Sequence record: KT919973.1
Strand: one strand, 5' to 3'
Length of the DNA: 64,000 nucleotides
Shown here: positions 1 to 64,000 of the stretch, piece by piece
Layout of the letters: the number at the start of each line of letters is the position of its first letter
Numbering within the stretch: position 1 is the stretch's first letter
The notes under the pieces: generated by a model
Database searches by the model: none
What the model was told of the DNA's origin: nothing
What the model saw: the letters and a program-made list of their open reading frames with translations, nothing else
Made by a program: the position numbers and the translations under genes

Positions 1-2313
1 GACGACCCAGAGCAAGGTCTCGATTATCAAGACGGAAATATGTTCGCGCTAGTCATAGGTGAGTGGGAGCATGACGAGAACGGTAAACGAATCGGTACAT
101 CTGACCCGAATGAGATTCGCGGTGTTTATCGACTAAATCGCACAGCGACATTGAGAGATGGTATCGTTATTGGTTACACTGGCTTGACATGGGAACGTGT
201 ATACGGAAACATTGAAGAAGAACGCGAACTTCTAAACGAACGTTCAGTTATTTCACGTGACAACACTCATTTGATTGTAGGTCACGATCTAACAAAGAAC
301 TACGGTGAAGAAGGCAACCCAGCTTACGACAATCGTCAAGAGTCTAGCGGTGCACCTGGTAATTTCCACTCAACTGCGGGTGATAACTACGGTACAATAG
401 ATGACCCGTATCTAGTTTCAGACAACGATGAAGTTGACGAAGCTGTTCGTATGTTCACTAAACCGTTCTTTACAACATACGTTAAGCCGATGACACAGAT
501 TATCGCGACGAAAGACGGCGATGATTGGTACTACAAGCCGCAAGATTATTACGGATCCGCGCATTTCAACTGGATGCAGCGTGCTGAAACACGTGATTGG
601 AAATCTTGGGCAAATGAAATCATGTACTACAAGAAAGAGTCAATTTTCAGAAGCGAATTTGAAGATCTAGACGAATATAAATGGAAAGAGACATTCGACG
701 AAGGTGAATACAAACTGGAAGCTCCTAATCTATCGATTTTCGGGTTTAATGGTTATGCAGCAGGTGCGATCATTCACAGCGCGAACGACAACAAGGTAAT
801 AGGTTACTACAAGTTTCCATACCGCGTTGATATCACAGCGCCAATTCGCTGGTCGCCTGAGCGTCGTGTAATCACGGCTAGTTTGTCTAATTATTCTCCA
901 GTAATTATCGAGCCGCCTGAAGAAGACCCAACAAGTATGCTCGACCCGACTCTGACACCATTGATTTACAAGATGATGCCAGAGAATTATCTCGATGCAG
1001 ACGGGTTTTACAAGAGTTTTGCAAAGCACTACTTAGATTTCATCAGTAAAGGTGATGGTACGGCTTATAATAACGTGTATAACTTGCTTAACAGCAAAAA
1101 CCCACTTGACGACCATTACACTGAGTATCTACACAAATTAGTATACGAGCGAAATCGTATTCTAGAGCCAGAGAAACGTGATGCAGTTGTTAAATTTTTC
1201 TTGGCACGACGTGCAGATTTTTACAGCACTAAAGGTATTTTAGACTCATACAAGTTCTTGTTCAAGTTACTGTACAACGAAGATGTTGAAGTTGAAATAG
1301 AATCGCTTAACACGTTTGAATATTCAATCGTTGTTAACTCAAATGACGTAACCGATGATGTGGTAGGTCGTAGAATTTATTCAGAGACAGGCAACGCAGA
1401 CGTGACATATGTTGACCGTCATTACATTGAAGGTAAACGTTACTGGAAATTGACTTTGAACAACTTAATCGGTGAGTTGAACATCGGCGACACGTTAGAA
1501 ATCGACGGTCTGGAATTCACTGCAACTGCGATTACTCGCGTACAAGGTGAACGAATCGACTACGATTCAAATGAATTTCTTGATCGAAGCAAATCATACT
1601 ACGTTATGAAGATTCGTTCTGAGATTCAGCTTAGTCAGTACAAAGATGATGTAATTCGATTTGTACACCCAATTGGGTTTGGGTTCTTAGGTATTACGTT
1701 GCTGACAGTATTGATCAATCACGGTATCTCAGTCAACCACCACGAAACGATTGTAGATTCATACAGATTGATTCGCTATGACAACGGTATAGGGAATAAC
1801 TTCACTGAAGAAACTTCATTGCTTGATGGTAACGACGATAGAATTTACAACTCGTTCGGTGAACTTCAATTGAAGCCACACCCGTTAGCACTAGAAGACC
1901 CGCTTGACCATGCGATTCAAGATCGATTGACTAATACACAGGGTATTACAATCATCGACTACAACAACTACTGGGCTAATGATCGTGTGATTGCTTTAGA
2001 TGAGTATTCAGCTATCGACGAGCAACGATATATAGAAACAGACACGGGTGATATCAACGATGAATGGGGCGGTAAGAAACGTGTTCTGAATCCCAATTAC
2101 AACCCAACTGCGAAAGTTCAATCAGCAGACGCAAACGGGTCGGTATATTGGGGAATGACAGCATACGAACGAACTCCTGCATTTATGTTTGACTGGTCAG
2201 CAGCATCGACGAGTATTTCAGATATGTACGAAGATTCTGATTACAGATTGAAAGACAACGTTGGCAACCCATATGACCCAGTAACGCCGACTCAAAAACA
2301 AATAGGTGAATAA
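1..2313 (+). CDS. 7: Baseplate wedge subunit gp7 (5'-truncated; frame open from base 1)
   Basis: Directly upstream of gp8; gp7-type C-terminal motifs FYSTKGILDSYKFLFKLLYNEDVEVEIE and FVHPIGFGF; no stop in frame from base 1. Confidence 0.85.
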   Translation, partial: DDPEQGLDYQDGNMFALVIGEWEHDENGKRIGTSDPNEIRGVYRLNRTATLRDGIVIGYTGLTWERVYGNIEEERELLNERSVISRDNTHLIVGHDLTKNYGEEGNPAYDNRQESSGAPGNFHSTAGDNYGTIDDPYLVSDNDEVDEAVRMFTKPFFTTYVKPMTQIIATKDGDDWYYKPQDYYGSAHFNWMQRAETRDWKSWANEIMYYKKESIFRSEFEDLDEYKWKETFDEGEYKLEAPNLSIFGFNGYAAGAIIHSANDNKVIGYYKFPYRVDITAPIRWSPERRVITASLSNYSPVIIEPPEEDPTSMLDPTLTPLIYKMMPENYLDADGFYKSFAKHYLDFISKGDGTAYNNVYNLLNSKNPLDDHYTEYLHKLVYERNRILEPEKRDAVVKFFLARRADFYSTKGILDSYKFLFKLLYNEDVEVEIESLNTFEYSIVVNSNDVTDDVVGRRIYSETGNADVTYVDRHYIEGKRYWKLTLNNLIGELNIGDTLEIDGLEFTATAITRVQGERIDYDSNEFLDRSKSYYVMKIRSEIQLSQYKDDVIRFVHPIGFGFLGITLLTVLINHGISVNHHETIVDSYRLIRYDNGIGNNFTEETSLLDGNDDRIYNSFGELQLKPHPLALEDPLDHAIQDRLTNTQGITIIDYNNYWANDRVIALDEYSAIDEQRYIETDTGDINDEWGGKKRVLNPNYNPTAKVQSADANGSVYWGMTAYERTPAFMFDWSAASTSISDMYEDSDYRLKDNVGNPYDPVTPTQKQIGE

Positions 2314-3337
2314 AGTGGCAAAAATTTACAGATCAACAATCACAACAGAGTATCGAGTTAATAACTTGATGAACTTCTACGAAAACGTAGGTGATGACGA
2401 CGACAAGAACACAATTTACCTTATGTTCGGTCGTAACGAGCCTTGGTCAGACCGCGAAGATGAAATAAACTTCGCGCCACCTTACCCAAACGATAGCCCA
2501 GATGGGAAAGCAGACGTTTGGGCGCGTGCGCTAGGTCTGATTAAGATTCCAAAATCACAGCTTCGCCCTGTTATTCCTCGTAAGGACTGGGGCGACCCTG
2601 ACCTAAACGATTCACTTCGTTTCACATTTGGCGATATCGTGACAGTTAATACGATGTCAATCAACAGTCACCCGAGCGCATTGAACGGCTATATGGTTTA
2701 TCGATGTGTCGATATTCCAGAGACTGACCCGAATAACACAAACATTCGTGGTACATGTTCAATATCAACAGTCACAAATAAAAATGATTGTGTAGCAGTT
2801 GGGGGTGAATGGAATGCACCGTCGTCACCCGGTAACCAAGAGAATATCCCTCATGGTACAGGGAATGCGATTGAAACAGGTGACGGTTACGTATGGGAAT
2901 ATCTATACACTATCCCGCCAAATGAAGTCTTAACGAACGTGACAAAAGAATACATCGTTTGTCCGTTCCCTAACGACATCATCGAAAATCGAGTTGCGTG
3001 GGGTCTTGATCAGAATATCGTATTCAACGAGAACTACGACGAAACTATTTTCAACGTAGGTGCAGTTCAGTTACGATTCCGAGCTAAATTAGCAGGCTCT
3101 GACTTTATTCACTTATTCGGTCCCGGGAATAACGGGTATCGTCAGATTTCACTTGTTCAGAACCCATTATTGATTCGTCAAGAAGGTGATACCGAAGACA
3201 CGAAAGCGACTGAAGTTAGATACGACCCGCATGAGATACAAGCAGGAACAGGTCAAATTATCTACATGGAAAACCGTCAGCCGATTCGTAAAACATTAGA
3301 CCAGGTAGAAGAATTCAATCTGATCTACAACTTCTAA
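2306..3337 (+). CDS. 8: Baseplate wedge subunit gp8
   Basis: 343 aa, GTG start overlapping gp7; T4 gp8 motifs IYLMFGRNEPW, PRKDWGD, GDGYVWEYLYTIPP, GYRQISL, IYMENRQPI. Confidence 0.9.
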   Translation: MNKVAKIYRSTITTEYRVNNLMNFYENVGDDDDKNTIYLMFGRNEPWSDREDEINFAPPYPNDSPDGKADVWARALGLIKIPKSQLRPVIPRKDWGDPDLNDSLRFTFGDIVTVNTMSINSHPSALNGYMVYRCVDIPETDPNNTNIRGTCSISTVTNKNDCVAVGGEWNAPSSPGNQENIPHGTGNAIETGDGYVWEYLYTIPPNEVLTNVTKEYIVCPFPNDIIENRVAWGLDQNIVFNENYDETIFNVGAVQLRFRAKLAGSDFIHLFGPGNNGYRQISLVQNPLLIRQEGDTEDTKATEVRYDPHEIQAGTGQIIYMENRQPIRKTLDQVEEFNLIYNF

Positions 3338-3358
3338 TAAATACAGTAAATAACTCAT

Positions 3359-3376
3359 AAGGCGCATATGCGCCTT
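3359..3376. other. Perfect 18-bp palindrome / hairpin between gp8 and gp9
   Basis: AAGGCGCATATGCGCCTT is its own reverse complement; followed by TCTT; AATAAATA (late-promoter-like) lies just upstream at 3336-3343. Confidence 0.5.
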
Positions 3377-3390
3377 TCTTGGAGAAAGAA

Positions 3391-4347
3391 ATGGGACGTA
3401 ATAGATTAGAAACTGGTACGGCGGGTTCGGTCGGTACTGGTGATACAATTCACAATGGTGGTAATAAGCTGCGTGATAACTCAGATGAGTTTTACCATAT
3501 TAATGCAGACTTTGAGCTAACCGATGCAGGTGAAAACTATATCCCTGCATATAATGACATCGCACCTAGACCTCATGCAGGTGGTTATTGGCAGAGAATT
3601 CCACCGAGTTCTACTGCGGGCGGTTCGGGTGGTCCGAACAATACAAACTTACTGACATCAATCGTAACAGGTGGTAAATATGACATCGACACGTCATCAT
3701 TAGGCGGCGGTGCATCGATGACGTTGAATTTACCGAAGATTGGCACGACAGCAGGGATGGCAAAACGCGGTGAGCGAATAGAGTTTCAGAACACAACAGC
3801 AACATTAGATACAAACCCGATTGTACTAGCACCATCATCAGGAGACGCTATTGTAGGTGCCCCAGAACTTAACGGAACTCAAATTGTTCGTACAAATCGA
3901 TGTCATATCATCTGCACTGTCATTGACGATGGTACGGGATTAGCAGGAACGCCGCAGTGGGGTGTCAAAATCAACCCGATTGCAGGTGACTTCGGTGCGC
4001 CAGTTAATGACACGATTTACTCAATTCCAGACACGGTGACAGTTACAATGCCGCTATTCGATATTCAATCGTATGCAGCATGTAAATTGATGGTTTATGC
4101 AGAGAATAGCGACCCTCTACAGGGTGGTGCTGTTACTCGACGCATGTCATCGGAATTGTTGCTGCTAAATAACATAACAGACGTTTATATTGATGAATAT
4201 TCAGTAATCAATACAGACAAAGATTTTGGTAACTTGATTCTGATTGAACCGCGAGTTGACGCTGGCAACATCGTTCTTGATATTACATCAAACGACGACA
4301 ATGTTTCAATTGCTATCAAATCTATCGAAACAATCAGACTATCGTAA
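3391..4347 (+). CDS. 9: Baseplate wedge tail-fibre connector gp9
   Basis: ATG 3391 with GGAG SD; N-terminal GxxGxxGTGDTIHNGGNKLRDN motif of gp9/gp10; synteny. Confidence 0.8.
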   Translation: MGRNRLETGTAGSVGTGDTIHNGGNKLRDNSDEFYHINADFELTDAGENYIPAYNDIAPRPHAGGYWQRIPPSSTAGGSGGPNNTNLLTSIVTGGKYDIDTSSLGGGASMTLNLPKIGTTAGMAKRGERIEFQNTTATLDTNPIVLAPSSGDAIVGAPELNGTQIVRTNRCHIICTVIDDGTGLAGTPQWGVKINPIAGDFGAPVNDTIYSIPDTVTVTMPLFDIQSYAACKLMVYAENSDPLQGGAVTRRMSSELLLLNNITDVYIDEYSVINTDKDFGNLILIEPRVDAGNIVLDITSNDDNVSIAIKSIETIRLS

Positions 4348-4356
4348 GGGACAATA

Positions 4357-6603
4357 ATGAAACAGACGATCAACGTCGGACAAATTGTTGATGACGGTAC
4401 TGGTGATTACCTAAGAGTAGGTGGCATTAAGACCCGTGACAACTTCGACGAAATATACAGTCAATTAGGCGACGGTAGCAGATTATATGCTGCCGGTGCT
4501 TGGCGCAATTGGAAATTTGCATCTACATATCTAAACGGTGATACATCGTACAACCCTGCTAACGCTGAACTGTATTTCGACGAGAACGGCGATGGTCAGG
4601 GACCTGAATTGCGCGTAAGCTTTGGTGAATCATGGACTATCGATACGTCACTGGGTCCAGTTGATGTATATCTACCTAGTGGTGTTGAAGAAGCAGACTA
4701 CGGTAAAGCGATTCGTTTACGTGACGTTAAAGGCACATGGTCTAAGCAGCTTGTAACAGTATACCCAGACCCTAAAGACTCGATAAAACGTGTCGCAGGT
4801 TCAACTCAAAACGACTTAGGTTCTGGCGCGGAATTCGGGAATGCATATCAAGATCTTGAGCTTGTATTCACCCCACCACGTCATTGGGAATATGTTGCAC
4901 AGAAATACGTAAACGGTTTGACATTCGGTGACATCCCTAGTGTTCTACGTCGAGCAATCATCGCACGACAAGATCAGCGTGACTTCAACGTATCACTTGA
5001 ATTAAATGGCGGGTTATACAATCAAGCTGCGGTAGAAGTGTATCGTCGTGGTAACTTGTTATACTTCGGTGACGAACTTAGCGACTTCAGCGACTATGGT
5101 TCAATCCCGCTTCACACTGTTGAAGCATGGGTATCAAACAACCCAGAAACATATCACGTTGGTGATTTAGTACGAGGTGACGCTGTTACAGGTCGTGATG
5201 ACCGCATCTGGCAATGTCTAGAAGAACACAACAGTATCGGCGCATGGGAAGAGTCTAAATGGGCTGAATTCGCAGATTTCCCAGAGTATGTAGACCACGC
5301 GGGTAGTACTGCATATGCAGTTGGTGATATCGTAACTCAAGACCACAATGGTTACTCTCAGACATTTGAATGTTTGATTTCACATACATCAGCATCGGGA
5401 TATACAGATCTAACGGCTGATTCTCGTTGGAGACAGTTGACAAACGATGATCTAGCTCCGCTTGACGGTAGAACGATTCGTTTGCGTTTGCCTGCAAATG
5501 ACGCTGACCCAATTGCGTTTATCACATACTTGAGTGACGTGTCGAGCTTCCGTAGTAGCTACGTTTTAAAATCAATTAAAGTAATTGACCAAAACAACTA
5601 CGCAGTAGACGAATCACCGGGACAAATCGTACGTAAAGATTTCGTACCTGACATGCAAATCACGTTGAGTGATTTCGGTCTTCCAGATTATACGCAGTTT
5701 AACACTGAAACACTAGAAGTATTAGTCAATGGTTCTCAGTTAACCAAGTCGAATACAGCAGGTAACGGTGATAGTCTAGCGGGCGGTGAGTATGATTACG
5801 ATTATATTCAAGACTCGGAAGGTCGTTGGAATACGATTGTTTTCGCTGACCCGTTAATCGATAGCGACATTGTAACAGTTCGTTGGTATGACAACGTGAT
5901 AGGTACATTGCTTACGTGGGATGACGGCGACGATAACTTGCAACAAAGAACCCGTGAGATTTTCGTTTCACGTGACGACTGGGCAGACGTACGACGCTCA
6001 AACAAGATCATGTACACCGACCCGCAAAACCCATCAGCGGCAGTAACTGAAGTTCTGCCAGACCCTGAGACGTTTGCACCGGGCGGTACGCTGACATCAC
6101 TGTTTGAAAGTATCTTCCCTATTGGTTCGGTATACACAAATGCAAACAACCCGAATAACCCAGCCGATTATATGGGCTTTGGTACATGGGTTCGATATGC
6201 AGAAGGGCGTACTGTCGTGGGTTGGAACCCAAATGACGACGGTAAGTTCCATCGAAACAATAACAATGAAAATATCGTTCAAGCAGGTGGTACGGGTGGT
6301 TCGATTGGTGTGACTCTTACTCAAGAGAATATCCCTGAGCTAATCAGTACAACAAACCCAGATTACGCGAATGATTCTTCACGTGATATTAACAACATCA
6401 CAGAACAATACAGTTTAGTTGCACGTTCAGCTACTTCAGGCGGTGACATTAACTTGAATGGTTGTTTAGGCGACCCTGAAAACACTACGCCACTAGCTTA
6501 CTACAAAGAAGAGCCAATCAAGGTCAATCATGGTCAGGTGGCTCAGGCGGTTGACGTAACTCAGCCATATATCACTGCATACACTTGGATAAGGACTGCA
6601 TAA
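4357..6603 (+). CDS. 10: Baseplate wedge subunit / tail pin gp10, with two inserted CBM5/12-like modules
   Basis: MKQTINVGQIVDDGTGDYLRVGG N-terminus, FPIGSVY..NPADYMGFGTW.RYAEGR and QPYITAYTWIRTA C-terminus; 748 aa. Confidence 0.88.
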   Translation: MKQTINVGQIVDDGTGDYLRVGGIKTRDNFDEIYSQLGDGSRLYAAGAWRNWKFASTYLNGDTSYNPANAELYFDENGDGQGPELRVSFGESWTIDTSLGPVDVYLPSGVEEADYGKAIRLRDVKGTWSKQLVTVYPDPKDSIKRVAGSTQNDLGSGAEFGNAYQDLELVFTPPRHWEYVAQKYVNGLTFGDIPSVLRRAIIARQDQRDFNVSLELNGGLYNQAAVEVYRRGNLLYFGDELSDFSDYGSIPLHTVEAWVSNNPETYHVGDLVRGDAVTGRDDRIWQCLEEHNSIGAWEESKWAEFADFPEYVDHAGSTAYAVGDIVTQDHNGYSQTFECLISHTSASGYTDLTADSRWRQLTNDDLAPLDGRTIRLRLPANDADPIAFITYLSDVSSFRSSYVLKSIKVIDQNNYAVDESPGQIVRKDFVPDMQITLSDFGLPDYTQFNTETLEVLVNGSQLTKSNTAGNGDSLAGGEYDYDYIQDSEGRWNTIVFADPLIDSDIVTVRWYDNVIGTLLTWDDGDDNLQQRTREIFVSRDDWADVRRSNKIMYTDPQNPSAAVTEVLPDPETFAPGGTLTSLFESIFPIGSVYTNANNPNNPADYMGFGTWVRYAEGRTVVGWNPNDDGKFHRNNNNENIVQAGGTGGSIGVTLTQENIPELISTTNPDYANDSSRDINNITEQYSLVARSATSGGDINLNGCLGDPENTTPLAYYKEEPIKVNHGQVAQAVDVTQPYITAYTWIRTA

Positions 6604-7289
6604 TGACGACTAAAGCAAGACATGCGTCACAAGTGTGGAGTAATGACTCACGCATGAAAGTTTTCGATCAAGATGCGATTAGCGACTCGGGATTATTCCC
6701 GGGTGATCGCTTCAATTTCCGCGGTGCGGTATTGGGCGATTCGACAATCGATGAGATTCAAGACGGTGCGTGGGACCCAAACGTGCAAGCTGCGATTATG
6801 CAGCTTGCTATGGCAGCAATTATGCCAGTAGGGACAATCATTGCTTCAACTGACGCTTCGAACCCATTCAACACAAACCAATTTAATGAAACGATTACTT
6901 ACAATGGTACATCGGGAGTTGAATACATAACGCTATACGGTGTTCCTGTTCAACTAGAAGTAGGCGATTCTGATAACGATATTGCAGAGAAAGTGTTCAC
7001 TGCGTTACTAGAATCAGATCTGTTTGACATGGTTCCGACAGATCATGTACCACCATCAAATACGTTTCTTTTGAAGCACCGAAGCTCAAGACCGCACAAT
7101 ACAGCGTACACAGCGACGTTTGCAGACATTCTAGACCCTTTAGGGGCACCAACAGGGATTCAAGCGAAAAGCGTTGTCACGGGTACATCAGACGGTCAGA
7201 CGAGTCTTGGTTACGGCGAGTGGGAATTGTATCACACTGATTTAACCACATTCACAGACCCTGTGTATTATTACAGAAGGATTGCATAA
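6603..7289 (+). CDS. 11: Baseplate wedge subunit / tail pin gp11
   Basis: ATG overlaps the gp10 stop (TAATG); MPVGTIIAS motif; sits between gp10 and gp12. Confidence 0.7.
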   Translation: MTTKARHASQVWSNDSRMKVFDQDAISDSGLFPGDRFNFRGAVLGDSTIDEIQDGAWDPNVQAAIMQLAMAAIMPVGTIIASTDASNPFNTNQFNETITYNGTSGVEYITLYGVPVQLEVGDSDNDIAEKVFTALLESDLFDMVPTDHVPPSNTFLLKHRSSRPHNTAYTATFADILDPLGAPTGIQAKSVVTGTSDGQTSLGYGEWELYHTDLTTFTDPVYYYRRIA

Positions 7290-8827
7290 TGTCAGGAACA
7301 AACATATTCACGCACGCTAGTGATGCAGCGCAATATGTTTACCTACAGCCCTTCACATCGCCTGGTTCAGCGTTTGAGTCAGGCGGTGATGTGCAGAGTA
7401 TAATGGAGCTATTTGACGATAGCGCATTAGCACCACTTCCGTCACTTCCGTATGCGACAACGACTGAGGTTGGTATTGTTGAGTACGCAACTCAAGCAGA
7501 AGCTAATGCACTTGACGACTTATTAACTGTAATCACCCCAGCGTCACTAGACGGGGTTGATCAGTTCGTGTCGCCAGCAACCAGTACTCAGTTAGGTAAT
7601 CTACAAGAATTGCGTAATACTGATTTGACAAGAACATATTCGTCATCAGATGCAAGTCGTTTGCTGTCATATCGCCGTCTAAATGAAATGATGACGACTC
7701 GTAATGCACTAGCAGATGACACAACAAACGAATCACAAGGTTTTGCTGAGTTTGCAAATCTAAGCGAAACTTTAGCATATAACCCTGATCGATTCATTTC
7801 TCCACTTAGAACGTGGAACTTAATTAAAGCAGAGATACCAAACCCTTGGGCTCAAGCGACAGAAACATACACGGGTGTGCTTCGTACTGTAGCAGAACGA
7901 GACGGGTATAAATCAGACGGTTCGATTGCAATTACAGTTAAAGGTCTTAATTACGTTAAAGCGACGACATCTAAGCGTGGTGCATTCAAATTAACACAGA
8001 ACAACTATGACCGCAATGCAAGCGATTCAGATGAATATGCTATAACTCCCGGTACAATCGACAATCTAATAGCGACACCGACTAAACACGGGTTCTTTGA
8101 ACTACCAAGCTCGTATGTAAACGACTCAACAAAAGCAACAAGTGCTGCACTTGGCGTTGATTTGAATACACTATTAGGCCCAGACGGTGGGACAATTACG
8201 GGTGTTTTGAAATGTGACAACATTTACACAAACATCATTTCTCGTCAAAAGCAGAGCAGTTATGGCGGAACATATTACACAACTGTTCAAGAGCAGAGGG
8301 AAATGTTCCCGAACAATCAATTAGACGCGAAGATCGGTCTTGAAGGGCGCCCTGTTGGTAGTATTTTTCACTGTACTTCATCAGTTGACCCGAATGAGAT
8401 TTTCGGTGGCGTATGGTATAAGATGAGAGCAGGTCGAACTATGATGGGGCAGGGTATCGGTGATGATGGGTTCACTCGCAGATATTACGCAGCGGGTTCG
8501 TTCAGTGACATCGACCGTGTTCAGTTATACGAGAGTAATTTACCACAACACCAACATGCAGGTTGGGGTGAAGCATATACAGGCTCACGCGAGGGGTGTA
8601 TTCGCTACGAAACGCATCGAAGTCCGTATGGTGTAACGTATACTTGTGATGAATATAATACTGTCAGTTACTGGAGATTCGGTATAACAGGTTCGCGTAA
8701 TAATCCCGGTTCGAAATCTACTGATCGTGATAATTACATGTATTACAACGAAGCAGTTGGTGGTAATGAGCCGCATGAGAATATGATGCCATACTACCCA
8801 GTTTACATTTGGAGACGAGTTAAATGA
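7289..8827 (+). CDS. 12: Short tail fibre gp12-like, paralogue A
   Basis: ATTTEVGIVEYATQAE-type shaft repeats; PVGSIF collar motif; QHQH metal motif; PHENMMPYYPVYIWRR end. Confidence 0.7.
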   Translation: MSGTNIFTHASDAAQYVYLQPFTSPGSAFESGGDVQSIMELFDDSALAPLPSLPYATTTEVGIVEYATQAEANALDDLLTVITPASLDGVDQFVSPATSTQLGNLQELRNTDLTRTYSSSDASRLLSYRRLNEMMTTRNALADDTTNESQGFAEFANLSETLAYNPDRFISPLRTWNLIKAEIPNPWAQATETYTGVLRTVAERDGYKSDGSIAITVKGLNYVKATTSKRGAFKLTQNNYDRNASDSDEYAITPGTIDNLIATPTKHGFFELPSSYVNDSTKATSAALGVDLNTLLGPDGGTITGVLKCDNIYTNIISRQKQSSYGGTYYTTVQEQREMFPNNQLDAKIGLEGRPVGSIFHCTSSVDPNEIFGGVWYKMRAGRTMMGQGIGDDGFTRRYYAAGSFSDIDRVQLYESNLPQHQHAGWGEAYTGSREGCIRYETHRSPYGVTYTCDEYNTVSYWRFGITGSRNNPGSKSTDRDNYMYYNEAVGGNEPHENMMPYYPVYIWRRVK

Positions 8828-10251
8828 GTAAAGGAACTCAAATTTTCAATCACGTGATTGACGATGCGGGTACGGTTACAGTTGAAGTCGAAGGTACTTC
8901 CTTTGATGGTCTTACTGGGGGTAATAACGATCTCCAAACGTGTCTTGAGCTTGTACAAGCTCATGCACTTCAACCATTACCCGATTACCCTATAGCATCA
9001 ACATCTGTCGCGGGTATTACATTGTTAAGTGATAATGCAGCAGTCGCAGATGAGCTTAATAACACAAGCGCGGTGACACCATCTGCATTGAATTATTGGA
9101 TGGAAAATCACGCGACTGCAACAGAACTTCAATACGGCTTCGTGAAGCTAATCACAAACAGCACGATTGATAATATTGACCCGACAGCCGCAGTAGAAGA
9201 AGCTCAGAAGCACGCATTCACGCTTAAAACATTGAACTATGCGTTGAATACTCGTTTCTATGCAACCGAATCTGCACCTGGTGCAGTGCGTCTAGCGACA
9301 TATGCACAAGCAACGACGACTGGTACATTATCTGATAGTGTAGCGATGACTCCTCAGAGAGTTAAAGAAATGCTTGACGTGTGGGCGAATACTACAGCAT
9401 CAGATGCCACAGAAACGACGAAAGGGTTGATTCGATTAGCAAACGGAACTGAAGTAAACAGCACATCAGTATCAGAAAACAATTTAGCGATTTCACCGTA
9501 TCGATTCAATGAACGTACAGCAACAACTACTAGAAAGGCAGGGTTCTATCTACCGAACTCAACAGTTGCAAATGCGCGTACATCTAACGATCATGCAGTT
9601 ACAGTCGGTACATTAGATTTATTCACTGCGACTAGCTCACGTGTCGGTGTTGCGAAACTTGCAAACAATCTAACAACAAACGACGCGACTCAAGCACTAA
9701 GTGCTGCAATGGGTTATAAGTTGAATAATGAAAAGATTGGGGTTTCAGGCGGGACAGTAACTGGTACATTGAAAATTGACGATGTTCAATCTGTAAGTGG
9801 TACTCAGTTAATGACGAATGGTCTGATTGAATCATCAGCCATGTTGAATATGTACCCTGTTGGTGCTATTTACATGTCACTTGAATCTACATCACCAGCT
9901 ACGCTATTCGGCGGGACATGGTCTAGAATTGCAGAAGGTCGTGTGCTTGTATCTGAAGGTACACATGGTGGTAGAACATTCAACGTCGGTCAAACAGGCG
10001 GCGAATACGAAGTTATCTTAACTGAAGAAACAATGCCAACTCACAAACACGCAGGTTGGGGTGATCGTTGGACTTACGGTGGGAACGGACTAGGGTTCGG
10101 AATTGCATACGAATATGGTAGAAGCAACCCGGGTTCAGGTCGCACTGATAACGACAACTACTTGTATTACTCATCACCAGAAGGTGGTGGTCAACCACAT
10201 AATAACGTACAGCCGTACTATACTGTTTACATGTGGGAAAGAACTGCATAA
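8824..10251 (+). CDS. 12: Short tail fibre gp12-like, paralogue B
   Basis: gp12-like N-terminus (HVIDDAGTV), A(T/S)ExxxG repeats, YPVGAIY collar, THKH motif, PHNNVQPYYTVYMWERTA end. Confidence 0.72.
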   Translation: MSKGTQIFNHVIDDAGTVTVEVEGTSFDGLTGGNNDLQTCLELVQAHALQPLPDYPIASTSVAGITLLSDNAAVADELNNTSAVTPSALNYWMENHATATELQYGFVKLITNSTIDNIDPTAAVEEAQKHAFTLKTLNYALNTRFYATESAPGAVRLATYAQATTTGTLSDSVAMTPQRVKEMLDVWANTTASDATETTKGLIRLANGTEVNSTSVSENNLAISPYRFNERTATTTRKAGFYLPNSTVANARTSNDHAVTVGTLDLFTATSSRVGVAKLANNLTTNDATQALSAAMGYKLNNEKIGVSGGTVTGTLKIDDVQSVSGTQLMTNGLIESSAMLNMYPVGAIYMSLESTSPATLFGGTWSRIAEGRVLVSEGTHGGRTFNVGQTGGEYEVILTEETMPTHKHAGWGDRWTYGGNGLGFGIAYEYGRSNPGSGRTDNDNYLYYSSPEGGGQPHNNVQPYYTVYMWERTA

Positions 10252-10291
10252 AGACAAGCATATTATAGCTTGAAAGTCAATACTAATAAAC

Positions 10292-10320
10292 GGGTGAGAT
10301 TGATTTCTCACCCTTTTTTT
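10292..10320 (+). terminator. Rho-independent terminator after the gp12 paralogues
   Basis: GGGTGAGA-6nt-TCTCACCC stem followed by T7. Confidence 0.8.
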
Positions 10321-10345
10321 ACATTAGCGCAGCGAAGAAAATGGC

Positions 10346-10396
10346 AAGAGGCGGAAAAATTCCGTCTCATCTTAGTAGTATTAGTGGTTTTAGTGA
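10346..10396 (+). repeat. Dispersed intergenic repeat, copy 1 (51 bp identical to reverse complement of 36920-36970)
   Basis: AAGAGGCGGAAAAATTCCGTCTCATCTTAGTAGTATTAGTGGTTTTAGTGA; base-by-base match; weaker similarity continues on both flanks. Confidence 0.95.
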
Positions 10397-10432
10397 AGTT
10401 AGGGATATTAGTATGATTAGTATTAAATACGT

Positions 10433-10462
10433 GTTTAAAACCATGAATATGCTTGCTATTAT
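10433..10462 (+). promoter_or_regulatory. Putative sigma70-type promoter, GTTTAA-N18-TATTAT class
   Basis: GTTTAA 10433-38, TATTAT 10457-62 with TGn extension; same arrangement ends repeat copy 2. Confidence 0.5.
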
Positions 10463-10503
10463 TAAACACATAAAGACATTCCCTCTCTGTTTCTTTGTAT
10501 TGC

Positions 10504-10511
10504 TATAAATA
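10504..10511 (+). promoter_or_regulatory. T4-type late promoter for wac
   Basis: TATAAATA, 40 nt upstream of the wac ATG. Confidence 0.85.
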
Positions 10512-10550
10512 GTAGTAAGCTATGTTCATTTACAATACAAGGGAACAAAA

Positions 10551-12233
10551 ATGACAATTCAAAAGCCTATCATTGAAGAGCTTAGATATGTAAATGGTCA
10601 ACCAGATCCTTCTCAACGTCCCGATCAGACTCGAATCAATTGGGCTAAGAACGGTGAAAGCATTAACGGTGCTTCTGGTGACACGACTTCAGACGGTGTA
10701 TTAAACCGCGCAGGAGTACAGATTCAAGAAAACGTTCTAAACTCTCATTACAACACAAAAGCACAGCAAAGCGCAATTGAAGAACTTGTTGATACTGTTA
10801 ACGAACTGACAGGTGGCGGTGACGCTAACTTAGGTTCTCGTGTGTCACAAAACGAGTTTGATATTGATGTACTTGAAGGTCAAATGACTAACGTCATTGA
10901 TGACATCGGTGTACCGAGTAGCGTTGACGTACTTGCAACAGGTCTGCATAAAGGCATCGAAGATGTTGAAGCAGATATTGGTGTTCGTAACAGCCTAGAT
11001 ATTCCAAACGAAGTTGAAAACAACGATACAGTTCGTAAAGATCTATATTTCATCAAGCGTCGTATTGGTAATGACCGTAACTACGATGTCAACGGCAACC
11101 CATCGCCTAGTACAAACCCGACTGGTATGAAATATCAGATCGAAGACCTGTACAACAAAACAGCTACGATCAACGCTGAAATTGGCGAGAACGCAATCCC
11201 GCTTTCAATCAACGGTCGTTTATACGAACTAGAACAAAACTCGCAAGTTGGTTCTGTTGATCAGATTCGTGATGAACTAGGTGAAACGGCAGATGCTGAC
11301 CCTGCTCGTCCCGTGTATCTTCGTCTTGATGATGCTGAAAGTTCTATTTCAGACAATGCATCAGATATTGCATTATTACAACAGGAAGTTGAAACGCCGA
11401 CTACAGGTCTACTTGATCGCGTTAGCGCGAATGAAGTTACAATTGCAGATAATCAGTCACAAATTGGCTCCGTTACTAATTTATTTATTGAAATGTCAAC
11501 TGATATCGGTTCATACGCAGTAGATGACGTGTACTCGGGTAGCATGAAAGCTCGTCTATCGACGTTTAACGACGATATCAATAGATTGTGGGGTCGTTTA
11601 GGGGCTACTGACGCAGAAACTGGCACAGTGTCTTACAGAGTGTCACAGCTTGAGTCTAGTCTAGGTGAGCGTACAAACCCTGTTGAATTTACTGCATGGT
11701 ACACGATTCAAGAAAACCGTGGCTTAGTTGAATCTGCTCAGGCAGACGTTGACGGTCTATTGACTGTAGTTGGTCAGAGTGATAGTGAAGTGGGTACCTT
11801 GCGTGCTCGTGTTCTGGAACTTGAAGCACAGTTGGATCATGCATTATTGTCTTCTGATACTCCGAGTACAGTTGATTTGACAACTACACCTACAGATGTA
11901 TTCAGTTTATTCAATCTTGAGACAGATGTGAGTGGTTACACGTATGCAGGTGGTGTATTGACACGTAACGGTCTATCATTGAGCAAAACGATGTCTATTC
12001 ATTGGGTTGTTGTATCACCAGTAAACACTACAATCACGATTCGAATTGATTTCGATCATGATAACGGCACAAGCTCATCAATCGAGAAAACACGTACGCT
12101 TCGTGCAAACCAAGTTACTCCAGTTACAATCACTAACGTTGCGAATCTAGATGACTTGAGTGAGATTCGAGTATTGGCTAGCACAGCGGCTAACGTTACT
12201 ATCGACCATGAATCATTTGTACTAAAAGTATAA
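10551..12233 (+). CDS. wac: Fibritin / neck whiskers Wac
   Basis: N-terminal PDQTRINWAKNGESINGAS...GVLNRAGVQIQEN motif, long heptad coiled coil; upstream of gp13. Confidence 0.82.
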   Translation: MTIQKPIIEELRYVNGQPDPSQRPDQTRINWAKNGESINGASGDTTSDGVLNRAGVQIQENVLNSHYNTKAQQSAIEELVDTVNELTGGGDANLGSRVSQNEFDIDVLEGQMTNVIDDIGVPSSVDVLATGLHKGIEDVEADIGVRNSLDIPNEVENNDTVRKDLYFIKRRIGNDRNYDVNGNPSPSTNPTGMKYQIEDLYNKTATINAEIGENAIPLSINGRLYELEQNSQVGSVDQIRDELGETADADPARPVYLRLDDAESSISDNASDIALLQQEVETPTTGLLDRVSANEVTIADNQSQIGSVTNLFIEMSTDIGSYAVDDVYSGSMKARLSTFNDDINRLWGRLGATDAETGTVSYRVSQLESSLGERTNPVEFTAWYTIQENRGLVESAQADVDGLLTVVGQSDSEVGTLRARVLELEAQLDHALLSSDTPSTVDLTTTPTDVFSLFNLETDVSGYTYAGGVLTRNGLSLSKTMSIHWVVVSPVNTTITIRIDFDHDNGTSSSIEKTRTLRANQVTPVTITNVANLDDLSEIRVLASTAANVTIDHESFVLKV

Positions 12234-12243
12234 GGGGTAAGTT

Positions 12244-13173
12244 ATGCAAGCGTATAACGCTACATCGCCTCGTGAAATGAAAGATTTGATTTTAAGGCGC
12301 CTTGGTGCGCCTATTGTCAATGTCGAAGTGTCTGAAGATCAGATATACGACTGCATTTCACGTGCGCTAGAACTTTACATTGAATATCACCCAGATGGGG
12401 TGAACAAAACATATTCTATCATTTCATTGTCTGAAGAACAAGCTCAAACAGGTATCATAGATCTTGATATCCCCGCGACTGCGATCACGAAAATTTTGCG
12501 CGGTGAAAGTAGCTTCTTCACTATGGACGGAACTGCGACATACTCATGGTTCAGCGACTTTTTACAAGGTCTAGCGGGTGGTGCAGGACAAGGTTCATGC
12601 AATTCGTATCATCAAGGTATGTTAGGTGGTAGTGGTGGTGGTTTAAGTGATTATTGGAACTTGATGTCATACAAAAGTTTGATGATGGACTTAATGTCAC
12701 CAGAACACGATTACTGGTATAATGGTGTTAACAAACAATTGCGCATCAATGCCAATTTGCAACCGAATGAAGTTGTTGTAGTCGAAGCATATGTTCCTAG
12801 TGCATTGTTAGTTTCTGAATCTGCGACTGGTATCATCGGTAACAAAGCAGCAACAATTGGTTCATATGAAGACACTACAGCGCAAGAGCGTTGGGATGAC
12901 CCGTATGCGATTCTAAGACAGAATAACACAATCGGTAACCCTAACCAGTTCGCTGAACAGAACGCATATTCGGTGCGTTGGGTTAAAGACATGGCTACTG
13001 CTATGGTTAAACAGCTTAACGGTACGATCCTGAAGAAGCACCAAGGGCTTCAATTACCAGGTGGTATTACAGTAGACGGTAAAGAGATTTACGCAGAGGC
13101 AGAAGAAGAAATGAATCGCTTGCGTGAAGAACTTATGTCACTGACCGTTCCGCTTGGCGTATTCATGGGGTGA
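12244..13173 (+). CDS. 13: Neck protein gp13
   Basis: ILRRLGAPIVNVEV, QIYDCISRALELY, LPGGITVDG motifs. Confidence 0.92.
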   Translation: MQAYNATSPREMKDLILRRLGAPIVNVEVSEDQIYDCISRALELYIEYHPDGVNKTYSIISLSEEQAQTGIIDLDIPATAITKILRGESSFFTMDGTATYSWFSDFLQGLAGGAGQGSCNSYHQGMLGGSGGGLSDYWNLMSYKSLMMDLMSPEHDYWYNGVNKQLRINANLQPNEVVVVEAYVPSALLVSESATGIIGNKAATIGSYEDTTAQERWDDPYAILRQNNTIGNPNQFAEQNAYSVRWVKDMATAMVKQLNGTILKKHQGLQLPGGITVDGKEIYAEAEEEMNRLREELMSLTVPLGVFMG

Positions 13174-13176
13174 TTT

Positions 13177-14016
13177 ATGGGAGCATACGACGACAATACA
13201 GGTGGTATGTTCGCTAAGTTGGAAAGTCAAAAAGGGTTTGACAAGATCTACAATGATCATTTAGTCAACCCTTATTTCAACTGGGTAAATCATACCAACG
13301 AACAGAATTTAACAGACATGCTTGTTGCAGAGTCTATCATCAACCGTGGCGTTGAATGTGTTTACATTCGACGTGAAATGCAAAACGTCGATCTTGTATT
13401 CGGCGAAGACCCGTTGAGTAAATTTACAAAGAACTTCAGAATGGCGTTGTATGTTGAATCATTTGACGGGTGGGATGGCGACGGTGATTGGTATAGTAAG
13501 TTCGGTTTTCAAGTTAACGATGAAATGAATGTCTGTATCAACCCAAAACTGTTCGCTCAACAAGGAGATGGCAATCAACCGCTAATGGGTGACTTGATAT
13601 ATTTCCCTCTTGCTAACAGTCTATTTGAGATTAGTTGGGTTGAGAGAGAAGACCCGTGGTATATGAATGGTGTTTTGCCTATGCGTAAGATGAAAATGAC
13701 GAAATTCGTATACTCTGGTGAGGAAATCAATCTTGAGAAGCCAGACGCAGTTGTTGACTCGATTGACGACATTTTAAACTTTGGTCAAGATACTGACGAA
13801 ATGATTGATATTGACAAGATCAATTCACTTGATGGTCGCTGGGACATCGGCATCGAGCAAGGTGATGAAATTACTCAAATTGAAGATGAAGTTGAAAAAT
13901 ACTACGAATCTGAGCAAGTTGTGCCTCAGGGTAGTGATGTTAAACCAACAGACCCACGTCAAGAAGCACCAGTTGGGTTTAGTGTAAATAACAGTAATCC
14001 ATTTGACAGTTTTTAA
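13177..14016 (+). CDS. 14: Neck protein gp14
   Basis: VNPYFNW, LVAESI, FGEDPLSKF, SKFGFQVNDE, GDLIYFP, LFEISWVEREDPWY motifs. Confidence 0.92.
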   Translation: MGAYDDNTGGMFAKLESQKGFDKIYNDHLVNPYFNWVNHTNEQNLTDMLVAESIINRGVECVYIRREMQNVDLVFGEDPLSKFTKNFRMALYVESFDGWDGDGDWYSKFGFQVNDEMNVCINPKLFAQQGDGNQPLMGDLIYFPLANSLFEISWVEREDPWYMNGVLPMRKMKMTKFVYSGEEINLEKPDAVVDSIDDILNFGQDTDEMIDIDKINSLDGRWDIGIEQGDEITQIEDEVEKYYESEQVVPQGSDVKPTDPRQEAPVGFSVNNSNPFDSF

Positions 14017-14025
14017 GGGGGCATC

Positions 14026-15087
14026 GTGAAAGGGTATTTCTATCACAGATCGATACGCAAATACGTTCTCTTGATGGGAAACTTGTTCTCTAACATATAC
14101 GTATCTCGCGGAGATACGTATAGAAAGGTGCCAATTACAGTTTCTTCAAAGGAGCAATTCGTTGCATCTTTGAATAGTCAAGAGCTTAACGGCGACGGTA
14201 GCGTAGCGAATGTAGCTACGCTGCTACCAAGAATTGGCTTGGACATGGTGTCGTGTACTTATGACGCGACGAGAAAAACTAACGTTTCAAACCGTAAGCT
14301 GACACGTGATTATACGGGTGATCGACCTAAATCGAATAAGCTCTTTAACTCAGTCCCTTACGACTTTGAATTTGAAGTCAGTGTTTATACACGTCATCAA
14401 GATGATGCATTTCAAATTATAGAACAAATACTTCCTTATTTTCAACCGCAATTTAACACTATGATTAAAGAGCTTGATGAAAATGAGGTTGTAGTAGATG
14501 AGCGTGATATTCCTATTATATTAGAATCAGCCGTACCCGAAGCGACATTTGAAGGCGCGGCTGGCGATATGCGACATATCGAATGGACATTGAACTTGCG
14601 TCTTAAAGGTTGGTTATACCCACCTACAAATGCTCAGTTCGGTGAGATTAGAACGATTTACTTGAACTTCCAAGACGAAGAGCAATCAATCATTCATGCA
14701 GAACGTGAAGCTGTTTCTAGTTCATGTGACATTGATTGGAGCGTTCGTTCTCAAGTCGATTCTGCTAGTTCAATTAGCTGGCGATATAGAATCGAATCAT
14801 CATACGATGTTGATTGGAATATACGTAGTGATATAAGTAGCGACCTTGATGTTGATTGGTCGAGACGATTTAGCACGAGCGGTAATATTGATGTTGAGTA
14901 TTCGACATATAGTTCAGTGAGCGCATCGAGTGAATTTGATTGGTCTACTCGCTCTACAATTGATAGCGATTATAATATCTACTGGTATAACAGAGATGAA
15001 GTGGGCGCCTCGTACGGTGTAGTTTGGGATCATTCTCGTGAAGCTGTCATTAGCTCTACTGACGTGACGTACAACATTGAAAACTAA
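14026..15087 (+). CDS. 15: Tail sheath stabiliser / tail terminator gp15 with C-terminal repeat extension
   Basis: YFYHRSIRKYVLLMGNLFSNI, LLPRI, IEQILPYFQPQFN, GWLYPP motifs, then about 125 aa of repeats. Confidence 0.88.
   Translation: MKGYFYHRSIRKYVLLMGNLFSNIYVSRGDTYRKVPITVSSKEQFVASLNSQELNGDGSVANVATLLPRIGLDMVSCTYDATRKTNVSNRKLTRDYTGDRPKSNKLFNSVPYDFEFEVSVYTRHQDDAFQIIEQILPYFQPQFNTMIKELDENEVVVDERDIPIILESAVPEATFEGAAGDMRHIEWTLNLRLKGWLYPPTNAQFGEIRTIYLNFQDEEQSIIHAEREAVSSSCDIDWSVRSQVDSASSISWRYRIESSYDVDWNIRSDISSDLDVDWSRRFSTSGNIDVEYSTYSSVSASSEFDWSTRSTIDSDYNIYWYNRDEVGASYGVVWDHSREAVISSTDVTYNIEN
14710..15087 (+). repeat. Nine 13-15 aa Ser/Asp/Trp repeats in the gp15 tail
   Basis: AVSSSCDIDWSVRS / QVDSASSISWRYR / IESSYDVDWNIRS / DISSDLDVDWSRRF / STSGNIDVEYSTYS / SVSASSEFDWSTRS / TIDSDYNIYWYNRD / EVGASYGVVWDHSRE / AVISSTDVTYNIEN. 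Confidence 0.85.
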
Positions 15088-15093
15088 TATGGT

Positions 15094-15114
15094 GGTCTTC
15101 TAAATATGAAGACC
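15094..15114 (+). promoter_or_regulatory. Late promoter variant TCTAAATA inside a 7-bp inverted repeat
   Basis: GGTCTTC-TAAATAT-GAAGACC; TCTAAATA at 15099-15106, 33 nt before the next ATG. Confidence 0.55.
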
Positions 15115-15139
15115 GTCCTTATCTTTTTGGAGAGAAATC

Positions 15140-15688
15140 ATGCCTATCGTAACAGGTGATTTAAGATTTAATAAAAGTCTGCACGTAGTTGCGGCTTCGC
15201 CGGGAAACGGCAACACAAACGATCAAGAAGTTGATTCACTGGGTGGTGGTATCAGTGCTACCGAGCTAGTTTCAGGTCAAGTTCATGATCTTTTCGATGC
15301 GGTACCTTCATCTGAAGCTTCTTCAGGTCGTGTTGAGTATCGCTTAATTTACGTCAAAAATAACCACCCATCGCTAACTTTGTATGATGCAATGGTGTAT
15401 ATGTCTGCCAATACAGCATCGGCAGATTCTACTATCGAGCTAGGTCTAGACCCAGTGGCGCTTAACGGCGTTGATTCGCTTATCACTCTAGATGACGAAG
15501 TTGATTCGGGTACTGAATTGTCAACAGTTATATTCGGTGAACATTCGACATTCGAATCTGGGCTTGATATCGGTAATTTAGCAGCAGGAGAATATCGAGC
15601 AATTTGGGTTAGACGTACTATCAATGCAGGTGCAGCGGCAGCATTAGAAACTGCAACTATTACTGTTCGTGGAGACACTGACGCTTAA
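15140..15688 (+). CDS. Hypothetical beta-rich virion-type protein (182 aa)
   Basis: GGAG SD, late-promoter variant upstream; SLGG..LFD..EA..G..EYR.IYVKN and AIWVRRTI pattern that I recall from phage tail-region proteins. Confidence 0.6.
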   Translation: MPIVTGDLRFNKSLHVVAASPGNGNTNDQEVDSLGGGISATELVSGQVHDLFDAVPSSEASSGRVEYRLIYVKNNHPSLTLYDAMVYMSANTASADSTIELGLDPVALNGVDSLITLDDEVDSGTELSTVIFGEHSTFESGLDIGNLAAGEYRAIWVRRTINAGAAAALETATITVRGDTDA

Positions 15689-15798
15689 TACCTGTTTATA
15701 TCGCTGTGTGCTTAACGTACGCAGCGTTTGTCTATTGTATTGAGTGTTTGTACTCATATTATTGAAAAACGCTCACAGAGCGTTTTAGAGAGGAACGT

Positions 15799-18109
<2,311 letters not shown>

Positions 18110-18110
18110 T

Positions 18111-18118
18111 TATAAATA
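18111..18118 (+). promoter_or_regulatory. Late promoter for gp18
   Basis: TATAAATA. Confidence 0.85.
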
Positions 18119-18155
18119 TTAAATGAACAAACAACTTAATGGTAAGGAAAAATAA

Positions 18156-20171
18156 ATGACTCTTTTATCTCCGGGTGTCGAAAATAAAGAGATTAACCTT
18201 GCAAGTGCTATCGGTCGTGCGTCTACAGGGCGTGCTGCTATGGTGGGGAAATTTGAGTGGGGTCCAGCATACAGCATCACTCAAGTAACTTCAGAGTCCG
18301 ACTTGGTTACTATTTTCGGTCGTCCAAACGACTATACCGCAGCATCATTCATGACTGCGAACAACTTCTTGAAGTATGGTAACGATCTACGTCTAGTGCG
18401 TATCTGTGATGAGTCAAGTGCTCAGAACGCGACTGCATTATACAACGCTGTTGAATACACGCTAGGTGCATCAAACGGCTGTGTTGTTGGTGATGAAATC
18501 ACAATTACTTACTCAGGTGTTGGTCCGCTTACTGAAAAAGGTAAAGTACTTGAAGTAGATGCGGGTAACAACAACGCAGCAACTAAGATTTTCTTGCCTT
18601 CGGCAGAGATCGTTGCGGCTGCTAAAGCTGACGGGAACTACCCGGGCGTGGGTACAGTTACACTACAACCAACTCAAGGTGATATTGCACTTTCTGCGAT
18701 TGAAATTATCGATACTGGTTCAGTATACTTCCCTAATATCGAATTGTCAACAGGCGCGTTAACAGAGATTGAAACTGAAGGCGGTGCACTGAAATATGCT
18801 GATCTAATCGAGAAGCAAGGTTTCTCTCGTATTGCTGCACGTTATGTTGGTAGCTACGGTGACAACATTTCTGTTGAAGTGATTAACTACGCTGACTATC
18901 AGACTGCATTTGCATTCGCGGCTGGTCATACACTAGGTGACATCGATCTACCAATCTACCCAGATGGTGGTACTCGTTCAATCAACCTAGCTAGTTACTT
19001 CACTTTCGGCCCTGCAAACAGCAACCAATACGCTGTAATTGTTCGCGTATCTGGTGAAGTTGAAGAAGCGTTCATCGTTTCTACGAACCCAGGTGACAAA
19101 GACGTGAACGGTCAATCTATTTTCATCGACGAGTACTTTGAAAATAGCGGTTCTGCGTACATCACTGCGATAGCAGAGGGTTGGAATACTGGCTCAGGTG
19201 CATACAATCTTGGTGGTGGTTACGACGCTAACGCTGGCGCAGACGACTGGATGCTTGGTCTAGATATGCTATCTGACCCAGAAGTGCTTTACACAAACTT
19301 GATCATTGCGGGTAATGCTGCGGCAGAAGAGCTATCAATTGCATCGACTGTTCAGAAATACGCGATTGACTCAGTTGGTAATGTACGTCAAGACTGTGTT
19401 GTTTTCGTATCGCCACCGGGTGTTCACGTAATCAACAAACAAGCGCATGTTGCAGTAGCGAATATTCAAGGCTGGCGCACGGGTATCGACCCGACTAACG
19501 GTCAACCTGTAACTGACAATCTAAACGTAAGCACGACTTATGCAGTGGTTGACGGTAACTATAAGTATCAGTACGACAAGTACTCAGATCGCAATCGTTG
19601 GGTTCCTCTAGCGGGTGATATTGCAGGTCTATGTGCTTACACTGACCAAGTTTCTCAACCTTGGATGTCACCAGCGGGCTTCAATCGTGGTCAAATCAAG
19701 GGCGTAAACCGTCTAGCAGTTGATCTACGTCGTGCTCACCGTGATGCGCTATATCAAATCGGTATTAACCCTGTAGTGGGCTTTGCAGGTCAAGGCTTCG
19801 TACTATACGGTGATAAGACTGCTACACAGCAAGCAAGTGCATTTGACCGCATTAACGTGCGTCGTCTGTTCAACTTGCTGAAGAAAGCGATCTCAGATGC
19901 TGCTAAGTATCGTCTATTCGAATTGAACGATGAGTTCACACGCTCAAGCTTCAAATCAGAAATCGACGCTTACTTGACTAACATTCAAGATCTAGGCGGT
20001 ATTTACGATTTCCGTGTTGTATGTGATGAGACAAACAACCCAGGGTCTGTCATCGACAGAAACGAGTTTGTAGCAAGTATCTACGTGAAACCTGCTAAGT
20101 CAATCAACTACATTACGCTGAACTTCGTAGCAACGTCAACTGACGCTGACTTTGCAGAAATCATCGGCTAA
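18156..20171 (+). CDS. 18: Tail sheath protein gp18
   Basis: LLSPGVENKEI, FEWGP, PWMSPAGFNRG, FDRINVRRLF, KPAKSINYITLNFVAT. Confidence 0.97.
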   Translation: MTLLSPGVENKEINLASAIGRASTGRAAMVGKFEWGPAYSITQVTSESDLVTIFGRPNDYTAASFMTANNFLKYGNDLRLVRICDESSAQNATALYNAVEYTLGASNGCVVGDEITITYSGVGPLTEKGKVLEVDAGNNNAATKIFLPSAEIVAAAKADGNYPGVGTVTLQPTQGDIALSAIEIIDTGSVYFPNIELSTGALTEIETEGGALKYADLIEKQGFSRIAARYVGSYGDNISVEVINYADYQTAFAFAAGHTLGDIDLPIYPDGGTRSINLASYFTFGPANSNQYAVIVRVSGEVEEAFIVSTNPGDKDVNGQSIFIDEYFENSGSAYITAIAEGWNTGSGAYNLGGGYDANAGADDWMLGLDMLSDPEVLYTNLIIAGNAAAEELSIASTVQKYAIDSVGNVRQDCVVFVSPPGVHVINKQAHVAVANIQGWRTGIDPTNGQPVTDNLNVSTTYAVVDGNYKYQYDKYSDRNRWVPLAGDIAGLCAYTDQVSQPWMSPAGFNRGQIKGVNRLAVDLRRAHRDALYQIGINPVVGFAGQGFVLYGDKTATQQASAFDRINVRRLFNLLKKAISDAAKYRLFELNDEFTRSSFKSEIDAYLTNIQDLGGIYDFRVVCDETNNPGSVIDRNEFVASIYVKPAKSINYITLNFVATSTDADFAEIIG

Positions 20172-20199
20172 GAGCAATCACGAGGGGCTTTTTAGCCCC

Positions 20200-20207
20200 T
20201 CTAAATA
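20200..20207 (+). promoter_or_regulatory. Late promoter variant for gp19
   Basis: TCTAAATA overlapping the 3' end of the GAGGGGCT/AGCCCCTC hairpin at 20182-20201. Confidence 0.65.
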
Positions 20208-20222
20208 ATAAGGTAAGAGAAA

Positions 20223-20723
20223 ATGGCACTTAATGTAGACAACATTAAAAGAGCTTTCAGTAACGGTGATTTCGCTCGTCCAAACTTGTTCGAAGTTGAG
20301 ATTCCGTATCTGGGACAAAATTTTAAATTCCAATGTCGAGCTTCTTCTATGCCACCGGGCAGCGTTGAAAAGCTTGAGGTCTCATATCAGAACCGTAAAT
20401 ACAACATCGCAGGTGATCGTACTTTCGATGATTGGAACGTTACGGTTTACAATGATGAGAATCACGACATTCGTAAAGCTATCTTGGCATGGCAAGCTCG
20501 TGCAGTAGGCTTAGGTAAAGACATTTCAGGTGAGACGCCAGATCAGTACAAGCGTACTGGTACAATCACGCAATTAGACCGTAATGGCGACCCGACTACT
20601 TCAGCAACTGTATTCGGTATCTTCCCAACAATGGTCGGTGAAGTTGCGCTTGATTGGGACTCAAACAACGAAATCGAAACGTTTGAAGTAACATTCAGCC
20701 TAGACTACTTCACAATGGACTAA
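20223..20723 (+). CDS. 19: Tail tube protein gp19
   Basis: GDFARPNLFEVEI, AGDRTFDDW.VTVYND, LDWDSNNEIETFEVTF. Confidence 0.96.
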   Translation: MALNVDNIKRAFSNGDFARPNLFEVEIPYLGQNFKFQCRASSMPPGSVEKLEVSYQNRKYNIAGDRTFDDWNVTVYNDENHDIRKAILAWQARAVGLGKDISGETPDQYKRTGTITQLDRNGDPTTSATVFGIFPTMVGEVALDWDSNNEIETFEVTFSLDYFTMD

Positions 20724-20728
20724 AGACT

Positions 20729-20749
20729 AGGGGCTTAATTGCCCCTTTA
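20729..20749 (+). terminator. Terminator-like hairpin after gp19
   Basis: AGGGGC-TTAATT-GCCCCT then TT. Confidence 0.6.
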
Positions 20750-20762
20750 TTGAGGTAAAAAT

Positions 20763-22313
20763 ATGTTAGAGTTTATGAAATTCTGGGCGAAAGAAGAAGA
20801 ACAGGAAATACAACAAATCGATAAAAACCCTGTCCGTTCGTTTTCTGCGCCAGATAACGTAGATGGTGCTAAAGAGATTCATACTAACTTATTAGCACCT
20901 CAAATGGGAACTAACTTTATCCCGACTGACGGTCAATCTGCTCAAGGGACTGTACCCGTAAAAGAGTTGATAAAGGGATATCGAGCACTAGCAGAATATC
21001 ACGAAGTCGATGATGCTATTCAAGAAATCGTCGATGAAGCTATCGTTTATGAAAACGATAAAGAAGTTGTGTGGTTGAACTTAGACAACACTGACTTCTC
21101 AGAAAATATCAAGACTAAAATTAACGAAGAATTTGATCGAGTGGTTGGCTTACTACAGATGCGTAAGCACGGCTACAAGTGGTTTCGAAAATGGTACGTT
21201 GATTCTCGAATCTACTTTCACAAAATTCTAGACAAAGAAGATAATATCATTGAGTTGCGCCCGCTAGACCCGACAAAAATGGAACTAGTTCGCGAAATTC
21301 AAAAAGAGACTATTGATGGTGTTGAAGTTGTAAAGGGCACGCTTGAGTATTACGTTTACAAGCAATCTGATTACAAAATGCCGTCATGGATGAGTGGTTC
21401 TTCTCGCTCACAATCATCATTCAGAATTCCGAAAGATGCTATCGTATTTGCTCACAGCGGGTTAATGAAGGGATGTGCTGACGAGCCGTATATTATCGGC
21501 TACTTAGATCGCGCAATTAAACCTGCGAACCAGTTGAAGATGCTAGAAGACGCATTGGTAATATACCGTCTAGCACGTGCACCTGAACGTCGAGTGTTTT
21601 ATGTTGACGTAGGTAACTTGCCAACTCAGAAAGCACAGCAATACGTAAACGGCATCATGCAAAACGTTAAAAACCGCATTGTGTATGATACATCAACAGG
21701 TAAAGTCAAGAATACGACTAACGCAATGTCAATGCTTGAAGATTACTATCTTCCTCGCCGAGAAGGTTCGAAGGGTACAGAAGTAAGCACACTACCTGGC
21801 GGTCAGTCACTTGGTGACATCGAAGACGTTCTGTACTTCAATCGTAAGTTGTACAAAGCGATGCGTATTCCTACATCACGCGCAGCGACAGAAGATCAAA
21901 ATGGTGGTATCAACTTCGGTCAAGGCACTGAAATTTCGCGTGATGAGCTGAAATTCACGAAATTCGTTAAGCGTTTGCAGACGAAATTCGAAACTGTAAT
22001 CACTGACCCGTTAAAACATCAGTTGATTGTAAATAACATCATAACAGAAGAAGAGTGGGATGCAAACCACGAAAAACTGTATGTTGTTTTCAACCAAGAC
22101 TCGTATTTTGAAGAAGCTAAGGAATTAGAGATTCTAAATAGTCGTATGAACGCAATGCGCGACGTGCAAGAGTACGCGGGCAAATATTACAGTCATAAAT
22201 ACATTCAGAAGAACATTTTACGTTTGTCTGACGATCAAATCACTGCTATGCAGAGTGAAATTGACGAAGAAGAGACAAACCCAAGGTTCCAACAAGACGA
22301 TCACGGATTTTAA
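20763..22313 (+). CDS. 20: Portal vertex protein gp20
   Basis: FRKWYVDSRIYFHK, YLDRAIKPANQLKMLEDALVIYRLARAPERRVFYVDVGNLP, EDYYLPRREG. Confidence 0.97.
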   Translation: MLEFMKFWAKEEEQEIQQIDKNPVRSFSAPDNVDGAKEIHTNLLAPQMGTNFIPTDGQSAQGTVPVKELIKGYRALAEYHEVDDAIQEIVDEAIVYENDKEVVWLNLDNTDFSENIKTKINEEFDRVVGLLQMRKHGYKWFRKWYVDSRIYFHKILDKEDNIIELRPLDPTKMELVREIQKETIDGVEVVKGTLEYYVYKQSDYKMPSWMSGSSRSQSSFRIPKDAIVFAHSGLMKGCADEPYIIGYLDRAIKPANQLKMLEDALVIYRLARAPERRVFYVDVGNLPTQKAQQYVNGIMQNVKNRIVYDTSTGKVKNTTNAMSMLEDYYLPRREGSKGTEVSTLPGGQSLGDIEDVLYFNRKLYKAMRIPTSRAATEDQNGGINFGQGTEISRDELKFTKFVKRLQTKFETVITDPLKHQLIVNNIITEEEWDANHEKLYVVFNQDSYFEEAKELEILNSRMNAMRDVQEYAGKYYSHKYIQKNILRLSDDQITAMQSEIDEEETNPRFQQDDHGF

Positions 22314-22326
22314 GAGGTAGCACATA

Positions 22327-22494
22327 ATGAGCTTAGAAACAATGGTAGCAGCGGCACGAGACGGTAAATTGGCAGATTTTGAATCTCAATTTCGCCAAGA
22401 AATCGGTCAGCGTGTAGCGGCGCGTATTGACGACATGAAGCAAGAACTTGGTCGTTCAATTACAGTAGACGGTGAAATCAATCAGGAGGACTAA
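22327..22494 (+). CDS. 67: Prohead core protein gp67 (55 aa, below ORF-track cutoff)
   Basis: Hand translation MSLETMVAAARDGKLADFESQFRQEIGQRVAARIDDMKQELGRSITVDGEINQED; GAGG SD; sits between genes 20 and 68. Confidence 0.75.
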   Translation: MSLETMVAAARDGKLADFESQFRQEIGQRVAARIDDMKQELGRSITVDGEINQED

Positions 22495-22986
22495 ATGAAG
22501 TTCATTTCCGAAGCCGTTCAAGAGAAAATCGTCGAAGATTTGGTAGAAGCAGTTCTTGGTGGTCAGTTAGATCGCCAAGATATCAGCGACACTATCAAAG
22601 CGTTTGCTGAAGCTGAAGATATCGGCGTTCACAGCAATAAAGACATCACGAACGAAGTTGAAGTTGTACTTGACGTGCTAAGTTCTCTTGAAGACGGGTT
22701 ATCAATCGATGAAGCGTGTGAAAAATTCGAACTTTCCGAAAAGCTAGTTAAGCAAGTTTCTATTGCTAACAAAAAAGCTGGCGGTAGTTTAATTACGAAG
22801 CGCAAAGACCGAAAAACCAGAGCGCGAAAAGCGACTCAAACAACTGGTCTAAGTAAATCGAAGAGACAAAAAACAGCGCGAAAAGCGGCTAAAACACGCA
22901 AGCGTATGAAAGGCACTAGTGCAGATCGTAAAGCAAAAAAATTGCGTAAGAAGTCGATGAAGAAGCGTCAACAAATGGGGCTTTAA
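22495..22986 (+). CDS. 68: Prohead core protein gp68
   Basis: Acidic N-half, very basic C-half (RARKATQTTGLSKSKRQ); synteny. Confidence 0.85.
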   Translation: MKFISEAVQEKIVEDLVEAVLGGQLDRQDISDTIKAFAEAEDIGVHSNKDITNEVEVVLDVLSSLEDGLSIDEACEKFELSEKLVKQVSIANKKAGGSLITKRKDRKTRARKATQTTGLSKSKRQKTARKAAKTRKRMKGTSADRKAKKLRKKSMKKRQQMGL

Positions 22987-22988
22987 TT

Positions 22989-23630
22989 ATGGAATTACAA
23001 CTCTTAATTGAAGACTGGGGTTTATCTAGCGGTTGCGCTGATAGCTTCGGTGAAAAGCCTCTTGTTGAAGCGAAAATGCCCACGGAAAAGGGCGGTGACT
23101 TGTACATCGAAGGTATTTTCATGCAATCGAATGTCGTAAACCGTAATGGTCGTCGATACCCGAAAAAAGTCATGGAAAATGCTGTATCTAAATACATGAA
23201 AGAACAAGTCAACACGAATCAAGCGTTGGGCGAGCTTAATCACCCAAGTCGTTCAAACGTTGACCCCGCTGAAGCTGCGATTCGAATTACTGAGTTGTGG
23301 TGGGACGGCGATAACGTAATGGGTAAAGCTATCGTACTAAATACACCGAAGGGACAAATAGTTCGAGGTCTGATCGAAGGTGGTTGGGTACCGGGCGTGA
23401 GTTCAAGAGGTCTTGGTTCAGTTAAGCAAGTTGACGGCATCAACGAAGTGCAAGATTTCCGTCTTACAGTAGGCGTTGATGTAGTGTGGGGTCCTAGTGC
23501 ACCTGCTGCTTACGTTAAACCAGTAACTGAGTCAAATGAAGCTGCTAAGTCAGTAAAAACAGAAGAAATTACAGAAAGTAATGACGCTGAATTTGCGAAA
23601 CTAGCGGAAACGTTAAAAACTCTCTTATAA
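22989..23630 (+). CDS. 21: Prohead protease gp21
   Basis: LYIEGIFMQ..VVNRNGRRYP, ALGELNHP, GVSSRGLGS, DVVWGPSAP. Confidence 0.95.
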   Translation: MELQLLIEDWGLSSGCADSFGEKPLVEAKMPTEKGGDLYIEGIFMQSNVVNRNGRRYPKKVMENAVSKYMKEQVNTNQALGELNHPSRSNVDPAEAAIRITELWWDGDNVMGKAIVLNTPKGQIVRGLIEGGWVPGVSSRGLGSVKQVDGINEVQDFRLTVGVDVVWGPSAPAAYVKPVTESNEAAKSVKTEEITESNDAEFAKLAETLKTLL

Positions 23631-23633
23631 ATA
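23626..23633 (+). promoter_or_regulatory. Late promoter for gp22
   Basis: TATAAATA overlapping the gp21 stop. Confidence 0.8.
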
Positions 23634-23662
23634 TATAAAACATATTTAAGGAATTGAAGAAG

Positions 23663-24511
23663 ATGCAAATCAAAGAGCAACTACTTGAAGCTGTATCGCA
23701 AGACGATGCAAAAATCACTACTGCTTTGGATGGCATTTTTGAATCAGTTGAACTTTCCGAAGATGTTCGTAATAAGTTCAGCACTGTTTTCGAAAGTGTA
23801 ATCAAAACTAAAGCCGTTGAGCTTGCTGAAGCACATATCGCTGAAGCTGCTGAAAAGGCAGAAGCAGTAATCAACGAACACAAAGCAGAGCTTGATGAAG
23901 CCGCTGAAAAATACGGTGAACATCTAGCAGAGCAAATGTCGAATAAACTAGATTCATATCTAGACCACGTTGTTGAAACATGGATGACTGAAAACAAACT
24001 AGCTGTTGAAAACGGTCTAAAAGTTTCAATGTTCGACGGGTTGATGGAAGGCATGAAGAATGTATTCATTGAGAACAACGTTCACTGCCCAGACGAGAAG
24101 ATCGACATGATCGAAGCTCTTGAAGAAAACATTCAAGATCTTGAAGGTCGTCTAGATACAGTTGTTATCGAGAACCGTCAACACAAAGAATACGCTAACT
24201 ACGTAGAAAAAAATATCATCATCGAGCGCGTGACTGCTGGTATGGCTGACTCTCAAAAAGAGAAAGTTTCTGACCTAGCTGAATCAATTCGCTTCGACGA
24301 GAACTTTGAAGACAATCTAAATAGTGTTATCAAGTTCGCATCAGGCATCAAACTTGCTGAAAAAGAAGATATGCCAAGTGATGACGACAAAAAACCGGCT
24401 GATAAAAAAGACGGTGAAGACGACGCTGACAAGAAAGACGACAAAGATATGAAAGAATCCGCAGTACCATCTATGGCTGCATACTTGAAAGCTGCTCGTA
24501 CTAATCGATAA
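23663..24511 (+). CDS. 22: Prohead scaffold protein gp22
   Basis: Acidic helical protein, YLDHVVETWMTENKLAVENG motif; ATG 23663 fits the AAGGA SD better than TTG 23654. Confidence 0.92.
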   Translation: MQIKEQLLEAVSQDDAKITTALDGIFESVELSEDVRNKFSTVFESVIKTKAVELAEAHIAEAAEKAEAVINEHKAELDEAAEKYGEHLAEQMSNKLDSYLDHVVETWMTENKLAVENGLKVSMFDGLMEGMKNVFIENNVHCPDEKIDMIEALEENIQDLEGRLDTVVIENRQHKEYANYVEKNIIIERVTAGMADSQKEKVSDLAESIRFDENFEDNLNSVIKFASGIKLAEKEDMPSDDDKKPADKKDGEDDADKKDDKDMKESAVPSMAAYLKAARTNR

Positions 24512-24535
24512 GCAATAAAACGTCAAAAAGCGTTA

Positions 24536-24543
24536 TATAAATA
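24536..24543 (+). promoter_or_regulatory. Late promoter for gp23
   Basis: TATAAATA. Confidence 0.85.
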
Positions 24544-24581
24544 CATCTATAAATTTTAGAACAAATTAAGGAATCATTCAA

Positions 24582-26126
24582 ATGAACCTAACTGAAAAAT
24601 GGAAAGAATTGCTTGAAGCAGACGGTGCGGAAATGCCAGAGATTGCGACTGCAACTAAGCAAAAAATCATGTCGAAAATCTTTGAAAACCAAGATCGCGA
24701 CATCAACAACGATCCAATGTACCGTGACCCACAGCTAATCGAAGCATTCAATGCTGGTCTAAACGAAGCTGTAGTTAACGGTGACCATGGTTACGATCCG
24801 TCTAACATCGCTCAAGGTGTTACTACTGGTGCAGTAACAAACATCGGTCCAACTGTAATGGGTATGGTTCGTCGTGCTATTCCTCAGCTTATCGCATTCG
24901 ATATCGCTGGTGTTCAGCCAATGACTGGCCCAACTAGCCAAGTATTCACACTTCGCTCAGTATACGGTAAAGACCCGCTAACTGGTAAAGAAGCTTTCCA
25001 CCCGACTCGTCAAGCTGACGCTTCGTTCTCTGGTCAAGCTGCTGCATCAACAATTGCAGATTTCCCAACTACTGGTGCTGCAACTGACGGTACTCCGTAC
25101 AAAGCTGAAGTAACTACTTCTGGTGGCGACGTTGACACTCGTTACTTCCTAGCACTTGGCGCTGTTACTCTAGCAGTTGCAGGTGAAATGACTGCTACAG
25201 AATACACTGACGCAGTTGCAGGTGGTCTTCTAGTTGAGATCGACGCTGGTATGGCAACATCTCAGGCTGAACTACAAGAGAACTTCAACGGTTCAAGCAA
25301 CAACGAGTGGAACGAGATGTCATTCCGCATCGACAAACAAGTTGTTGAGGCGAAATCACGTCAATTGAAAGCTCAATACTCAATCGAGCTTGCACAAGAT
25401 CTACGTGCTGTACACGGTCTAGACGCTGACGCTGAACTTAGCGGTATTCTTGCTAACGAAGTTATGGTTGAGCTTAACCGCGAAATCGTTAACCTAGTTA
25501 ACTCTCAAGCGCAAATCGGTAAGTCTGGTTGGACTCAAGGTCAAGGCGCAGCGGGTGTATTCGACTTCGCAGACGCTGTAGACGTTAAAGGTGCTCGTTG
25601 GGCTGGTGAAGCTTACAAAGCTCTACTAATTCAAATTGAGAAAGAAGCGAACGAAATCGGTCGTCAAACTGGTCGTGGTAACGGTAACTTCATCATTGCA
25701 TCACGCAACGTAGTTTCTGCACTATCAATGACTGATACTCTTGTTGGCCCTGCTGCACAAGGTATGCAAGACGGTTCAATGAACACTGACACAAATCAAA
25801 CTGTGTTCGCGGGTGTTCTAGGTGGTCGCTTCAAAGTGTTCATCGACCAATACGCAGTGAACGATTACTTCACAGTTGGTTTCAAAGGTTCTACTGAAAT
25901 GGACGCAGGTGTGTTCTACTCACCATACGTACCGCTGACTCCACTACGTGGTTCAGACAGCAAGAACTTCCAACCTGTAATTGGTTTCAAAACTCGTTAC
26001 GGTATTCAAGTTAACCCATTCGCAGATCCTACTAAGTCTGCTGAAAAAGTTGGTAACGGCGCGCCTGTTGCAGCTTCAATGGGTAAAAACGCTTACTTCC
26101 GTCGTGTATTCGTTAAGGGTCTATAA
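24582..26126 (+). CDS. 23: Major capsid protein gp23
   Basis: MVRRAIPQLIAFDIAGVQPMTGPTSQVF, KSRQLKAQYSIELAQDLRAVHG, PVIGFKTRYG; LNE/A propeptide cleavage site; KVP40-like by recall. Confidence 0.98.
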   Translation: MNLTEKWKELLEADGAEMPEIATATKQKIMSKIFENQDRDINNDPMYRDPQLIEAFNAGLNEAVVNGDHGYDPSNIAQGVTTGAVTNIGPTVMGMVRRAIPQLIAFDIAGVQPMTGPTSQVFTLRSVYGKDPLTGKEAFHPTRQADASFSGQAAASTIADFPTTGAATDGTPYKAEVTTSGGDVDTRYFLALGAVTLAVAGEMTATEYTDAVAGGLLVEIDAGMATSQAELQENFNGSSNNEWNEMSFRIDKQVVEAKSRQLKAQYSIELAQDLRAVHGLDADAELSGILANEVMVELNREIVNLVNSQAQIGKSGWTQGQGAAGVFDFADAVDVKGARWAGEAYKALLIQIEKEANEIGRQTGRGNGNFIIASRNVVSALSMTDTLVGPAAQGMQDGSMNTDTNQTVFAGVLGGRFKVFIDQYAVNDYFTVGFKGSTEMDAGVFYSPYVPLTPLRGSDSKNFQPVIGFKTRYGIQVNPFADPTKSAEKVGNGAPVAASMGKNAYFRRVFVKGL

Positions 26127-26152
26127 TAGACTCTTAAATTGAAACAGACAAC

Positions 26153-26179
26153 AAAAGGGACTCTTCGGAGTCCCTTTTT
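26153..26179. terminator. Bidirectional terminator between gp23 and cca
   Basis: AAAAGGGACTC-TTCG-GAGTCCCTTTT. Confidence 0.9.
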
Positions 26180-26183
26180 GCGT

Positions 26184-27281
26184 TTATAGACTATGCAAAT
26201 ATTTGTAGGCTATATTAACACGTTCATCTGTTAGAGCTTCGCCGTATGCTGGACCCGGTTCAACGTCAACTTTGACATTTCGAGTCAAGTCGATTATTTC
26301 AGTGATTACATTTCGTTTAACTTCATCTGTTATCTGGGAAAGTGCAACTTGAAATGGTAGATGTCCTTTGTATGCGCCTATTTTCTCAAGAATTAAAATG
26401 ATTGTTTCATCGAATACACTTGCATATTCCAGCTCCATTAGCATCTGAGATGCCTTTCTGAATTGCTTAGTTTCACCGAAGTATGAGCCGAAACGTTGGC
26501 GGCGGTTTAACGCAGCCCATTTTGCCATCAACTGAACATCTTCACAGTGAAACGCCATTCGTCTGAAGTGTCGAAGCGATTGAAGCTCATGTACAGTTGG
26601 TCTCGGTGAGAACCCAACCTGACTTAGAAACACAAAGTACATGTGCGCGTCTTTCTCTGATAGTGCTTTTTGAGTCTCTAACCAAACACGTTCTTTCGGT
26701 AGATTGTCAAGCATACCGTTATTGATCATTTTCTTGCATAGCTCAATCGTTTCTTCTGCGACTGTAAATCCCATGCTGTAGTATCGAGCATAGAAACGAG
26801 CGACGCGCAGAACACGTAACGGGTCTTCGGCAAACGCTTCAGTTGTATGACGAAGAATCTTGTTCTTCAAGTCATCTAGACCGCCGTACGGGTCAATGAC
26901 ATCATCAGTCGAACCAAACATAAACAGACTATTTGGCGTCATGTCAGGTATAGCCATTGAGTTGATAGTCAGATCTCGTCGTGATAAGTCATCTTCTAAC
27001 GTGACACCTTCAGTTGTGAAAGTGAAGTCAGTGGTTTTACCGCCAGTGCTACGCTCTACACGAGCAAGCGCGACTTCATTGTTGTCTTTATCGAGCCAAA
27101 CAGGGAAATCAACGCCGATTGGTTCACCGTACATAGACATCATTTGTTCGTGTGTACAACCCGTGACGACGTAATCAATATCTTTCGGGAAGCTAGACCA
27201 ACCATCTACGTGCTTCAGTATGGAGTCGCGTACTGCACCCCCGACAATGTATTTTTGCATCAAGTTCATTTTCGCTTTCAT
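26184..27281 (-). CDS. cca: tRNA nucleotidyltransferase (CCA-adding enzyme, class II)
   Basis: YIVGGAVRDSIL, DIDYVV, DLSRRDLTINSMA, FAEDPLRVLRVARF, LPKERVWLE; ATG 27281 has GGAG SD. Confidence 0.92.
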   Translation of the reverse strand: MKAKMNLMQKYIVGGAVRDSILKHVDGWSSFPKDIDYVVTGCTHEQMMSMYGEPIGVDFPVWLDKDNNEVALARVERSTGGKTTDFTFTTEGVTLEDDLSRRDLTINSMAIPDMTPNSLFMFGSTDDVIDPYGGLDDLKNKILRHTTEAFAEDPLRVLRVARFYARYYSMGFTVAEETIELCKKMINNGMLDNLPKERVWLETQKALSEKDAHMYFVFLSQVGFSPRPTVHELQSLRHFRRMAFHCEDVQLMAKWAALNRRQRFGSYFGETKQFRKASQMLMELEYASVFDETIILILEKIGAYKGHLPFQVALSQITDEVKRNVITEIIDLTRNVKVDVEPGPAYGEALTDERVNIAYKYLHSL

Positions 27282-27305
27282 TTTTATTCTCCAATGTGAA
27301 CCTAT

Positions 27306-27351
27306 ACTGTACAAGACTAAATAATATAAGTCAACCTGTCTAAATATAAAC
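27306..27351. promoter_or_regulatory. Back-to-back promoters: sigma70-type leftward for cca, late-type rightward for inh
   Basis: Minus strand TTGACT-N17-TACAGT (27334..27306) and GTTTAT-N17-TATATT (27351..27323); plus strand ACTAAATA 27316-23 and TCTAAATA 27339-46. Confidence 0.55.
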
Positions 27352-27376
27352 GAATGATTAAATTTGGAGATTCACA

Positions 27377-27874
27377 ATGAGTCAATTGAAAAAACACGCA
27401 GAGTCGTTAACTAAAGAAAAACTAGACGAGTTTGCAAAAGAATATTACGGCATCGAACTTGACCGTCGTAAATCAAAAGGCGCAATGGCTAAGAAGCTTG
27501 TAGAAGAAGCTGAAGGTAAAACGCCATTGAAACAACTACCATGGGAAGAACTTCTTGTAGAGACGAAAGATGAAACCAAAGAAATTAAAGAAATTTCTGA
27601 AGTGAAAACTGAAGTCGTTGATAAAGTAGAACTACCAATCGATGAATCATTTGAACCAATGCCATTGCCATTCCGTCGTGGTCGTGAATTTTTCATGACT
27701 GCTTCTGATAGCGCGGTTACATCTGCGGAAGCTATTATCGCAGGGGATGGTTCGCTTGATGATGTACTTGCATCAGATCTTCGCGTAGTTAAATCAATCT
27801 TGCATTATGTCGAGAAAGACGGCAAGGTGCTAGTGCGTGAAACTCGCAATAGTCAATTCATCACAATTAAATAG
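27377..27874 (+). CDS. inh: Inhibitor of prohead protease Inh
   Basis: C-terminus ILHYVEKDGKVLVRETRNSQFITIK matches T4 Inh C-terminus by recall; LDEFAKEYYGIEL N-terminus. Confidence 0.85.
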   Translation: MSQLKKHAESLTKEKLDEFAKEYYGIELDRRKSKGAMAKKLVEEAEGKTPLKQLPWEELLVETKDETKEIKEISEVKTEVVDKVELPIDESFEPMPLPFRRGREFFMTASDSAVTSAEAIIAGDGSLDDVLASDLRVVKSILHYVEKDGKVLVRETRNSQFITIK

Positions 27875-27882
27875 GAACTGAA

Positions 27883-28221
27883 ATGACAACACCAATCTAT
27901 ACTGATATGAACCTTGCAGTCGAACTTGATGATGCGACTGTAGCAGCGGCAGACGCTGCGAAAAGTGGGTATGATGATGTAACAACGTCTGTGCTTAATC
28001 ACTCAGGCGAATCTTACATTATCGTAGACAAGCAAACTTATGAAGAGCTTAAAGCTGCGATTGAAACTGCTAGTCCGTTGAGTTCAATTACTGGTCTGTC
28101 TCAAGAATGCGTTGACATTCTTGCAGGCGCGGTTGATTCAACAACTACACTTTGCAGAGAACATACCAATAGCCGATTCTTCCGAATCGCGTGGACTGTT
28201 ACTACACCTGCTCCCGAATAA
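27883..28221 (+). CDS. Hypothetical protein co-transcribed with inh
   Basis: 112 aa ORF, AGGA SD, followed by a terminator. Confidence 0.6.
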   Translation: MTTPIYTDMNLAVELDDATVAAADAAKSGYDDVTTSVLNHSGESYIIVDKQTYEELKAAIETASPLSSITGLSQECVDILAGAVDSTTTLCREHTNSRFFRIAWTVTTPAPE

Positions 28222-28249
28222 AAAAAGCCCGCACTTAGCGGGCTTTTTT
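28221..28249. terminator. Bidirectional terminator
   Basis: AAAAAAGCCCGC-ACTTA-GCGGGCTTTTTT between convergent genes. Confidence 0.88.
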
Positions 28250-28277
28250 GTGTCTCTAAATCGAGCTGTATGCGTTT

Positions 28278-29450
28278 CTAAGCGACGAACGCTACACGCT
28301 GTACGATTGTCTGTTTTTCGTCGCGAAACTCTTCGTGCGCTTTTACAGTCGCTTTTACAGTTACTGAAACGCCTTTCTCAATCGCTTCGCCGTCGTTATC
28401 ACGTAGACGCTTTGAACCAAACCACACGATTAGATTGTTTTGTTCATCGCGAAACTTGTGAATGAACGTGTCACCGTAGTAGCCTTCAGAAACGATAACC
28501 GCTTCAAGAGTGACATTAAAGTTCTCGCGTTTTTTGATAGTACCGACGTACTCAGATTCTGGCAAATCTGCTTCGCGTTTAGCTAGAATCACGCGCTCTT
28601 TTGCTTTGTTGAAAGCTAAGATAGCCGCTGCAATGTAACCAGTTTGTTTGTACTCGATGAATGGTGCAGAACAAGACGCGATGACGTTATGCATGAAATC
28701 GTTAGTCGCTTCTTGAGTTGCAACCCATTCTAAAATCTCTTTTGCTTGCTCTTCACAATTGTCGTAATCATATTCATCTAACATTGCATCGCGTTCGGTA
28801 CGAAGTGCAGGTGTACCTGCATTAATCATGTCAAGAACCCATTGACGAGTCACACCGCCACCGTGATAACAACCTTTGTGTTCAACATACATAGCAGCCC
28901 AAGCAAGAATCTGAAGCGCGTTATATGAAATTTTACGAGAACCACCACCCCAAGACTCTTCATCACCGAAATCAGCGATTGCAGTGTAGAACGTCGCTAG
29001 TGAGTCGATAGATTTAGTCGGCAAGTAGTATTTCAAGCATGAACCACCGACGCGCATTTCTTCTTTAGTCTCTTCATTCTGAATGACGTAAGTTACATTG
29101 CGTTGACGATTAGAGTTACAGTGATCGCATGTTGTGTCGCCTAGAAGATGACGGTGATTTGTTTCGTTGTTTGAACGAATAAGATTTGTCGCGTGGTCAA
29201 GTTGAGTCAAGAAAGACCAACCTTTAGTTGACGGGTATTCACCGAGAATAGTAACATCAACGTAGTATTCACGATGCTTTTGGTGATTGATAATAATGAC
29301 TTTTGAGTACACTTCACCGAACTCAAATGTAATTTCAGCAACACCGAGACGTTTTGCAATCTTGTTAGTAGATGCAATACGCGCTTCAAACTCGCTCATG
29401 TAGATTGATTTGATTGTGTAAGTGTTTTCGAATTTGTTTAGTGAAGTCAT
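28278..29450 (-). CDS. Hypothetical protein with Cys cluster (CDHC...C) and C-terminal OB-fold-like region
   Basis: 390 aa; own early-type promoter; C-terminal YVG..K.R...WFGS...ATVKAHEEF..EKQT pattern. Confidence 0.6.
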   Translation of the reverse strand: MTSLNKFENTYTIKSIYMSEFEARIASTNKIAKRLGVAEITFEFGEVYSKVIIINHQKHREYYVDVTILGEYPSTKGWSFLTQLDHATNLIRSNNETNHRHLLGDTTCDHCNSNRQRNVTYVIQNEETKEEMRVGGSCLKYYLPTKSIDSLATFYTAIADFGDEESWGGGSRKISYNALQILAWAAMYVEHKGCYHGGGVTRQWVLDMINAGTPALRTERDAMLDEYDYDNCEEQAKEILEWVATQEATNDFMHNVIASCSAPFIEYKQTGYIAAAILAFNKAKERVILAKREADLPESEYVGTIKKRENFNVTLEAVIVSEGYYGDTFIHKFRDEQNNLIVWFGSKRLRDNDGEAIEKGVSVTVKATVKAHEEFRDEKQTIVQRVAFVA

Positions 29451-29492
29451 AATGTTCTCTCTTGTAATGGACGATTCGTTTCGTTGATAGAG

Positions 29493-29521
29493 ATATTACG
29501 GCTTTTTGGTGTTGTCGTCAA
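29493..29521 (-). promoter_or_regulatory. Early sigma70-type promoter
   Basis: ggTTGACG-N17-TAATAT; leader ends GAGAGAACATT-ATG. Confidence 0.75.
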
Positions 29522-29615
29522 CCAATAGATACAAAAAAAGCGCAAAAATGCGCTTTTTAATTATCAAGCAGGTACGAAATCTGCTGAATTCATGAAAATC
29601 TTGAAATGTTTTCAT
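29496..29615 (-). pseudogene. Stub ORF: capsid-targeting-like leader with no evident payload
   Basis: GAGAG SD then MKTFQDFHE (T4 IP leader MKTYQEFIAE-like); the remaining 30 codons run through a terminator and the next promoter. Confidence 0.55.
29533..29558 (-). terminator. Terminator ending the 31139-29623 late operon
   Basis: AAAAAGCGCA-TTTT-TGCGCTTTTTTT on the minus strand. Confidence 0.75.
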
Positions 29616-29622
29616 TGCTCTC

Positions 29623-30543
29623 TTATTTTCTAATGAAATATGTTTTAGTCGAGACTTTCCCTTCGACCGTTTTATATGTGTAATTCGGTAATGTATCAGC
29701 ATATCGTTTTACTAAACGATTGTATAGTTTTATTCTCGAATCACTGTCGTTTTTTATATCTCGCTCTGCACTGAAATAAATTGTTTCTGGCTCTCGCTCG
29801 TCTATAAATTCACGCATACCGCTCATTACTGTCGCAAACACACCATACATATTGCCTCGACCTGTTGCGCTGTAAGTATAATCACCCGAACTGTTCATAC
29901 CTAAGAACACAAGTTCCCATGCATCGTTTTGTTCTTGATACTGTATTGCAATCGCGTATTCGTCCCCGTTTACCGTGAACGTACCACCCCAACTGTGAAT
30001 TCTCTTCTCAACCCAGTGTATTTTAGATGGTCGGTCAAATGCCTCAGTCAAGTTAACTGAAGATAACCATTCACGCCATGTCTTCTTATTACCGATCTTG
30101 GCAAATGGGATATCGTCATGATCTAGCCACTGAGCCGAGCGGTCATATGACTGAGAAGTATCAAACCCTCTATAATCATCACCAACCCACAACCATTTGT
30201 GATGCCATATTTGGTTTACTTGACGTGGTTTGGAAACAACACCGTCTCTATAAGTAATCATCATACCCGCGGCTGGTTCTTGTACAGTATCAAATTCAAC
30301 TGAATCGTAGAAGGCAACTCCACCTTTCTTGTAGTCAATTCGTACTACATTCGGAGTAAATTGTGGGTTTGCAATTGATACTTGAGTACGAGCATCAGCA
30401 ACCATTTGCTTGAACTCATCTGGTATATAGTCAATGTGAACATATAATGAACCGCCAATGTCTTTACCCACGCCCCACTTGCTGCGTTTTACTGCACTAC
30501 CTTTTCGAGTTTTCAATGTAGCGCGTTCAAAAATTATGCTCAT
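29623..30543 (-). CDS. Two-domain putative internal head protein; N-domain resembles the accessory domain of phosphorothioation-associated methyltransferases
   Basis: Late operon; MSIIFE leader and internal NLTE/A site; motif order VGK...LYVH / NVVRI / F...P / IWHHK / IG.K..W..L. Confidence 0.5.
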   Translation of the reverse strand: MSIIFERATLKTRKGSAVKRSKWGVGKDIGGSLYVHIDYIPDEFKQMVADARTQVSIANPQFTPNVVRIDYKKGGVAFYDSVEFDTVQEPAAGMMITYRDGVVSKPRQVNQIWHHKWLWVGDDYRGFDTSQSYDRSAQWLDHDDIPFAKIGNKKTWREWLSSVNLTEAFDRPSKIHWVEKRIHSWGGTFTVNGDEYAIAIQYQEQNDAWELVFLGMNSSGDYTYSATGRGNMYGVFATVMSGMREFIDEREPETIYFSAERDIKNDSDSRIKLYNRLVKRYADTLPNYTYKTVEGKVSTKTYFIRK

Positions 30544-30545
30544 TA

Positions 30546-31139
30546 TTACCTCGTTGCTGCGTTTGTAATATTGCGAATCATACGAATTGCGTATTCAGTA
30601 TCGCCAGTCATAGCCGATGACGCTGCTTTATCGACGTAAAATGTGCTATCTTCAATCATGTTCAAGTGATGGTAAATCTCACGAAAATCATGACGGTCGT
30701 ATTCTTTCACATTAAAACGAAACGCACCTGCCTTCTTATCTTCGTCATGAACACGCTTGTATTCATCTACGACACGAATCATTTCGGTTGCGTATTTCTT
30801 CATTTCCATGTTATCAAGCTTTAAACGCTTTGCAGCTTTCATTACTTCGTCACGAGGACGTTCAAGCTCGATTACGTCTTTAAGAACATTCAGACTGTGA
30901 ATTGTGTTCACTGCTGCACGCTCCATTCTTAGCTTATGGTCTTCTAGTGACTTATTGTGCTTTCTAAGTTCACCCGATGCTGTCGCACTCGCGATCAAAC
31001 CTGCAAACACACCCCAGAAGCCACCTTTGCGCTGCATACGCTTTTTAACTTCACCTTTCGAACCCGATGTTGCTGCTTTAAATTGAGCCCATCTACCGGT
31101 TTGTTTAGCTTTGTCCATTTCTGTTAAAAATTCTATCAT
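30546..31139 (-). CDS. Putative internal head protein (helical, one hydrophobic segment)
   Basis: First gene after late promoter; N-terminus MIEFLTE resembles the EFIAE capsid-targeting signal; GGFWGVFAGLIA segment. Confidence 0.55.
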   Translation of the reverse strand: MIEFLTEMDKAKQTGRWAQFKAATSGSKGEVKKRMQRKGGFWGVFAGLIASATASGELRKHNKSLEDHKLRMERAAVNTIHSLNVLKDVIELERPRDEVMKAAKRLKLDNMEMKKYATEMIRVVDEYKRVHDEDKKAGAFRFNVKEYDRHDFREIYHHLNMIEDSTFYVDKAASSAMTGDTEYAIRMIRNITNAATR

Positions 31140-31161
31140 TGTTAACCCCTTTGTTTACTAT

Positions 31162-31169
31162 TATTTAGA
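31162..31169 (-). promoter_or_regulatory. Late promoter variant
   Basis: TCTAAATA on the minus strand, 22 nt before the ATG at 31139, right after a terminator. Confidence 0.7.
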
Positions 31170-31177
31170 CGCAAACG

Positions 31178-31205
31178 AAAAAAGGGCGACCGAAGTCACC
31201 CTTTT
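31178..31205 (-). terminator. Rho-independent terminator
   Basis: AAAAGGGTGAC-TTCG-GTCGCCCTTTTTT on the minus strand. Confidence 0.88.
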
Positions 31206-31217
31206 AAATTGGTTAAT

Positions 31218-31844
31218 TTAACCGTATACTGATTTGATATTGTCGAAAAACGCAGTTGAACCGTGTAGTTTCGCTACAACATACGATGCATTCTGACGAA
31301 CAAGTTGTTTAACGTTCAGTTCTTTCAACTGCTCTTTTGACAAGTTCGCGCTATGTACAAGCGTAAGAATAGAACGTGCGTGATCTGACAATGCAAGCGT
31401 TGAAATATAACGAGCTTGCTGTTTCGGTTCAAGCTTTTTAAATGCATCAACCGCTTGTGGACCCGCAACAGCTACTGCACGCCCCAGACCAAGATTGAGA
31501 ACACGTGTCAATAGAGATTCCATCCCTAATACAGGCTTACGTGGCGACTCGCGTTTTGGCATGAGTACTTCTAATTTACCGTCACCTTTCAACGTGTATA
31601 CAGGAATCTCGGTGTGACCGAACGTTTCGAATCGAGTGACCATGATTTCAGGTGCATTCTGAACGTTAGCTTGAACACGACGACGAAGACGCTCATCATA
31701 TTCACCGCCATTAAGTGAATATACAATCTCTGCAACTGTCAAGTCACGCTTTTCAAGCAATTGAATTACTGCTTTGCGGAAGTTACGACGCTTAGGTGAC
31801 TCGTTAGTTGCAAGTGCTTTACGTACGATGTCTAAATCTTTCAT
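31218..31844 (-). CDS. Hypothetical protein with N-terminal winged-HTH-like segment
   Basis: RKAVIQLLEKRDLTVAEIVYSL pattern; early operon; GAGAG SD. Confidence 0.5.
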   Translation of the reverse strand: MKDLDIVRKALATNESPKRRNFRKAVIQLLEKRDLTVAEIVYSLNGGEYDERLRRRVQANVQNAPEIMVTRFETFGHTEIPVYTLKGDGKLEVLMPKRESPRKPVLGMESLLTRVLNLGLGRAVAVAGPQAVDAFKKLEPKQQARYISTLALSDHARSILTLVHSANLSKEQLKELNVKQLVRQNASYVVAKLHGSTAFFDNIKSVYG

Positions 31845-31859
31845 AATATATTTCTCTCA

Positions 31860-32126
31860 TTAAATTACGATTGGCTCTTGAATAGCCATGAATGTCTTGC
31901 CAGTGAATTCTTGATATGCTTCATGAAAGCTGTCAAGTTCATCGTCAACAATTATTTTTTCACCAGTACCAAATGAATATAAAATACTGTCATATTTACC
32001 TGTTGCAGTATTAAACATCGGTTCAGTTGTGAATTTAACGCCACACGGTGTATAAAACTCCCTAGGTTTTTCAACAGGAACTTGTACAGCGTTATGTTCA
32101 GCAAAAGCTGTTTCGAGTTTGTTCAT
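31860..32126 (-). CDS. Hypothetical protein (88 aa)
   Basis: First gene after the early promoter; GAGAG SD. Confidence 0.65.
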   Translation of the reverse strand: MNKLETAFAEHNAVQVPVEKPREFYTPCGVKFTTEPMFNTATGKYDSILYSFGTGEKIIVDDELDSFHEAYQEFTGKTFMAIQEPIVI

Positions 32127-32163
32127 ATTCTGCTCTCTTAGTTATGTTGTGTTAACGATGACT

Positions 32164-32192
32164 ATAATAAGCAAAAACATTTGAGTTGTCAA
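32164..32192 (-). promoter_or_regulatory. Early sigma70-type promoter
   Basis: TTGACA-N17-TATTAT on the minus strand. Confidence 0.8.
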
Positions 32193-32681
32193 CTACTTTC
32201 TTCGCCATCTCTCAAGTTTTTCATCATATTCGCTATGCTTCCATAAGTCGAATACGATTGTACCTCTCTGAAACCACCAGACCAATGAAATAGTATCATT
32301 TAACTTAGGGTCTTTTGGGTTTTTTCCTGAATAAAATTCACTACTAGGGTGTGAGTGATAAATCGACTTTTTAACTGCGAACTTATACCCACCTTCAGGT
32401 TTACCGACTTCTTCTGGCGGGTATAAGTTACCTAGATACGCAACTTGATATACAGTGTTCTTGAATACGATTCGACTTGAATCAATATTGAAGAGCAAGT
32501 TCTGGTATTGAGCAGCATTCGCAGCAATCTTCCACGGGTGCTTCGGTTTCGTTTCTAGTAACTCATCGATTTTCGGCTCAGGGATTAGTTTGGCTAGGTT
32601 ATGATTACCCCACCCCTCTTCAAGTGATAAACTCAGTTCGATACCGTAAAGCGTGTTTTCATATTCATTAAATCGTAACAT
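32193..32681 (-). CDS. HigB/RelE-superfamily-like protein with N-terminal capsid-targeting-like propeptide
   Basis: KLIPEPKIDELLETKPKH, LGNLYP and WWFQRGTIVFDLWKHSEYDEK segments parallel HigB-family N-terminal, LxxxFP and THxEYD motifs; preceded by MLRFNEY...LEE. Confidence 0.55.
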   Translation of the reverse strand: MLRFNEYENTLYGIELSLSLEEGWGNHNLAKLIPEPKIDELLETKPKHPWKIAANAAQYQNLLFNIDSSRIVFKNTVYQVAYLGNLYPPEEVGKPEGGYKFAVKKSIYHSHPSSEFYSGKNPKDPKLNDTISLVWWFQRGTIVFDLWKHSEYDEKLERWRRK

Positions 32682-32684
32682 AAA

Positions 32685-33197
32685 TTACCTCAGATAAATG
32701 AAGCTGTTCGAAAGACGGTCGTGAACTAAAAGATGACCATTTCGCTTAACCCAATATTCAATCGTCTTCAATTCGTGAGAGTCGCGTCGACCTATATTCC
32801 AATCATGAATCACATCATGCGCAACTGGCTGATATAGCTCATCACCACGGCGATAAGTAGGCATCCATTTAGGCTTGAATTCGTCCTTGATTACTAATGT
32901 TACGTTTTCATCACCTAAAGGGGCATTAGCAGAAACACCTTCTAATTCTTTCTTAACGTCGTCTGAAAGCTCTTTGACTACAATCGCGTCCGATTCATCG
33001 ACTGATTCACAGCGCGTCTCAGACTCGATTACAGAGCATTCTAGTGGTAGTTCTTTAACCTCGCGTAGCTCGTGTGTGAATAACTCGTCGATCATCTTGC
33101 TTTTAGTCAGCGATTTATCAAGTTCGATGTCGTAGTACTCTTTTGCAAATTCTGCAACTACGCGCTTGGTTTGTTTCTTTAGATATTCTTTAATCAT
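32685..33197 (-). CDS. Inh paralogue
   Basis: EFAKEYYDIELDK shared with inh (EFAKEYYGIELDR); C-terminus IEYWVKRNGHLLVHDRLSNSFIYLR aligns with inh C-terminus. Confidence 0.75.
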   Translation of the reverse strand: MIKEYLKKQTKRVVAEFAKEYYDIELDKSLTKSKMIDELFTHELREVKELPLECSVIESETRCESVDESDAIVVKELSDDVKKELEGVSANAPLGDENVTLVIKDEFKPKWMPTYRRGDELYQPVAHDVIHDWNIGRRDSHELKTIEYWVKRNGHLLVHDRLSNSFIYLR

Positions 33198-33206
33198 AGT
33201 TTTACC

Positions 33207-33416
33207 TTAGCATTCAATTGTTACCCACACATTTCGATTTAAATCGAAAAATGTAAGTTCATTATCTGCACCGTTTTCATTTTTACGTTGTTCTTCTCGA
33301 TTGCAATCAAGATGTGGTAGATAATGCTTGCATAAAGTCGCGTGATATTTCTTGCCTTTATGCTCAAACTTAAAGCAACCATCTTTCATCTTGTAAAACA
33401 TTTCGTCTCTTGTCAT
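33207..33416 (-). CDS. Small hypothetical protein, possibly SH3/WYL_2 (DUF2693)-like
   Basis: MTRDEM..K..G, ATL...LP, FFDLNRNVW pattern; first gene after a late promoter. Confidence 0.45.
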   Translation of the reverse strand: MTRDEMFYKMKDGCFKFEHKGKKYHATLCKHYLPHLDCNREEQRKNENGADNELTFFDLNRNVWVTIEC

Positions 33417-33429
33417 GAATTTAGACCTC

Positions 33430-33455
33430 TATAAATACAGTTATACATATTTAGA
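33430..33455. promoter_or_regulatory. Divergent late promoters
   Basis: TATAAATA (+) 33430-37 and TCTAAATA (-) 33455-48. Confidence 0.75.
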
Positions 33456-33478
33456 CAAAACTCGCATAGAGGGTACTC

Positions 33479-34015
33479 ATGAGACATTTTGTGTATGAAA
33501 TACGACATACAAAAACAAATCGAATATACGTCGGTATACACTCATGTGATTGTGAATTCTTAGATACAAATTATTTCGGTTCTGGGATACATATCAAAAA
33601 TGCAATACGCAAGCATGGGAAGAGTGAATTCACTAGACGTGTGATAGCAGAATTTGACAACCGAGAAGACGCAGCAAATTTAGAGGCTGAGATCGTCACG
33701 CGAGAGTTTTGTGAACGTGATGATAGTTACAACATCAGAACTGGTGGCGATACGTGTTTTGAACATAGCAGCAAAACACGTGAGGTGATGTCCAAATCAC
33801 AATCAGGTGATAAGAATCACTTCTACGGGAAGACACACACTGCCGAAGCAAAGAATAAAATAGGCAAAAAGAATTCGATTAAATTAAAAGGGCGCGAGTT
33901 AGAAGCAAATAAATTGACCGCAACATGCCCACATTGTAATAAAACCGCACAACTCGCCAATATGAAGCGTTGGCATTTTGATAACTGCAAACACAGAGAA
34001 ATTAATGATGAGTGA
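33479..34015 (+). mobile_element. Free-standing Seg-type GIY-YIG homing endonuclease
   Basis: FVYEI...IYVGIH, YFGSG, E and YNI.TGG catalytic motifs; NUMOD3-like repeats; CPHC...RWHFDNC tail; same position as T4 segE, before uvsW. Confidence 0.88.
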
Positions 34016-35537
34016 TATTAAAATTGAATACCATGACGAAAGTTATGCACGAGTAGTTGCCGAGCCAAGCATCACTCATGAAATGATTGATTATTTTTCA
34101 TTCTTGACGGACGGGTACAAATTCAACCCGAAGTTCAAGGCAGGCATTTGGGATGGCAAAATTCGACTAATGACGTATCAAGGTCTATTACCATACGGTC
34201 TAGTCGGACAAGCTAAAGCGTTTGCATCAAATATGATGTATACGATTGAAACCGATCCAATGCTAGATCCGATTGAGAAAATTTCTCGTGAAGATTTCGA
34301 AGCATGGGTTGAGTCTATTGACATCTACTCAGGGTCGAATAAGATTTCACCGTATTGGTATCAGATGGACTCTGTGTTTCACGGAATTAACAACCAACAC
34401 AGTCTATTGAATCTACCAACATCTGCGGGTAAATCATTAATTCAGTCGCTGATTACTAAATGGTTCTTAGCACAAGAAGAGCACGAACTTCAGAAAGTAT
34501 TAGTGATTGTACCTACAACTGCACTTGTCCAGCAAATGCGCGATGACTTCTTAGATTATCGTTTATTCGAACACAACGACATTTATCAGATTCGTGGTGG
34601 GGTTGATCGAGACGCAATCGGTGACTGCCGTATCGTTGTATCTACATGGCAATCTGCTGTAAAACAACCGAAAGAATGGTTTGACCAATTCGGTATGCTT
34701 TTAGTCGATGAGTGTCACTTGGCAACAGGTAAGTCATTAGACGGTATAATCAAGAAAATGACAAACTGTGAATACAAAATCGGTCTTACTGGCTCACTTC
34801 GAGACGGTAAAGCGAATATTCTACAGTACGTTGGTTCATTCGGTGATATTTTCCGACCTGTTTCAACTGCACAGCTAATGGAAGAAGGGCAAGTAACAGA
34901 TCTGAAGATAAACTGTTTAATGCTTGAATACCCACAGCCGCTACGTGACGAAATGAAAGGTAGTTCATATCAAGAAGAGATGAAATTCATTCTTGAGAAC
35001 AAGCAGCGAAATCGTTACTTGATTAAGCTTGCGCATCATTTAAGCGCGAAGAAAGGTGAGAATACGTTATTGTTGTTCAAGAACATCAAACACGGTAAAT
35101 TACTTTACGAAGCGTTGAAGAGCGTATATGACCCAGAGAAAGTGTTCTACGTATCTGGTGAAACTAAAACTGACGACCGTACGCATGTTAAGAAGATTGC
35201 AGAAGATATTGACGGGGCTATTATCGTAGCATCGTATGGTGTATTCTCGACTGGTATCAGTATCAAGAAACTACACAATGTAATTTTCGCGCACCCAACG
35301 AAGAGTAAGATCATCAACTTGCAGTCGATTGGTCGTATTCTACGTAAACACGGTTCGAAAGTTACGGCGAAGCTGTTTGACATTATCGACAACTTGGCAA
35401 TCAAGCCGAAACGTAAGAACGCTAAGAAGCCGTACACTCACGTAAATTATACTATGAAGCATGGTATGCAACGTATTGAGCTTTACAACCAAGAAGAGTT
35501 CAAATACGCAGTCAAGAAAGTAGATCTTGCCGCATAG
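34005..35537 (+). CDS. uvsW: DNA helicase UvsW
   Basis: WDGKIRL, LNLPTSAGKSLI, IVPTTALV, VDECH, GLTGS, LQSIGRILR; start at ATG 34005 or 34008. Confidence 0.96.
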   Translation: MMSDIKIEYHDESYARVVAEPSITHEMIDYFSFLTDGYKFNPKFKAGIWDGKIRLMTYQGLLPYGLVGQAKAFASNMMYTIETDPMLDPIEKISREDFEAWVESIDIYSGSNKISPYWYQMDSVFHGINNQHSLLNLPTSAGKSLIQSLITKWFLAQEEHELQKVLVIVPTTALVQQMRDDFLDYRLFEHNDIYQIRGGVDRDAIGDCRIVVSTWQSAVKQPKEWFDQFGMLLVDECHLATGKSLDGIIKKMTNCEYKIGLTGSLRDGKANILQYVGSFGDIFRPVSTAQLMEEGQVTDLKINCLMLEYPQPLRDEMKGSSYQEEMKFILENKQRNRYLIKLAHHLSAKKGENTLLLFKNIKHGKLLYEALKSVYDPEKVFYVSGETKTDDRTHVKKIAEDIDGAIIVASYGVFSTGISIKKLHNVIFAHPTKSKIINLQSIGRILRKHGSKVTAKLFDIIDNLAIKPKRKNAKKPYTHVNYTMKHGMQRIELYNQEEFKYAVKKVDLAA

Positions 35538-35542
35538 ATACG

Positions 35543-35570
35543 AAAAAGGGAGCAATTTGCTCCCTTTTTT
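35543..35570. terminator. Bidirectional terminator
   Basis: AAAAAGGGAGCAA-T-TTGCTCCCTTTTTT between convergent genes. Confidence 0.85.
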
Positions 35571-35571
35571 A

Positions 35572-35682
35572 TTAGTCTGAAAAGATTGCTGAGAGAATCG
35601 CACCGATTAACTCAAAAAATAATTCAAATGGCGCCCATAGCCAGTCGAAGAACCCGCGATCTCGTTTACGATTCTTACTCAT
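35572..35682 (-). CDS. 36-aa basic/amphipathic membrane peptide (not in ORF track)
   Basis: Hand translation MSKNRKRDRGFFDWLWAPFELFFELIGAILSAIFSD; fills the gap between uvsY.-2 and the terminator. Confidence 0.55.
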   Translation of the reverse strand: MSKNRKRDRGFFDWLWAPFELFFELIGAILSAIFSD

Positions 35683-35686
35683 ATCT

Positions 35687-35857
35687 TTACCCGTTTAGTA
35701 GTTGTGTTTCTACAAGTTGCGTTTCGCCACCAGACTCAGAAATAGACATTTCTGATAAATGTTGCTGACATTGACCTGCGTGAACTGTGCCTTGTGGCGT
35801 ATCAATAGTGACATCGCCTTCTTTAATAGGTTGTTTACATACAACACAATGTGCCAT
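35687..35857 (-). CDS. UvsY.-2-like small protein (DUF2685)
   Basis: MAHCVVCKQPI...VHAGQC...ETQLL matches T4 uvsY.-2 by recall; start revised to ATG 35857. Confidence 0.8.
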   Translation of the reverse strand: MAHCVVCKQPIKEGDVTIDTPQGTVHAGQCQQHLSEMSISESGGETQLVETQLLNG

Positions 35858-36021
35858 TAGTCTAACCCCTTTTTTATAAGTGATTGGTAGAGATAAAACC
35901 CATCGACTTGTAAAGAGCCATGAAGTTCCCATCCCTCGTTAAGTAGTTTCTGCACTTCCTCTTCAAAAGTTCTTGAATTATTGCCATGCACTACTTTGTA
36001 TTTAATGTAATCGGTCTGCAT
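35857..36021 (-). CDS. 54-aa protein, DUF1737-like (not in ORF track)
   Basis: Hand translation MQTDYIKYKVVHGNNSRTFEEEVQKLLNEGWELHGSLQVDGFYLYQSLIKKGLD; TAATG coupling to the next gene. Confidence 0.65.
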   Translation of the reverse strand: MQTDYIKYKVVHGNNSRTFEEEVQKLLNEGWELHGSLQVDGFYLYQSLIKKGLD

Positions 36022-36022
36022 A

Positions 36023-36436
36023 TTACAGACCGATTGCTAGTTTGAACAACTGAGACGCTTTACCACCATCGAAAACTTTACCTGTAGCTTTTAGAGCGCC
36101 CATTAGTTTACCCATGTCACGCATAGAATCAGCACCAGTTTCTAGAACAAAGTTAGAAACGAACGTGTCTAGATCTGATTCAGAGATTTTTGCAGGTAGT
36201 AGAGACTCAAGAACTGCGTTTTCTGCGTTCAGAATGTCTACATGATCGCCTTGTGCGTGTCCAAGAGCAAGTTTGTTGTTGTCAATCGCGCTTGAGATTA
36301 CTTTGATGCAAGACTCGTCATCGTGTTTTTGACGACGGTCAAGTTCACCCATAATGACACCGAGTACAGACGCAACTGCGTTGTTACGGTCTTTACGAGC
36401 TTGTAGGCGTGTTGCTTTAATTTGTTCGATGATCAT
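36023..36436 (-). CDS. GatB/YqeY-domain protein
   Basis: QARKDRN..ASVL, E..VLESLLP..ISE..L, MRDMGKLMG.LK, DGGKASQL. Confidence 0.85.
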   Translation of the reverse strand: MIIEQIKATRLQARKDRNNAVASVLGVIMGELDRRQKHDDESCIKVISSAIDNNKLALGHAQGDHVDILNAENAVLESLLPAKISESDLDTFVSNFVLETGADSMRDMGKLMGALKATGKVFDGGKASQLFKLAIGL

Positions 36437-36846
36437 ACTATACCACTCTCAATTTTTCTGTTGTCAATAATGTGTTTGATTGTGAAGCCCATTTGACTAA
36501 TGCCTTTCAAAGCTTCTTCGATGAATGATAACACATCTTTCATGTGTTGAAAAGTAGCAATTGCACGTTGAAGATATTCATCACCCGCAAGAGCATATTT
36601 CATTTCACTCTTTTCTACGATGAAATCACAAACTTCATCGTCATGTTTGCCGCTATAAAAGAGCCAGCGGTCTTTTCTCACAGCTTCCATTTTCATTTCA
36701 GCTTTGATAAGTAGTTGTCTTGCATCGGCTCGATATGCAAGCCACTTCGCATGAAGAACGGGAATTCGAATAGCTGCTGTTTCTAAAGCAGTTGTGTCAA
36801 TTTTCACGTCTTCGTGATATTCAATTTTTAAATCTTGTAGCTTCAT
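36433..36846 (-). CDS. uvsY: Recombination mediator UvsY
   Basis: 137 aa; DVKIDTTALE, IPVLHAKW, YSGK, FTIKHIIDNRKIESG. Confidence 0.92.
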   Translation of the reverse strand: MKLQDLKIEYHEDVKIDTTALETAAIRIPVLHAKWLAYRADARQLLIKAEMKMEAVRKDRWLFYSGKHDDEVCDFIVEKSEMKYALAGDEYLQRAIATFQHMKDVLSFIEEALKGISQMGFTIKHIIDNRKIESGIV

Positions 36847-36864
36847 AATAACCTCGCGTCATCA

Positions 36865-36894
36865 AGTATACATTTCATCATTGGTTGCTTAAAC
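36865..36894 (-). promoter_or_regulatory. Putative uvsY promoter, GTTTAA-N18-TATACT
   Basis: Minus strand; 18 nt upstream of the ATG; GAGG SD follows. Confidence 0.6.
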
Positions 36895-36919
36895 ACTAAT
36901 CCCTCTAATACTTCTAATA

Positions 36920-36970
36920 TCACTAAAACCACTAATACTACTAAGATGAGACGGAATTTTTCCGCCTCTT
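36920..36970 (-). repeat. Dispersed intergenic repeat, copy 2
   Basis: Reverse complement is identical to 10346-10396. Confidence 0.95.
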
Positions 36971-36991
36971 ACCGTTTTTCGCTTCGCGTAT

Positions 36992-37014
36992 AAAAAAAGC
37001 CCCGAAGGGCTCTT
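36992..37014 (-). terminator. Terminator after gp35
   Basis: AAGAGCCC-TTCG-GGGCTTTTTTT on the minus strand. Confidence 0.85.
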
Positions 37015-39708
37015 TTATTTCATTGCAAAGTCGATTGCAGTGAAGTTGTCTTCAAACGAACTAGCAACATTGACTTCAGTAACAATTGGGAAAGCCCACA
37101 TTACTTGATTTTCAACGGCTGTTTCATCTTTGTATCGAAGTATCAACTTATCATCATCACTATTCCATCTAAATGACTTGTCTGCATCTGTTGTATAGTA
37201 ACCAACACCCTTTGACGTTTGGTAACTTGGATCATCTTCAGGGTTTATAACACCGAAATAGTTGTTAAACTTATCAGCAAACGCTTGATGTTGTGCATCA
37301 GTCCAATCGTGTGGTAAAATATACCCTTGTAGCAATATCCACTGATTATTTGATGCAGGGAACCCATACACTCTATCAATATTGATATATGTAGATGTTC
37401 TGCTACCGTCTGACAATCTCAGAGTTCTATAATCACCTGTTGAATTTTTGACTCGTACACTGAAGTATAAGAAGCTATTTTGTTTGTCGATAGCATTAAC
37501 CCACAATGATAGGAAATACGGTCGAGATGGATCGATTGATACTTCTTGCATTTCAATTGGAGATGATGAGCCTGCTGTACGTGTGAAACACTTTTCACCG
37601 CCTGAAAGTACATAATTACCCCATTGAACGTTGTCAATTTCTTGTACTGGCATATTAATACCTGCATACAAGTTTGAATCTGCGTTATATGCTCGCCACC
37701 AGCTATCGTCATCAACTACGTTACCTGTAATCGGTGAATTGACAATCTCTTGAGCAGCGATACCGTTTATGTTCGAAATCATATGAGGTATACCACTCGG
37801 GGTTGACATTCCGCCTTTAGTCAATATGACGTAATCAAAGTACTCTGGTTGTAAGTCAGACCAAACTCCAAATTTAACGGCACCTGTTGGTACTTGTACG
37901 AAAAATTCTTGAGTTTCTTTTTTCTCTGCACTGTAAAAATGAATATTCTGTCTGCCTACTTCATCGCCAACTACGTTGTAGAATCGAAGATTCGCCATTT
38001 TGTCTTCATTTGCGATTGCTGAATTTCGATCAATACATGCACGAGCTTTGTAAATCAAGTACTGTCCGTCTATCACGCCATAATCTGAAAGAAGATAACG
38101 TTTATCAGTAGGAACAGTCATTGTTTCGAGTAAAGGAATTCCGTACCCGTTTGAACCAATCCCTGCTTTATCTTCGAATGCAGTATCAACAACACTGTCA
38201 CCGTCAGATTCATGGTCGAACATACAACGATCATATACAATACCTAATTGACCTGTACCGAATGCACAGTAACTATAACTGTATTGACTGAAGTAAGAGC
38301 TACCGCGATACTCAATCGGGTGATACTGTTGAATTGCAGCATCTACCGCAGAATCTGCGTACATTGACCCATTTGATAGAATAACAAACGGCTCTGTTGT
38401 TAACCCGTTCAGACCGTTGATGAAGTTGCTACGTTCTGTAGAACTACTCAGAAGATATTTTCTATTAGTTTTGACTGTCATATCGTCGTTGAATATAATC
38501 AAACGAACTTGATATTGTTGTTTAGCTTCGGGAGTGAATACGCTAACATCGTTTATATAACATGATGCTAGGTTTGAACTTCCGTTCGCGACACCTGTTG
38601 CTAACAGTCTGATATTATTGTTTGAAAAATCTCTGATATGCCTAGCTGACACTTCATATTCACCGATTCTAGAACCAACAGGAGCATATACCCACAATTC
38701 AGCTTGATTTACGTTAATACCCGGTCCTGGGAATGTCGTAGTCGCGTCTGGCCAAGAACGTTTAGCACCGATAGCCCAATACCAATTTGATATATCGACT
38801 GAACCATCAGCGAACGTACTGGCTGAAACACTATATTCTATTCCACCCCAATCATTTGCAGTGCTTTCGATGTAAATCGGTTCATAGCCTCTAACGCCGC
38901 GAGTTGTAGCGTCGTAATCGCCAGTATAGTTTTTGACGATTTGCGAGTCTGTGATCATGAAGTTTGTAAGCCAACGCTTACCTGTTGGTAATTTACCTGT
39001 ATCAGTTGTATAACAACAATACCAGTACATGCTACTTGATGAAAGAGTACTAGGCGTTGTGAAACGAGCATAATGACGCTTCCAAAGAATCCCGTCAACT
39101 ATCAACTCGTTTCCTGCCGATTCAAACACATCACCCGCAGTATGTTCGCCTAATGTATAATCATTATTGGAACCGTCATACCAACGAGCGTGAAATATAG
39201 CTGCTGTGTCGTGATCAGCGTCTACTTCATACCCAACCCAACATGACAATGTGTATGTTTTGTTTGGTTTTAAACGCGATTGTGGCACTTGAAATCGCAA
39301 TTGATCTTCGAGTGCCGCAGTTGGTTGTTCTACAACGTATTTTGACGACCCTGGGTTTTCTTTTTCAACAATAACCCAAGAGCCGATTTTTGCATTTTGT
39401 TCAGTGACGTATTCCCCACCCGCTAAGTTACCGTTTGTAAGATATTGACCTACATCAATAGCTGCAAAGTTACTACTTTGCTTCCAGATGTTTGTTACAT
39501 CTAATTCAGGGTAATGAAGCTTGAATTGGAATTTGCCGTCTTCACGGCGAAATTCCTCAAGTGAGTTCAACGCACTGAATTTTTGTTCAACGTCGGGATC
39601 TGTCCCGACGCTGCGTGCTTCAGCATCGGAGGTGAAAAACACACCTCCTGTTGAATCATGGCGAAAGATTAATAGCCAATCGCCGTCACGTTTAAGTCTT
39701 TCGTACAT
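37015..39708 (-). CDS. 35: Long tail fibre hinge connector gp35-like, enlarged with lectin-like domains
   Basis: Directly follows gp34; central ILEI/PANDER-like region; 897 aa, far longer than T4 gp35. Confidence 0.55.
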   Translation of the reverse strand: MYERLKRDGDWLLIFRHDSTGGVFFTSDAEARSVGTDPDVEQKFSALNSLEEFRREDGKFQFKLHYPELDVTNIWKQSSNFAAIDVGQYLTNGNLAGGEYVTEQNAKIGSWVIVEKENPGSSKYVVEQPTAALEDQLRFQVPQSRLKPNKTYTLSCWVGYEVDADHDTAAIFHARWYDGSNNDYTLGEHTAGDVFESAGNELIVDGILWKRHYARFTTPSTLSSSSMYWYCCYTTDTGKLPTGKRWLTNFMITDSQIVKNYTGDYDATTRGVRGYEPIYIESTANDWGGIEYSVSASTFADGSVDISNWYWAIGAKRSWPDATTTFPGPGINVNQAELWVYAPVGSRIGEYEVSARHIRDFSNNNIRLLATGVANGSSNLASCYINDVSVFTPEAKQQYQVRLIIFNDDMTVKTNRKYLLSSSTERSNFINGLNGLTTEPFVILSNGSMYADSAVDAAIQQYHPIEYRGSSYFSQYSYSYCAFGTGQLGIVYDRCMFDHESDGDSVVDTAFEDKAGIGSNGYGIPLLETMTVPTDKRYLLSDYGVIDGQYLIYKARACIDRNSAIANEDKMANLRFYNVVGDEVGRQNIHFYSAEKKETQEFFVQVPTGAVKFGVWSDLQPEYFDYVILTKGGMSTPSGIPHMISNINGIAAQEIVNSPITGNVVDDDSWWRAYNADSNLYAGINMPVQEIDNVQWGNYVLSGGEKCFTRTAGSSSPIEMQEVSIDPSRPYFLSLWVNAIDKQNSFLYFSVRVKNSTGDYRTLRLSDGSRTSTYINIDRVYGFPASNNQWILLQGYILPHDWTDAQHQAFADKFNNYFGVINPEDDPSYQTSKGVGYYTTDADKSFRWNSDDDKLILRYKDETAVENQVMWAFPIVTEVNVASSFEDNFTAIDFAMK

Positions 39709-39716
39709 AAATCACC

Positions 39717-42700
39717 TTATATAGCGTGTCCGTACGTAAACTCCAACACGCCTTGATTATTAGTTGACATTCTTACAGAACCAACTTGAATGTAGTCTCT
39801 GTATTTAACGCTCTCACCTGTACCACCGTCTGGCGTGAACAAGTCGATACGCTCAGATAGAGTCTTACCAGCACCAGCCGATAGGGCTTGGTGTGGGTCT
39901 GAAGCATTCACTGGGTCTGCTGTACGCACGTCACTTGTTACTTGTACAATACCTTGATTCGTGCGGCTTGATTTGCGCAGACGATCATTGTTAATTGTAC
40001 CCGTTGTGATGTTCTCACCTGAGTGAGCGTGACTGTAATCATTAACTTGAATGTTTGTAGTAACGTTTCCGCTACCATCTAACGTAAAGTTACCAGACAA
40101 GTCGCCGGTGAACGTTACTGTACGCGCTGTAACCCACTTCTCAGACGCTTTAGCTACGTTGTTAATACCCAAGTACTTCTGACGAAGTGAACCGCTTGAC
40201 GGGCTCGAATAAGACCCGTATGTTGTATCAACGTTAGCAGTCGCTTCATTTTCATATATTGTATCACCGAACGATGCCCCACCTGGTTGAGTCGTATAAC
40301 CAGTTGAGTTTACTTGCCATCGAGTTGTGTCACCTGTCCCTGCGATTGAGAATGGTGAAGAAGACCCGTTACCACTACCGCCCACACGAATGCGAGGTTC
40401 GTCATTAAACCAGTCGAGTTTTACACTCGCTGCGTCGTTCGTTGGGTTTGCAACTAAGAAATAACCGCCACCTTTCGTTTGCACGAATTCGCCACTAAAC
40501 GTATACGTGCCATTGATTGTTTGGTCGATGTCACGACGTGCAAATTGTGTACTGTTCAAGCCATCTAGTAATTCTGAGTCATCAGCTTTAGCGTTTAGCG
40601 GTAAGTAGTTGCGCAATGCATAATGCAGACCGTAAGGTGAAACTGCATATGGAACACGCAAGTACGACGTATACGCTTGTGTTGAACCGTCTGTACTGTT
40701 ACCAACAAATGTTTCTGCTGGTGTTGCGATTTGTACGTTACCATAACGACTTTCATTTGCACGTGAGCTGTCAGAGTAACGAGTCCAGTGTAGCAAATCA
40801 CTCGGAGTAACAACAATTTCATTACTAGCTGTCGCTGCTTCGACTTCAGCTTGAGTCGCAAGACGCACGATACCGGTTTGCGTTTCAGTAGCACGACGCG
40901 CATTTAACTTCTGTGGTGTGATGATTACATCATCAAGCGCACCAGCTTGGGCATTCGCTTCTAATTGAGTCGCAACTTGTAGTGTACCACGTTGTGTTTC
41001 AGTCGCTGACGCGATGCTGAATGTAACGTCGCCCCATACTGTACCAGTATGCGATAGACCATCTGTTCCTGCTGTCACGAAATGATCACGGTCAAGCCAT
41101 GTCTTCAGTTTAAGTGGTGAAACAATACGAGTATCGTCTGTCCCTGAGTCAACTTCAGTTTGAGTTGCGATTTCCGCAACACCACGACGTGATTCAGTTG
41201 CTGTTCTGCTATTCAACGTTTCTGGTGTGATGAAGACTGTTGTCCACGATTCACCAGTTCCTGTTGTTGCATTTGCTTCAGACTGTGTAGCAGAACGAGC
41301 AATACCACGAACCGTTGAGCTTGCTTTCCACGCTGCTAATTTCTTAGGCGTGATGATCGCGTTATCAACTGTTGAGTCGTTGATGCGAAGTTCACTGCTC
41401 TTAGCAACCCATAATGTACCAGGTTGATTCTCTGTAGCACGATACTCATCAAGCATTTTTGGCGTTACGATACGCAGATGATCAGTTTTATCATATACTG
41501 TATTGTCAAGACCATTTACTGAACGGTCTGAACGCATATTCGCTGTTGATGTAACAATACCACCAGCATTGATGTTGTTCGACGCTTCGACTAGTTTTGC
41601 AACACCTGTTAGATCTTCTTCAGCTTGTGCAGCGTGGAATTTCATCGGTGTTAGAACTTGAACATCGTTAGTTGTGCTTCGCGTCTCGTTTTGAGTTGCG
41701 ATTTCAACTACACCGCGACGTGTTTCAGTTGCTGTACGCGCATTCAAACTACGTGGTGTTATGAACAGATCATGTCTGAAGTTTGTATCTGGGTAACGAA
41801 CAAACGTACCAGAACGCGATTCTTCAAGAGCTTCATCAGTTCCAAGAGTAGCAACACGAGCCATACCAACTTGCTGTTCACCTGCACGACGAGCGTCAAG
41901 CGTCTCTACCGTGATTACGTGGTCTTTCAGTGGGTTTTGATCAGCCCAAGGGTCTGCTGCATCTTCAGGGTGCGCATATTCAATCCCGTGTGCTAGAGCT
42001 TCCGTTGGGTCAGCTAATGGCACGATACCCGGGCGTTTACGGTATAGTTCATCAGCGATATCGATACGAGTCGCGATGTTACCGAACGACCATACTTTAC
42101 GACTCGCGTCGTAGTATAGAACTAGTGAATAACCGCTGTCATAATCACTAATTTCGAATGATTCAACGAAGAATGGAACGAAATCAACGTAATGACGGTA
42201 TTTTTGATAACGATATGTTTCAAAGTCCAAGAATACTTTGTATTCATCGGGGCCGTGACCTGGGTCATCATCACCGAAATTCGGGTGAACTTGAATCGTT
42301 ACTTTCTTATGAGCTGTTTTGTTGTGTGAGATCTCAATCCAGTCACCATCGGCTGGTTTTTCTGGTAGTGTGATCGTCATTGCAGGAACAGCATCTGCGA
42401 TTTCGATAGCGTAACGAGAACGAGGCTTCAATTCAACCGCGCTTGAATCCCCGACATAGTTCCATAAATGCGGGTTGTTCGCGATTGTGATTACCCATAC
42501 GCCAGTACCGTTATCATCGATGAATGTGATATCAGCGCCGCCGATAGTATCAAGACTGATAACAGAACTACGTTCGCCTGAAATAGGGTCTTGAATAACC
42601 TGACCCGTAGCAGTCGGGTTCACACCGATTTGAATCGACGTTTGATTCTCAAGATACGCAACATCTTTAAGATGAATTGTATCGCCCACGTTCGGGTTCA

Positions 42701-43502
42701 GTGGTACAGAAATTGCAATTTTCTTAACTGAACCGTCATATGTGACTGTCTCGCCAACGTTAGTGAAATAACCACCAGTTGATAAGTACCCACCCTGTTG
42801 AGTTGGGTGACTGTCGTCGATATACGTATTGTATAACTCTTGATTGATCTGATATGTCCATGCAATACCGTTGTACACTAAGAATATAGTGCTGTTAGGG
42901 GTATTGAATGAAATACTCGGTTTAGACTCAATTGAACCGTCAATGCCGTAATGTTGAATCGTCAAGCCGCCCGCTGCTGCAATCGTACAAGGGTAAGTTG
43001 TAAGAACGCCTTTACCGTCTTTGATTGTAACTGTGTCACCTGTTAATGGTGTTTCAGGCAGTGTAATAGTGATTGCCGAGCTTGCTGTTAACAACAAGAA
43101 GTCACCGACGTTTGCGCCTACCGATGAATCAGTATCTTCCCATTCAGGGTCGGTACGCATTTTCTGCCACTTCTGCGAGTCAAAAGGTTCAGGTGCATTG
43201 ATTTCGGTAATGTTTTTGTATAGACGTTGATTGAACTCAACGATAAAGTCTACTTTATAGTGATCTCGTGTTGGGTCATACTCTTGAACAGTGTTCTCTT
43301 CAATAAAGTAGCCTTGGTTAATACCGTCGAACAATTCATTTGCTCGTGGGTCTGCTACGTTAATGACATTCTGACCACTTGCATCAAGACCTGACGCACG
43401 AAATGCTCTGCGGAATTCTGACATTTCATTGCTCCTTTGTTTAGATATGCAATTCGCTATGATATATTTAGACACACGATATAAACATATAGGAAACGAC
43501 AC
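39717..43502 (-). CDS. 34: Long tail fibre proximal subunit gp34
   Basis: FRASGLDASGQNVINVAD, ENTVQEYDPTR N-terminus; many ATETRRGVxEIATQxE repeats; start probably at a later Met (MSEFRR). Confidence 0.9.
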   Translation of the reverse strand: MSFPICLYRVSKYIIANCISKQRSNEMSEFRRAFRASGLDASGQNVINVADPRANELFDGINQGYFIEENTVQEYDPTRDHYKVDFIVEFNQRLYKNITEINAPEPFDSQKWQKMRTDPEWEDTDSSVGANVGDFLLLTASSAITITLPETPLTGDTVTIKDGKGVLTTYPCTIAAAGGLTIQHYGIDGSIESKPSISFNTPNSTIFLVYNGIAWTYQINQELYNTYIDDSHPTQQGGYLSTGGYFTNVGETVTYDGSVKKIAISVPLNPNVGDTIHLKDVAYLENQTSIQIGVNPTATGQVIQDPISGERSSVISLDTIGGADITFIDDNGTGVWVITIANNPHLWNYVGDSSAVELKPRSRYAIEIADAVPAMTITLPEKPADGDWIEISHNKTAHKKVTIQVHPNFGDDDPGHGPDEYKVFLDFETYRYQKYRHYVDFVPFFVESFEISDYDSGYSLVLYYDASRKVWSFGNIATRIDIADELYRKRPGIVPLADPTEALAHGIEYAHPEDAADPWADQNPLKDHVITVETLDARRAGEQQVGMARVATLGTDEALEESRSGTFVRYPDTNFRHDLFITPRSLNARTATETRRGVVEIATQNETRSTTNDVQVLTPMKFHAAQAEEDLTGVAKLVEASNNINAGGIVTSTANMRSDRSVNGLDNTVYDKTDHLRIVTPKMLDEYRATENQPGTLWVAKSSELRINDSTVDNAIITPKKLAAWKASSTVRGIARSATQSEANATTGTGESWTTVFITPETLNSRTATESRRGVAEIATQTEVDSGTDDTRIVSPLKLKTWLDRDHFVTAGTDGLSHTGTVWGDVTFSIASATETQRGTLQVATQLEANAQAGALDDVIITPQKLNARRATETQTGIVRLATQAEVEAATASNEIVVTPSDLLHWTRYSDSSRANESRYGNVQIATPAETFVGNSTDGSTQAYTSYLRVPYAVSPYGLHYALRNYLPLNAKADDSELLDGLNSTQFARRDIDQTINGTYTFSGEFVQTKGGGYFLVANPTNDAASVKLDWFNDEPRIRVGGSGNGSSSPFSIAGTGDTTRWQVNSTGYTTQPGGASFGDTIYENEATANVDTTYGSYSSPSSGSLRQKYLGINNVAKASEKWVTARTVTFTGDLSGNFTLDGSGNVTTNIQVNDYSHAHSGENITTGTINNDRLRKSSRTNQGIVQVTSDVRTADPVNASDPHQALSAGAGKTLSERIDLFTPDGGTGESVKYRDYIQVGSVRMSTNNQGVLEFTYGHAI
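43439..43472. promoter_or_regulatory. Overlapping divergent promoters for rnh (+) and gene 34 (late, -)
   Basis: GTTTAG-N18-TATATT (+, 43439-68); TCTAAATA (-, 43472-65). Confidence 0.55.
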
Positions 43503-44435
43503 ATGAGTTTAGAGGGGTTCTTCAAGCGAAAGACAAAATCGTTTGATGGTATGCCAGCGGGTGTTAATCTCGTTGACTTCAGTCAGATTGTCTTGAGTAC
43601 AATCATGGCAACATACAAACCGACTGATCTACTAACAGTTGATTTGATTCGTCATATCGTTCTTAACACGCTACGTAGTAACGTGCTAAAGAACAAACTC
43701 AAATACCCGCGTATTATCTTGTGTATTGATAACGGTAAAGGCGGTTATTGGCGCAAGAAAGAAGCGTGGTACTACAAATACAAACGTAGTGAGCAGCGTG
43801 ATGACTCTGGCTGGGATTTCGAAACGATTTTCAATGCAATGGCGCAGATTAAAGAAGAAATCAAAGAAAACATGCCGTATTACGTAATGGACATTGAAGG
43901 CGTTGAAGCCGATGACCATATTGGTGTTTTGACTGATTATTACGTGAGTAAAAACGTTCCAGTTTTGATTACTTCTTCAGATGGTGACTTTACTCAGTTA
44001 CACACAAGCAAGCTTGTACGTCAATGGTCTCCGATTCAGAAGAAATGGGTCAAGCCGAAGCATGGTTCACCAGAAATGGACATCATGTTTAAATGCATCA
44101 AAGGCGATAAAAAAGACGGTATTGCACCGTTGAAAGCGCCGAATGATCACTACACACATGGCGATGGTCGTCGTGCACCATCTGTTCGCAAAGAAGAGTT
44201 GCGCACGCTAATGACATCAACGCCAGATGAGCTTAAAAAGCTCTTAACTGAAGAGCAATTTGCTCGTTATGAAGAAAACAGAAAATTGTTAGATTTTGCG
44301 TTTATTCCTAAGAATATCAGTGATAGCATAATCGAACAGTTTGAAGCGCAGAAGCCAGCGCCTAGAAGTAAAATCATGATGTATTTTGCTTCTAAGAAGT
44401 TAGATAAGCTTATTGAAAGCATGAGCGAATTCTAA
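43503..44435 (+). CDS. rnh: RNase H / 5'-3' flap nuclease
   Basis: LVDFSQI, YWRK, YKYKR, EADDHIGVL, SSDGDFTQLH, KGDKKDGI. Confidence 0.95.
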   Translation: MSLEGFFKRKTKSFDGMPAGVNLVDFSQIVLSTIMATYKPTDLLTVDLIRHIVLNTLRSNVLKNKLKYPRIILCIDNGKGGYWRKKEAWYYKYKRSEQRDDSGWDFETIFNAMAQIKEEIKENMPYYVMDIEGVEADDHIGVLTDYYVSKNVPVLITSSDGDFTQLHTSKLVRQWSPIQKKWVKPKHGSPEMDIMFKCIKGDKKDGIAPLKAPNDHYTHGDGRRAPSVRKEELRTLMTSTPDELKKLLTEEQFARYEENRKLLDFAFIPKNISDSIIEQFEAQKPAPRSKIMMYFASKKLDKLIESMSEF

Positions 44436-44442
44436 AAAAATT

Positions 44443-44480
44443 GTTTAGAACAACATGTGCTGCTGTATAATGAGCAGCAC
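44443..44480 (+). promoter_or_regulatory. Promoter for dsbA/33/59 with an inverted repeat around -10
   Basis: GTTTAG-N17-TATAAT; GTGCTGCT/AGCAGCAC arms flank GTATAATG. Confidence 0.7.
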
Positions 44481-44517
44481 GAAACAACGACATTGAACAA
44501 AACATATTGAGGTAACG

Positions 44518-44799
44518 ATGGACATTCTTGAATACGAAACAATCTCTACTCCGCAAGATAAGCAAGAAGTAGTTAACATGGTTAAAGAAGCGTCTGCTTC
44601 CATGTTGCGCATTGATTCTGAACGCGATCTAATGAAAGACATTGCGAATCGCGCAAAAGAAGAGTTCGAAATCAAACCTGCCGATTTCAACAAAGTTGTG
44701 AAGATGTATCACAAACAAAACCGCCAAGAAGAACAGGCGAAGTATGAAAAGGTAGACAATCTATACGAGAAGCTTTTTGACGATGCAGATGATGAATAA
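44518..44799 (+). CDS. dsbA: Double-stranded DNA-binding protein DsbA
   Basis: KEAS, KDIANRAKEEF, FNKVVKMYHKQNR; synteny rnh-dsbA-33. Confidence 0.88.
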   Translation: MDILEYETISTPQDKQEVVNMVKEASASMLRIDSERDLMKDIANRAKEEFEIKPADFNKVVKMYHKQNRQEEQAKYEKVDNLYEKLFDDADDE

Positions 44800-45085
44800 A
44801 GACAACTACGTTTTAAAAGAAGAGCTTGGTGATTTAGTTCCGCCTATTAAAGGCAGTCTTAGACAGCAAATCTCTCTAGAAATTGAAGAGATTTATAATA
44901 GCTGTCCCGCCATGACCTATCTTGAAGCGTGTCTGTTCTTCATTGAGCAATACGATTACGACATTAGTCGCTTCCCGTATCTGATTAATCAGACGTTGAA
45001 AGACAAAATTGAGACTGAGGCGATAAATGAAAAGACTATTAGAAGTCGATTTGGTTCTGCCTCGGACTTGGGTCAATGGGTATAG
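44777..45085 (+). CDS. 33: Late transcription co-activator gp33
   Basis: MTYLEACLFFIE, LKDKIETEAINE pattern; synteny. Confidence 0.85.
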   Translation: MTMQMMNKDNYVLKEELGDLVPPIKGSLRQQISLEIEEIYNSCPAMTYLEACLFFIEQYDYDISRFPYLINQTLKDKIETEAINEKTIRSRFGSASDLGQWV

Positions 45086-45680
45086 CGTATTTCGTGTTTA
45101 TTGTGCTGTAAAGGCGCATATGGGCGGAAAGTACGACATCTCCAAGTATAAACTCGGAATGAAAACACCTAGATCTGCGTTCGAGAAGCGTTCAGATAAG
45201 GTGTTTTTTGAACGGCTAGCCAAACGGCTAACATTGAATGATTGCTATCAGTTGCTTGTTAGTAACTTAGCAGCGAACCCCAATGCGATTTCTTATGAGA
45301 TTGCAGGTGCTGACGCTCATGAATTCTGGTTGAAACATACGGGATTTATGGAAATTTACAGTCAACACTACAAAAATGAACTACTTTCGATTTTTACTCT
45401 TATAAATAGAGAGAATAAAAAATTCAAAGATTTGTTTAGAGGCGAAGGGCATCCCGTTATAATGCAACTCGTGTTACGAAATACTATCTCAATTGAGACG
45501 TTCGTAATTCTGAATAGATTATTGAACTTCGTACCTGTAATCGACAAAGATTACGGAGACGATATCTTCTGGCACGAGTTCAAGACACGAGCTTTAGCAT
45601 ACGATAAGTTGCTGAAAATCGACGAAGTTCTTGCTAAAGAAATGTTTATTCAAATAAAAAATCAAAGTAAAATACAATAA
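45027..45680 (+). CDS. 59: Helicase loader gp59
   Basis: 217 aa; HMGGKYDISKY, FEKRSDKVFFERLA, ISIETFVILN. Confidence 0.9.
   Translation: MKRLLEVDLVLPRTWVNGYSVFRVYCAVKAHMGGKYDISKYKLGMKTPRSAFEKRSDKVFFERLAKRLTLNDCYQLLVSNLAANPNAISYEIAGADAHEFWLKHTGFMEIYSQHYKNELLSIFTLINRENKKFKDLFRGEGHPVIMQLVLRNTISIETFVILNRLLNFVPVIDKDYGDDIFWHEFKTRALAYDKLLKIDEVLAKEMFIQIKNQSKIQ
45434..45463 (+). promoter_or_regulatory. Putative gene 32 promoter inside gene 59
   Basis: GTTTAG-N18-TATAAT. Confidence 0.55.
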
Positions 45681-45730
45681 CACACTATACGATACTATAT
45701 CATACTATAAAATACAAGGTAAAATACAAT
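45661..45730 (+). promoter_or_regulatory. A-rich repetitive leader of gene 32 (candidate autogenous translational operator)
   Basis: TAAAATACAA three times; ACTATA three times at 10-nt spacing; very few G. Confidence 0.55.
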
Positions 45731-46657
45731 ATGTCTATGTTCAAACGCAAATCTCCAGCAAAACTTCAAGAAAAACTAGAGCAAATGTCAAGCAAAAAGT
45801 CATTCGACAATGCTGACGAGTGGAAACTTTCTACTGACAAGCTTGGTAATGGTTCTGCGGTGATTCGCTTCCTGCCTGCTAAAGGCGAAGACGACCTACC
45901 ATTTGTAAAAATCTTCACACACGGTTTCAAAGAAAACGGTAACTGGTACATCGAAAACTGTCCTTCGACTATCGATCTTCCATGTCCATGCTGCCAAGCT
46001 AACGGCGAGCTTTGGAAAACTGAAAACGAAGATAACCAAAACATTGCACGTAAACGCAAGCGTACTCTTTCTTACTGGGCTAACATCGTTGTAATCAAAG
46101 ATGAAGCTGCACCAGAAAATGAAGGCAAAGTTTTCAAATACCGTTTCGGTAAGAAAATTCTTGACAAGATCACTCAAGCTGCTCAAGCAGATGAAGATCT
46201 AGGTGTACCGGGCATGGACGTGACTTGTGTATTCGATGGTGCTAACTTCAGCTTGAAAGCTAAGAAAGTATCTGGTTTCCCTAACTACGACGACTCTAAA
46301 TTCGGCCCAAGCACTGAGCTATACGGCGGTGACGAAGCTAAACTGAAAGAAGTCTGGGACCAAATGCACGACCTAAACGCAATCATTGCACCGTCTGCGT
46401 TTAAATCTGAAGCTGACCTTCAGAAGCGTTTTCTTCAAGTGACTGGCGCTGCTCAGTCTAAAGCATCTACGGCTGCTCAAAATCTTGAAGCTCAACTGAA
46501 CACTGGTGCTCCTGCTCAAGCAAATGCACCTCGTACAGTTGCTAAACCAAGCGCAACTATCGACACTGACGACACTCCTGCTTCACAAGAGCCAGTGACT
46601 GATTCTGTCGATGACGAGCTAGACGCACTACTAGCTGACCTAGAGCTAGACGAGTAA
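45731..46657 (+). CDS. 32: Single-stranded DNA-binding protein gp32
   Basis: MFKRKS, GNGSAVIRFLP, HGFKENGNWYIENC, CPCC, RKRTLSYWANI, GANFSLK, acidic tail. Confidence 0.97.
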   Translation: MSMFKRKSPAKLQEKLEQMSSKKSFDNADEWKLSTDKLGNGSAVIRFLPAKGEDDLPFVKIFTHGFKENGNWYIENCPSTIDLPCPCCQANGELWKTENEDNQNIARKRKRTLSYWANIVVIKDEAAPENEGKVFKYRFGKKILDKITQAAQADEDLGVPGMDVTCVFDGANFSLKAKKVSGFPNYDDSKFGPSTELYGGDEAKLKEVWDQMHDLNAIIAPSAFKSEADLQKRFLQVTGAAQSKASTAAQNLEAQLNTGAPAQANAPRTVAKPSATIDTDDTPASQEPVTDSVDDELDALLADLELDE

Positions 46658-46663
46658 TGATTT

Positions 46664-46685
46664 AAAGGGGCTTAATTGCCCCTTT
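46664..46685 (+). terminator. Terminator after gene 32
   Basis: AAAGGGGC-TTAATT-GCCCCTTT. Confidence 0.75.
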
Positions 46686-46706
46686 GTTCTCTTTATAGGA
46701 GATTAA

Positions 46707-47252
46707 ATGAAAGTTCAAATCGTTTTCGCTCACGGTATGAGTAAATCCCCGCACGCGCCCTTCGGCAATCAAAACAAACTCCCTTGGAAACATAACAAAG
46801 AAGACTTGGCTCGATTTAAAGCAGTTACTATGAATAGCGTGCTTGTAATGGGCTCTAAGACATTCGAATCACTTCCCGGTAAACTAGCAGACCGCCCGCA
46901 CGTTGTGCTCAGTAGCAGCGATACAGCAACTGCAAAAAACGGTCAAAAAGCCGATGTTTACTGCAAGTGTGACTCCTTTCAAGACCTGATTAAGAACATC
47001 GAAAATGTTTATCTGATAGAAGGTTTTGATAAAATAAGTGTTATCGGTGGCCCTAGTGTTATCGAGTCTGCATTACCTTTTGCAGACCACATATATAAAA
47101 CTACAATCGTTGATGAAATCGAAGCGTACGACGTTACGATTGATTTAACTAAAATTTTCTGGTATTTCCCACACAACGGGGAATCAGAGATCGTCGAATG
47201 CCAGAACGGCTCTACGATTTTCATCGAAAAGTTAACAAAGGGTGACTTATGA
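46707..47252 (+). CDS. frd: Dihydrofolate reductase
   Basis: FGNQNKLPW, EDLARFK..T, VMGSKTFESLP..L..R, VIGG. Confidence 0.92.
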   Translation: MKVQIVFAHGMSKSPHAPFGNQNKLPWKHNKEDLARFKAVTMNSVLVMGSKTFESLPGKLADRPHVVLSSSDTATAKNGQKADVYCKCDSFQDLIKNIENVYLIEGFDKISVIGGPSVIESALPFADHIYKTTIVDEIEAYDVTIDLTKIFWYFPHNGESEIVECQNGSTIFIEKLTKGDL

Positions 47253-47965
47253 TTTTTAAAAATAACATTGGATGGTACGCAGGGGCTGGTTCTGTACGTC
47301 ATGATTTCTACATCAACGGTGCGATTGAAGAGCCGAATGATTATGAAGAAATGCTTCAAATTCTGCATACGGCGTCCGAAACAGACGTGATTTACTTGCA
47401 CTTGAATACGCCTGGTGGCAACTTCTATGCTGCATGTCAAATCTGTGATGCAATTATGCAATCTAAAGCAGGTGCAGTCATCGCGTGCGCAGAGGGTGAA
47501 GTGTGCAGCGCAGGTACAATGATTTTCTTAGCTTGTAATGGTTGGCACGTATCCCCATTTGCAACGTTCATGTTCCATACATCGAGCGGCGGTCAAATCG
47601 GTAAAATGCCAGACACGTTGAAACAAGCTAAATCTCACGAAGAGCATTTAAACCGCGTATGTGGTCTTCTTTATGAACCGTTCTTTGATGCTGACGAGAT
47701 CGACGAAATCATCAACCATAACCAAGACTTGTGGCTGACGCCAGAAGAGGTTACAGAACGTCTTCAAGAAATGTCGAAGAAGTTCGAAGATGAAATGAAA
47801 GAAGCTGAAGCTCAACTTGCAGGTGATATCGAATCTCAACTTGAAGAGCAGATTCAAGAGCGCGTAGCTGAAGAGCTTCGCAAACTAAAGGTCGACCCTG
47901 AAGATGAAGAAGTTGAAGATGAGCCCGCAAAGCCAAAACGCAAGCGTGCTGCAAAGAAAGCTTAA
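47249..47965 (+). CDS. ClpP-like serine protease subunit
   Basis: LHLNTPGG, CSAGTMIF (Ser), FMFH (His), DLWLTPEE; acidic coiled-coil and basic tail. Confidence 0.82.
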   Translation: MIFKNNIGWYAGAGSVRHDFYINGAIEEPNDYEEMLQILHTASETDVIYLHLNTPGGNFYAACQICDAIMQSKAGAVIACAEGEVCSAGTMIFLACNGWHVSPFATFMFHTSSGGQIGKMPDTLKQAKSHEEHLNRVCGLLYEPFFDADEIDEIINHNQDLWLTPEEVTERLQEMSKKFEDEMKEAEAQLAGDIESQLEEQIQERVAEELRKLKVDPEDEEVEDEPAKPKRKRAAKKA

Positions 47966-47985
47966 TTTAATCTCAGTTGTAATTT

Positions 47986-48011
47986 AAGGGGTAGCATTTT
48001 GCTGCTCCTTT
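47986..48011 (+). terminator. Terminator-like hairpin before uvsX
   Basis: AAGGGGTAGCA-TTT-TGCTGCTCCTT with G-U pairs. Confidence 0.55.
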
Positions 48012-48031
48012 CTTAGTTAGAAGGTAAAATA

Positions 48032-49132
48032 ATGTCAGATTTAATGAAATCGTTGAAAAAATCAAGCACATCTGGTTACGCACAAGTGTTATCAGAAAGT
48101 CAGTTTATGTTCGAAAAAGATCATACACGTACTTACGTGCCTGCGATTAACATTGCTTTTAGTGGTGAAGTAGATGGTGGTTTAACTTCTGGGTTGACAG
48201 TACTAGCGGGACCGTCAAAGCACTTTAAATCGAACTTGGGTCTAGTTGGCGTAGCTGCTTACTTGAAGAAATACCCTGAGGCAATTTGTGTATTCATTGA
48301 TACAGAATTCGGTATCACACCGTCTTATTTGCGCTCACAAGGTGTTGACCCAGACCGTGTTCTTCATATACAATGTGAGAGCGTTGAGCGTATGAAATTC
48401 GAAATGGCGAATCAGCTTAAAGACCTTGCAGAACGTAAGCGAGCTAAGAAAGCAGGTGACGAACCAGACCGCGTAATTTTCTTTATTGACTCGGTAGGTA
48501 ACGTTGCTTCTGCAAAAGAAATCGATGACGCGCAAAACGAAAAGTCAGTTGCTGATATGTCTCGTGCGAAACAATTGAAATCATTGTTCCGTATCATCAC
48601 ACCATATTTCACAATGCTCGATATTCCTTGTATCGCGATCAACCACACGTATCAAACTCAAGAAATGTACTCTAAAACTGTCATGTCTGGTGGTACGGGT
48701 ATCATGTACTCTGCTGATACGGTAATCATTCTCGGTAAACAGCAAGAAAAAGACGGCAAAGAGATTGTCGGCTATCACTTCATTATGAATATCGAGAAAT
48801 CACGTTTCGTGAAAGAGAAGATGAAAGTTCCGTTGACAGTTACATACGAAAACGGTATCGATATGTTCTCTGGTCTACTTGATATTGCACTTCAAACCGG
48901 TCATGTTGTTAAACCATCTAATGGTTGGTATCAACGTGCAACTGTTGATGAAGAAACTGGCGAAATGATCGTCGAAGAAAAGAAATATCGAGCGAAAGAA
49001 ACACAAACGCTTTCTTTCTGGAAAGACATCATCAATTCACCGACTTTCAAAGAAGGCGTAAAACGACTTTACTGCTTAGGTCAGTTAGACGAGTCTGAAT
49101 TGAATGATGAAATCGATAGCTTATTCGATTAA
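48032..49132 (+). CDS. uvsX: RecA-like recombinase UvsX
   Basis: LAGPSKHFKS, FIDTEFG, FIDSVGNVAS, DMSRAKQLKSLFR, NHTYQTQEMYSK, MSGGTG. Confidence 0.97.
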   Translation: MSDLMKSLKKSSTSGYAQVLSESQFMFEKDHTRTYVPAINIAFSGEVDGGLTSGLTVLAGPSKHFKSNLGLVGVAAYLKKYPEAICVFIDTEFGITPSYLRSQGVDPDRVLHIQCESVERMKFEMANQLKDLAERKRAKKAGDEPDRVIFFIDSVGNVASAKEIDDAQNEKSVADMSRAKQLKSLFRIITPYFTMLDIPCIAINHTYQTQEMYSKTVMSGGTGIMYSADTVIILGKQQEKDGKEIVGYHFIMNIEKSRFVKEKMKVPLTVTYENGIDMFSGLLDIALQTGHVVKPSNGWYQRATVDEETGEMIVEEKKYRAKETQTLSFWKDIINSPTFKEGVKRLYCLGQLDESELNDEIDSLFD

Positions 49133-49139
49133 CGATACT

Positions 49140-49164
49140 GGCCCGCTTAATTGCGGGTCTTTTT
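49140..49164 (+). terminator. Terminator after uvsX
   Basis: GGCCCGC-TTAATT-GCGGGTC then TTTTT. Confidence 0.75.
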
Positions 49165-49186
49165 CACCTTAGACGGGACGAATCGT

Positions 49187-49489
49187 ATGACTCCGAACCA
49201 AGTAACAGAAATGCTAACCGAGCTTCAAGAGCGCGTGAAATTTAGTATAATGATTGACGATATTGAAGTTTATATTACTGACATTCTAGTAGATAATAGC
49301 GGCAGACTCAAAATTGAATTTGTAACTCAACATCCAGACAAAGAAGAACAAATTCGTCCGCATGTTGAGGCGTGTATTATGAAACTTATTCGTGAAGAAC
49401 AGAACAAGAATGGGGTAAAAGAACAATGCAAATCGAGAAGTCGATTTTCTCAAATCTTATCGAAAATCAAGAGTACTTTGCTACCGTAA
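49187..49489 (+). CDS. 40: Head vertex assembly chaperone gp40
   Basis: IEVYITDI...IEF...RPHVEACI motif; sits between uvsX and 41; ATG 49187 lies past the terminator. Confidence 0.8.
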   Translation: MTPNQVTEMLTELQERVKFSIMIDDIEVYITDILVDNSGRLKIEFVTQHPDKEEQIRPHVEACIMKLIREEQNKNGVKEQCKSRSRFSQILSKIKSTLLP

Positions 49490-50826
49490 TCCCTCACTTG
49501 AAAAAAGAATACTTTCAGTCAACTGCTCATCAGCATATCTTTATGATGATTAAGAACCACGCAGACGAGTACAAACGTCGTGCGACACCTGAAGTTTTGA
49601 AAGTATGTCTTGAGTCATTGACAGGGATTAGTGAATACGACTATGCAGAGATACAACAAACAATAAATGAACTAGAACCTCACCCGAGTCACGACCTGAG
49701 ATGGTTGATTGACACGACTGAACAGTTCTGTATCGAACAGAGCGTTTTTAACGCGCTTAGTGAATCACTTGCTATTCAAGAGAATGCAGCTAAACCACTT
49801 GATCAACAAAACAAACGAATGAAAACGCTTGGTGCGATTCCCGATTTGATGCGTGATGCATTGAACGTTTGTTTTGACACATCAGTTGGTCATGATTATT
49901 TTGCAGATTGGGAACCTCGATACAAATCGTATATCGAGAAAGCAGCAAAAATCCCATTCAAAATGAACATTTTAAACAAGATCACTCAAGGTGGTGTTGA
50001 AAGAAGTACTCTGAACCTACTTCTAGCGGGTTCTAACGTGGGTAAATCACTTGCGTTGTGTCATTTAGCAACTGAGTATCTTCTACAAGGCTACAACGTT
50101 CTATACATCAGTATGGAAATGAGTGAAGCGGCAGTGTCGAAGCGTATTGATGCCAACTTAATGGACATCAGTATGGACGATTTCGATACTATTACTGAAA
50201 AAACATACGGCACTAAGATTCAGAATCTTGAGAAGAAAACTCAAGGTAAATTATTCATTAAACAGTTCCCGACTGCGGGCGCGAATGTAACTCACTTCAA
50301 TACGTTGATGAATGAGCTTCGCACCAAGAAAGACGTAATCCCAGACATTGTGATTGTCGATTATCTTGGTATCTGTGCAAGTTCACGTGTTGCAAGTTCA
50401 GAAAATACATACGTTCACGTTAAAGCTATTGCTGAAGAAATTCGTGGTTTTGCTGTTGAACATAACGTTGCTGTTTGGTCTGCTGCTCAGACTACACGTA
50501 ACGCATGGGATGCAAGTGACATGGGAATGGGTGATATTGCTGAATCGGCTGGTCTTGCTCATACTGCTGACTTGATTCTCGGTATTATGGAAACTGAAGA
50601 AACTGTCGCGCTCGGGCAACAACGAGTGAAACAGATTAAGTCTCGTTATGCTGACCGTAACCAAGACCAGACATTTATGATTGCTGTTAACAAAGGTAAA
50701 CAACGTTGGGGTGATGTAGATGGTACTGCGAGTTATACGGCGCCTGCTCAATCTCAAACGCAATCGGCGACTCCTTTCGCGCAGAAGAAAGAACAGACGC
50801 AGAAAGCAGAGGCGGTAAATTGGTAG
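49426..50826 (+). CDS. 41: Replicative DNA helicase gp41
   Basis: LAGSNVGKSL, LYISMEM, IVDYLGI, WSAAQT, DIAESAGLAHTAD, QIKSRYAD. Confidence 0.97.
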   Translation: MQIEKSIFSNLIENQEYFATVIPHLKKEYFQSTAHQHIFMMIKNHADEYKRRATPEVLKVCLESLTGISEYDYAEIQQTINELEPHPSHDLRWLIDTTEQFCIEQSVFNALSESLAIQENAAKPLDQQNKRMKTLGAIPDLMRDALNVCFDTSVGHDYFADWEPRYKSYIEKAAKIPFKMNILNKITQGGVERSTLNLLLAGSNVGKSLALCHLATEYLLQGYNVLYISMEMSEAAVSKRIDANLMDISMDDFDTITEKTYGTKIQNLEKKTQGKLFIKQFPTAGANVTHFNTLMNELRTKKDVIPDIVIVDYLGICASSRVASSENTYVHVKAIAEEIRGFAVEHNVAVWSAAQTTRNAWDASDMGMGDIAESAGLAHTADLILGIMETEETVALGQQRVKQIKSRYADRNQDQTFMIAVNKGKQRWGDVDGTASYTAPAQSQTQSATPFAQKKEQTQKAEAVNW

Positions 50827-51065
50827 AGATTATCGGGTCAAAATATTGTTTAGCTTGTCGCAAGTTGTGCGACTCGCTAAATGATAGAAACATTAAACAT
50901 ATTTTTTATGACGCATTTGTTCCTAGTGAACGCTATAAAGAGCTTCAGAAAATCGCTGAAGATGATGGTTATATTGCCCACCCAATAGCGTTTTACAATG
51001 GCGAATGTCTAGGCGAGGGTGTGAGCGTCTTATCTCGCATCGACAAATTGTTAGAAGAGGAATGA
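50820..51065 (+). CDS. Glutaredoxin / NrdH-like redoxin
   Basis: CLAC (CxxC) near the N-terminus, P.AF.NGE.LG; immediately upstream of nrdD. Confidence 0.65.
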   Translation: MVEIIGSKYCLACRKLCDSLNDRNIKHIFYDAFVPSERYKELQKIAEDDGYIAHPIAFYNGECLGEGVSVLSRIDKLLEEE

Positions 51066-52901
51066 ATGAAACACGACATTTTAGACATTGTTAGCGGTTC
51101 GGGTAACAACAAAGAGAATGCAAATAAAGATTCGAAAGTAATCCCTACAATGCGTGACTTAGTAGCTGGCACAGTGTCGAAACATTACGCACTTGAAGAC
51201 TATCTACCGAAGCATATTGCAGATGCACATATCGACGGCGATATTCATTTTCATGACCTTGACTACAGCCCATTATTCCCGCAATTCAACTGTATGCTTA
51301 TTGATATCAAAGGCATGTTTGAAGGCGGTTTCAAAATGGGTAATGCTGAAATCGAAGAACCAAACAGTATTAGCACTGCTGCCACTGTTGTAACTCAGAT
51401 TATTCAGCAAGTAAGTAGCCATATCTACGGCGGTAACACGATCAATAGAATCGACGAAGTCCTAGCACCTTATGTTCGTAAGTCATATTATAAATGGCTC
51501 GAAGTAGGTCGCGAAGAACATCCCGACTCTGATTCTAAAGCTGCTATCTTTGCACGAAAGCGTGTTGAAAAGGAAACGTTCGATGCATTCCAGACGTTTG
51601 AATATCAAGTCAATACGATGCAGACTTCAAACGGTCAGACACCATTCACGACAATCAACTTCGGGTTAGGTACGTCGTGGGAAGAAAAACTTATTCAAAA
51701 AAGTATTCTTCAGAATCGTATTGCAGGTCTAGGTAAGACTAAGAAAACTGCTATTTTCCCTAAGCTTGTTTTCACATTGAGAGACGGCGTGAACCTAAAA
51801 GAAGGCGACCCGTGCTACGGCATCAAAAAGTTAGCTCTTGAATGTGCAAGTAAGCGTATGTACCCAGACATTTTGAACTATGACAAACTAGTTGAAACGA
51901 CTGGTGGGTTTAAGTCTCCAATGGGCTGTCGCTCATTCTTGGGTGACTGGAAGAACGAAGATGGTGAAACGGTATTCGATGGTCGTAATAACTTAGGCGT
52001 CGTCTCAATCAATATCCCGCGTATTGCTATTGAAGCATCGGGTGATACTGAACGCTTCTTCGAGATCTTACACGAGCGTTGTACACTAGCTTACGAAGCA
52101 TTGATGTTGCGTATTAAGCGTTTTGATGATGTAACTGCATCAGTTGCTCCGATTCTATACTGTGAAGGTGCAATGGGCGTGCGCTTGAAGCCAACTGATA
52201 AAGTCAGTGAAGTTTTCAAACACGGTCGTTCAAGTATCTCGCTTGGTTATATCGGGTTACACGAAGCAGTAACGTTGCTTTCGCCAGATAAAGACATGCA
52301 TACGTTTGAGTCACAGCACAAACAATTCCTCGCTGAAAAGATTGTGGAAACTCTTAGAGCGTACACCGATGCATGGAAAGAACTGACGGGCTACGGTTTC
52401 AGTCTGTACAGTACACCAAGTGAATCGCTGTGTGATCGTTTCTGTCGTCTCGACCAAGAGAAATACGGTGTCATTACAGGTATCAATGACAAAGACTATT
52501 ACACAAACTCGTTTCACTTAGACGTGTTCAAGAAAGTTAACCCATTTGAGAAAATTGATTTTGAAGCTGCATACCCAATTCATGCAAACGGTGGTTTCAT
52601 CTGTTATGCTGAGTTCCCGAATATGCGAGATAACATCAAAGGTCTAGAGCGCGTATGGGATTATGCTTACACTAAAGTAGCTTACTTCGGTACGAATACC
52701 CCGATTGATCAGTGTACGTGTGGTTGGTCTGGTGAAGCTCATGGTGATTCGCTGGGTTATTCTTGTCCTGTTTGTGGTGAACGCGACCCTGAAAAGCTCA
52801 ATGTAACGAGACGTGTCTGCGGTTATCTCGGTAACCCGGGTGCTCGTGGTTGGAATCACGGCAAGACTGTCGAAATGCAAAATCGAGTTAAACACTGTTA
52901 A
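51066..52901 (+). CDS. nrdD: Anaerobic ribonucleotide reductase large subunit
   Basis: ENANKDS, HFHDLDY, NCMLID, SNGQTPF, MGCRSFL, YSTPSESLC, YTNSFH, RRVCGYL glycyl-radical motif; no intron. Confidence 0.97.
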   Translation: MKHDILDIVSGSGNNKENANKDSKVIPTMRDLVAGTVSKHYALEDYLPKHIADAHIDGDIHFHDLDYSPLFPQFNCMLIDIKGMFEGGFKMGNAEIEEPNSISTAATVVTQIIQQVSSHIYGGNTINRIDEVLAPYVRKSYYKWLEVGREEHPDSDSKAAIFARKRVEKETFDAFQTFEYQVNTMQTSNGQTPFTTINFGLGTSWEEKLIQKSILQNRIAGLGKTKKTAIFPKLVFTLRDGVNLKEGDPCYGIKKLALECASKRMYPDILNYDKLVETTGGFKSPMGCRSFLGDWKNEDGETVFDGRNNLGVVSINIPRIAIEASGDTERFFEILHERCTLAYEALMLRIKRFDDVTASVAPILYCEGAMGVRLKPTDKVSEVFKHGRSSISLGYIGLHEAVTLLSPDKDMHTFESQHKQFLAEKIVETLRAYTDAWKELTGYGFSLYSTPSESLCDRFCRLDQEKYGVITGINDKDYYTNSFHLDVFKKVNPFEKIDFEAAYPIHANGGFICYAEFPNMRDNIKGLERVWDYAYTKVAYFGTNTPIDQCTCGWSGEAHGDSLGYSCPVCGERDPEKLNVTRRVCGYLGNPGARGWNHGKTVEMQNRVKHC

Positions 52902-52902
52902 G

Positions 52903-52926
52903 AAAGCGCCTTCGGGCGCTTTTTTT
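52903..52926 (+). terminator. Terminator after nrdD
   Basis: AAAGCGCC-TTCG-GGCGCTTTTTTT. Confidence 0.9.
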
Positions 52927-52948
52927 GTTTTTTTGACGAAGAAAAAGG

Positions 52949-52977
52949 TTGCAACACGAATCATAAGTGCGTAATAT
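52949..52977 (+). promoter_or_regulatory. Early sigma70-type promoter
   Basis: ggTTGCAA-N17-TAATAT; leader ends GAGAGAAACATT-ATG. Confidence 0.7.
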
Positions 52978-53020
52978 TAACTTCATCGAGACGACATCGA
53001 CTAACAGAGAGAGAAACATT

Positions 53021-53437
53021 ATGCTATACATCAACTTGACAACTTGCAGCGTTATCGACGAACACTCAGTAGCTGAACAGTGGCGCCAAGAGGGTCACAC
53101 TGTTGAATCTCGTAGAGATTGGAAAACATTAGAGCGAGTTACTGAAGTCTGCAACATGCTCGACCAAGATCTATACATGGTTGTGGACGCAGGTTCAGGT
53201 TGCTTGCCGCGCTTTGACATTATCAAAAAGCCACGTGTAGGTGATTCAGTTAGCTATTGTTTCAATGGTGACAGTCATCCCGACGGTGTAATCACGAAGA
53301 TTTCAAAAACAATGAAGATGATCACGACATCAACGGGTGGCAAATACTATCGCCGTAAGTTGTCTGGTCAATGGGTTCGGGGCGGCTGTTGGACGTTAGT
53401 ACATGGTCACACGTCTAAAATAAATTGGGAGTTTTAA
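53021..53437 (+). CDS. Hypothetical protein
   Basis: ATG 53021 with GAGAG SD, downstream of the promoter. Confidence 0.65.
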   Translation: MLYINLTTCSVIDEHSVAEQWRQEGHTVESRRDWKTLERVTEVCNMLDQDLYMVVDAGSGCLPRFDIIKKPRVGDSVSYCFNGDSHPDGVITKISKTMKMITTSTGGKYYRRKLSGQWVRGGCWTLVHGHTSKINWEF

Positions 53438-53438
53438 A

Positions 53439-54041
53439 ATGTTTACGCAAAAAGAACGAAGAATACCTACATACACGCCGACAGCTTTAGAAATTGGTAA
53501 AGATGTTAGAGTATACGTCGAACCTATGAGTAGTAGCAGCTTGAGTTTAAGTGCGAGTGATACTATAGATGCTCGATTTATATATCAAGACGAAACTGGC
53601 GACTGTGTTTTGTATGATTATATGAGTTCTTTGACGTTTATTGTTCAAGGCAGTCGAGTCAGCGATAATTCTAGCTTTGGTATCATTTCACGTTTTGAAG
53701 AACGAGAAACGTTTCAAGAATTGTTTAATCACGACGGTGTGCTGTCATACAATAAAGAAACGATTGAAACGAAGATGGAATATGTTCGTATCAACGAAGG
53801 TGACACGATTGACGTATACTTGAACTGTCAATTCGAGCCGAGACAAGAAGAAGCAACAGTTGTGTTTTGTAATGATGATTTCATCACAGTTGTTGCAGAT
53901 GATGTACCGTTTACATTTTCTCGACGCGAAGCTATGAACAAAAATATTGTTCATGTATCGAATGATGGTATCAAAAAATCTTGTCGCCTCAATATTGATG
54001 TTTTTGCGGGATGGCAGGTAAGTGAAGTATCAGAAGATTAA
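53439..54041 (+). CDS. Hypothetical protein (200 aa)
   Basis: Tightly packed ORF with GGGAG SD. Confidence 0.6.
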   Translation: MFTQKERRIPTYTPTALEIGKDVRVYVEPMSSSSLSLSASDTIDARFIYQDETGDCVLYDYMSSLTFIVQGSRVSDNSSFGIISRFEERETFQELFNHDGVLSYNKETIETKMEYVRINEGDTIDVYLNCQFEPRQEEATVVFCNDDFITVVADDVPFTFSRREAMNKNIVHVSNDGIKKSCRLNIDVFAGWQVSEVSED

Positions 54042-54498
54042 CGAATTTGATTTTGCAAACGGCGAAGGTGTTCGATTGAGCATCTTCGTTTCTGGTTGTG
54101 AGCATCGCTGTAAGGGCTGCTACAACGAATCTACGTGGGACTCGAACGATGGTATCGATTTCACTGAAGAAACGCTTAGAGACGTTTTGACGAGCTTAGA
54201 GCAGCACGATGGGCTGAGTCTTTCAGGAGGTGACCCGTTGCACCCGAGCAATCGCGACGAAATATTGCGTATTTGTAAATCAGTGAAAGAGCGATATCCC
54301 GATAAAGACATTTGGTTGTGGAGCGGTTACAAATTATCTCATGTTTATCATTTAGAGATAATGAATTATATTGATGTTTTCATTGACGGACGATACAAGA
54401 GACATCAACCAACGCAGAAAGCGTGGCGCGGCTCTGATAATCAAATCTTGTACGTTCGGGTAAATGATGAAATGGTTATTGATAAAGAGAGAAATTAA
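54022..54498 (+). CDS. nrdG: Anaerobic RNR activase (radical SAM)
   Basis: ANGEGVR..IFVSGCEHRCKGCYN (CxxxCxxC), LSGGDPL, DVFIDGRY, RGSDNQ. Confidence 0.96.
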   Translation: MKYQKINEFDFANGEGVRLSIFVSGCEHRCKGCYNESTWDSNDGIDFTEETLRDVLTSLEQHDGLSLSGGDPLHPSNRDEILRICKSVKERYPDKDIWLWSGYKLSHVYHLEIMNYIDVFIDGRYKRHQPTQKAWRGSDNQILYVRVNDEMVIDKERN

Positions 54499-55022
54499 TG
54501 AGTTGTGTTTGGATTACAAGTGATCTGCATTTAGGTCACAAAAATATTGGTAAGTTTCGGGATGACATTGAAGACACTCAAGCGAATACCGACTGGATTG
54601 TTGACTTCTGGTTGAAGAACGTTCGCAAGCGTGACACTGTGATTATGCTTGGTGATACTGCATTTACTGAAGAAGCTGTTGGAATTCTTGCTGGTTTACC
54701 GGGTCGTAAAGTACAATATGGCGGGAATCATGACGATCTTCCTGTTTCAAGCTACATGCGTGCGTTTGACGTGATTCGCGGTTGTGAAAAGTACAAAAAG
54801 TTGGGTTGGTTGAGTCATTTTCCATTACACCCCGATGAACTGCGTGGTCATTTCAGCATTCACGGGCACGTGCATTACGCAACGATTGATGACTATCGTT
54901 ACGTGAACGTTTGTTGTGATAACTTGCAGCGTAACATCGGTCAGCCGATGATTCGTTTAACTGATCTGCGACAACTTCTTGACAAACGTCGTGAGTCCAA
55001 AGAGGTAAGTTACGACTTCTAA
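54498..55022 (+). CDS. Calcineurin-like metallophosphoesterase
   Basis: SDLHLGH, LGD, GNHD, HGHVH motifs. Confidence 0.85.
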   Translation: MSCVWITSDLHLGHKNIGKFRDDIEDTQANTDWIVDFWLKNVRKRDTVIMLGDTAFTEEAVGILAGLPGRKVQYGGNHDDLPVSSYMRAFDVIRGCEKYKKLGWLSHFPLHPDELRGHFSIHGHVHYATIDDYRYVNVCCDNLQRNIGQPMIRLTDLRQLLDKRRESKEVSYDF

Positions 55023-55045
55023 GTGGTAGTCTATCTGCATGAACA

Positions 55046-55053
55046 TCTAAATA
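55046..55053 (+). promoter_or_regulatory. Late promoter variant
   Basis: TCTAAATA in the intergenic gap before 55087. Confidence 0.6.
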
Positions 55054-55086
55054 CTGGTATGGTATTAAAGATGGTGTTCATGCACT

Positions 55087-55932
55087 ATGATAGATGTTTT
55101 GTTAAGATATGACGCGAGAATTATCAATAGCCGAAAGATCGTTATCTACACAGATGAAAATCGACTTGGTCTAATTGTTAAACTTGCGAAAGAGCTTGAC
55201 GGGACGTACAAGAAGTGCGACCCAGGCAGTTCAATTGGTTGTATACAGATGGAAAAATGCAGAGTATACGTCAAACCAACATCTAATCCGGGCATCGAGA
55301 ATGAACGCAATTTCTATAATATTGTAAAGCAACACATTGATTCTGGCTGTACTCGGATTAAAATTGGTCGACGAGTAATAAAAGGTGTTCAGTCGATTGA
55401 AATGACTGGTCACGACACAAAAAACAACAAAAAAGCCGATATGGTATTGAAGACCGTAAGCGGCGATTTTCCGATTTCGATTAAAAAATCAAATGCCGAG
55501 CGTTGGGCTAGTACTGACGTTATTCACGGCACTGAAGCTCGTAAGCTTTTATCACAAATGATAGTCAAGAAAATGGTTACATTATCGGACTATTCTGACG
55601 ATGGTAAAGTGAAGAGACTTAGCCAGCCAATCGCACGCAGACTACGAGACGACGAAATAAATCATGTTGTATTTGGTTCAGACATTCTCAATAACGGTCT
55701 TGTTGTAGTCAATAGCTTTACACTAGATGATTTTGTATTCAAACGCGGTACCTTGCATATTAACGGTGATGTTTTGTTGAACGCGAAAGATATTAAAGAT
55801 ACTGTATATCACCCGTATATGTTGATTAGAAATGATGCATGTCGCCGTTCTAAGGCATTGCCTTATGGTGTACGTGTTGAAGTTGTATTCGAATCAAGAA
55901 TTACTAAAAATACGATTGTTTACGAGGAGTAG
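55087..55932 (+). CDS. Putative PD-(D/E)XK nuclease-fold protein
   Basis: G.ENE ... KADMVL ... ISIKK motif order. Confidence 0.5.
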   Translation: MIDVLLRYDARIINSRKIVIYTDENRLGLIVKLAKELDGTYKKCDPGSSIGCIQMEKCRVYVKPTSNPGIENERNFYNIVKQHIDSGCTRIKIGRRVIKGVQSIEMTGHDTKNNKKADMVLKTVSGDFPISIKKSNAERWASTDVIHGTEARKLLSQMIVKKMVTLSDYSDDGKVKRLSQPIARRLRDDEINHVVFGSDILNNGLVVVNSFTLDDFVFKRGTLHINGDVLLNAKDIKDTVYHPYMLIRNDACRRSKALPYGVRVEVVFESRITKNTIVYEE

Positions 55933-55935
55933 CTA

Positions 55936-56760
55936 ATGGCTATCAAAGATAAATTGGAAGAACTTATTGCGTCGGTTCACCAATGTACTACCAAAGACGG
56001 TGTAGTTGAAATCGAGAAACTATATACGCAAAAGAAAAAAGAACTCGGGGCGAACATCACACCGATGATGGACATTCGTGTTCGAGACGCAATTCGCGGC
56101 AAAATCACCATGTTTGACAAAGAATCTGCTGCTGAAAAAGAAGAAGCAACGATGAAGAAACAACAACAAGAAGCTGAAGCAATTGCAGCTAAACTTGATG
56201 AGGGTCTATTTGTCGTTTCGGAAAAAGATTTCTTCGAACATGAAACCGTTGTGAATGAGTGTGCGATTGACGCTGCGTGTATCATGGACGTGGATTCAAG
56301 CATTCCTTCAGTTGGTCATAAAGAATTGACTAAAACATTATCTGAAGCGTGTGAACACGTTGGTGCTGTTGGTAAAGTGTTTGTACCTGAAGCTCAGAAC
56401 AAGGTTTTATCACTTCAAGAGCGCGTTGAATTATTTGAATCGTTCTCTGATGTCGATGTTGCACCGAAAGGCGTGATGTTTGCTGAAGTAGAGACTATGA
56501 TTCAAAAAGGTATCACTCGCGTGTTTGCATTTGTAGAAGCGAACAAAGTAGCTGAGTATCGCCGTCTAGGTCGTCACTTCCTACGTGTAGGTGGAACACG
56601 ATTCGAGATCGTTGAAGTCAAGAACAAAGTACCATCTAGTACTATTGAAAATCTGATTCGCGAAGATAATCTGCACGAATTCATGCGCAGCGTACCATTA
56701 CCACTTGATGAAGCAGAGAAGATCTTTGATCGTCAACTTGAGCAAATCTTGGGGGCATAA
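55936..56760 (+). CDS. Degenerate cytidylyltransferase-like (HIGH-superfamily) protein
   Basis: PSVGHKEL, LSLQERV, SST.IENLIREDN..EF...VP echo the T4-like-phage cytidylyltransferase pattern; catalytic motifs eroded. Confidence 0.4.
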   Translation: MAIKDKLEELIASVHQCTTKDGVVEIEKLYTQKKKELGANITPMMDIRVRDAIRGKITMFDKESAAEKEEATMKKQQQEAEAIAAKLDEGLFVVSEKDFFEHETVVNECAIDAACIMDVDSSIPSVGHKELTKTLSEACEHVGAVGKVFVPEAQNKVLSLQERVELFESFSDVDVAPKGVMFAEVETMIQKGITRVFAFVEANKVAEYRRLGRHFLRVGGTRFEIVEVKNKVPSSTIENLIREDNLHEFMRSVPLPLDEAEKIFDRQLEQILGA

Positions 56761-57239
56761 TGAGTGTAGCTAAACGTGGTGCAGATGGTTTTTATGCTCT
56801 TCGTCTGTCTCGTTTGCTTCATCTTCGTTTTGAACGTTGGGAAGCATATCGAATGGGTATCATCGACGCAGATGGTAAGAAGTTGCGTGACCCTGTAACT
56901 GCACAAGAGAAAAGTAACTGGACGATGTTTCATGTTACTGTGAGAAATATCAAGCGCATGGTTGGTGCATTACCAGGTGGTAAAACAGCACTTGATTATG
57001 GCGCGTCTTATTTGTTGCTGATTGAGCTTGCAAAAGAATACGGGTTATCTGAAGATTTCGCGAAAGAGTGTATTCGAGTCGAAGAAGCTGTTGTTGCAGG
57101 TGATGCGGGTGACGGTAGTAGCTCACCAGAGTCGATTGCTTCTGGTGAAACGACTGGTGCTGTAACTAATGCAGGTCCTGAAACTATCGGTAAGAAAAAG
57201 AAAAAGAAAAAGCTGAAGAAGTTCAGACATTTCGAATAA
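56760..57239 (+). CDS. 61.1: T4 gp61.1-like conserved protein
   Basis: YALRLSRLL, AYRMGIIDADGKKL..P.T..EK..WT.FH motif; upstream of primase; low-complexity Lys tail. Confidence 0.7.
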   Translation: MSVAKRGADGFYALRLSRLLHLRFERWEAYRMGIIDADGKKLRDPVTAQEKSNWTMFHVTVRNIKRMVGALPGGKTALDYGASYLLLIELAKEYGLSEDFAKECIRVEEAVVAGDAGDGSSSPESIASGETTGAVTNAGPETIGKKKKKKKLKKFRHFE

Positions 57240-57245
57240 TAAAAC

Positions 57246-57267
57246 GCCTCGGAAACGGGGCTTTTTT
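57246..57267 (+). terminator. Terminator after 61.1
   Basis: GCCTCG-GAAA-CGGGGC then T6. Confidence 0.75.
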
Positions 57268-57269
57268 AT

Positions 57270-57308
57270 GTTTATCGTATCGTGATGCCGTGTATAATCA
57301 CTACACGG
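57270..57308 (+). promoter_or_regulatory. Primase promoter with a hairpin overlapping -10 and the SD
   Basis: GTTTAT-N17-TATAAT; CCGTGTA/TACACGG arms; SD GGAGG starts in the right arm. Confidence 0.7.
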
Positions 57309-57318
57309 AGGTTGAATT

Positions 57319-58377
57319 ATGCAAATATTGATTGATATACAATACGCCAAGATGCTTCAGCATCGATTACTACTCCCTACGGTGCATAGTCATCGTCCAT
57401 TCAAAATCAATGCAAGATGCCCGATTTGTGGTGACTCGAAAAAGAACAAGTACAAGACACGTTTCTGGATTAATGAAGTTAAGACACGTTCTGGTGAGAT
57501 TCATTTACGTTGTAGTTGCTGGAACTGTGACTATAACGAATCGCTGTATACTTTTTTGAAAGATCACGAACCATCGTTGTTTTCTCAGTATCGCGTCGAG
57601 TTATTCAAAGAGCGCAATTCTCGTGAGCGTAAAGAACGCGAACCTGAACCAGTCGTTGAAAAGAAAGAAGCGACTGTCGTTGAGAAAGAACAAGAAGAGC
57701 AACTTTTCTATAATATCACTGCCCTTAAAGATGGTCATGTGATGCACAAATACCTCGAATCTAGAAAAATCCCTAAAGACAAGTGGCATTTGCTTGGGTT
57801 TACTCGTGGCTGGTCTCAAATGGCTAAGACGCTTCGCCCAGATTTGTACGAAGGTGAGATTAGAAATGACCACCCTCGATTGGTAATACCTATCTATAAC
57901 AAAGAAGGTTTGATTGCTGTTCAAGGTCGTGCGTTGACAAACAAACATGCTCAACGATACATGACCATTAAAATTGACGACGATTTCAACAAGATATACG
58001 GCACAGAGCGTATCAATGAAGATGACCCTGTTATTTTCGTTGAGGGCCCGATTGATAGTTTATTCCTCTACAATTGCTGTGCTATAGTAGGTGGACAAGT
58101 CAGTCCACAAAATGCACCCTATGCGGGGAATCGCATTTGGGCGCTTGATAATGAGCCTCGCCACCCAGACGTTGTAAAGCGTCTTCAAGTTCTAATCAGA
58201 GCGGGTGAGCGTGTTGTTATTTGGGATAAGCTCCCACCTCAAATTATTGATAAGAAAGACATCAATGATTTTGTCAAAGCTGGTGTATCTGCTGAGTTCA
58301 TTCAGCAATACATTTATGAAAATGCCGTTAGCGGTCTAATGGCTACAAATCGACTTAACAGATGGAAGAAAATTTAA
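57319..58377 (+). CDS. 61: DNA primase gp61
   Basis: NARCPICGDS Zn finger, CWNC, RLVIPI, QGRAL, VEGPIDSLF, DNEPR, KDIND TOPRIM motifs. Confidence 0.97.
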   Translation: MQILIDIQYAKMLQHRLLLPTVHSHRPFKINARCPICGDSKKNKYKTRFWINEVKTRSGEIHLRCSCWNCDYNESLYTFLKDHEPSLFSQYRVELFKERNSRERKEREPEPVVEKKEATVVEKEQEEQLFYNITALKDGHVMHKYLESRKIPKDKWHLLGFTRGWSQMAKTLRPDLYEGEIRNDHPRLVIPIYNKEGLIAVQGRALTNKHAQRYMTIKIDDDFNKIYGTERINEDDPVIFVEGPIDSLFLYNCCAIVGGQVSPQNAPYAGNRIWALDNEPRHPDVVKRLQVLIRAGERVVIWDKLPPQIIDKKDINDFVKAGVSAEFIQQYIYENAVSGLMATNRLNRWKKI

Positions 58378-58874
58378 TGAAGATTATTTACCTGCCTCAC
58401 TACAAAGAAAACAAAGAACTTGGTCTAAAAGCAATTGAGCCAATTGGTGTGAAAGACCCAGATGACGCGGGTATTGATCTGCGTGCTGCAATTGAAGAGT
58501 CAATCGAGCTACAACCGGGTGATTCAGTCGTTATCCCGTCTGGTGTCAAGATTCATATTGGTTCGCACCCACTACATCGAGTATTCACTGATTTAGGTGT
58601 ATACGGCGCGATTGCACCGCGAAGCGGTCTTGGGTTCAAGCACTTCTTACGCCTTGCAAACACAATCGGGATTATCGACGCGAACTATCAAGGCGAAATC
58701 ATGATCAAGATTCGCAACGAAGGCGACGACGTGCTGCATATTGAGCGCGGTGATCGTATCTGTCAGTTGATTTTCCACACTTACGTGAAAAACGTGCAGT
58801 TTGAAGTAGTTGATGATTTCGACGAAGAAACTGACCGCGGTGCTAGTGGGTTCGGTGAGAGCGGGGTGAAATAA
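58377..58874 (+). CDS. dut: Trimeric dUTPase
   Basis: AGIDL, PRSGLG, GIIDANYQGEI, GDRICQL, RGASGFGESG; TAATG coupling to primase. Confidence 0.95.
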   Translation: MKIIYLPHYKENKELGLKAIEPIGVKDPDDAGIDLRAAIEESIELQPGDSVVIPSGVKIHIGSHPLHRVFTDLGVYGAIAPRSGLGFKHFLRLANTIGIIDANYQGEIMIKIRNEGDDVLHIERGDRICQLIFHTYVKNVQFEVVDDFDEETDRGASGFGESGVK

Positions 58875-59110
58875 TGCACACGCCTATTTCTAAAACTGGT
58901 GAGATTCTAGGTTCAATGCGTTCAGTGCTCATGGACGAGCGCATTGAAGCTTCTCTTCGAATGGATATTGCACGTGACCAAGAGCAAAAAGAAAAGATGT
59001 TGATTTCGAATCGAACTAAGATTTGCGACATTGACAAACAACAAAGCAGAATCGAATCTAAGCTCGATTTGCTACATACATTACTTGACGTGAAGAAGGA
59101 AATATCATGA
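58874..59110 (+). CDS. Hypothetical coiled-coil protein
   Basis: 78 aa, coupled to dut and dexA. Confidence 0.6.
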   Translation: MHTPISKTGEILGSMRSVLMDERIEASLRMDIARDQEQKEKMLISNRTKICDIDKQQSRIESKLDLLHTLLDVKKEIS

Positions 59111-59799
59111 GTGATAAACCCGTCTATGACATTCTAATCGACTATGAGGGATTCGACGTGACTCCCGACGCAGCGGTTATTGAACTGGGTGCAGTTGAAT
59201 TCGAGCACGATTTTACGAAAGTCCCTGACTACCAAGAGCTTGTGAAAAACTCTTTTCGTTGCAAGTTTGAGATCAAAACTCAGAAAGGTAAGCGAAGCAT
59301 TAACAAAGCTACTGTGCAATGGTGGTCTGAGCAATCAAAAGAAGCGAAAGAAATTCTAATACCTAGCGCAGAAGACGTGTCGGTTGAAGAAGGTCACAAG
59401 TTGTTCATTGAGTGGATCGAAGAAAACACTCGCTACGACGGTCGTTCACACTTGTACTGTCGCGGTAATAACTACGATATCCCGTTAATGGCAGATTGCT
59501 TCAAGTACAGCGGCTTGCGTCATGCAGTCATCGAACGATTCTGGAAATTCCGTGATGTTCGTACTCGTATTGAAGCATTGATGTTACAACGTGACATGTG
59601 TAAAGTGCCAATTCGTCGTGACGCAATGCCAGGTTTCATTCACCACAACGGCGTACACGACTGTGCGAAAGATGCAATGATGCTTATCATGGCAGCGCGT
59701 TACGCACTTGATTTAGAAGAACTACCCGAGAAAATGGAATGTCATGAAGTATCGGTTGATTTCACTGACGAAGAGAAAGAGGAACTTGGGCTACTATGA
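59107..59799 (+). CDS. dexA: 3'-5' exonuclease DexA
   Basis: ILIDYEG, TVQWWSEQSKEA, RGNNYDIP, FWKFRDVRT, HNGVHDCAKD. Confidence 0.9.
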   Translation: MSDKPVYDILIDYEGFDVTPDAAVIELGAVEFEHDFTKVPDYQELVKNSFRCKFEIKTQKGKRSINKATVQWWSEQSKEAKEILIPSAEDVSVEEGHKLFIEWIEENTRYDGRSHLYCRGNNYDIPLMADCFKYSGLRHAVIERFWKFRDVRTRIEALMLQRDMCKVPIRRDAMPGFIHHNGVHDCAKDAMMLIMAARYALDLEELPEKMECHEVSVDFTDEEKEELGLL

Positions 59800-59957
59800 T
59801 GATTGCTGTACATTTACTATCACAAGCCAAGCCAGTTGTTCATGATAATGTAAAGAACGCTTACACCAAAGACGGTCTTTACTGCTTGATGATGAAAGAC
59901 GGTATGGTTTACAAATACCCACTGATTAATATTTTCAGAATTACAGAAAATATGTAA
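59796..59957 (+). CDS. Hypothetical 53-aa protein (not in ORF track)
   Basis: Hand translation MMIAVHLLSQAKPVVHDNVKNAYTKDGLYCLMMKDGMVYKYPLINIFRITENM; ATGA overlap with dexA. Confidence 0.6.
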   Translation: MMIAVHLLSQAKPVVHDNVKNAYTKDGLYCLMMKDGMVYKYPLINIFRITENM

Positions 59958-59964
59958 AAAGTGG

Positions 59965-60009
59965 TTGCGTTGTCGATGTGACTTGTGTAATATACTCACA
60001 TCGACAACG
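59965..60009 (+). promoter_or_regulatory. Early promoter enclosed by a perfect 14-bp inverted repeat
   Basis: ggTTGCGT-N17-TAATAT; arms CGTTGTCGATGTGA (59968-81) and TCACATCGACAACG (59996-60009). Confidence 0.75.
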
Positions 60010-60025
60010 AAAAGAGAACAATATT

Positions 60026-60163
60026 ATGACAACGAATCGCTTAGATTGGACAATCGAAAAGAAAGCTCAGTTCATCGCGACATACAAAGACGGTACGGTT
60101 TTAGTTGCTCGTACTCGCGAAGAGCTTAATTCGCAAATCAATGAGTTTGAAAAAACGTTATGA
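60026..60163 (+). CDS. Hypothetical 45-aa protein
   Basis: ATG 60026 after AGAG SD, downstream of the promoter. Confidence 0.6.
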   Translation: MTTNRLDWTIEKKAQFIATYKDGTVLVARTREELNSQINEFEKTL

Positions 60164-60558
60164 ATTTGCATTCGTTCATGTACAAATGGAAAAGATTTTC
60201 ATTTGAATTCAACAATTACGCGATTGAGAAGCAGCGTGGCTTAGTCGGGACTGTTGACTTTGTGATGAAGAAACACTTCACACATCGAGTATATGACCGA
60301 TTCTGTGCTGCTGAACATTCAACATTGCGTAGAATGCTGTATCATACAGTAAACAAGCACTTAGGTGAAGTTCTGTATTGGTATTACAGTGCTGAAAAGC
60401 GTGAGCTTGCTATCAAGCGTGAAGATATTTACATAATATTTGAGAAGGGAATTAAAGGTTGTATTTTGATTACGACGATATATCGTAATGAAAATAAGCA
60501 AAACCATGATAAATTCTTTTTGATTGATATAAGCAGAAAGCAAAATGAAGCAAATTAG
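60160..60558 (+). CDS. Hypothetical protein, possible BECR-type RNase fold
   Basis: HFTHRVYDR and terminal ILITTIY strand. Confidence 0.35.
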   Translation: MNLHSFMYKWKRFSFEFNNYAIEKQRGLVGTVDFVMKKHFTHRVYDRFCAAEHSTLRRMLYHTVNKHLGEVLYWYYSAEKRELAIKREDIYIIFEKGIKGCILITTIYRNENKQNHDKFFLIDISRKQNEAN

Positions 60559-60790
60559 ACTTGGTGACTATATCGAGGTCACTGAAAGACTAGACCAAGA
60601 GAGCTTTTTTGGTCAGTTGGTTGATATTGCACCGTGTCTATGGGCACGTGGTGATTTTCTACGACTTGTTGATGACGCAGGTAATGAAGTTCAATTGAAC
60701 ACTGTGAACATCGACATGATTAATGGCACAGTTGTGAGTGAATTAACTAGAAACGCTCATGGCTTTATGTATTGTGAGGAAAAGATTTGA
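60545..60790 (+). CDS. Hypothetical protein
   Basis: 81 aa ORF in a packed operon. Confidence 0.55.
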   Translation: MKQIRLGDYIEVTERLDQESFFGQLVDIAPCLWARGDFLRLVDDAGNEVQLNTVNIDMINGTVVSELTRNAHGFMYCEEKI

Positions 60791-61230
60791 AAGGTTACGT
60801 ATTTGTAAATCGCTATTGTAAAGGTATTCAAGCTGGTATTCAAGGTGCACATGCGCTTCTACGTCTTGCGCGTAAAGCAGATAACCCAGTTTTCAATAAG
60901 TGGCTGAATGATCACGAGACGATTTGTGTTCTGTCAGCGGCTAGTCATGACCATCTTGAAGAAATCGAAGAGACAATTCGTGAAATGGGTGTTGTTGAAG
61001 ACATTACATTTTTTCAAGAAGAAGGTTTACATCACTCACTAACAGGTGTAGCATTCATTGGCGACGACACGCTAATGCAAGTTCAAGCCGAAATGAAAGA
61101 ATGGCGTGAACTGCGTAAGATCGGCGAAGGTCTAAAGCGTCGCGACTTTGATTCAGATATGTTCTACAAATACGGTCGAACATATGAACTTGCAAAATAC
61201 TTAGAGGGGTTTCATTCTCATCATGGATAA
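60787..61230 (+). CDS. Peptidyl-tRNA hydrolase 2 (Pth2)-like protein
   Basis: GIQAGIQGAHA, W...HETICVL, FFQEEGL..SLTGVAF parallel the Pth2 GK.AAQ.AHA / W....KIVL / D.G..T motifs. Confidence 0.55.
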   Translation: MKGYVFVNRYCKGIQAGIQGAHALLRLARKADNPVFNKWLNDHETICVLSAASHDHLEEIEETIREMGVVEDITFFQEEGLHHSLTGVAFIGDDTLMQVQAEMKEWRELRKIGEGLKRRDFDSDMFYKYGRTYELAKYLEGFHSHHG

Positions 61231-61453
61231 CTTAAATCTTAAATTGACTACTGCGACTCGCTTTGAAGAGCTAATGACAAAACCAGGTGTTGATGTTAAA
61301 AATAGCTCTTTTGGTCCTGAATTCATTACGACTGTTTACGAGAACGGTGAATTACTTGCAGAGCGCGTATTGTACGTTTCACAAGCAGAGCACTTTGAAG
61401 TGAAACTACCTGAAACGGCAAAGCAAGCACGCAAAACGAGCAAACTGCCGTAA
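61223..61453 (+). CDS. Hypothetical protein
   Basis: 76 aa ORF overlapping the upstream gene. Confidence 0.55.
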   Translation: MDNLNLKLTTATRFEELMTKPGVDVKNSSFGPEFITTVYENGELLAERVLYVSQAEHFEVKLPETAKQARKTSKLP

Positions 61454-61458
61454 AAACT

Positions 61459-61488
61459 GTTTATTAACTAACTTTGTGAGTGTAATAT
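61459..61488 (+). promoter_or_regulatory. Putative GTTTA-class promoter, probably serving td
   Basis: GTTTAT-N18-TAATAT; the predicted +1 falls just inside the prepilin-like ORF. Confidence 0.45.
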
Positions 61489-61489
61489 T

Positions 61490-61693
61490 ATGAAATCTAA
61501 AGGTTTTACTCTGATCGAATTGATTGTTTTGATTGCGATTCTAGGGATTCTAGCGTCGGTAGCTGCTGGTACGTTGTTTGGGGCTGAACAACCTACATCT
61601 TACAGTACTCAACCGCAATCAGAGACTTATGAAATTGACGGTCAGTTGATGCAATGTACTCCCGTGCAAGCAGTATGGGACGATGATTTTTAA
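61490..61693 (+). CDS. Type IV prepilin-like small protein
   Basis: MKSKG/FTLIELIVLIAILGILASVA: basic leader, G(-1)/F(+1), E(+5), hydrophobic helix. Confidence 0.85.
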   Translation: MKSKGFTLIELIVLIAILGILASVAAGTLFGAEQPTSYSTQPQSETYEIDGQLMQCTPVQAVWDDDF

Positions 61694-61702
61694 AGGTAAT
61701 TG

Positions 61703-62602
61703 ATGAAAAACTACTTGGAACTTTGTAAAGATATTCTAGAAAATGGTGATTTTCTTGAGAATAGAACAGGCACGAATACTGTTAGTGTTGTTTCGCGTGA
61801 GCTTCGATGGGACTTAGAAAAAGGTTTCCCGTTGCTAACGACTAAGAAAATGGCGACAAGAGCTATTTTCGGTGAGTTGCTATGGTTCTTGAGCGGTTCA
61901 GGTTCGATTTCTGAACTGAGAAAATACACTGAATTATCAGACGAAGATTTCTGTATCTGGCAACAAAATCTCGACGAGCTGAACGAGCGTGCGAAAGAAG
62001 CAGGTATTGTTCGCAATGAAGACGACCTTGGTTATGTCTATGGCAAAGTGTGGCGTAAACGTCTATCTGTAAATGCAGAGCGAGAAATTGTTGAGTTTGA
62101 CCAGATTCATCAATTGCTGTGCGATATTGCAGCGGTTAATGAAGACCCGACGCAAAGTGCGCAACGTCGTATGCTTGTTGAAGCATGGGACCCGTACTTC
62201 CATACTGAAAGTAACTCAGTTGACGTAGCTCTACCGCCATGTCATTACGGCTTTCAAGTGTTCGTGCGTAATGGTAAGATCAGCTTGAAATGGAATCAGC
62301 GTTCAGTTGACACATTCTTAGGTCTACCGTTCAATATCGCATCGTATGCTTTGCTAGTGCATATACTAGCTAAATTGACTGGCTTAGGTGTCGGTGAATT
62401 GATTTTCTCTGGTGGTGATGTTCACATTTATGAAGATCATCTAATACAAGTAATGAAGCAAATGAGACGTACGCCGCGTGCGCTACCTCAGATTGAACTT
62501 CCTGAATTTGAAACGTTGTCACAGTTGTTAACTAAACGCGCAAGTGATTTTCGCGTATATGACTATGACCCATACCCAACCCTAAAAGGTAAAATGTCGT
62601 GA
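61703..62602 (+). CDS. td: Thymidylate synthase (ThyA type), intron-less
   Basis: NRTGTNT, FPLLTTKK, ELLWFLSG, LGYVYG, ALPPCH, QRSVDTFLGLPFNIASY, GDVHIYEDH. Confidence 0.97.
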   Translation: MKNYLELCKDILENGDFLENRTGTNTVSVVSRELRWDLEKGFPLLTTKKMATRAIFGELLWFLSGSGSISELRKYTELSDEDFCIWQQNLDELNERAKEAGIVRNEDDLGYVYGKVWRKRLSVNAEREIVEFDQIHQLLCDIAAVNEDPTQSAQRRMLVEAWDPYFHTESNSVDVALPPCHYGFQVFVRNGKISLKWNQRSVDTFLGLPFNIASYALLVHILAKLTGLGVGELIFSGGDVHIYEDHLIQVMKQMRRTPRALPQIELPEFETLSQLLTKRASDFRVYDYDPYPTLKGKMS

Positions 62603-62793
62603 TTAGTAAAACAGATTATTTTGAACTGAAAACAGGTACGCCGATCATTGTAATTGAGCGAATTGACACAATCGACGGTGAGCTTATCAAACTTCCGTAC
62701 AGCAAAGTTGTTGCAGCTAACGACCCGCTCATCGGCGATTCGCTAACTGACGGCAAGATTCACTATCTTTTTGACTTTGAAATTGGTGAGTAA
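62599..62793 (+). CDS. Hypothetical protein
   Basis: 64 aa, GTGA overlap with td. Confidence 0.5.
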   Translation: MISKTDYFELKTGTPIIVIERIDTIDGELIKLPYSKVVAANDPLIGDSLTDGKIHYLFDFEIGE

Positions 62794-62794
62794 C

Positions 62795-63001
62795 ATGAAC
62801 TTAGGTGAGTTCGTAACGGGGTTGTTGACATTGATTGCGTTCGGTATCGTCGCAATGTTGGTTATTCTCGGATTGTCAGTTGGCGGGCTTATCTTCGGTG
62901 CATGGCTCATCATTTCGGGTCATACAGTCGCTGGGTGGGTTGTATTGTTCATCTCGGCGATTGTTTTCGCTTTAATAGGCACAATAATGAGGAATTTGTA
63001 A
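62795..63001 (+). CDS. Small membrane protein (two TM segments)
   Basis: Almost entirely hydrophobic; ATG 62795. Confidence 0.65.
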   Translation: MNLGEFVTGLLTLIAFGIVAMLVILGLSVGGLIFGAWLIISGHTVAGWVVLFISAIVFALIGTIMRNL

Positions 63002-63291
63002 TGGCGTTACATATTTACGTAGAAGTTGACACCAATGATGGTGATTACGTTGGCGATTTGAAACCGGCATCGAGTGAAGAAGTTGAGCGATTTGAAACGC
63101 TCGTACATCTTTCTGGTGATTCTCTGGCGAGTTGGACAGAAGGCGAATGTCAAGAGCGTCCGAACTCAGAAGTATACCCTGAGTTCAGTGAAGATGATAT
63201 TCAGTTCATTTCTGAACAAATGCCTTACTGTGAATACGGATTTCACACTGTTGAAAAAATTCAAATTGTTGATGTGTTGAATACTCTATGA
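63001..63291 (+). CDS. Hypothetical acidic protein
   Basis: ATG 63001 with GAGG SD, coupled to the upstream stop. Confidence 0.6.
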   Translation: MALHIYVEVDTNDGDYVGDLKPASSEEVERFETLVHLSGDSLASWTEGECQERPNSEVYPEFSEDDIQFISEQMPYCEYGFHTVEKIQIVDVLNTL

Positions 63292-63605
63292 TCAATGAAA
63301 TTCTAGCTTCAAGTAAGCGAATCGACAACGGTCGAACAGTAAAAGACGTTCACATGAGCGTTGTTGAAGAAGTAGGCGAACTAGCAACTGAAGTTCGCGT
63401 CAAGTACGGTACGTCGTACAAAAACGCTGACGTTGACGGGATTCTAGGTGAATCGGTTGATGGTATTCTGTGTCTAATTGACCTAATTTACGTCGATAAC
63501 CCGAACATCACTGAAGCTGAAATCATGAACGTTGTTCGTAACAAGCTCGCTAAATGGGAGCGAAAGGAAAACGAACACAAAGCAAAAACTGAAAAAAAAT
63601 GGTGA
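63288..63605 (+). CDS. MazG-like nucleotide pyrophosphohydrolase
   Basis: VEEVGELATE ... GESVD (EExxE..E / ExxD) all-alpha motif. Confidence 0.75.
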   Translation: MINEILASSKRIDNGRTVKDVHMSVVEEVGELATEVRVKYGTSYKNADVDGILGESVDGILCLIDLIYVDNPNITEAEIMNVVRNKLAKWERKENEHKAKTEKKW

Positions 63606-63611
63606 AAATAA

Positions 63612-63908
63612 ATGACAAATCGTTATACATTTGAAGAAATTCTTGGTGAAGACTACGACGACAAAGACTATCTTGACTTTCTACTAGATGGTTATGGTGA
63701 CTTCCCTGGTGTGAAGTTCATCGACCAAGACGGCGGTGGTGAAGGTGGTTCTGAGTACTGCTACACGATTCTTGAAAAAGACGGTCGTTACTTCAAGACT
63801 GAATACAGCTACTACAGCTACCACGGTTACGACAACTACGGGGACCACTTCGTTGAAGTTTACCCAAAGCAAGTTACAATCACCCAATACGTGAGCACTC
63901 CTCAGTAA
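63612..63908 (+). CDS. Hypothetical Tyr/Asp/Gly-rich phage protein
   Basis: 98 aa ORF; GGGEGG, YYSYHGYD, EVYPK pattern. Confidence 0.6.
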   Translation: MTNRYTFEEILGEDYDDKDYLDFLLDGYGDFPGVKFIDQDGGGEGGSEYCYTILEKDGRYFKTEYSYYSYHGYDNYGDHFVEVYPKQVTITQYVSTPQ

Positions 63909-64000
63909 TGCGTATTGTTGTCGGGTCAACTGCGTTACATCATAATGGTATTCGACTGCGTAAGACCATTAAAGATCTAGATGTATTCGTAGACTCGCCC
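63908..64000 (+). CDS. 5' part of a hypothetical protein (3'-truncated), nucleotidyltransferase-like GS..DxD motif
   Basis: MRIVVGSTALHHNGIRLRKTIKDLDVFVDS; TAATG coupling. Confidence 0.45.
   Translation, partial: MRIVVGSTALHHNGIRLRKTIKDLDVFVDSP

Follow-up and report, generated by a model that had tools for sequence, protein, structure and literature searches.

Organization of the two copies in the window

The window analysed here, a stretch of 64,000 nucleotides, comes from Vibrio phage phi-ST2 (KT919973.1, bases 124001-188000), which belongs to the genus Schizotequatrovirus and is a KVP40-like phage of the T4 type. On the + strand the short-tail-fibre gene 12-2 is followed by wac, and on the - strand gene 35 is followed by the uvsY orthologue (36433-36846), and at each of these junctions lies a copy of the same intergenic element. 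In a repeat search of the window the inverted arms 10338-10427 and 36889-36978 (90 nt, 87% identity) were by far the longest inverted pair. Within these arms 10346-10396 matches the reverse complement of 36920-36970 at 51 of 51 positions, as was noted in the first-pass annotation of this DNA, and exact identity ends there.

It had also been noted that both copies follow a rho-independent terminator and precede the sequence GTTTAA-N18-TAnnnT, and that the second copy lies upstream of uvsY; all of this was borne out. Copy 1 is preceded by the intrinsic terminator of gene 12-2 (10292-10320, + strand; hairpin 10292-10313 with an 8-bp stem, then T7), which is conserved in KVP40 and nt-1, and copy 2 by the intrinsic terminator of gene 35 (36991-37011, - strand; hairpin AGCCC-TTCG-GGGCT at 36998-37011, then T7). 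Downstream of copy 1 an early-type sigma-70 promoter is predicted at 10434-10462 (+ strand; TTTAAA-N17-TATTAT with a TG extension); it was also called by a consensus scan as having an extended -10, and is conserved in KVP40 and nt-1. The early-type promoter predicted for uvsY at 36865-36894 (- strand; GTTTAA-N18-TATACT) was not called by the strict consensus scan; its hexamers are conserved in KVP40 and nt-1, its spacer having diverged. The wac gene is a late gene with a TATAAATA of its own at 10504-10511, yet an early-type promoter adjoins its copy of the element. This promoter has no obvious coding purpose.

Structure of the module

On the coding strand of the flanking genes the element is, from 5' to 3', a module made of a box, a main hairpin, a CATC linker and an array of short repeats. 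In copy 1 (+ strand) the box is found at 10327-10337 (GCGCAGC, a variant of GCGAAGC and an example of the mini-hairpin motif GC-G(N)A-GC), the main hairpin at 10348-10368 (9 bp, one of them a G-T/U pair, around an AAA loop), and the ATC linker with six 9-nt TTAGNNNNN units at 10369-10425, where the sense strand is C-free and duplex stability reaches a local minimum. The corresponding parts of copy 2 (- strand) are the box GCGAAGC at 36981-36987, the main hairpin at 36948-36968, and the ATC linker with six 9-nt TTAG units at 36891-36947, the sixth unit overlapping into the -35 element. The hairpin GAGGCGGAA-AAA-TTCCGTCTC that had been proposed was thereby recovered in both copies.

The box is usually GCGAAGC, and the variants GCGCAGC and GCGTCAGC alter only the middle of its loop. 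It is missing from the copy at nrdH and from some copies at the site called position A below, and present in most others. GCGAAGC was rejected as a unique signal, the heptamer occurring 48-60 times per genome and mainly within genes; it is meaningful only through its fixed place in the module and its loop-only variation.

The main hairpin lies 11-14 nt 3' of the box and has 6-9 bp closed by an AAA loop. Its upper five pairs are invariant but for three copies that carry C-G in place of G-C at two of them; just below, 11 sequences have a G-U pair and nine have G-C, and the lower stem is weak. A G-U pair effective on one strand only had been pointed out earlier, and it is indeed present in one hairpin variant, but other copies have G-C at that place with a G.A mismatch adjacent to it. 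A covariation analysis, which had also been proposed, found compensatory changes: 86.6% of the cells were paired, the two flipped pairs occurred in three sequences, and the covariation score was 0.147 against 0.083 in shuffled alignments, a value reached by none of 500 shuffles. The flips probably represent a single event that was propagated by gene conversion, and in three copies carried by a chromosomal island, described below, the flipped pairs are broken. On the sense strand the hairpin folds 1-2 kcal/mol better than on the antisense strand.

The tract 3' of the hairpin had been described as TAG-rich. The tract is real, and is more precisely a strict tandem array, in both window copies of six 9-nt units of the form TTAG + N5. 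Phage copies carry five or six such TTAGNNNNN units, and one island variant carries 14. Within the unit T1, T2 and G4 are invariant and position 6 is a purine; A3 is found in 102 of 107 units, and the other positions vary. At these variable positions C was counted only four times in 535, against 19.6% C in the genome, whereas G still amounts to 24%. Because C is nearly absent, the sense strand of the array cannot pair with itself. No convincing match to DnaA boxes or DnaA-trios, Chi, IHF or Fis sites, or an UP element was seen by eye in the module, and an UP element is further disfavoured by the variable distance between the array and the -35 element.

Coding explanations were discarded. The ORF at 10341-10508 (55 aa) is rejected as a small protein because the other copies keep neither its start nor its frame, and the ORFs annotated across the module in nt-1 (ORF204) and in F86 are likely to be spurious. 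Stop-codon read-through or bypass was set aside, as the spacing between box and hairpin is not kept in frame among the other copies. The residues K-S-E-A, encoded by the box, end two unrelated upstream ORFs, and one frame is open through the array.

A family of six copies

The element had been taken to exist in two copies. This number is an artefact of the window, since four of the six copies that the phi-ST2 genome carries fall outside it. Both the 9-nt periodic pattern and an nhmmer profile recovered exactly six copies from the whole genome, the next-best nhmmer match having an E value above 5. Three of these are on the + strand together with wac (the window copy 1, at 134.4 kb, between gene 12-2 and wac): position A, at 0.6 kb, after phiST2_0001 and before the rIIA-side cluster; position B, at 56.7 kb, at the junction of phiST2_0127 and 0128; and the nrdH copy, at 203.6 kb, 5' of the glutaredoxin gene. 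The remaining copies are on the - strand, at 108.4 kb between genes 3 and 1 (gp3/gp1) and at 160.9 kb between gene 35 and uvsY (the window copy 2). The search for further copies in relatives, suggested in the first-pass annotation, gave six profile matches each in KVP40 and in nt-1, a member of a different genus (Mylasvirus), at gene junctions identical to the six of phi-ST2.

Four to six module places per record were found by BLAST in 51 of 51 KVP40-like GenBank records, and the module is also retained in the more distant 1.081.O, K566 and F86, as well as in a metagenomic relative with baseplate proteins only ~70% identical. Specific module patterns matched only KVP40 and VH7D in IMG/VR, a loose scan of viral contigs for four TTAG units returned just chance or coding repeats, the match in L127 was dismissed as chance, and there were no module matches among GTDB representative genomes or among plasmids in PLSDB. 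A metagenome scan for the junction of hairpin and array gave five matches, four of them on non-phage contigs. Identity of the UvsY protein falls straight below 40% outside the KVP40-like group.

Every copy is oriented with its flanking genes. A strong canonical terminator stands 4-15 nt 5' of the copy at gp3/gp1, wac, uvsY and nrdH, and an early-type promoter stands 3' of five of the six copies at a distance of 0 to ~30 nt; the -35 GTTTA and the -10 hexamers of these promoters are conserved in the three genomes and the spacer drifts. Position A has a promoter and no upstream terminator, while position B has neither, and there the next gene takes its Shine-Dalgarno sequence and start codon from the final units of the array. 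A link to early transcription was found in all six, five copies lying directly 5' of an early promoter and one within an early operon. The flanking genes, upstream or downstream, form no functional set.

On the circular map the copies are over-dispersed, with gaps of 26-56 kb (P = 0.003-0.008 per genome against random placement, by minimum gap or variance), although the three genomes are orthologous and over-dispersion in them counts as one observation. Nearest-neighbour energies place the least stable 54-bp duplex within 1 kb at the array in six of six sites. The arrays rank in the top 0.02-0.4% of windows genome-wide and among the top 25 sites per genome, and ~20 other AT-rich intergenic sites per genome are comparably unstable.

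Selection and gene conversion

The module is more conserved than both the promoter spacers and the flanking proteins, and judged from these sequence comparisons it is a site under strong purifying selection. Selection on a repeated cis element had been suspected, and its retention across two genera, and in a metagenomic relative in which the flanking proteins are ~70% identical, agrees with this. It had further been proposed that gene conversion keeps the copies alike. The hairpin variants and the variants of unit 1 (TAGTA or TAGAA) do not follow orthology and sort by genome, not by position; the CCC/GGG hairpin, for example, is found at position A in phi-ST2 and solely at gp3/gp1 in KVP40. 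Such sorting shows gene conversion between copies, and the idea of a repeated, selected cis element homogenised in this way is supported by the alignments.

Cassette exchange was also seen. PeSLs, which combine a terminator stem-loop with an early promoter, were described in nt-1 and KVP40 (Arbiol 2010; Comeau 2014, PMC4122927). Gene replacement between close relatives at a cassette junction, a trait of the PeSL type, was found at positions A and B, where the neighbouring genes of nt-1 differ from those of KVP40 and phi-ST2, the change of genes starting precisely at the edge of the module. Being near-identical, the copies thus recombine as well, with gene conversion, cassette swapping and a copy held in common with a chromosomal island all observed.

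A chromosomal island carrying the module

The island was found through one protein of the non-phage metagenome contigs, which led to chromosomal contigs of up to 737 kb; the region was seen in three NCBI assemblies and in other samples. It is a mobile element of ~17.5 kb, one version of which lies at a peptidase M32 gene and another elsewhere, and it encodes a large serine recombinase, a repressor-like HTH protein, Thoeris ThsA/ThsB, and a BsuBI/PstI-type restriction enzyme with its methylase. Its Rep-like gene has a variable N-terminus that goes with variable iterons. The island is absent from the GTDB species representatives and from PLSDB.

Three features wire the island to KVP40-type phages. 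It encodes a homologue of the gp45 sliding clamp (51% and 43% identity across two domains, with a 137-residue insert), which has no relative among the GTDB representatives, and in every variant the T4 late-promoter consensus TATAAATA occurs 27 nt 5' of the rep operon. A 31-nt terminator of the island is 97% identical to the terminator that follows uvsY.-2 in the window. The island copy of the module shares 93-97% identity with those that KVP40 has at positions A and B. It is flanked by two tandem operator-controlled promoters, precedes the iterons and has a start codon at its end. Some variants have a disrupted hairpin with CATC and the array intact; in one variant triplication of a 36-nt block has lengthened the array to 14 units. 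A homologue of the phage protein phiST2_0158, 60 aa long, is encoded by one island variant. Of all the results, the connection with a phage-mimicking chromosomal island was the least expected.

Possible functions of the module

The observations point to a cis-acting site that acts on one strand in the form of single-stranded nucleic acid, probably read by a dedicated protein, with a genome-wide and not a gene-specific role. Among the more specific functions an origin-type role is placed first, an RNA-level role second, a duplex operator third and a recombination cassette fourth, and the rest of the probability goes to other functions.

Our first choice, held tentatively and at well under even odds, is that the modules are six early replication-entry sites of the KVP40-like phages, at which origin-type unwinding might be coupled to primosome loading. 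Early transcription from the adjacent promoter, or through the module at positions A and B, would create negative supercoiling or a hybrid, which would open the TpA-rich array; the hairpins would extrude and hold the edge of the bubble, and the TTAG cores, spaced at 9 nt on an unstructured strand, would offer contacts to an oligomeric single-strand binder or a helicase loader. The fork would then depart the way transcription runs, and this would account for the module always having one orientation. Six syntenic, evenly spaced and co-oriented copies beside early transcription fit such a role, as do the extreme local duplex instability, an unstructured, nearly C-free strand with two small hairpins at the 5' edge of the array, and the terminators that shield four of the copies from incoming RNA polymerase. 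T4 itself offers a precedent, with at least five origins that fire early, depend on early or middle promoters, lie mostly in late-gene regions and include one at uvsY (PMC3016281).

Nonetheless, several observations weigh against origin-type sites. The layout, with the module upstream of the promoter and no MotA box, is unlike that of the only T4 origins understood in detail, and a terminator 5' of four copies leaves no obvious primer transcript. The argument from instability is weakened by the ~20 AT-rich sites that are comparably unstable, and that from even spacing by the fact that selection against recombination between close repeats could have the same outcome. The exclusion of C, the fixed orientation and the G-U pairing would suit a role in RNA equally well, and an array that runs directly into a ribosome-binding site and start codon, as at position B and in the island, is not what would be expected of an origin. 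The island, having its own Rep-like gene and iterons, has no obvious need for a phage origin. No candidate binding protein for the module was identified. As regards an iteron-type origin, direct repeats are present and no initiator gene adjoins any of the phi-ST2 copies; the Rep-like gene of the island is associated with iterons other than the module.

The second reading, to which we give a lower probability, is that the module is an RNA boundary or processing element which acts in read-through or polycistronic transcripts and uncouples two transcription units. The hairpin would cap the upstream mRNA, and the C-free UUAG array would serve as a cleavage or landing platform for an RNase E-type enzyme or an oligomeric phage RNA-binding protein. 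The RNase E-type consensus RN|WUU recurs at the boundaries of the array units, and the RNase III sites of T7 provide a model for the uncoupling of transcription units. The module is strictly co-oriented with transcription; the exclusion of C with G kept suits an unstructured RNA, and the G-U pair and the better folding of the sense strand point the same way. Positions A and B, without an upstream terminator, are certainly transcribed, at B and in the island the last units double as the Shine-Dalgarno sequence and start codon for the next ORF, and the island module lies downstream of a promoter. On the other hand, four of the six copies sit behind a strong terminator and before a promoter, so that most mRNA of the neighbouring genes would be without the module. 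Only six of many operon boundaries bear it, neither the upstream nor the downstream genes are coherent as a set, the even spacing in the genome is left unexplained, and the primary sequence is far more conserved than a structure plus an AU-rich site would need. A discrete non-coding RNA, one of the possibilities raised at first, is contradicted by the lack of a promoter 5' of the hairpin and of a terminator 3' of the array, and a search with the Rfam 15 covariance models gave no match (best E 0.33, 26 bits against a gathering score of 60, to an unrelated sRNA), which also speaks against the broader RNA role.

If the origin-type role is combined with the island, the module might have been kept as a cis-signal in a conflict between the two elements, marking replication or primosome entry in the phage and carried by a PLE-like island whose signals are keyed to the phage. 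We consider this combination unlikely. The phage sites would be bound by a dedicated single-strand-binding factor, and the island copy may then serve self-amplification, the sensing of infection or the titration of that factor.

With still less confidence, the 9-bp TTAG-N5 repeats may be viewed as a duplex operator or roadblock bound cooperatively by a small phage repressor or partition-type protein. The effect, equally improbable in our estimate, would be control of the adjacent early promoter or a block to read-through, or alternatively that of an orientation-specific 'stoperator'. A tetramer core with a fixed spacer, insertions and deletions of whole units (giving 5, 6 or 14) and proximity to promoters are what such a site would show, and the 60-aa island homologue of phiST2_0158 has a sequence pattern and a predicted strand-helix-helix order compatible with a ribbon-helix-helix fold. 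The phiST2_0158 family has no Pfam match, however, the single-sequence AF2 model is of low confidence (pLDDT 63) and agrees only in its order of secondary structure, and the candidate protein is absent from most of the island variants that keep the module. Moreover, array and -35 are separated by a distance, and hence a phase, that varies from 0 to ~30 bp and reaches 75 bp in the island; a promoter is lacking at position B, and a duplex site fails to explain strand-specific exclusion of C and conserved hairpins.

The least favoured of the four ranked readings, by our estimate, is that of an enlarged PeSL-type cassette of terminator and early promoter, kept only as homology for gene conversion and shuffling and otherwise doing no more than a common terminator and promoter would. 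Four of the six copies do have a terminator stem-loop followed by an early promoter, nt-1 diverges from KVP40 and phi-ST2 exactly at module edges at A and B, the distribution of variants is one of gene conversion, and the island holds both the module and a 31-nt phage terminator, suggesting an exchange of regulatory cassettes. Nevertheless, PeSLs are many, variable and concentrated in hyperplastic regions, whereas the modules are six and fixed, three of them lying within the conserved structural core. The insert of ~95 nt is ~90% conserved where the flanking proteins are ~70% identical, which calls for direct selection on the sequence, and recombination alone would leave the periodic TTAG, the exclusion of C and the compensation in the hairpin unexplained.

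In the KVP40 genome paper the features of early- and middle-mode transcription were reportedly not identified, and to our knowledge no replication origins have been mapped for KVP40. Nothing was found in the literature on the module sequence, which is described neither there nor in Rfam. One conserved module of ~100 nt at six even sites offers concrete targets for an origin, RNA or binding function in tractable hosts, of which Vibrio natriegens with phage nt-1 is an example. Should the phage-island conflict prove true, a T4-like phage group would have its first defined origin motif, and Straboviridae the first satellite or defence island that is keyed to them; should the module be only a regulatory or recombination cassette, the PeSL picture would be extended to exchange between virulent phages and chromosomal islands. 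A module on an island with a phage clamp and late-promoter mimicry suggests that vibrios of the sea and of aquaculture host a phage-island interaction not yet described, one that would bear on phage therapy with KVP40-like phages.

Comparison with known systems

The proposed origin-type sites resemble T4 ori(uvsY) and ori(34) in that there are multiple early origins, a promoter with an easily unwound tract, one site at uvsY, and an orientation coupled to transcription (PMC3016281). The first-pass annotation had gone further and drawn a parallel between the window copies and T4 ori(uvsY), an equation that is not supported, since here the promoter, which is of the early type (-35 GTTTAA), is preceded by the module, and the module by a terminator. 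In T4 oriF a MotA-box middle promoter (TGCTTCA...TATAAT) is followed by the unwinding element, located where uvsY begins. Unlike oriF and oriG, the module promoters have GTTTA(A/G/C) at -35 and no MotA box (in T4, TGCTT at -30), and whereas the T4 unwinding element is ~50 bp downstream, the module array is upstream of the promoter in five of six cases; only at positions A and B does an upstream transcript enter the array. The T4 origins also share no common motif, while the six modules are one sequence. The 'iterons' of T4 oriE are similar in being short direct repeats at even spacing, clustered close to an early-promoter-dependent origin. These repeats of 12 nt every 24 nt lie within gene 5 and match its beta-helix coding repeats, for which reason they were rejected as a homologue of the module; the two have no sequence similarity.

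Like the module, PeSLs combine a stem-loop and an early promoter, with an AT-rich tract 5' of the -35 and with junctions at which cassettes are swapped. Their form is an A3-4G3-loop-C3T3-4 stem-loop and a TTGYVH-N17-TAWWAT promoter (PMC4122927). The description of PeSLs includes no second hairpin, GCGAAGC box or 9-nt TTAG array (PMC4122927), and at gp3/gp1, wac, uvsY and nrdH ~95 nt of module splits the terminator from the promoter.

The ToxI-like repeats of type III toxin-antitoxin systems can be dismissed, with a unit of ~36 nt against 9 nt in the module (a 36-nt block duplication being found in one island only) and with wac, uvsY, gene 1, nrdH and unknowns 3' of the modules, where ToxI-like repeats have a terminator and a ToxN-type gene.

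Two further groups of repeats were compared. In the first, the UAG-repeat RNA operators of TRAP and HutP and the mRNA operator of T4 gene 32, a structured nucleation element is joined to an unstructured tract of regularly spaced (U)UAG-type motifs bound by an oligomer, as might be the case here; the module differs in its spacer of 6 nt (9-nt period) against 2-4 nt, it has no competing terminator/antiterminator fold, no cognate protein was found for it, and the main mRNAs do not include most of its copies. ParG/parH, the omega heptads and the MetJ boxes, which are ribbon-helix-helix operator or centromere arrays, share with the module tandem repeats of a 4-bp core at fixed spacing, in variable number and next to promoters, and the mycobacteriophage stoperators share a single orientation relative to transcription. 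The 9-bp period, the strand-specific exclusion of a base and the attached hairpins set the module apart from all of these arrays.

The island, finally, invites comparison with the PLE-type satellites and the defence islands of Vibrio. It has an unrelated gene content and is keyed to a T4-like phage (Straboviridae) through TATAAATA and the gp45 homologue. It shares with the PLE-type satellites a size of ~18 kb, a large serine recombinase and a Rep-like gene of its own with iterons, together with expression signals keyed to a lytic helper phage.

Discussion

A mobile island of about 17.5 kb was found on chromosomal contigs (L155-L160; for example, L155 1548-20061), and it carries one copy of the module, the intergenic element repeated in the phage (L155 12863-12955, minus strand). 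The genes of the island include a large serine recombinase, an HTH repressor-like gene, Thoeris and an R-M system, as well as a homologue of the gp45 sliding clamp with an insert of 137 aa. A Rep-like gene is paired with matched variable iterons, and the rep operon is preceded by late-promoter motifs (TATAAATA). The whole element resembles a satellite or a defence island that is keyed to KVP40-like phages; no published description of this ~17.5 kb element was found in the literature.

The terminator that follows uvsY.-2 (window 35536-35566, minus strand), composed of GGGAGCAAATTGCTCCC plus a T-run and CGTATCT, shares 97% identity across 31 nt with an island terminator (L155 4436-4466) and so constitutes a second non-coding segment common to phage and island. 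At L155 13142-13235 (plus strand) the island also has a TATAAATA motif, after which come an imperfect inverted repeat and an intrinsic terminator, an arrangement that predicts an RNA of ~85 nt, transcribed from a late promoter and adjoining the start of a divergent operon.

The small protein phiST2_0158, encoded outside the window (L003 27636-27836), belongs to a family that is conserved in phi-ST2, KVP40 and nt-1, and a homologue with 43-47% identity was found in one island variant (L155 11720-11899, minus strand). The sequence pattern of the family and its predicted secondary structure, the latter from a low-confidence model, are compatible with a ribbon-helix-helix DNA-binding protein.

Small reading frames were also seen over the module copies. 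In copy 2 of phi-ST2, which precedes uvsY, a GTG from the sixth array unit starts a frame of 17 codons (window 36847-36899, minus strand) that stops at a TGA overlapping the uvsY ATG. Neither KVP40 nor nt-1 conserves this frame, so it is probably fortuitous. Likewise, the annotated or callable ORFs that span copies of the module, namely nt-1 ORF204 (L143 4096-4236), F86 VPHF86_0343 (L163 168-371) and window 10341-10508, are probably annotation artefacts, as their frame and start vary among copies.

The large tail-fibre gene (gene 34 orthologue) contains a 76-nt direct repeat, presumably coding, whose two copies (window 41159-41234 and 41690-41765) lie 531 nt apart and share 79% identity. A 478-aa protein annotated 'RNA-binding protein', the orthologue of KVP40.0300, is encoded outside the window (phi-ST2 record 91292-92728) and adjoins a tRNA cluster at 98-106 kb that includes 'pseudo-tRNAs' of 113-124 nt; the two could be a Ro/Y-RNA-like pair. 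The gene 59/gene 32 spacer is filled by a G-poor, ATAC-rich tract of 10-nt periodicity (window 45668-45717), which extends to the gp32 start codon and may correspond to the unstructured operator through which gp32 of T4 regulates itself.

Follow-up and report, generated by a model that had tools for sequence, protein, structure and literature searches.

The proteins loaded into the T4 capsid include the restriction inhibitor IPI* and Alt, an ADP-ribosyltransferase that is packaged in the head, injected and modifies the host RNA polymerase. T4 Inh, an inhibitor of the gp21 prohead protease, is a minor head protein. To our knowledge, T4 and its nearest relatives are the only phages in which the loading of proteins into the capsid by means of a leader has been worked out. 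The internal proteins of T-even phages (T4 IPI, IPII and IPIII; T2 ip4, ip5 and ip7) have a short leader ending in [LI]-x-E and are present in particles; they are hypervariable, and their genes lie in tRNA or lysozyme regions. Enzymatic domains delivered with the DNA as exchangeable modules are also described among polyvalent and MuF-fused effectors (Iyer et al. 2017, PMC5512222; PMC9503650), in which GNAT domains occur beside ADP-ribosyltransferase domains (PMC5512222; PMC9503650).

The DNA analysed here, a window of 64,000 nucleotides to which all coordinates refer, belongs to the KVP40-like Vibrio phage phi-ST2 (KT919973.1, bases 124001-188000). Between inh and uvsW, it holds seven leftward genes, h240 to h234, which make up two conserved late transcription units of KVP40-like phages; the genes and signals of this block given below all lie on the minus strand. 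Three of the products, h238, h235 and h234, are probably new cargo of a T4-style capsid-loading system, because their counterparts were found by mass spectrometry in the particles of a related phage, while their injection and any anti-defence role are putative.

Each unit is preceded by a copy of TCTAAATA, the first (P1) at 33448-33455, 32 nt upstream of the h240 start codon, and the second (P2) at 31162-31169, 22 nt upstream of h235. Against an expectation of 5.7, the window has 16 copies of the motif T[AC]TAAATA, a number that 0 of 100 shuffles reached, and most of them precede known late genes by 16-50 nt (wac, gp18, gp19, gp22, gp23, inh and gp34). In all six phages compared (phi-ST2, KVP40, nt-1, phi-pp2, QD01 and 1.081.O) the P1 box was located at -39/-40 and the P2 box at -30 to -34 from the start codons, positions that are kept despite about 23% DNA divergence. 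Judged by sequence, both boxes are credible late promoters, placed shortly upstream of their genes in the T4 manner, as at the known late genes of the phage. Two late-type promoters had been placed here by an earlier sequence-only reading of the window, and this was confirmed, since the motif is present, enriched and conserved in position. The same reading had described two leftward operons; the first of these contains an internal sigma-70-like promoter at 32164-32192 (TTGACA, 17 nt, TATTAT; 11/12 matches) that precedes h237 and h236 and was also found in nt-1 with a strict pattern. Intrinsic terminators end the first unit (31180-31205) and the second (29535-29558, conserved in relatives). The edge of the late block is marked by a sigma-70-like promoter at 29493-29521, conserved in five phages, which belongs to the next gene, h233 (28278-29450, minus strand), beyond the block.

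The block genes are syntenic in the six phages and all seven are core in 18 Schizotequatroviruses; h236 is absent from nt-1 and 1.081.O. Values of dN/dS for h234, h235 and h238 do not exceed 0.13 (0.13, 0.096 and about 0). The seven genes are under purifying selection and core, and therefore do not form the exchangeable payload array that had been proposed. In contrast to the T-even internal proteins, they lack hypervariability and rapid turnover, the one exception being the C-terminal domain of h234, which is swapped or absent in relatives. Functions are not assigned to h240 (69 aa, PHROG 18485, 33207-33416), h237 (88 aa, PHROG 16599, 31860-32126) and h236 (208 aa, PHROG 16689, 31218-31844); relatives support a start at 33416 for h240, and the GenBank record has 33401. 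The gene following h240, h239 (170 aa, 32685-33197), encodes a paralogue of the prohead protease inhibitor Inh, matching the phage's own Inh (27377-27874) over its full length at 28% identity (E 1e-13), with profile matches to PHROG 8608 at 8e-69 (the same PHROG as Inh) and a weak one to T4 Inh, PHROG 1051, at 1.4e-3. It is thus a second, diverged copy, adjoining uvsW, and the earlier statement that none of the island genes is a known structural gene was therefore wrong, Inh being a head protein.

Phi-ST2 shares the prohead core genes gp67, gp68, gp21 and gp22 with the T-even phages, its gp21-type protease being encoded at 22989-23630, and its gp23 carries L-N-E followed by A at residues 60-63, as had been pointed out. 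The N-termini of 386 phi-ST2 ORFs were ranked for likeness to the leaders of T2 ip4, ip5 and ip7 (MH751506.1; about 10 residues). Six ORFs other than those of the island came top, near-identical to the T2 leaders and far above the island genes. The motif [LI]-x-E ends within the first seven residues in 26 of the 386 ORFs (6.7%) and in three of the seven island genes, which taken alone would amount to a modest enrichment.

Among the three candidate cargo proteins, h238 (162 aa, 32193-32681) consists of a disordered leader, residues 1-21 (32619-32681), ending in L-E-E, and a compact alpha/beta domain. In the structural model (overall pLDDT 74) residues 1-20 have a pLDDT of 35 and the fold begins directly past L-E-E. 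The [LI]-x-E at the end of the leader is kept in 9/9 homologues, a remote homologue begins MKTFSEF, and the N-terminus ranks 11th of 386. The product of h235 (197 aa, 30546-31139) starts with MIEFLTE (31119-31139), and these seven residues, [LI]-x-E included, are invariant in nine of nine full-length orthologues. Residues 3-7 of h235 recur unchanged at positions 6-10 in the leader of phiST2_0312, a packaged protein; the N-terminus ranks 104th of 386 without a shift, and 8th only if a truncation of four residues is allowed. A single hydrophobic stretch lies near residues 40-56. In h234 the short leader ends in I-F-E (30526-30543) and ranks 77th of 386. Of the leaders earlier described as T4-like, those of h235 and h234 are at best truncated versions of the T-even type.

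The N-terminal domain of h234 (residues 1-162, 30058-30543) is conserved and has no assigned function; it is also found by itself, in a protein of about 170 aa, in fusions with other domains and inside a viral protein of 1232 aa. In 23 of 24 homologues, [LI]-x-E ends 3-7 residues before the first conserved block, and the leaders vary apart from this motif; such fixed spacing from the core could instead reflect a structural role. The internal N-L-T-E (30043-30054) had been read as a domain junction followed by A, and it proved to be a true one, marking the point at which the C-terminal domain is swapped. That the swap falls exactly at an internal cut motif hints at how such cargo is exchanged.

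The C-terminal domain of h234 (residues 168-306, 29623-30042) has a GNAT-like, DUF6934-like fold, modelled at pLDDT 84.6. Its top PDB matches were RimL, SpeG and other GNATs (probability 0.97-1.0, with E values of only 4.5e-3 to 2e-2), and the predicted structures of several Alt proteins were also matched, the part of Alt concerned not being reported. Pfam returned DUF6934 alone, below threshold (24.2 bits, cut-off 27), and no acetyltransferase family profile, so that the GNAT likeness is one of fold. In phi-ST2 Alt, DUF6934 is weakly matched by residues 5-121, which precede the ADP-ribosyltransferase domain, a domain that h234 lacks. Sequence profiles gave no significant similarity to Alt, and the apparent link between Alt and the C-terminal domain is confined to the modelled fold and the sub-threshold Pfam match. 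This domain has paralogues in four further proteins of phi-ST2 and in a fifth reading frame, an overlapping one, with about six in the genome in all; three of them belong to PHROG 6387. Among the proteins matched in structure by the h234 model are some named for a zeta-toxin domain, a deaminase domain and ParB/sulfiredoxin.

For h238, the best PDB fold matches were Cami1 (8phj, 8phb) and the Helicobacter pylori toxin 4ltt, at a probability of about 0.9. The earlier term HigB-like finds weak support at the level of fold, from these RelE/HigB-type matches in Foldseek (E 0.035-0.24, with probability 0.89-0.90 at E 0.035-0.06; TM-score 0.60 normalised to 4ltt), and none at that of sequence, where Pfam, NCBIfam, PADLOC and PDB sequences gave no RelE/HigB-type match. 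In contrast to the RelE/HigB/ParE superfamily of mRNA interferases, h238 also has no partner of an antitoxin family. The UniRef name of the nt-1 orthologue, a JAB/MPN domain protein, was rejected, since the fold matches included no JAB structure and Pfam gave no match. Nor was the supposed relative of a phosphorothioate-system domain recovered in Pfam, NCBIfam, PADLOC or the PDB; no island protein matches Dnd/Ssp components (PADLOC, Pfam, NCBIfam).

Particles of phage 6E35.1a, a relative at 46-70% identity, contained the orthologues of h234 (VP6E351A_0018, as a whole protein), h235 (VP6E351A_0019) and h238 (VP6E351A_0022) in both replicates, at spectral counts of 9/14, 21/34 and 17/14, respectively, and those of h233, h236, h237, h239 and h240 were undetected (PMC12028318 Tables S4, S8). 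Orthology is based on the named matches P0006 and P0049 and, for h238, on a common PHROG and synteny. The chance of this exact three-of-eight pattern (h233-h240) is 1 in 56. The virion association of the three real leader-bearing proteins is thus supported in a relative. Alt was abundant in the same particles (122/233), and neither Inh nor its h239 copy was detected (PMC12028318). Two PHROG 6387 proteins were present, as were the counterparts of phiST2_0312, phiST2_0344 and phiST2_0023, which are three of three top-ranked leader ORFs with a PHROG in the published table; for the other three of the six, an orthologue in that table was not traced.

We therefore favour, at a probability of roughly 55%, the reading that h238, h235 and h234 are made late with the head proteins, incorporated into the virion and are likely to be internal cargo of the T4 route, and from the above we infer their place in the head, their cleavage and injection, and their function. 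Each protein would enter the prohead core by means of a short, unstructured leader at its N-terminus, and the gp21-type protease would then cut after [LI]-x-E, as predicted after L-E-E21 in h238, L-T-E7 in h235 and I-F-E6 in h234; a second cut in h234, probably after N-L-T-E167, would free its two domains. The published tables give spectral counts only, and the cleavage is predicted from the motif. The cargo would comprise an enzyme-like domain, a GNAT-like module as in Alt, a domain folded like RelE/HigB and a protein that has a hydrophobic stretch, and would enter the next cell along with the DNA. Packaging would leave out h240, the Inh paralogue h239, and h237 and h236, which have a promoter of their own.

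Core status and purifying selection set these genes apart from those of T-even internal proteins and fit structural proteins equally well. It is conceivable, if rather unlikely, that h234, h235 and h238 are not internal cargo but ordinary proteins of particle structure or assembly (for instance head decoration, neck, baseplate or tail accessory) in which [LI]-x-E has no role in processing: structural genes typically have late promoters, belong to the core genome and show low dN/dS, [LI]-x-E is found within ten residues in 10.6% of ORFs, and the authors of the 6E35.1a proteome filed neighbouring small virion proteins under tail morphogenesis. Against this, the folds are enzyme- or toxin-like rather than structural repeats, the h234 N-terminal domain is found fused to other domains and within the 1232-aa protein, the leaders are disordered with remote homologues showing kinship to T-even-type leaders, and the C-terminal module has a fold in common with Alt, a known head-packaged enzyme.

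The particles were precipitated with PEG, without gradient purification, and non-structural enzymes were present at similar counts (dUTPase 7/10, DNA helicase 7/19, NAMPT 16/23; PMC12028318). The three proteins might thus be abundant late products of the cytoplasm or membrane that came down with the particles without being packaged; non-structural enzymes and spanins are listed at 2-23 counts, and the hydrophobic stretch of h235 could bind membrane debris. We consider this improbable, since detection picked out exactly the three predicted leader-bearing proteins and missed five neighbours, among them h239 and h240 on the same late transcript as h238, and since other leader-bearing proteins of the genome were also detected. 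That the block acts late inside the infected cell, for example by superinfection exclusion or as a toxin-antitoxin-like module of h239 and h238, with virion association incidental, is the least probable reading: the h234 orthologue was marked 'Defense?' by the proteome authors and h238 has its weak RelE/HigB-type fold matches and a small gene 3 nt before it, but no defence or toxin-antitoxin profile matches any block gene, the partner h239 has a head-assembly protein as its paralogue, and strict conservation in the core genome of lytic phages and the late promoters favour a virion role.

As internal cargo, h238, h235 and h234 would still differ from the T-even internal proteins, of which phi-ST2 has closer likenesses in its own ORFs with near-identical leaders. 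Their leaders are degenerate or truncated, their genes have late promoters and adjoin inh and uvsW, and the cargo is larger and enzyme-like, with cleavage and injection putative. Unlike polyvalent and MuF-fused effectors, they are small one- or two-domain proteins with no MuF or portal fusion, and their targeting would be by a putatively cleavable leader. Leaders of the T-even type are present in a distant marine branch of the family, and it is the proteins bearing leaders that were found in particles; the cargo would include conserved enzyme-like proteins without known function. For Vibrio phages of broad host range, which are used in aquaculture, this yields a short list of proteins that are candidates for effectors acting in the first minute. 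It also suggests a simple rule for recognising packaged proteins in other T4-like genomes from sequence, namely a late promoter together with a disordered leader and [LI]-x-E.

A fuller scenario, as a whole a long shot, would make h238 an active RelE/HigB-like, ribosome-dependent RNA-cutting enzyme, kept harmless in the producing cell, perhaps by the upstream Inh paralogue, loaded into the head by its leader, cut back at L-E-E21 and carried into the cell along with the DNA. It would then hit host translation before any phage gene is read. In the same scenario the GNAT-like module of h234, its paralogues and Alt would serve generally as an adaptor for capsid loading, to which new cargo is attached or swapped at the protease-cut junction.

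Four leader-bearing ORFs had originally been listed; their N-termini read as quoted, and h238, h235 and h234 are real conserved genes. The fourth, starting at 29615 with the T-even-type MKTFQDF (29496-29615), was rejected as a gene, having 39 codons, no conservation and a course through the terminator and into the next promoter. In KVP40 the frame is broken, and nt-1, phi-pp2 and QD01 lack the stretch; possibly, the ORF is the 5' relic of a lost internal-protein gene.

The window was 100% identical to record KT919973.1 of phi-ST2, a KVP40-like phage (Schizotequatrovirus), and subtracting 124000 from a record coordinate gives the window coordinate. The block lies between uvsW on one side and gp20-gp23, cca, inh and a small ORF on the other, and consists of seven genes on the minus strand, named here by GenBank number: h240 (33207-33416, 69 aa), h239 (32685-33197, 170 aa), h238 (32193-32681, 162 aa), h237 (31860-32126, 88 aa), h236 (31218-31844, 208 aa), h235 (30546-31139, 197 aa) and h234 (29623-30543, 306 aa). 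The next gene after it, h233 (28278-29450, minus strand), has its own sigma-70-like promoter. All seven block genes belong to phage-only PHROGs, and a function search with the eight proteins (Pfam, NCBIfam, PADLOC and PDB-sequence) gave nothing confident except Inh and DUF6934. Since h239 is by sequence comparison a clear paralogue of phi-ST2 Inh, the earlier statement that no gene of the block is related to a structural gene fails. Relatives favour a start for h240 at 33416 (33401 in the GenBank record), and uvsW has an open frame from a TTG at 33978, against a recorded start at 34008. The best-conserved neighbour is h233 (390 aa, PHROG 2319), with 92% identity to KVP40, a cysteine-rich middle region and a conserved sigma-70-like promoter.

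That proteins of the block are packaged into the virion, as the sequence-only reading had proposed, is supported by independent published data on a related phage. Tandem mass spectrometry of 6E35.1a particles, from a 2025 study of Schizotequatroviruses, yielded 94 proteins in two replicates (PMC12028318). Among them are the orthologues of h234 (VP6E351A_0018, = P0006; counts 9 and 14) and h235 (VP6E351A_0019, = P0049; 21 and 34), together with VP6E351A_0022 (17 and 14), assigned as the orthologue of h238 by shared PHROG and position. The orthologues of h233, h236, h237, h239 and h240 (0017, 0020, 0021, 0023 and 0024) were undetected in these particles (PMC12028318). The detected set is exactly the real genes singled out beforehand for their leaders, short N-terminal stretches ending in [LI]-x-E, with a chance of 1 in 56 among eight genes. 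The rule that a leader predicts detection in particles holds outside the block too, as the orthologues of leader-bearing phiST2_0312, _0344 and _0023 were seen there, their counts averaging 55, 83.5 and 9.5. From the family of the h234 C-domain, two proteins were present at 38.5 and 44, and Alt was present at 122 and 233 (PMC12028318). These counts come from PEG-precipitated particles of a relative of phi-ST2, are published without a peptide level, and stand in a list that also holds several plainly non-structural enzymes at 2-23 counts (PMC12028318). The authors of that study left the block genes undiscussed except for a 'Defense?' tag on the h234 orthologue, and remarked that some anti-defence proteins are present in particles (PMC12028318). 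The phi-pp2 genome paper comes without a proteome. Directly downstream of inh, a 112-aa ORF (27883-28221, plus strand; PHROG 13922) lies under a late box at 27339, and its orthologue was found in 6E35.1a particles with counts of 24 and 40, Inh itself being undetected.

The late-type promoters assigned to the block are real. The window holds 16 copies of the motif T[AC]TAAATA where 5.7 would be expected; most lie 16-50 nt ahead of known late genes, and all three minus-strand copies are intergenic, each facing minus-strand genes. The boxes at 33455-33448 (P1, upstream of h240) and 31169-31162 (P2, upstream of h235) keep a constant spacing to their genes in phi-ST2, KVP40, nt-1, phi-pp2, QD01 and 1.081.O, which share DNA identity of about 77% or less. 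Minus-strand terminators close the first unit at 31205-31180 and the second at 29558-29535. The first unit is more than a simple operon: a sigma-70-like promoter with 11 of 12 matches precedes h237 inside it, and because of this h237 and h236 may be expressed early in addition. Our literature search found no transcriptome of a KVP40-like phage.

For the leaders, the N-termini of ip4, ip5 and ip7 from the annotated T2 record MH751506.1 were used as comparators, and 386 ORF N-termini from the phi-ST2 genome were ranked against the three. Judged by these matches, phi-ST2 clearly uses the T-even leader type: a near-identical version begins six ORFs, for example MKTFDEFITE in the tRNA cluster and MKQFGEFLTE in phiST2_0312, which take ranks 1-6, and a late-type box lies just upstream of several of them. 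The block leaders, which had been likened to the T4 capsid-targeting type, are in contrast degenerate relatives of it at best, because h238 ranks 11 of 386, h235 reaches rank 8 only when a four-residue truncation is allowed, and h234 is unremarkable among the 386. The ORF with the genome's best T-even-type leader belongs to the tRNA cluster, beyond the window (record 101694-101936, minus strand; 80 codons), with a late-like box upstream of it; GenBank phiST2_0182 covers only its last 46 codons, so that the leader is lost from the record. T-even ip genes likewise adjoin a tRNA cluster (T2 record MH751506.1).

Homologues of the three block proteins also carry the motif. An [LI]-x-E stands at the same column in 9 of 9 h238 homologues, a remote one of which begins MKTFSEF, and in the h238 model residues 1-20 are disordered (pLDDT 35), the fold starting directly after L-E-E21. 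Residues 1-7 of h235 are invariant among nine orthologues of 66-100% overall identity. In the N-domain of h234 the motif ends 3-7 residues ahead of the first conserved block in 23 of 24 homologues, among them one 524-aa fusion protein and free-standing proteins of about 170 aa encoded on unrelated contigs, and the leader before it varies in length and sequence. As background, an [LI]-x-E ending within 7 residues of the start is found in 6.7% of ORFs. We infer that entry into the particle proceeds by the leader and cleavage by a gp21-type prohead protease; the packaged proteins would then reside in the head, could be injected and might have an anti-defence role.

Three of the four ORFs first credited with leaders are real genes (h238, h235 and h234), but the fourth, at 29615-29496, is not a functional conserved gene. 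Its 39 codons overrun both the hairpin of the terminator and the promoter of h233; KVP40 has one interruption in the frame, and nt-1, phi-pp2 and QD01 carry a deletion of the stretch. Its residues 1-7 nevertheless closely match the T-even leader type, a match unlikely by chance (roughly 0.003 expected per genome), and the ORF may be what is left of a lost gene.

The h234 protein is a two-domain fusion. Its N-domain is highly conserved, with many invariant charged and aromatic residues, occurs alone in phage 1.081.O and many metagenomic contigs, and gave no clear match in fold searches. One stand-alone homologue (gene 2811-3353) sits among runs of small paralogous genes on a contig from Logan SRR31017047 with a further gene for a multisubunit RNA polymerase beta-prime-like protein, and the N-domain is therefore not confined to T4-like phages. 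phi-ST2 encodes about five paralogues of the C-domain, all with weak DUF6934 matches; they lie outside the window, at record 199417-200304, 226953-228404 and 234886-237141, one adjoining alt, one of 483 aa having a late box, and three standing in tandem. VP6E351A_0094 and _0154, which belong to the PHROG family of three of these paralogues (6387), and VP6E351A_0134 (PHROG-13195, the orthologue of the 483-aa paralogue) are present in 6E35.1a particles.

The C-domain model (pLDDT 84.6) matches PDB structures of GNAT acetyltransferase fold and, among predicted viral structures, Alt of several T4-like phages, as well as proteins named zeta-toxin domain, deaminase domain and ParB/sulfiredoxin. Sequence-profile searches with the GNAT-like family, also with an enlarged profile, failed to reach Alt, so the link stays at the level of fold. 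The matched part of Alt is probably its N-terminal region, the fold search reporting no coordinates; phi-ST2 Alt has a weak DUF6934 match there, before its ADP-ribosyltransferase domain. While the N-domain of phi-ST2 h234 is 97% identical to that of KVP40 and 93% to that of nt-1, the C-domain is 27% and 76% identical, respectively, and the 1.081.O counterpart is without it. The variation breaks at the internal N-L-T-E that precedes an A, the point at which in alignment the paralogues' own N-terminal leaders end. The internal site noted at the domain junction thus marks a real junction, and the N-L-T-E is a plausible cut site.

Of the functions earlier suggested, a HigB-like nature of h238 retains weak fold support: its model (pLDDT 74) best matches in the PDB Cami1, a nuclease of the RelE family, and a toxin from Helicobacter pylori, with probability about 0.9 and E 0.035-0.06. 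A library-wide profile search with h238 returned only three related clusters, making a deeper alignment impossible. The UniRef label 'JAB domain' on an h238 orthologue gained no support from the fold matches or from Pfam. The protein encoded by h235 occurs only in these phages and contains a single hydrophobic stretch. No link to a phosphorothioate-system domain was found for any block protein in Pfam, NCBIfam or PADLOC.

As a unit, the block is not the exchangeable array it had been taken for. Gene content and order are the same in the six phages, which represent at least two genera, and its genes belong to the core of 18 genomes, with low dN/dS; the variable parts are h236, absent from nt-1 and 1.081.O, and the h234 C-domain. 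The original observation was largely right, and the three leader-bearing block proteins can be filed with T4-type capsid-loaded proteins, unusual in that the cargo is conserved and enzyme-like. In a stretch of roughly 530 bp that separates the block from uvsW and is present only in phi-ST2 and XZ1 sits an unannotated 178-aa ORF (33479-34015, plus strand) that matches GIY-YIG (seg-like) homing endonucleases (PADLOC HEase, 1.9e-17; PHROG 314, 1.4e-39; TIGR01453, 2.9e-12) and has its own late-type box, TATAAATA at 33430-33437, back to back with P1.

What the first reader, a model, noticed from the sequence alone, without database searches (positions are those of the whole stretch)
29623..30543. 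Phage protein resembling the accessory domain of DNA-phosphorothioation-associated methyltransferases
The first 160 aa or so show, in order, VGKDIGGSLYVH, PNVVRID, YDSVEFDTVQEPA, QIWHHKWLWVGDDY and KIGNKKTWREWL. From memory this follows the non-catalytic repeated domain of the dnd-associated putative methyltransferase family (TIGR04096-type: VGKxLPxAxYxH, WNxIKL, YPxFxxxxxP, PILHRKE, IGxxxxW). No SAM-binding motif is present. A possible protease site (NLTE/A) separates it from a second domain (TGRGNMYGVFATV...SRIKLYNRL) that I recall from other T4-like phage proteins. Dnd systems occur in vibrios, so a stand-alone injected copy could be a decoy or inhibitor of phosphorothioate-based defence. 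The homology is recalled, not computed.
Basis: inference. Interest (0 to 1): 0.75.

Follow-up and report, generated by a model that had tools for sequence, protein, structure and literature searches.

The report
Orphan methyltransferase-partner domain fused to GNAT fold
This Vibrio phage gene joins a strongly conserved, uncharacterised domain (normally the partner of a methyltransferase in phosphorothioate-linked bacterial loci and in giant phage proteins) to an acetyltransferase-like domain, so it looks like a working enzyme module, not a passive decoy, and its target is still unknown.

Summary
The ORF (29623-30543, minus strand, 306 aa; phiST2_0234 of Vibrio phage phi-ST2) and all quoted motifs are real. 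The recalled homology holds at domain level: 12 of 16 relatives of residues 1-165 hit TIGR04096 (best E 1.2e-10) on profile positions ~319-465, its non-methyltransferase end. The window protein alone gives no hit and is not a family member.

The domain is widespread (1,165 representative clusters) with no Pfam model and no PDB fold match. K27, H36, E89, H114, H115 and K116 are 98-100 % conserved, which suggests an active or ligand-binding pocket. A Methyltransf_23-type methyltransferase lies within 300 aa in 86 of 133 multidomain proteins, including 29 of 30 giant phage proteins. Rarer partners are CCA-adding enzymes, Tpt1/PARP-like, NTase and NFACT-R domains.

Cellular copies (mostly Planctomycetota) often neighbour sulfur-binding-domain and SauUSI-like helicase genes, so a phosphorothioate link exists there. 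No such link appears in the phage.

Residues 165-306 (DUF6934-like) have a GNAT-like fold, occur in two paralogs, and were swapped between phi-ST2 and KVP40 (24 % versus 97 % identity).

I read the protein as a nucleic-acid-directed module coupled to a transferase. The decoy idea is possible but unsupported.

The parts
29623..30543 (-). Whole ORF, 306 aa plus stop (phiST2_0234, PHROG 16075, annotated hypothetical)
30052..30543 (-). N-terminal domain, residues 1-164: homolog of the C-terminal region of TIGR04096. Near-invariant residues are G26 K27 Y34 H36 E89 P90 H114 H115 K116 Y124 F127. AlphaFold model pLDDT 90.5, with no PDB fold match.
30028..30051 (-). Linker and start motif of the second domain (residues 165-172; pattern L-x-E-A/S-F/L-D-x-P). 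It is conserved in solo paralogs, in PA5oct gp135 and in both repeats of P0025.
29626..30051 (-). C-terminal domain, residues 165-306: DUF6934-like (24.2 bits, below the cut-off of 27) with a GNAT-like fold. The T-G-x-G loop precedes the long helix, and R270, L273 and Y274 (R-x-x-L-Y) are invariant.
30546..31139 (-). Upstream 197-aa ORF, separated from the finding ORF by 2 nt. It is conserved at this position in KVP40 and in phage 1.081.O, has no detectable family, and is probably co-transcribed.
31130..31157 (-). Sigma70-like promoter match (9 of 12, with TG before the -10) in front of the two-gene unit. A one-mismatch late-promoter-like octamer lies at 31162-31169.
31180..31205 (-). Terminator-like stem-loop upstream of the unit
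29535..29558 (-). Terminator-like stem-loop 65 nt downstream of the ORF
26184..27314 (-). CCA-adding tRNA nucleotidyltransferase gene, three genes away on the same strand. The same enzyme type is fused to the N-domain in P0077 and P0117, and lies 1.8-4.2 kb from N-domain genes in other phage lineages.

Best explanation
The gene encodes a two-module enzyme-like protein. Shown: the N-terminal module belongs to a large, uncatalogued domain family. This family forms the C-terminal part of TIGR04096-type 'DNA phosphorothioation-associated putative methyltransferases'. In most multidomain proteins it sits directly beside a Methyltransf_23-type SAM methyltransferase. Shown: in KVP40-like vibriophages the methyltransferase is absent, and the domain is fused to a GNAT-fold (acyltransferase-like) DUF6934 module. 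That module was exchanged by recombination at the linker. Inferred: the N-domain is the substrate-engaging part. Its pocket of invariant Lys/His/Glu/His-His-Lys plus aromatic residues would bind, and perhaps chemically process, a constant feature of a nucleic acid, either the backbone or an end. The attached or neighbouring transferase would supply the group-transfer chemistry: methyl, nucleotidyl, ADP-ribosyl/phospho, or here possibly acyl. Inferred: in the phage it acts during host takeover or counter-defence. It is probably expressed from a sigma70-like promoter as a two-gene unit with the upstream 197-aa ORF. It would act as an enzyme rather than as a passive mimic. Whether the target is DNA (as the cellular phosphorothioate/restriction neighbourhoods suggest) or tRNA/RNA 3' ends (as the phage CCA-enzyme links suggest) is not resolved.
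For: TIGR04096 hits on 12 of 16 relatives, profile positions 319-465. The family has 1,165 representative clusters, 201 at E<=1e-30. Polar and aromatic residues are 97-100 % conserved over 201 instances. The AlphaFold model is confident (pLDDT 90.5) and has no PDB match. A methyltransferase lies within 300 aa in 86 of 133 multidomain members and in 29 of 30 giants, with gaps of -6 to 68 aa where measured. Split methyltransferase and domain gene pairs occur in phage contigs, a Photobacterium plasmid and planctomycete genomes. Other transferase partners are full CCA-adding enzymes, Tpt1/PARP-like and NFACT-R domains, NTP_transf_2, and weak GNAT hits in P0107. For the C-domain, all top 50 PDB fold matches are GNATs. 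The module swap is shown by 97 % versus 24 % identity to KVP40. The domain stands alone at the same genomic position in phage 1.081.O.
Against: No biochemical activity is known for any family member. The GNAT match rests on a moderate model (pLDDT 78.6, TM 0.35-0.51). The acetyl-CoA loop motif is absent from the KVP40-type versions and from the two paralogs, so the C-domain may be non-catalytic. High residue conservation is also compatible with a pure binding pocket. The promoter call is a weak consensus match (9 of 12), and a near-consensus late-promoter octamer is also present. The partner census comes from the best 150 of 1,165 hits plus motif-anchored scans, so it is biased toward close relatives.
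Confidence: 0.45

Rival explanations
1. One reading: a stand-alone copy of the accessory domain that acts as a decoy or inhibitor of phosphorothioate-based defence (Dnd, Ssp or sulfur-binding type IV enzymes) in Vibrio hosts. It would bind the same DNA feature or the same partner protein as the cellular methyltransferase-domain protein.
For: Domain homology to TIGR04096. In cellular genomes the domain gene recurs next to sulfur-binding-domain-like genes (9 loci; PDB 8h0l E 9e-5, 7cc9/7ccj E 3e-4) and SauUSI-like SF2 helicase genes (17 loci; 7clg E 1e-51). The phage copy has lost the methyltransferase. Relatives occur on Vibrio megaplasmids. Large relatives sit in proteins likely delivered with the DNA.
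Against: A decoy would not need the whole polar pocket, yet it is fully retained. No dnd, ssp or sulfur-binding genes lie near any phage or plasmid copy examined. The N-domain model does not match solved sulfur-binding domains or anything else in the PDB. PADLOC has no model covering the domain. The one characterised phage antagonist of Dnd is an unrelated kinase. Helicase neighbours may be partly generic.
Confidence: 0.17
2. A tRNA/RNA 3'-end factor that works with the neighbouring CCA-adding enzyme. The N-domain would bind or heal damaged RNA 3' ends so that they can be rebuilt or modified, as part of the phage's RNA-repair set against host anticodon or acceptor-end nucleases.
For: The window's CCA-adding enzyme gene is three genes away. 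The same enzyme type (PolyA_pol head, RNA-binding, HD) is fused to the domain in P0077 and P0117. It lies 1.8-4.2 kb from domain genes in schizoT4 phages, in the T4-like contig L003 and in the L084-L089 lineage. Other partners act on RNA ends or bind tRNA: Tpt1/KptA-like, NFACT-R and minimal NTase domains. The phage also encodes Pnk and RNA ligase A. A His/His/Lys set resembles metal-independent phosphotransfer sites (my own knowledge of such enzymes, not tested here).
Against: These partners are rare: 2-3 proteins each, against 86 with the methyltransferase. The cellular context points to DNA restriction. Gene proximity in T4-like phages may reflect shared hyperplastic regions. There are no tRNA genes in the window. 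Rfam was not searched.
Confidence: 0.22
3. A capsid-internal protein processed by the prohead protease at (L/I)-x-E sites (near the N-terminus and at the L-T-E linker) and delivered with the DNA, like the T4 internal proteins or Alt.
For: (L/I)-x-E occurs at residues 4-6 and 165-167. The upstream ORF and the solo paralog also start with such a motif. The gene lies beside the head-gene cluster and between two inh-like genes. PA5oct gp135, a solo C-domain homolog (phmmer E 2.6e-10), is flagged as a virion protein by ESI-MS/MS. P0107 lies at the ejected-core-protein position of a podovirus.
Against: The motif is found within the first 12 residues of 28 % of gene proxies in the window, against about 14 % expected, so it is not specific. 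The L-x-E at the linker is a conserved family motif also found outside T4-like phages. There is no exact late promoter on this strand. The orientation is opposite to the late genes, and a sigma70-like promoter lies upstream. I found no virion proteome for KVP40-like phages.
Confidence: 0.1

Closest known systems
TIGR04096 (dnd_rel_methyl), DNA phosphorothioation-associated putative methyltransferase
   Same: The N-domain family matches the last ~145 positions of this 478-position model (E down to 1.2e-10 for solo domains and 6e-13 for methyltransferase fusions). Cellular relatives pair the domain with the same methyltransferase type and sit near phosphorothioate-reader genes.
   Different: The window protein has no methyltransferase part and gives no hit of its own. 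Relatives score 15-48 bits against a cut-off of 150. There is no dnd context in the phage. A GNAT-like domain is attached instead.
Large polyvalent proteins of phages and conjugative elements (Iyer et al. 2017, PMC5512222), including the DarB-type LPD36-methylase-helicase unit
   Same: The domain lies with its methyltransferase in the middle of 3,000-6,451-aa phage proteins that carry LPD38 and helicase domains, next to lysis or virion genes. Solo versions in phages are also described for polyvalent-protein domains.
   Different: This dyad uses a Methyltransf_23-type methyltransferase, not the EcoKI/TaqI-like adenine methylase. The domain is not among the Pfam LPD or PBECR models that matched, and the paper does not describe it. 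The window protein is small and has two domains.
DUF6934 (PF22028) and the GNAT acyltransferase superfamily
   Same: The C-domain hits DUF6934 (24.2 bits; relative P0025 41 bits). Its model matches only GNAT structures in the PDB.
   Different: The window protein scores below the Pfam cut-off. The N-terminal helices of the canonical GNAT fold are not evident. The cofactor loop is not conserved across the family. No activity is known.
Pseudomonas phage PA5oct gp135 (YP_010679079.1)
   Same: A 141-aa solo homolog of the C-domain (tblastn E 1e-4, phmmer E 2.6e-10) with the same start motif and T-G-x-G loop.
   Different: It has no N-domain, comes from a jumbo phage of another family, and is annotated as virion-associated by mass spectrometry, which has not been shown for the phi-ST2 protein.
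JSS1_004, the characterised phage antagonist of DndBCDE-FGH (PMC12345140)
   Different: It consists of a protein kinase plus a shutoff domain and has no similarity to this ORF.

Membership tests
TIGR04096 dnd_rel_methyl | Whole-protein HMM score at or above the curated cut-off (150 bits) | tested here: not met
   The window protein gives no hit at E<=10. Relatives score 14.8-48.3 bits.
TIGR04096 dnd_rel_methyl | N-terminal SAM-dependent methyltransferase region (profile positions ~44-153 and onward) | tested here: not met
   No methyltransferase hit in Pfam or NCBIfam. The methyltransferase profile finds nothing in the window.
TIGR04096 dnd_rel_methyl | C-terminal domain (profile positions ~319-465) | tested here: met
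   Met by transitivity: 12 of 16 members of alignment A1 hit this region, best E 1.2e-10. The window domain is 36-71 % identical to those members.
TIGR04096 dnd_rel_methyl | Neighbourhood of DNA phosphorothioation or restriction genes | tested here: not met
   No sulfur-binding-like ORF in the window. No dnd genes are annotated in the 164 kb of phi-ST2 examined. The feature is met for some cellular relatives.
DUF6934 (PF22028) | Score at or above the gathering threshold (27 bits) | tested here: inconclusive
   24.2 bits, E 3.7e-5, residues 197-286. Homolog P0025 scores 41 bits.
GNAT acyltransferase superfamily | GNAT core fold | tested here: met
   All top 50 Foldseek PDB matches are GNATs, probability 0.95-1.0, about 130 of 142 residues aligned. 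The model is of moderate quality, pLDDT 78.6.
GNAT acyltransferase superfamily | Conserved acyl-CoA pyrophosphate-binding loop and catalytic residues | tested here: inconclusive
   A T-G-x-G loop is present in the phi-ST2 type, P0025, P0027 and PA5oct gp135 but absent in the KVP40 type and both paralogs. R-x-x-L-Y is invariant.
Polyvalent proteins (Iyer et al. 2017) | Two or more domains of disparate activity in one polypeptide | tested here: met
   Two unrelated modules. Giant relatives carry LPD38 and helicase domains.
Polyvalent proteins (Iyer et al. 2017) | Packaged in the virion and delivered with the DNA | not testable with these tools
   Only context is available: early-like promoter signals for this ORF and virion-adjacent positions for large relatives.
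T4-type capsid internal proteins | N-terminal targeting leader ending in an (L/I)-x-E protease site, with late expression | tested here: inconclusive
   The motif is present, but so it is in 20 of 72 gene proxies. There is no exact late promoter, only a one-mismatch octamer.
Sulfur-binding domain (phosphorothioate reader) | Fold or sequence match of the N-domain to solved sulfur-binding domains | tested here: not met
   No PDB fold match (best E 0.83) and no PDB sequence match.

The most novel reading that the evidence does not exclude
The N-domain is an enzyme or reader specific for a constant chemical feature of the nucleic-acid backbone, with phosphorothioate as the obvious candidate given the sulfur-binding-domain neighbours. 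Together with its methyltransferase it would form a backbone-editing dyad. Bacteria would use this dyad in self/non-self marking, and phages would carry it in delivered giant proteins.
Probability: 0.1. Interest if true: 0.85.

Novelty: new variant of a known kind. Interest (0 to 1): 0.55.

Why it matters
The N-domain is one of the better-conserved domains without a name. It has over a thousand sequence clusters, an apparently new fold, a pocket of invariant His/Lys/Glu residues, and a near-obligate partnership with one methyltransferase family. It forms the core of giant phage proteins of 3,000-6,400 aa and appears in bacterial loci that also hold phosphorothioate readers and type IV-like restriction helicases. 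Defining what it binds or catalyses would explain a recurrent unit of phage polyvalent proteins and a neglected component of phosphorothioate-associated systems. The phi-ST2/KVP40 gene is a convenient small natural form in which the domain is separated from the methyltransferase. For genome annotation, two 'hypothetical' modules gain usable labels: TIGR04096 C-terminal-type domain and GNAT-like DUF6934.

Tried and rejected
- Single-sequence scans of the ORF (NCBIfam, Pfam, PDB sequences) gave nothing for the N-domain. Only scanning its relatives exposed TIGR04096.
- PDB fold search of the N-domain found no match. The viral fold library gave one unnamed long protein.
- PADLOC has no model for the domain.
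- PDB sequence search with the partner methyltransferase profile found nothing.
- A word-based search with the C-domain alone failed.
- A search for proteins named as dnd-associated methyltransferases found none by that name, whether with the MTase+domain alignment in the protein database or by tblastn against plasmids. I therefore could not align a certified TIGR04096 member or inspect its dnd context.
- The partner methyltransferase was not found in the window or in GenBank phages by tblastn.
- I considered a PLD-type H-x-K site, a P-loop and a ligase-type lysine motif for the N-domain and rejected them, because spacing and predicted secondary structure do not fit and no fold match exists.
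- The (L/I)-x-E 'protease site' argument was tested and found non-specific.
- Literature searches for TIGR04096, DUF5662 and a KVP40 virion proteome gave nothing useful.
- Disclosure 1: in my private reasoning I twice recalled short stretches of known proteins from memory (a T4 internal-protein leader and a PLD-nuclease motif example).
That profile was never used.

Full report
**1. The observation**

The window is part of Vibrio phage phi-ST2, a KVP40-like member of Schizotequatrovirus (100 % identity). It is annotated as hypothetical (phiST2_0234) and forms PHROG 16075 of unknown function. Full-length homologs occur in 49 phage records.

**2. Two modules**

BLASTP against the retrieved homologs shows that residues 1-165 and 165-296 are independent units.
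- The first unit occurs alone as proteins of 160-190 aa in many phages and metagenomes.
- The second unit occurs alone, in tandem (P0025), or in front of other sequence.
- In phage 1.081.O, at the same genomic position, the first unit stands alone as 170 aa.
- Between phi-ST2 and KVP40 the first unit is 97 % identical and the second only 24 %. The second module was therefore exchanged at the linker.

**3. The recalled homology is real at domain level**

The window protein alone gives no NCBIfam hit, even at E<=10. When the 16 members of the N-domain alignment A1 were scanned one by one, 12 hit TIGR04096 and nothing else of note.
- The matches cover profile positions ~319-465 of 478, with best E 1.2e-10.
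- Fusion proteins that also carry a methyltransferase match the methyltransferase part of the same model as well (P0084, positions 44-153; P0108, E 6.4e-13).
- All scores (15-48 bits) are far below the curated cut-off of 150.

This is shared-domain homology, not family membership.

**4. What the N-domain looks like**

- Alignment A1 shows invariant G-x-G-K, Y-x-H, F-D-x3-E-P and I-W-H-H-K-W segments.
- Over 201 domain instances, K27, H36, E89, P90, H114, H115, K116, Y124 and F127 are 98-100 % conserved.
- The AlphaFold model is confident (pLDDT 90.5, pTM 0.85).
- It matches nothing in the PDB (best E 0.83) and only one unnamed long protein in the viral library.
- No Pfam, PADLOC or PDB-sequence model covers it.

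Such conservation of polar residues fits a catalytic or ligand-binding pocket. It argues against a degenerate 'non-catalytic' accessory or decoy.

**5. Distribution and partners**

A profile search of 1.84 billion representative proteins found 1,165 clusters, 201 of them at E<=1e-30. The hits are solo proteins, mid-size fusions, and 30 giants of 2,500-6,451 aa.

The giants are phage 'polyvalent proteins' in the sense of PMC5512222.
- P0050 has helicase and LPD38 domains and lies beside holin and amidase genes.
- P0045 ends the late block of a temperate phage.
- P0132 has LPD38.
- P0107 follows a T7 gp14-like gene, which is the position of the ejected core proteins.

The dominant partner is a Methyltransf_23-type methyltransferase.
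- Iterative profiles find it within 300 aa of the domain in 86 of 133 multidomain proteins and in 29 of 30 giants.
- Where measured in the large proteins, the gap is -6 to 68 aa.
- Split versions, with adjacent methyltransferase and domain genes, occur in phage contigs L010/L011, a Photobacterium plasmid and planctomycete genomes.

Rarer partners are:
- complete CCA-adding enzymes (P0077, P0117);
- a Tpt1/KptA-PARP-like region (P0063), NFACT-R (P0034) and DUF5662 (P0038);
- NTP_transf_2;
- ParB_N plus a methyltransferase (P0100).

The polyvalent-protein paper does not describe this dyad.

**6. Cellular context and phosphorothioate**

The genome scan returned 59 loci, by my count of the record titles about 49 of them from Planctomycetota. 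Architectures are either a solo domain gene beside a 485-605-aa methyltransferase gene, or fused proteins of 660-822 aa. The fused proteins carry a weak partial second copy of the domain.

Recurrent neighbours are:
- an SF2 helicase in 17 loci, whose best solved relative is SauUSI, a type IV ATP-dependent restriction enzyme (7clg, E 1e-51);
- a ~300-aa protein in 9 loci matching solved sulfur-binding domains, which read phosphorothioate DNA (8h0l E 9e-5; 7cc9/7ccj E 3e-4). It is directly adjacent to the domain gene in several loci.

Of the 27 loci with at least 13 kb of sequence, 16 have one or the other. The 'phosphorothioation-associated' label therefore has substance for cellular members.

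This context was not seen elsewhere:
- the Vibrio megaplasmid copies;
- two other cellular loci, L012 and L013;
- any phage locus, or the window itself.

**7. The CCA link**

The window's CCA-adding enzyme gene (26184-27314) lies three genes from the ORF on the same strand.
- The same enzyme type is fused to the domain twice.
- It lies 1.8-4.2 kb from domain genes in schizoT4 phages, in contig L003 and in the L084-L089 lineage.
- The phage also encodes Pnk and RNA ligase A.

This keeps an RNA 3'-end reading alive. The numbers are small, however, and shared gene order could explain part of the pattern.

**8. The C-domain**

- It hits DUF6934 just below threshold and PHROGs 6387 and 27801.
- Phi-ST2 has two paralogs in adjacent genes: phiST2_0360 (a 149-aa solo copy) and phiST2_0361 (306 aa, with the domain at its N-terminus).
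- The AlphaFold model (pLDDT 78.6) matches only GNAT acyltransferases among its top 50 PDB hits.
- A T-G-x-G loop sits where GNATs bind the cofactor pyrophosphate, but it is missing in the KVP40-type versions and the paralogs. R-x-x-L-Y is invariant.
- PA5oct gp135 is flagged as virion-associated by mass spectrometry.

**9. Expression and delivery**

- The ORF follows a 197-aa ORF with a 2-nt gap. The unit is bracketed by stem-loop terminators and preceded by a sigma70-like promoter match.
- No exact TATAAATA lies on this strand. A one-mismatch variant lies 23 nt upstream of the 197-aa ORF.
- The unit is oriented opposite to the late head genes.
- (L/I)-x-E motifs near the N-termini are not discriminating.

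Delivery with the DNA is therefore not supported for this protein, although it is plausible for the large relatives.

**10. Verdict**

The protein is best read as the substrate-engaging, enzyme-like half of a widespread methyltransferase dyad, uncoupled from its methyltransferase and re-coupled to a GNAT-like module. Its target is still open between DNA backbone features and RNA ends. The anti-phosphorothioate decoy idea is neither excluded nor specifically supported.
Noticed in passing
window 32685-33197 (-) and 27377-27874 (+): The ORF at 32685-33197 (phiST2_0239, annotated hypothetical) is a full-length paralog of the annotated Inh, the inhibitor of the prohead protease (28 % identity, E 1e-13). 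The block of unknown genes that contains the finding is therefore flanked by two inh-like genes in opposite orientation.
   Followed up: partly
window 33479-34015 (+), with TATAAATA at 33430-33437 (+): A 178-aa ORF with a GIY-YIG-like start and a repeated basic motif looks like a Seg-type homing endonuclease. It is preceded by an exact late-promoter octamer and lies between the unknown-gene block and the uvsW-like helicase gene.
   Followed up: no
window 28278-29450 (-): A 390-aa ORF directly downstream of the finding has its own sigma70-like promoter match (29521-29493). It is conserved in KVP40 (KVP40.0369) and in phage 1.081.O, contains a Cys-x2-Cys stretch, and has no Pfam or PDB sequence match.
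   Followed up: partly
L015 46886-48264 (phi-ST2 record 234886-236264): Two adjacent paralogs of the C-domain: phiST2_0360 (149 aa, solo) and phiST2_0361 (306 aa, domain plus about 150 further residues of unknown nature). Both begin with a short leader that ends in the same L-x-E-A/S-F/L-D-x-P motif.
   Followed up: partly
L010 3923-7099 and L011 2873-6049: In an uncultured phage the gene string runs DUF5662, then an OGG_N/HhH-GPD glycosylase-like gene, then a Methyltransf_23 gene, then a solo N-domain gene. DUF5662 is also fused to the N-domain in P0038. This hints at a larger nucleic-acid modification cassette.
   Followed up: no
L012 7083-9724 (Myxococcales MAG): A radical-SAM-like gene and a class V aminotransferase (cysteine-desulfurase-type) gene lie divergently next to a methyltransferase+domain gene. 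This could be sulfur chemistry, but there is no recognisable dnd cluster.
   Followed up: no
L084-L089 (IMG/VR contigs): Six near-identical viral contigs, one labelled as a giant-virus bin, encode a 574-aa protein with the N-domain at residues 179-339, 1.8 kb from a 347-aa CCA-enzyme-like gene. The flanking regions of that protein are unidentified.
   Followed up: no
L021 3501-4463 (KVP40.0371): The KVP40 ortholog carries an old annotation note, 'match to PFAM PF05480'. That note is not reproduced by the current Pfam scan of the KVP40-type protein P0003 and looks spurious.
   Followed up: partly
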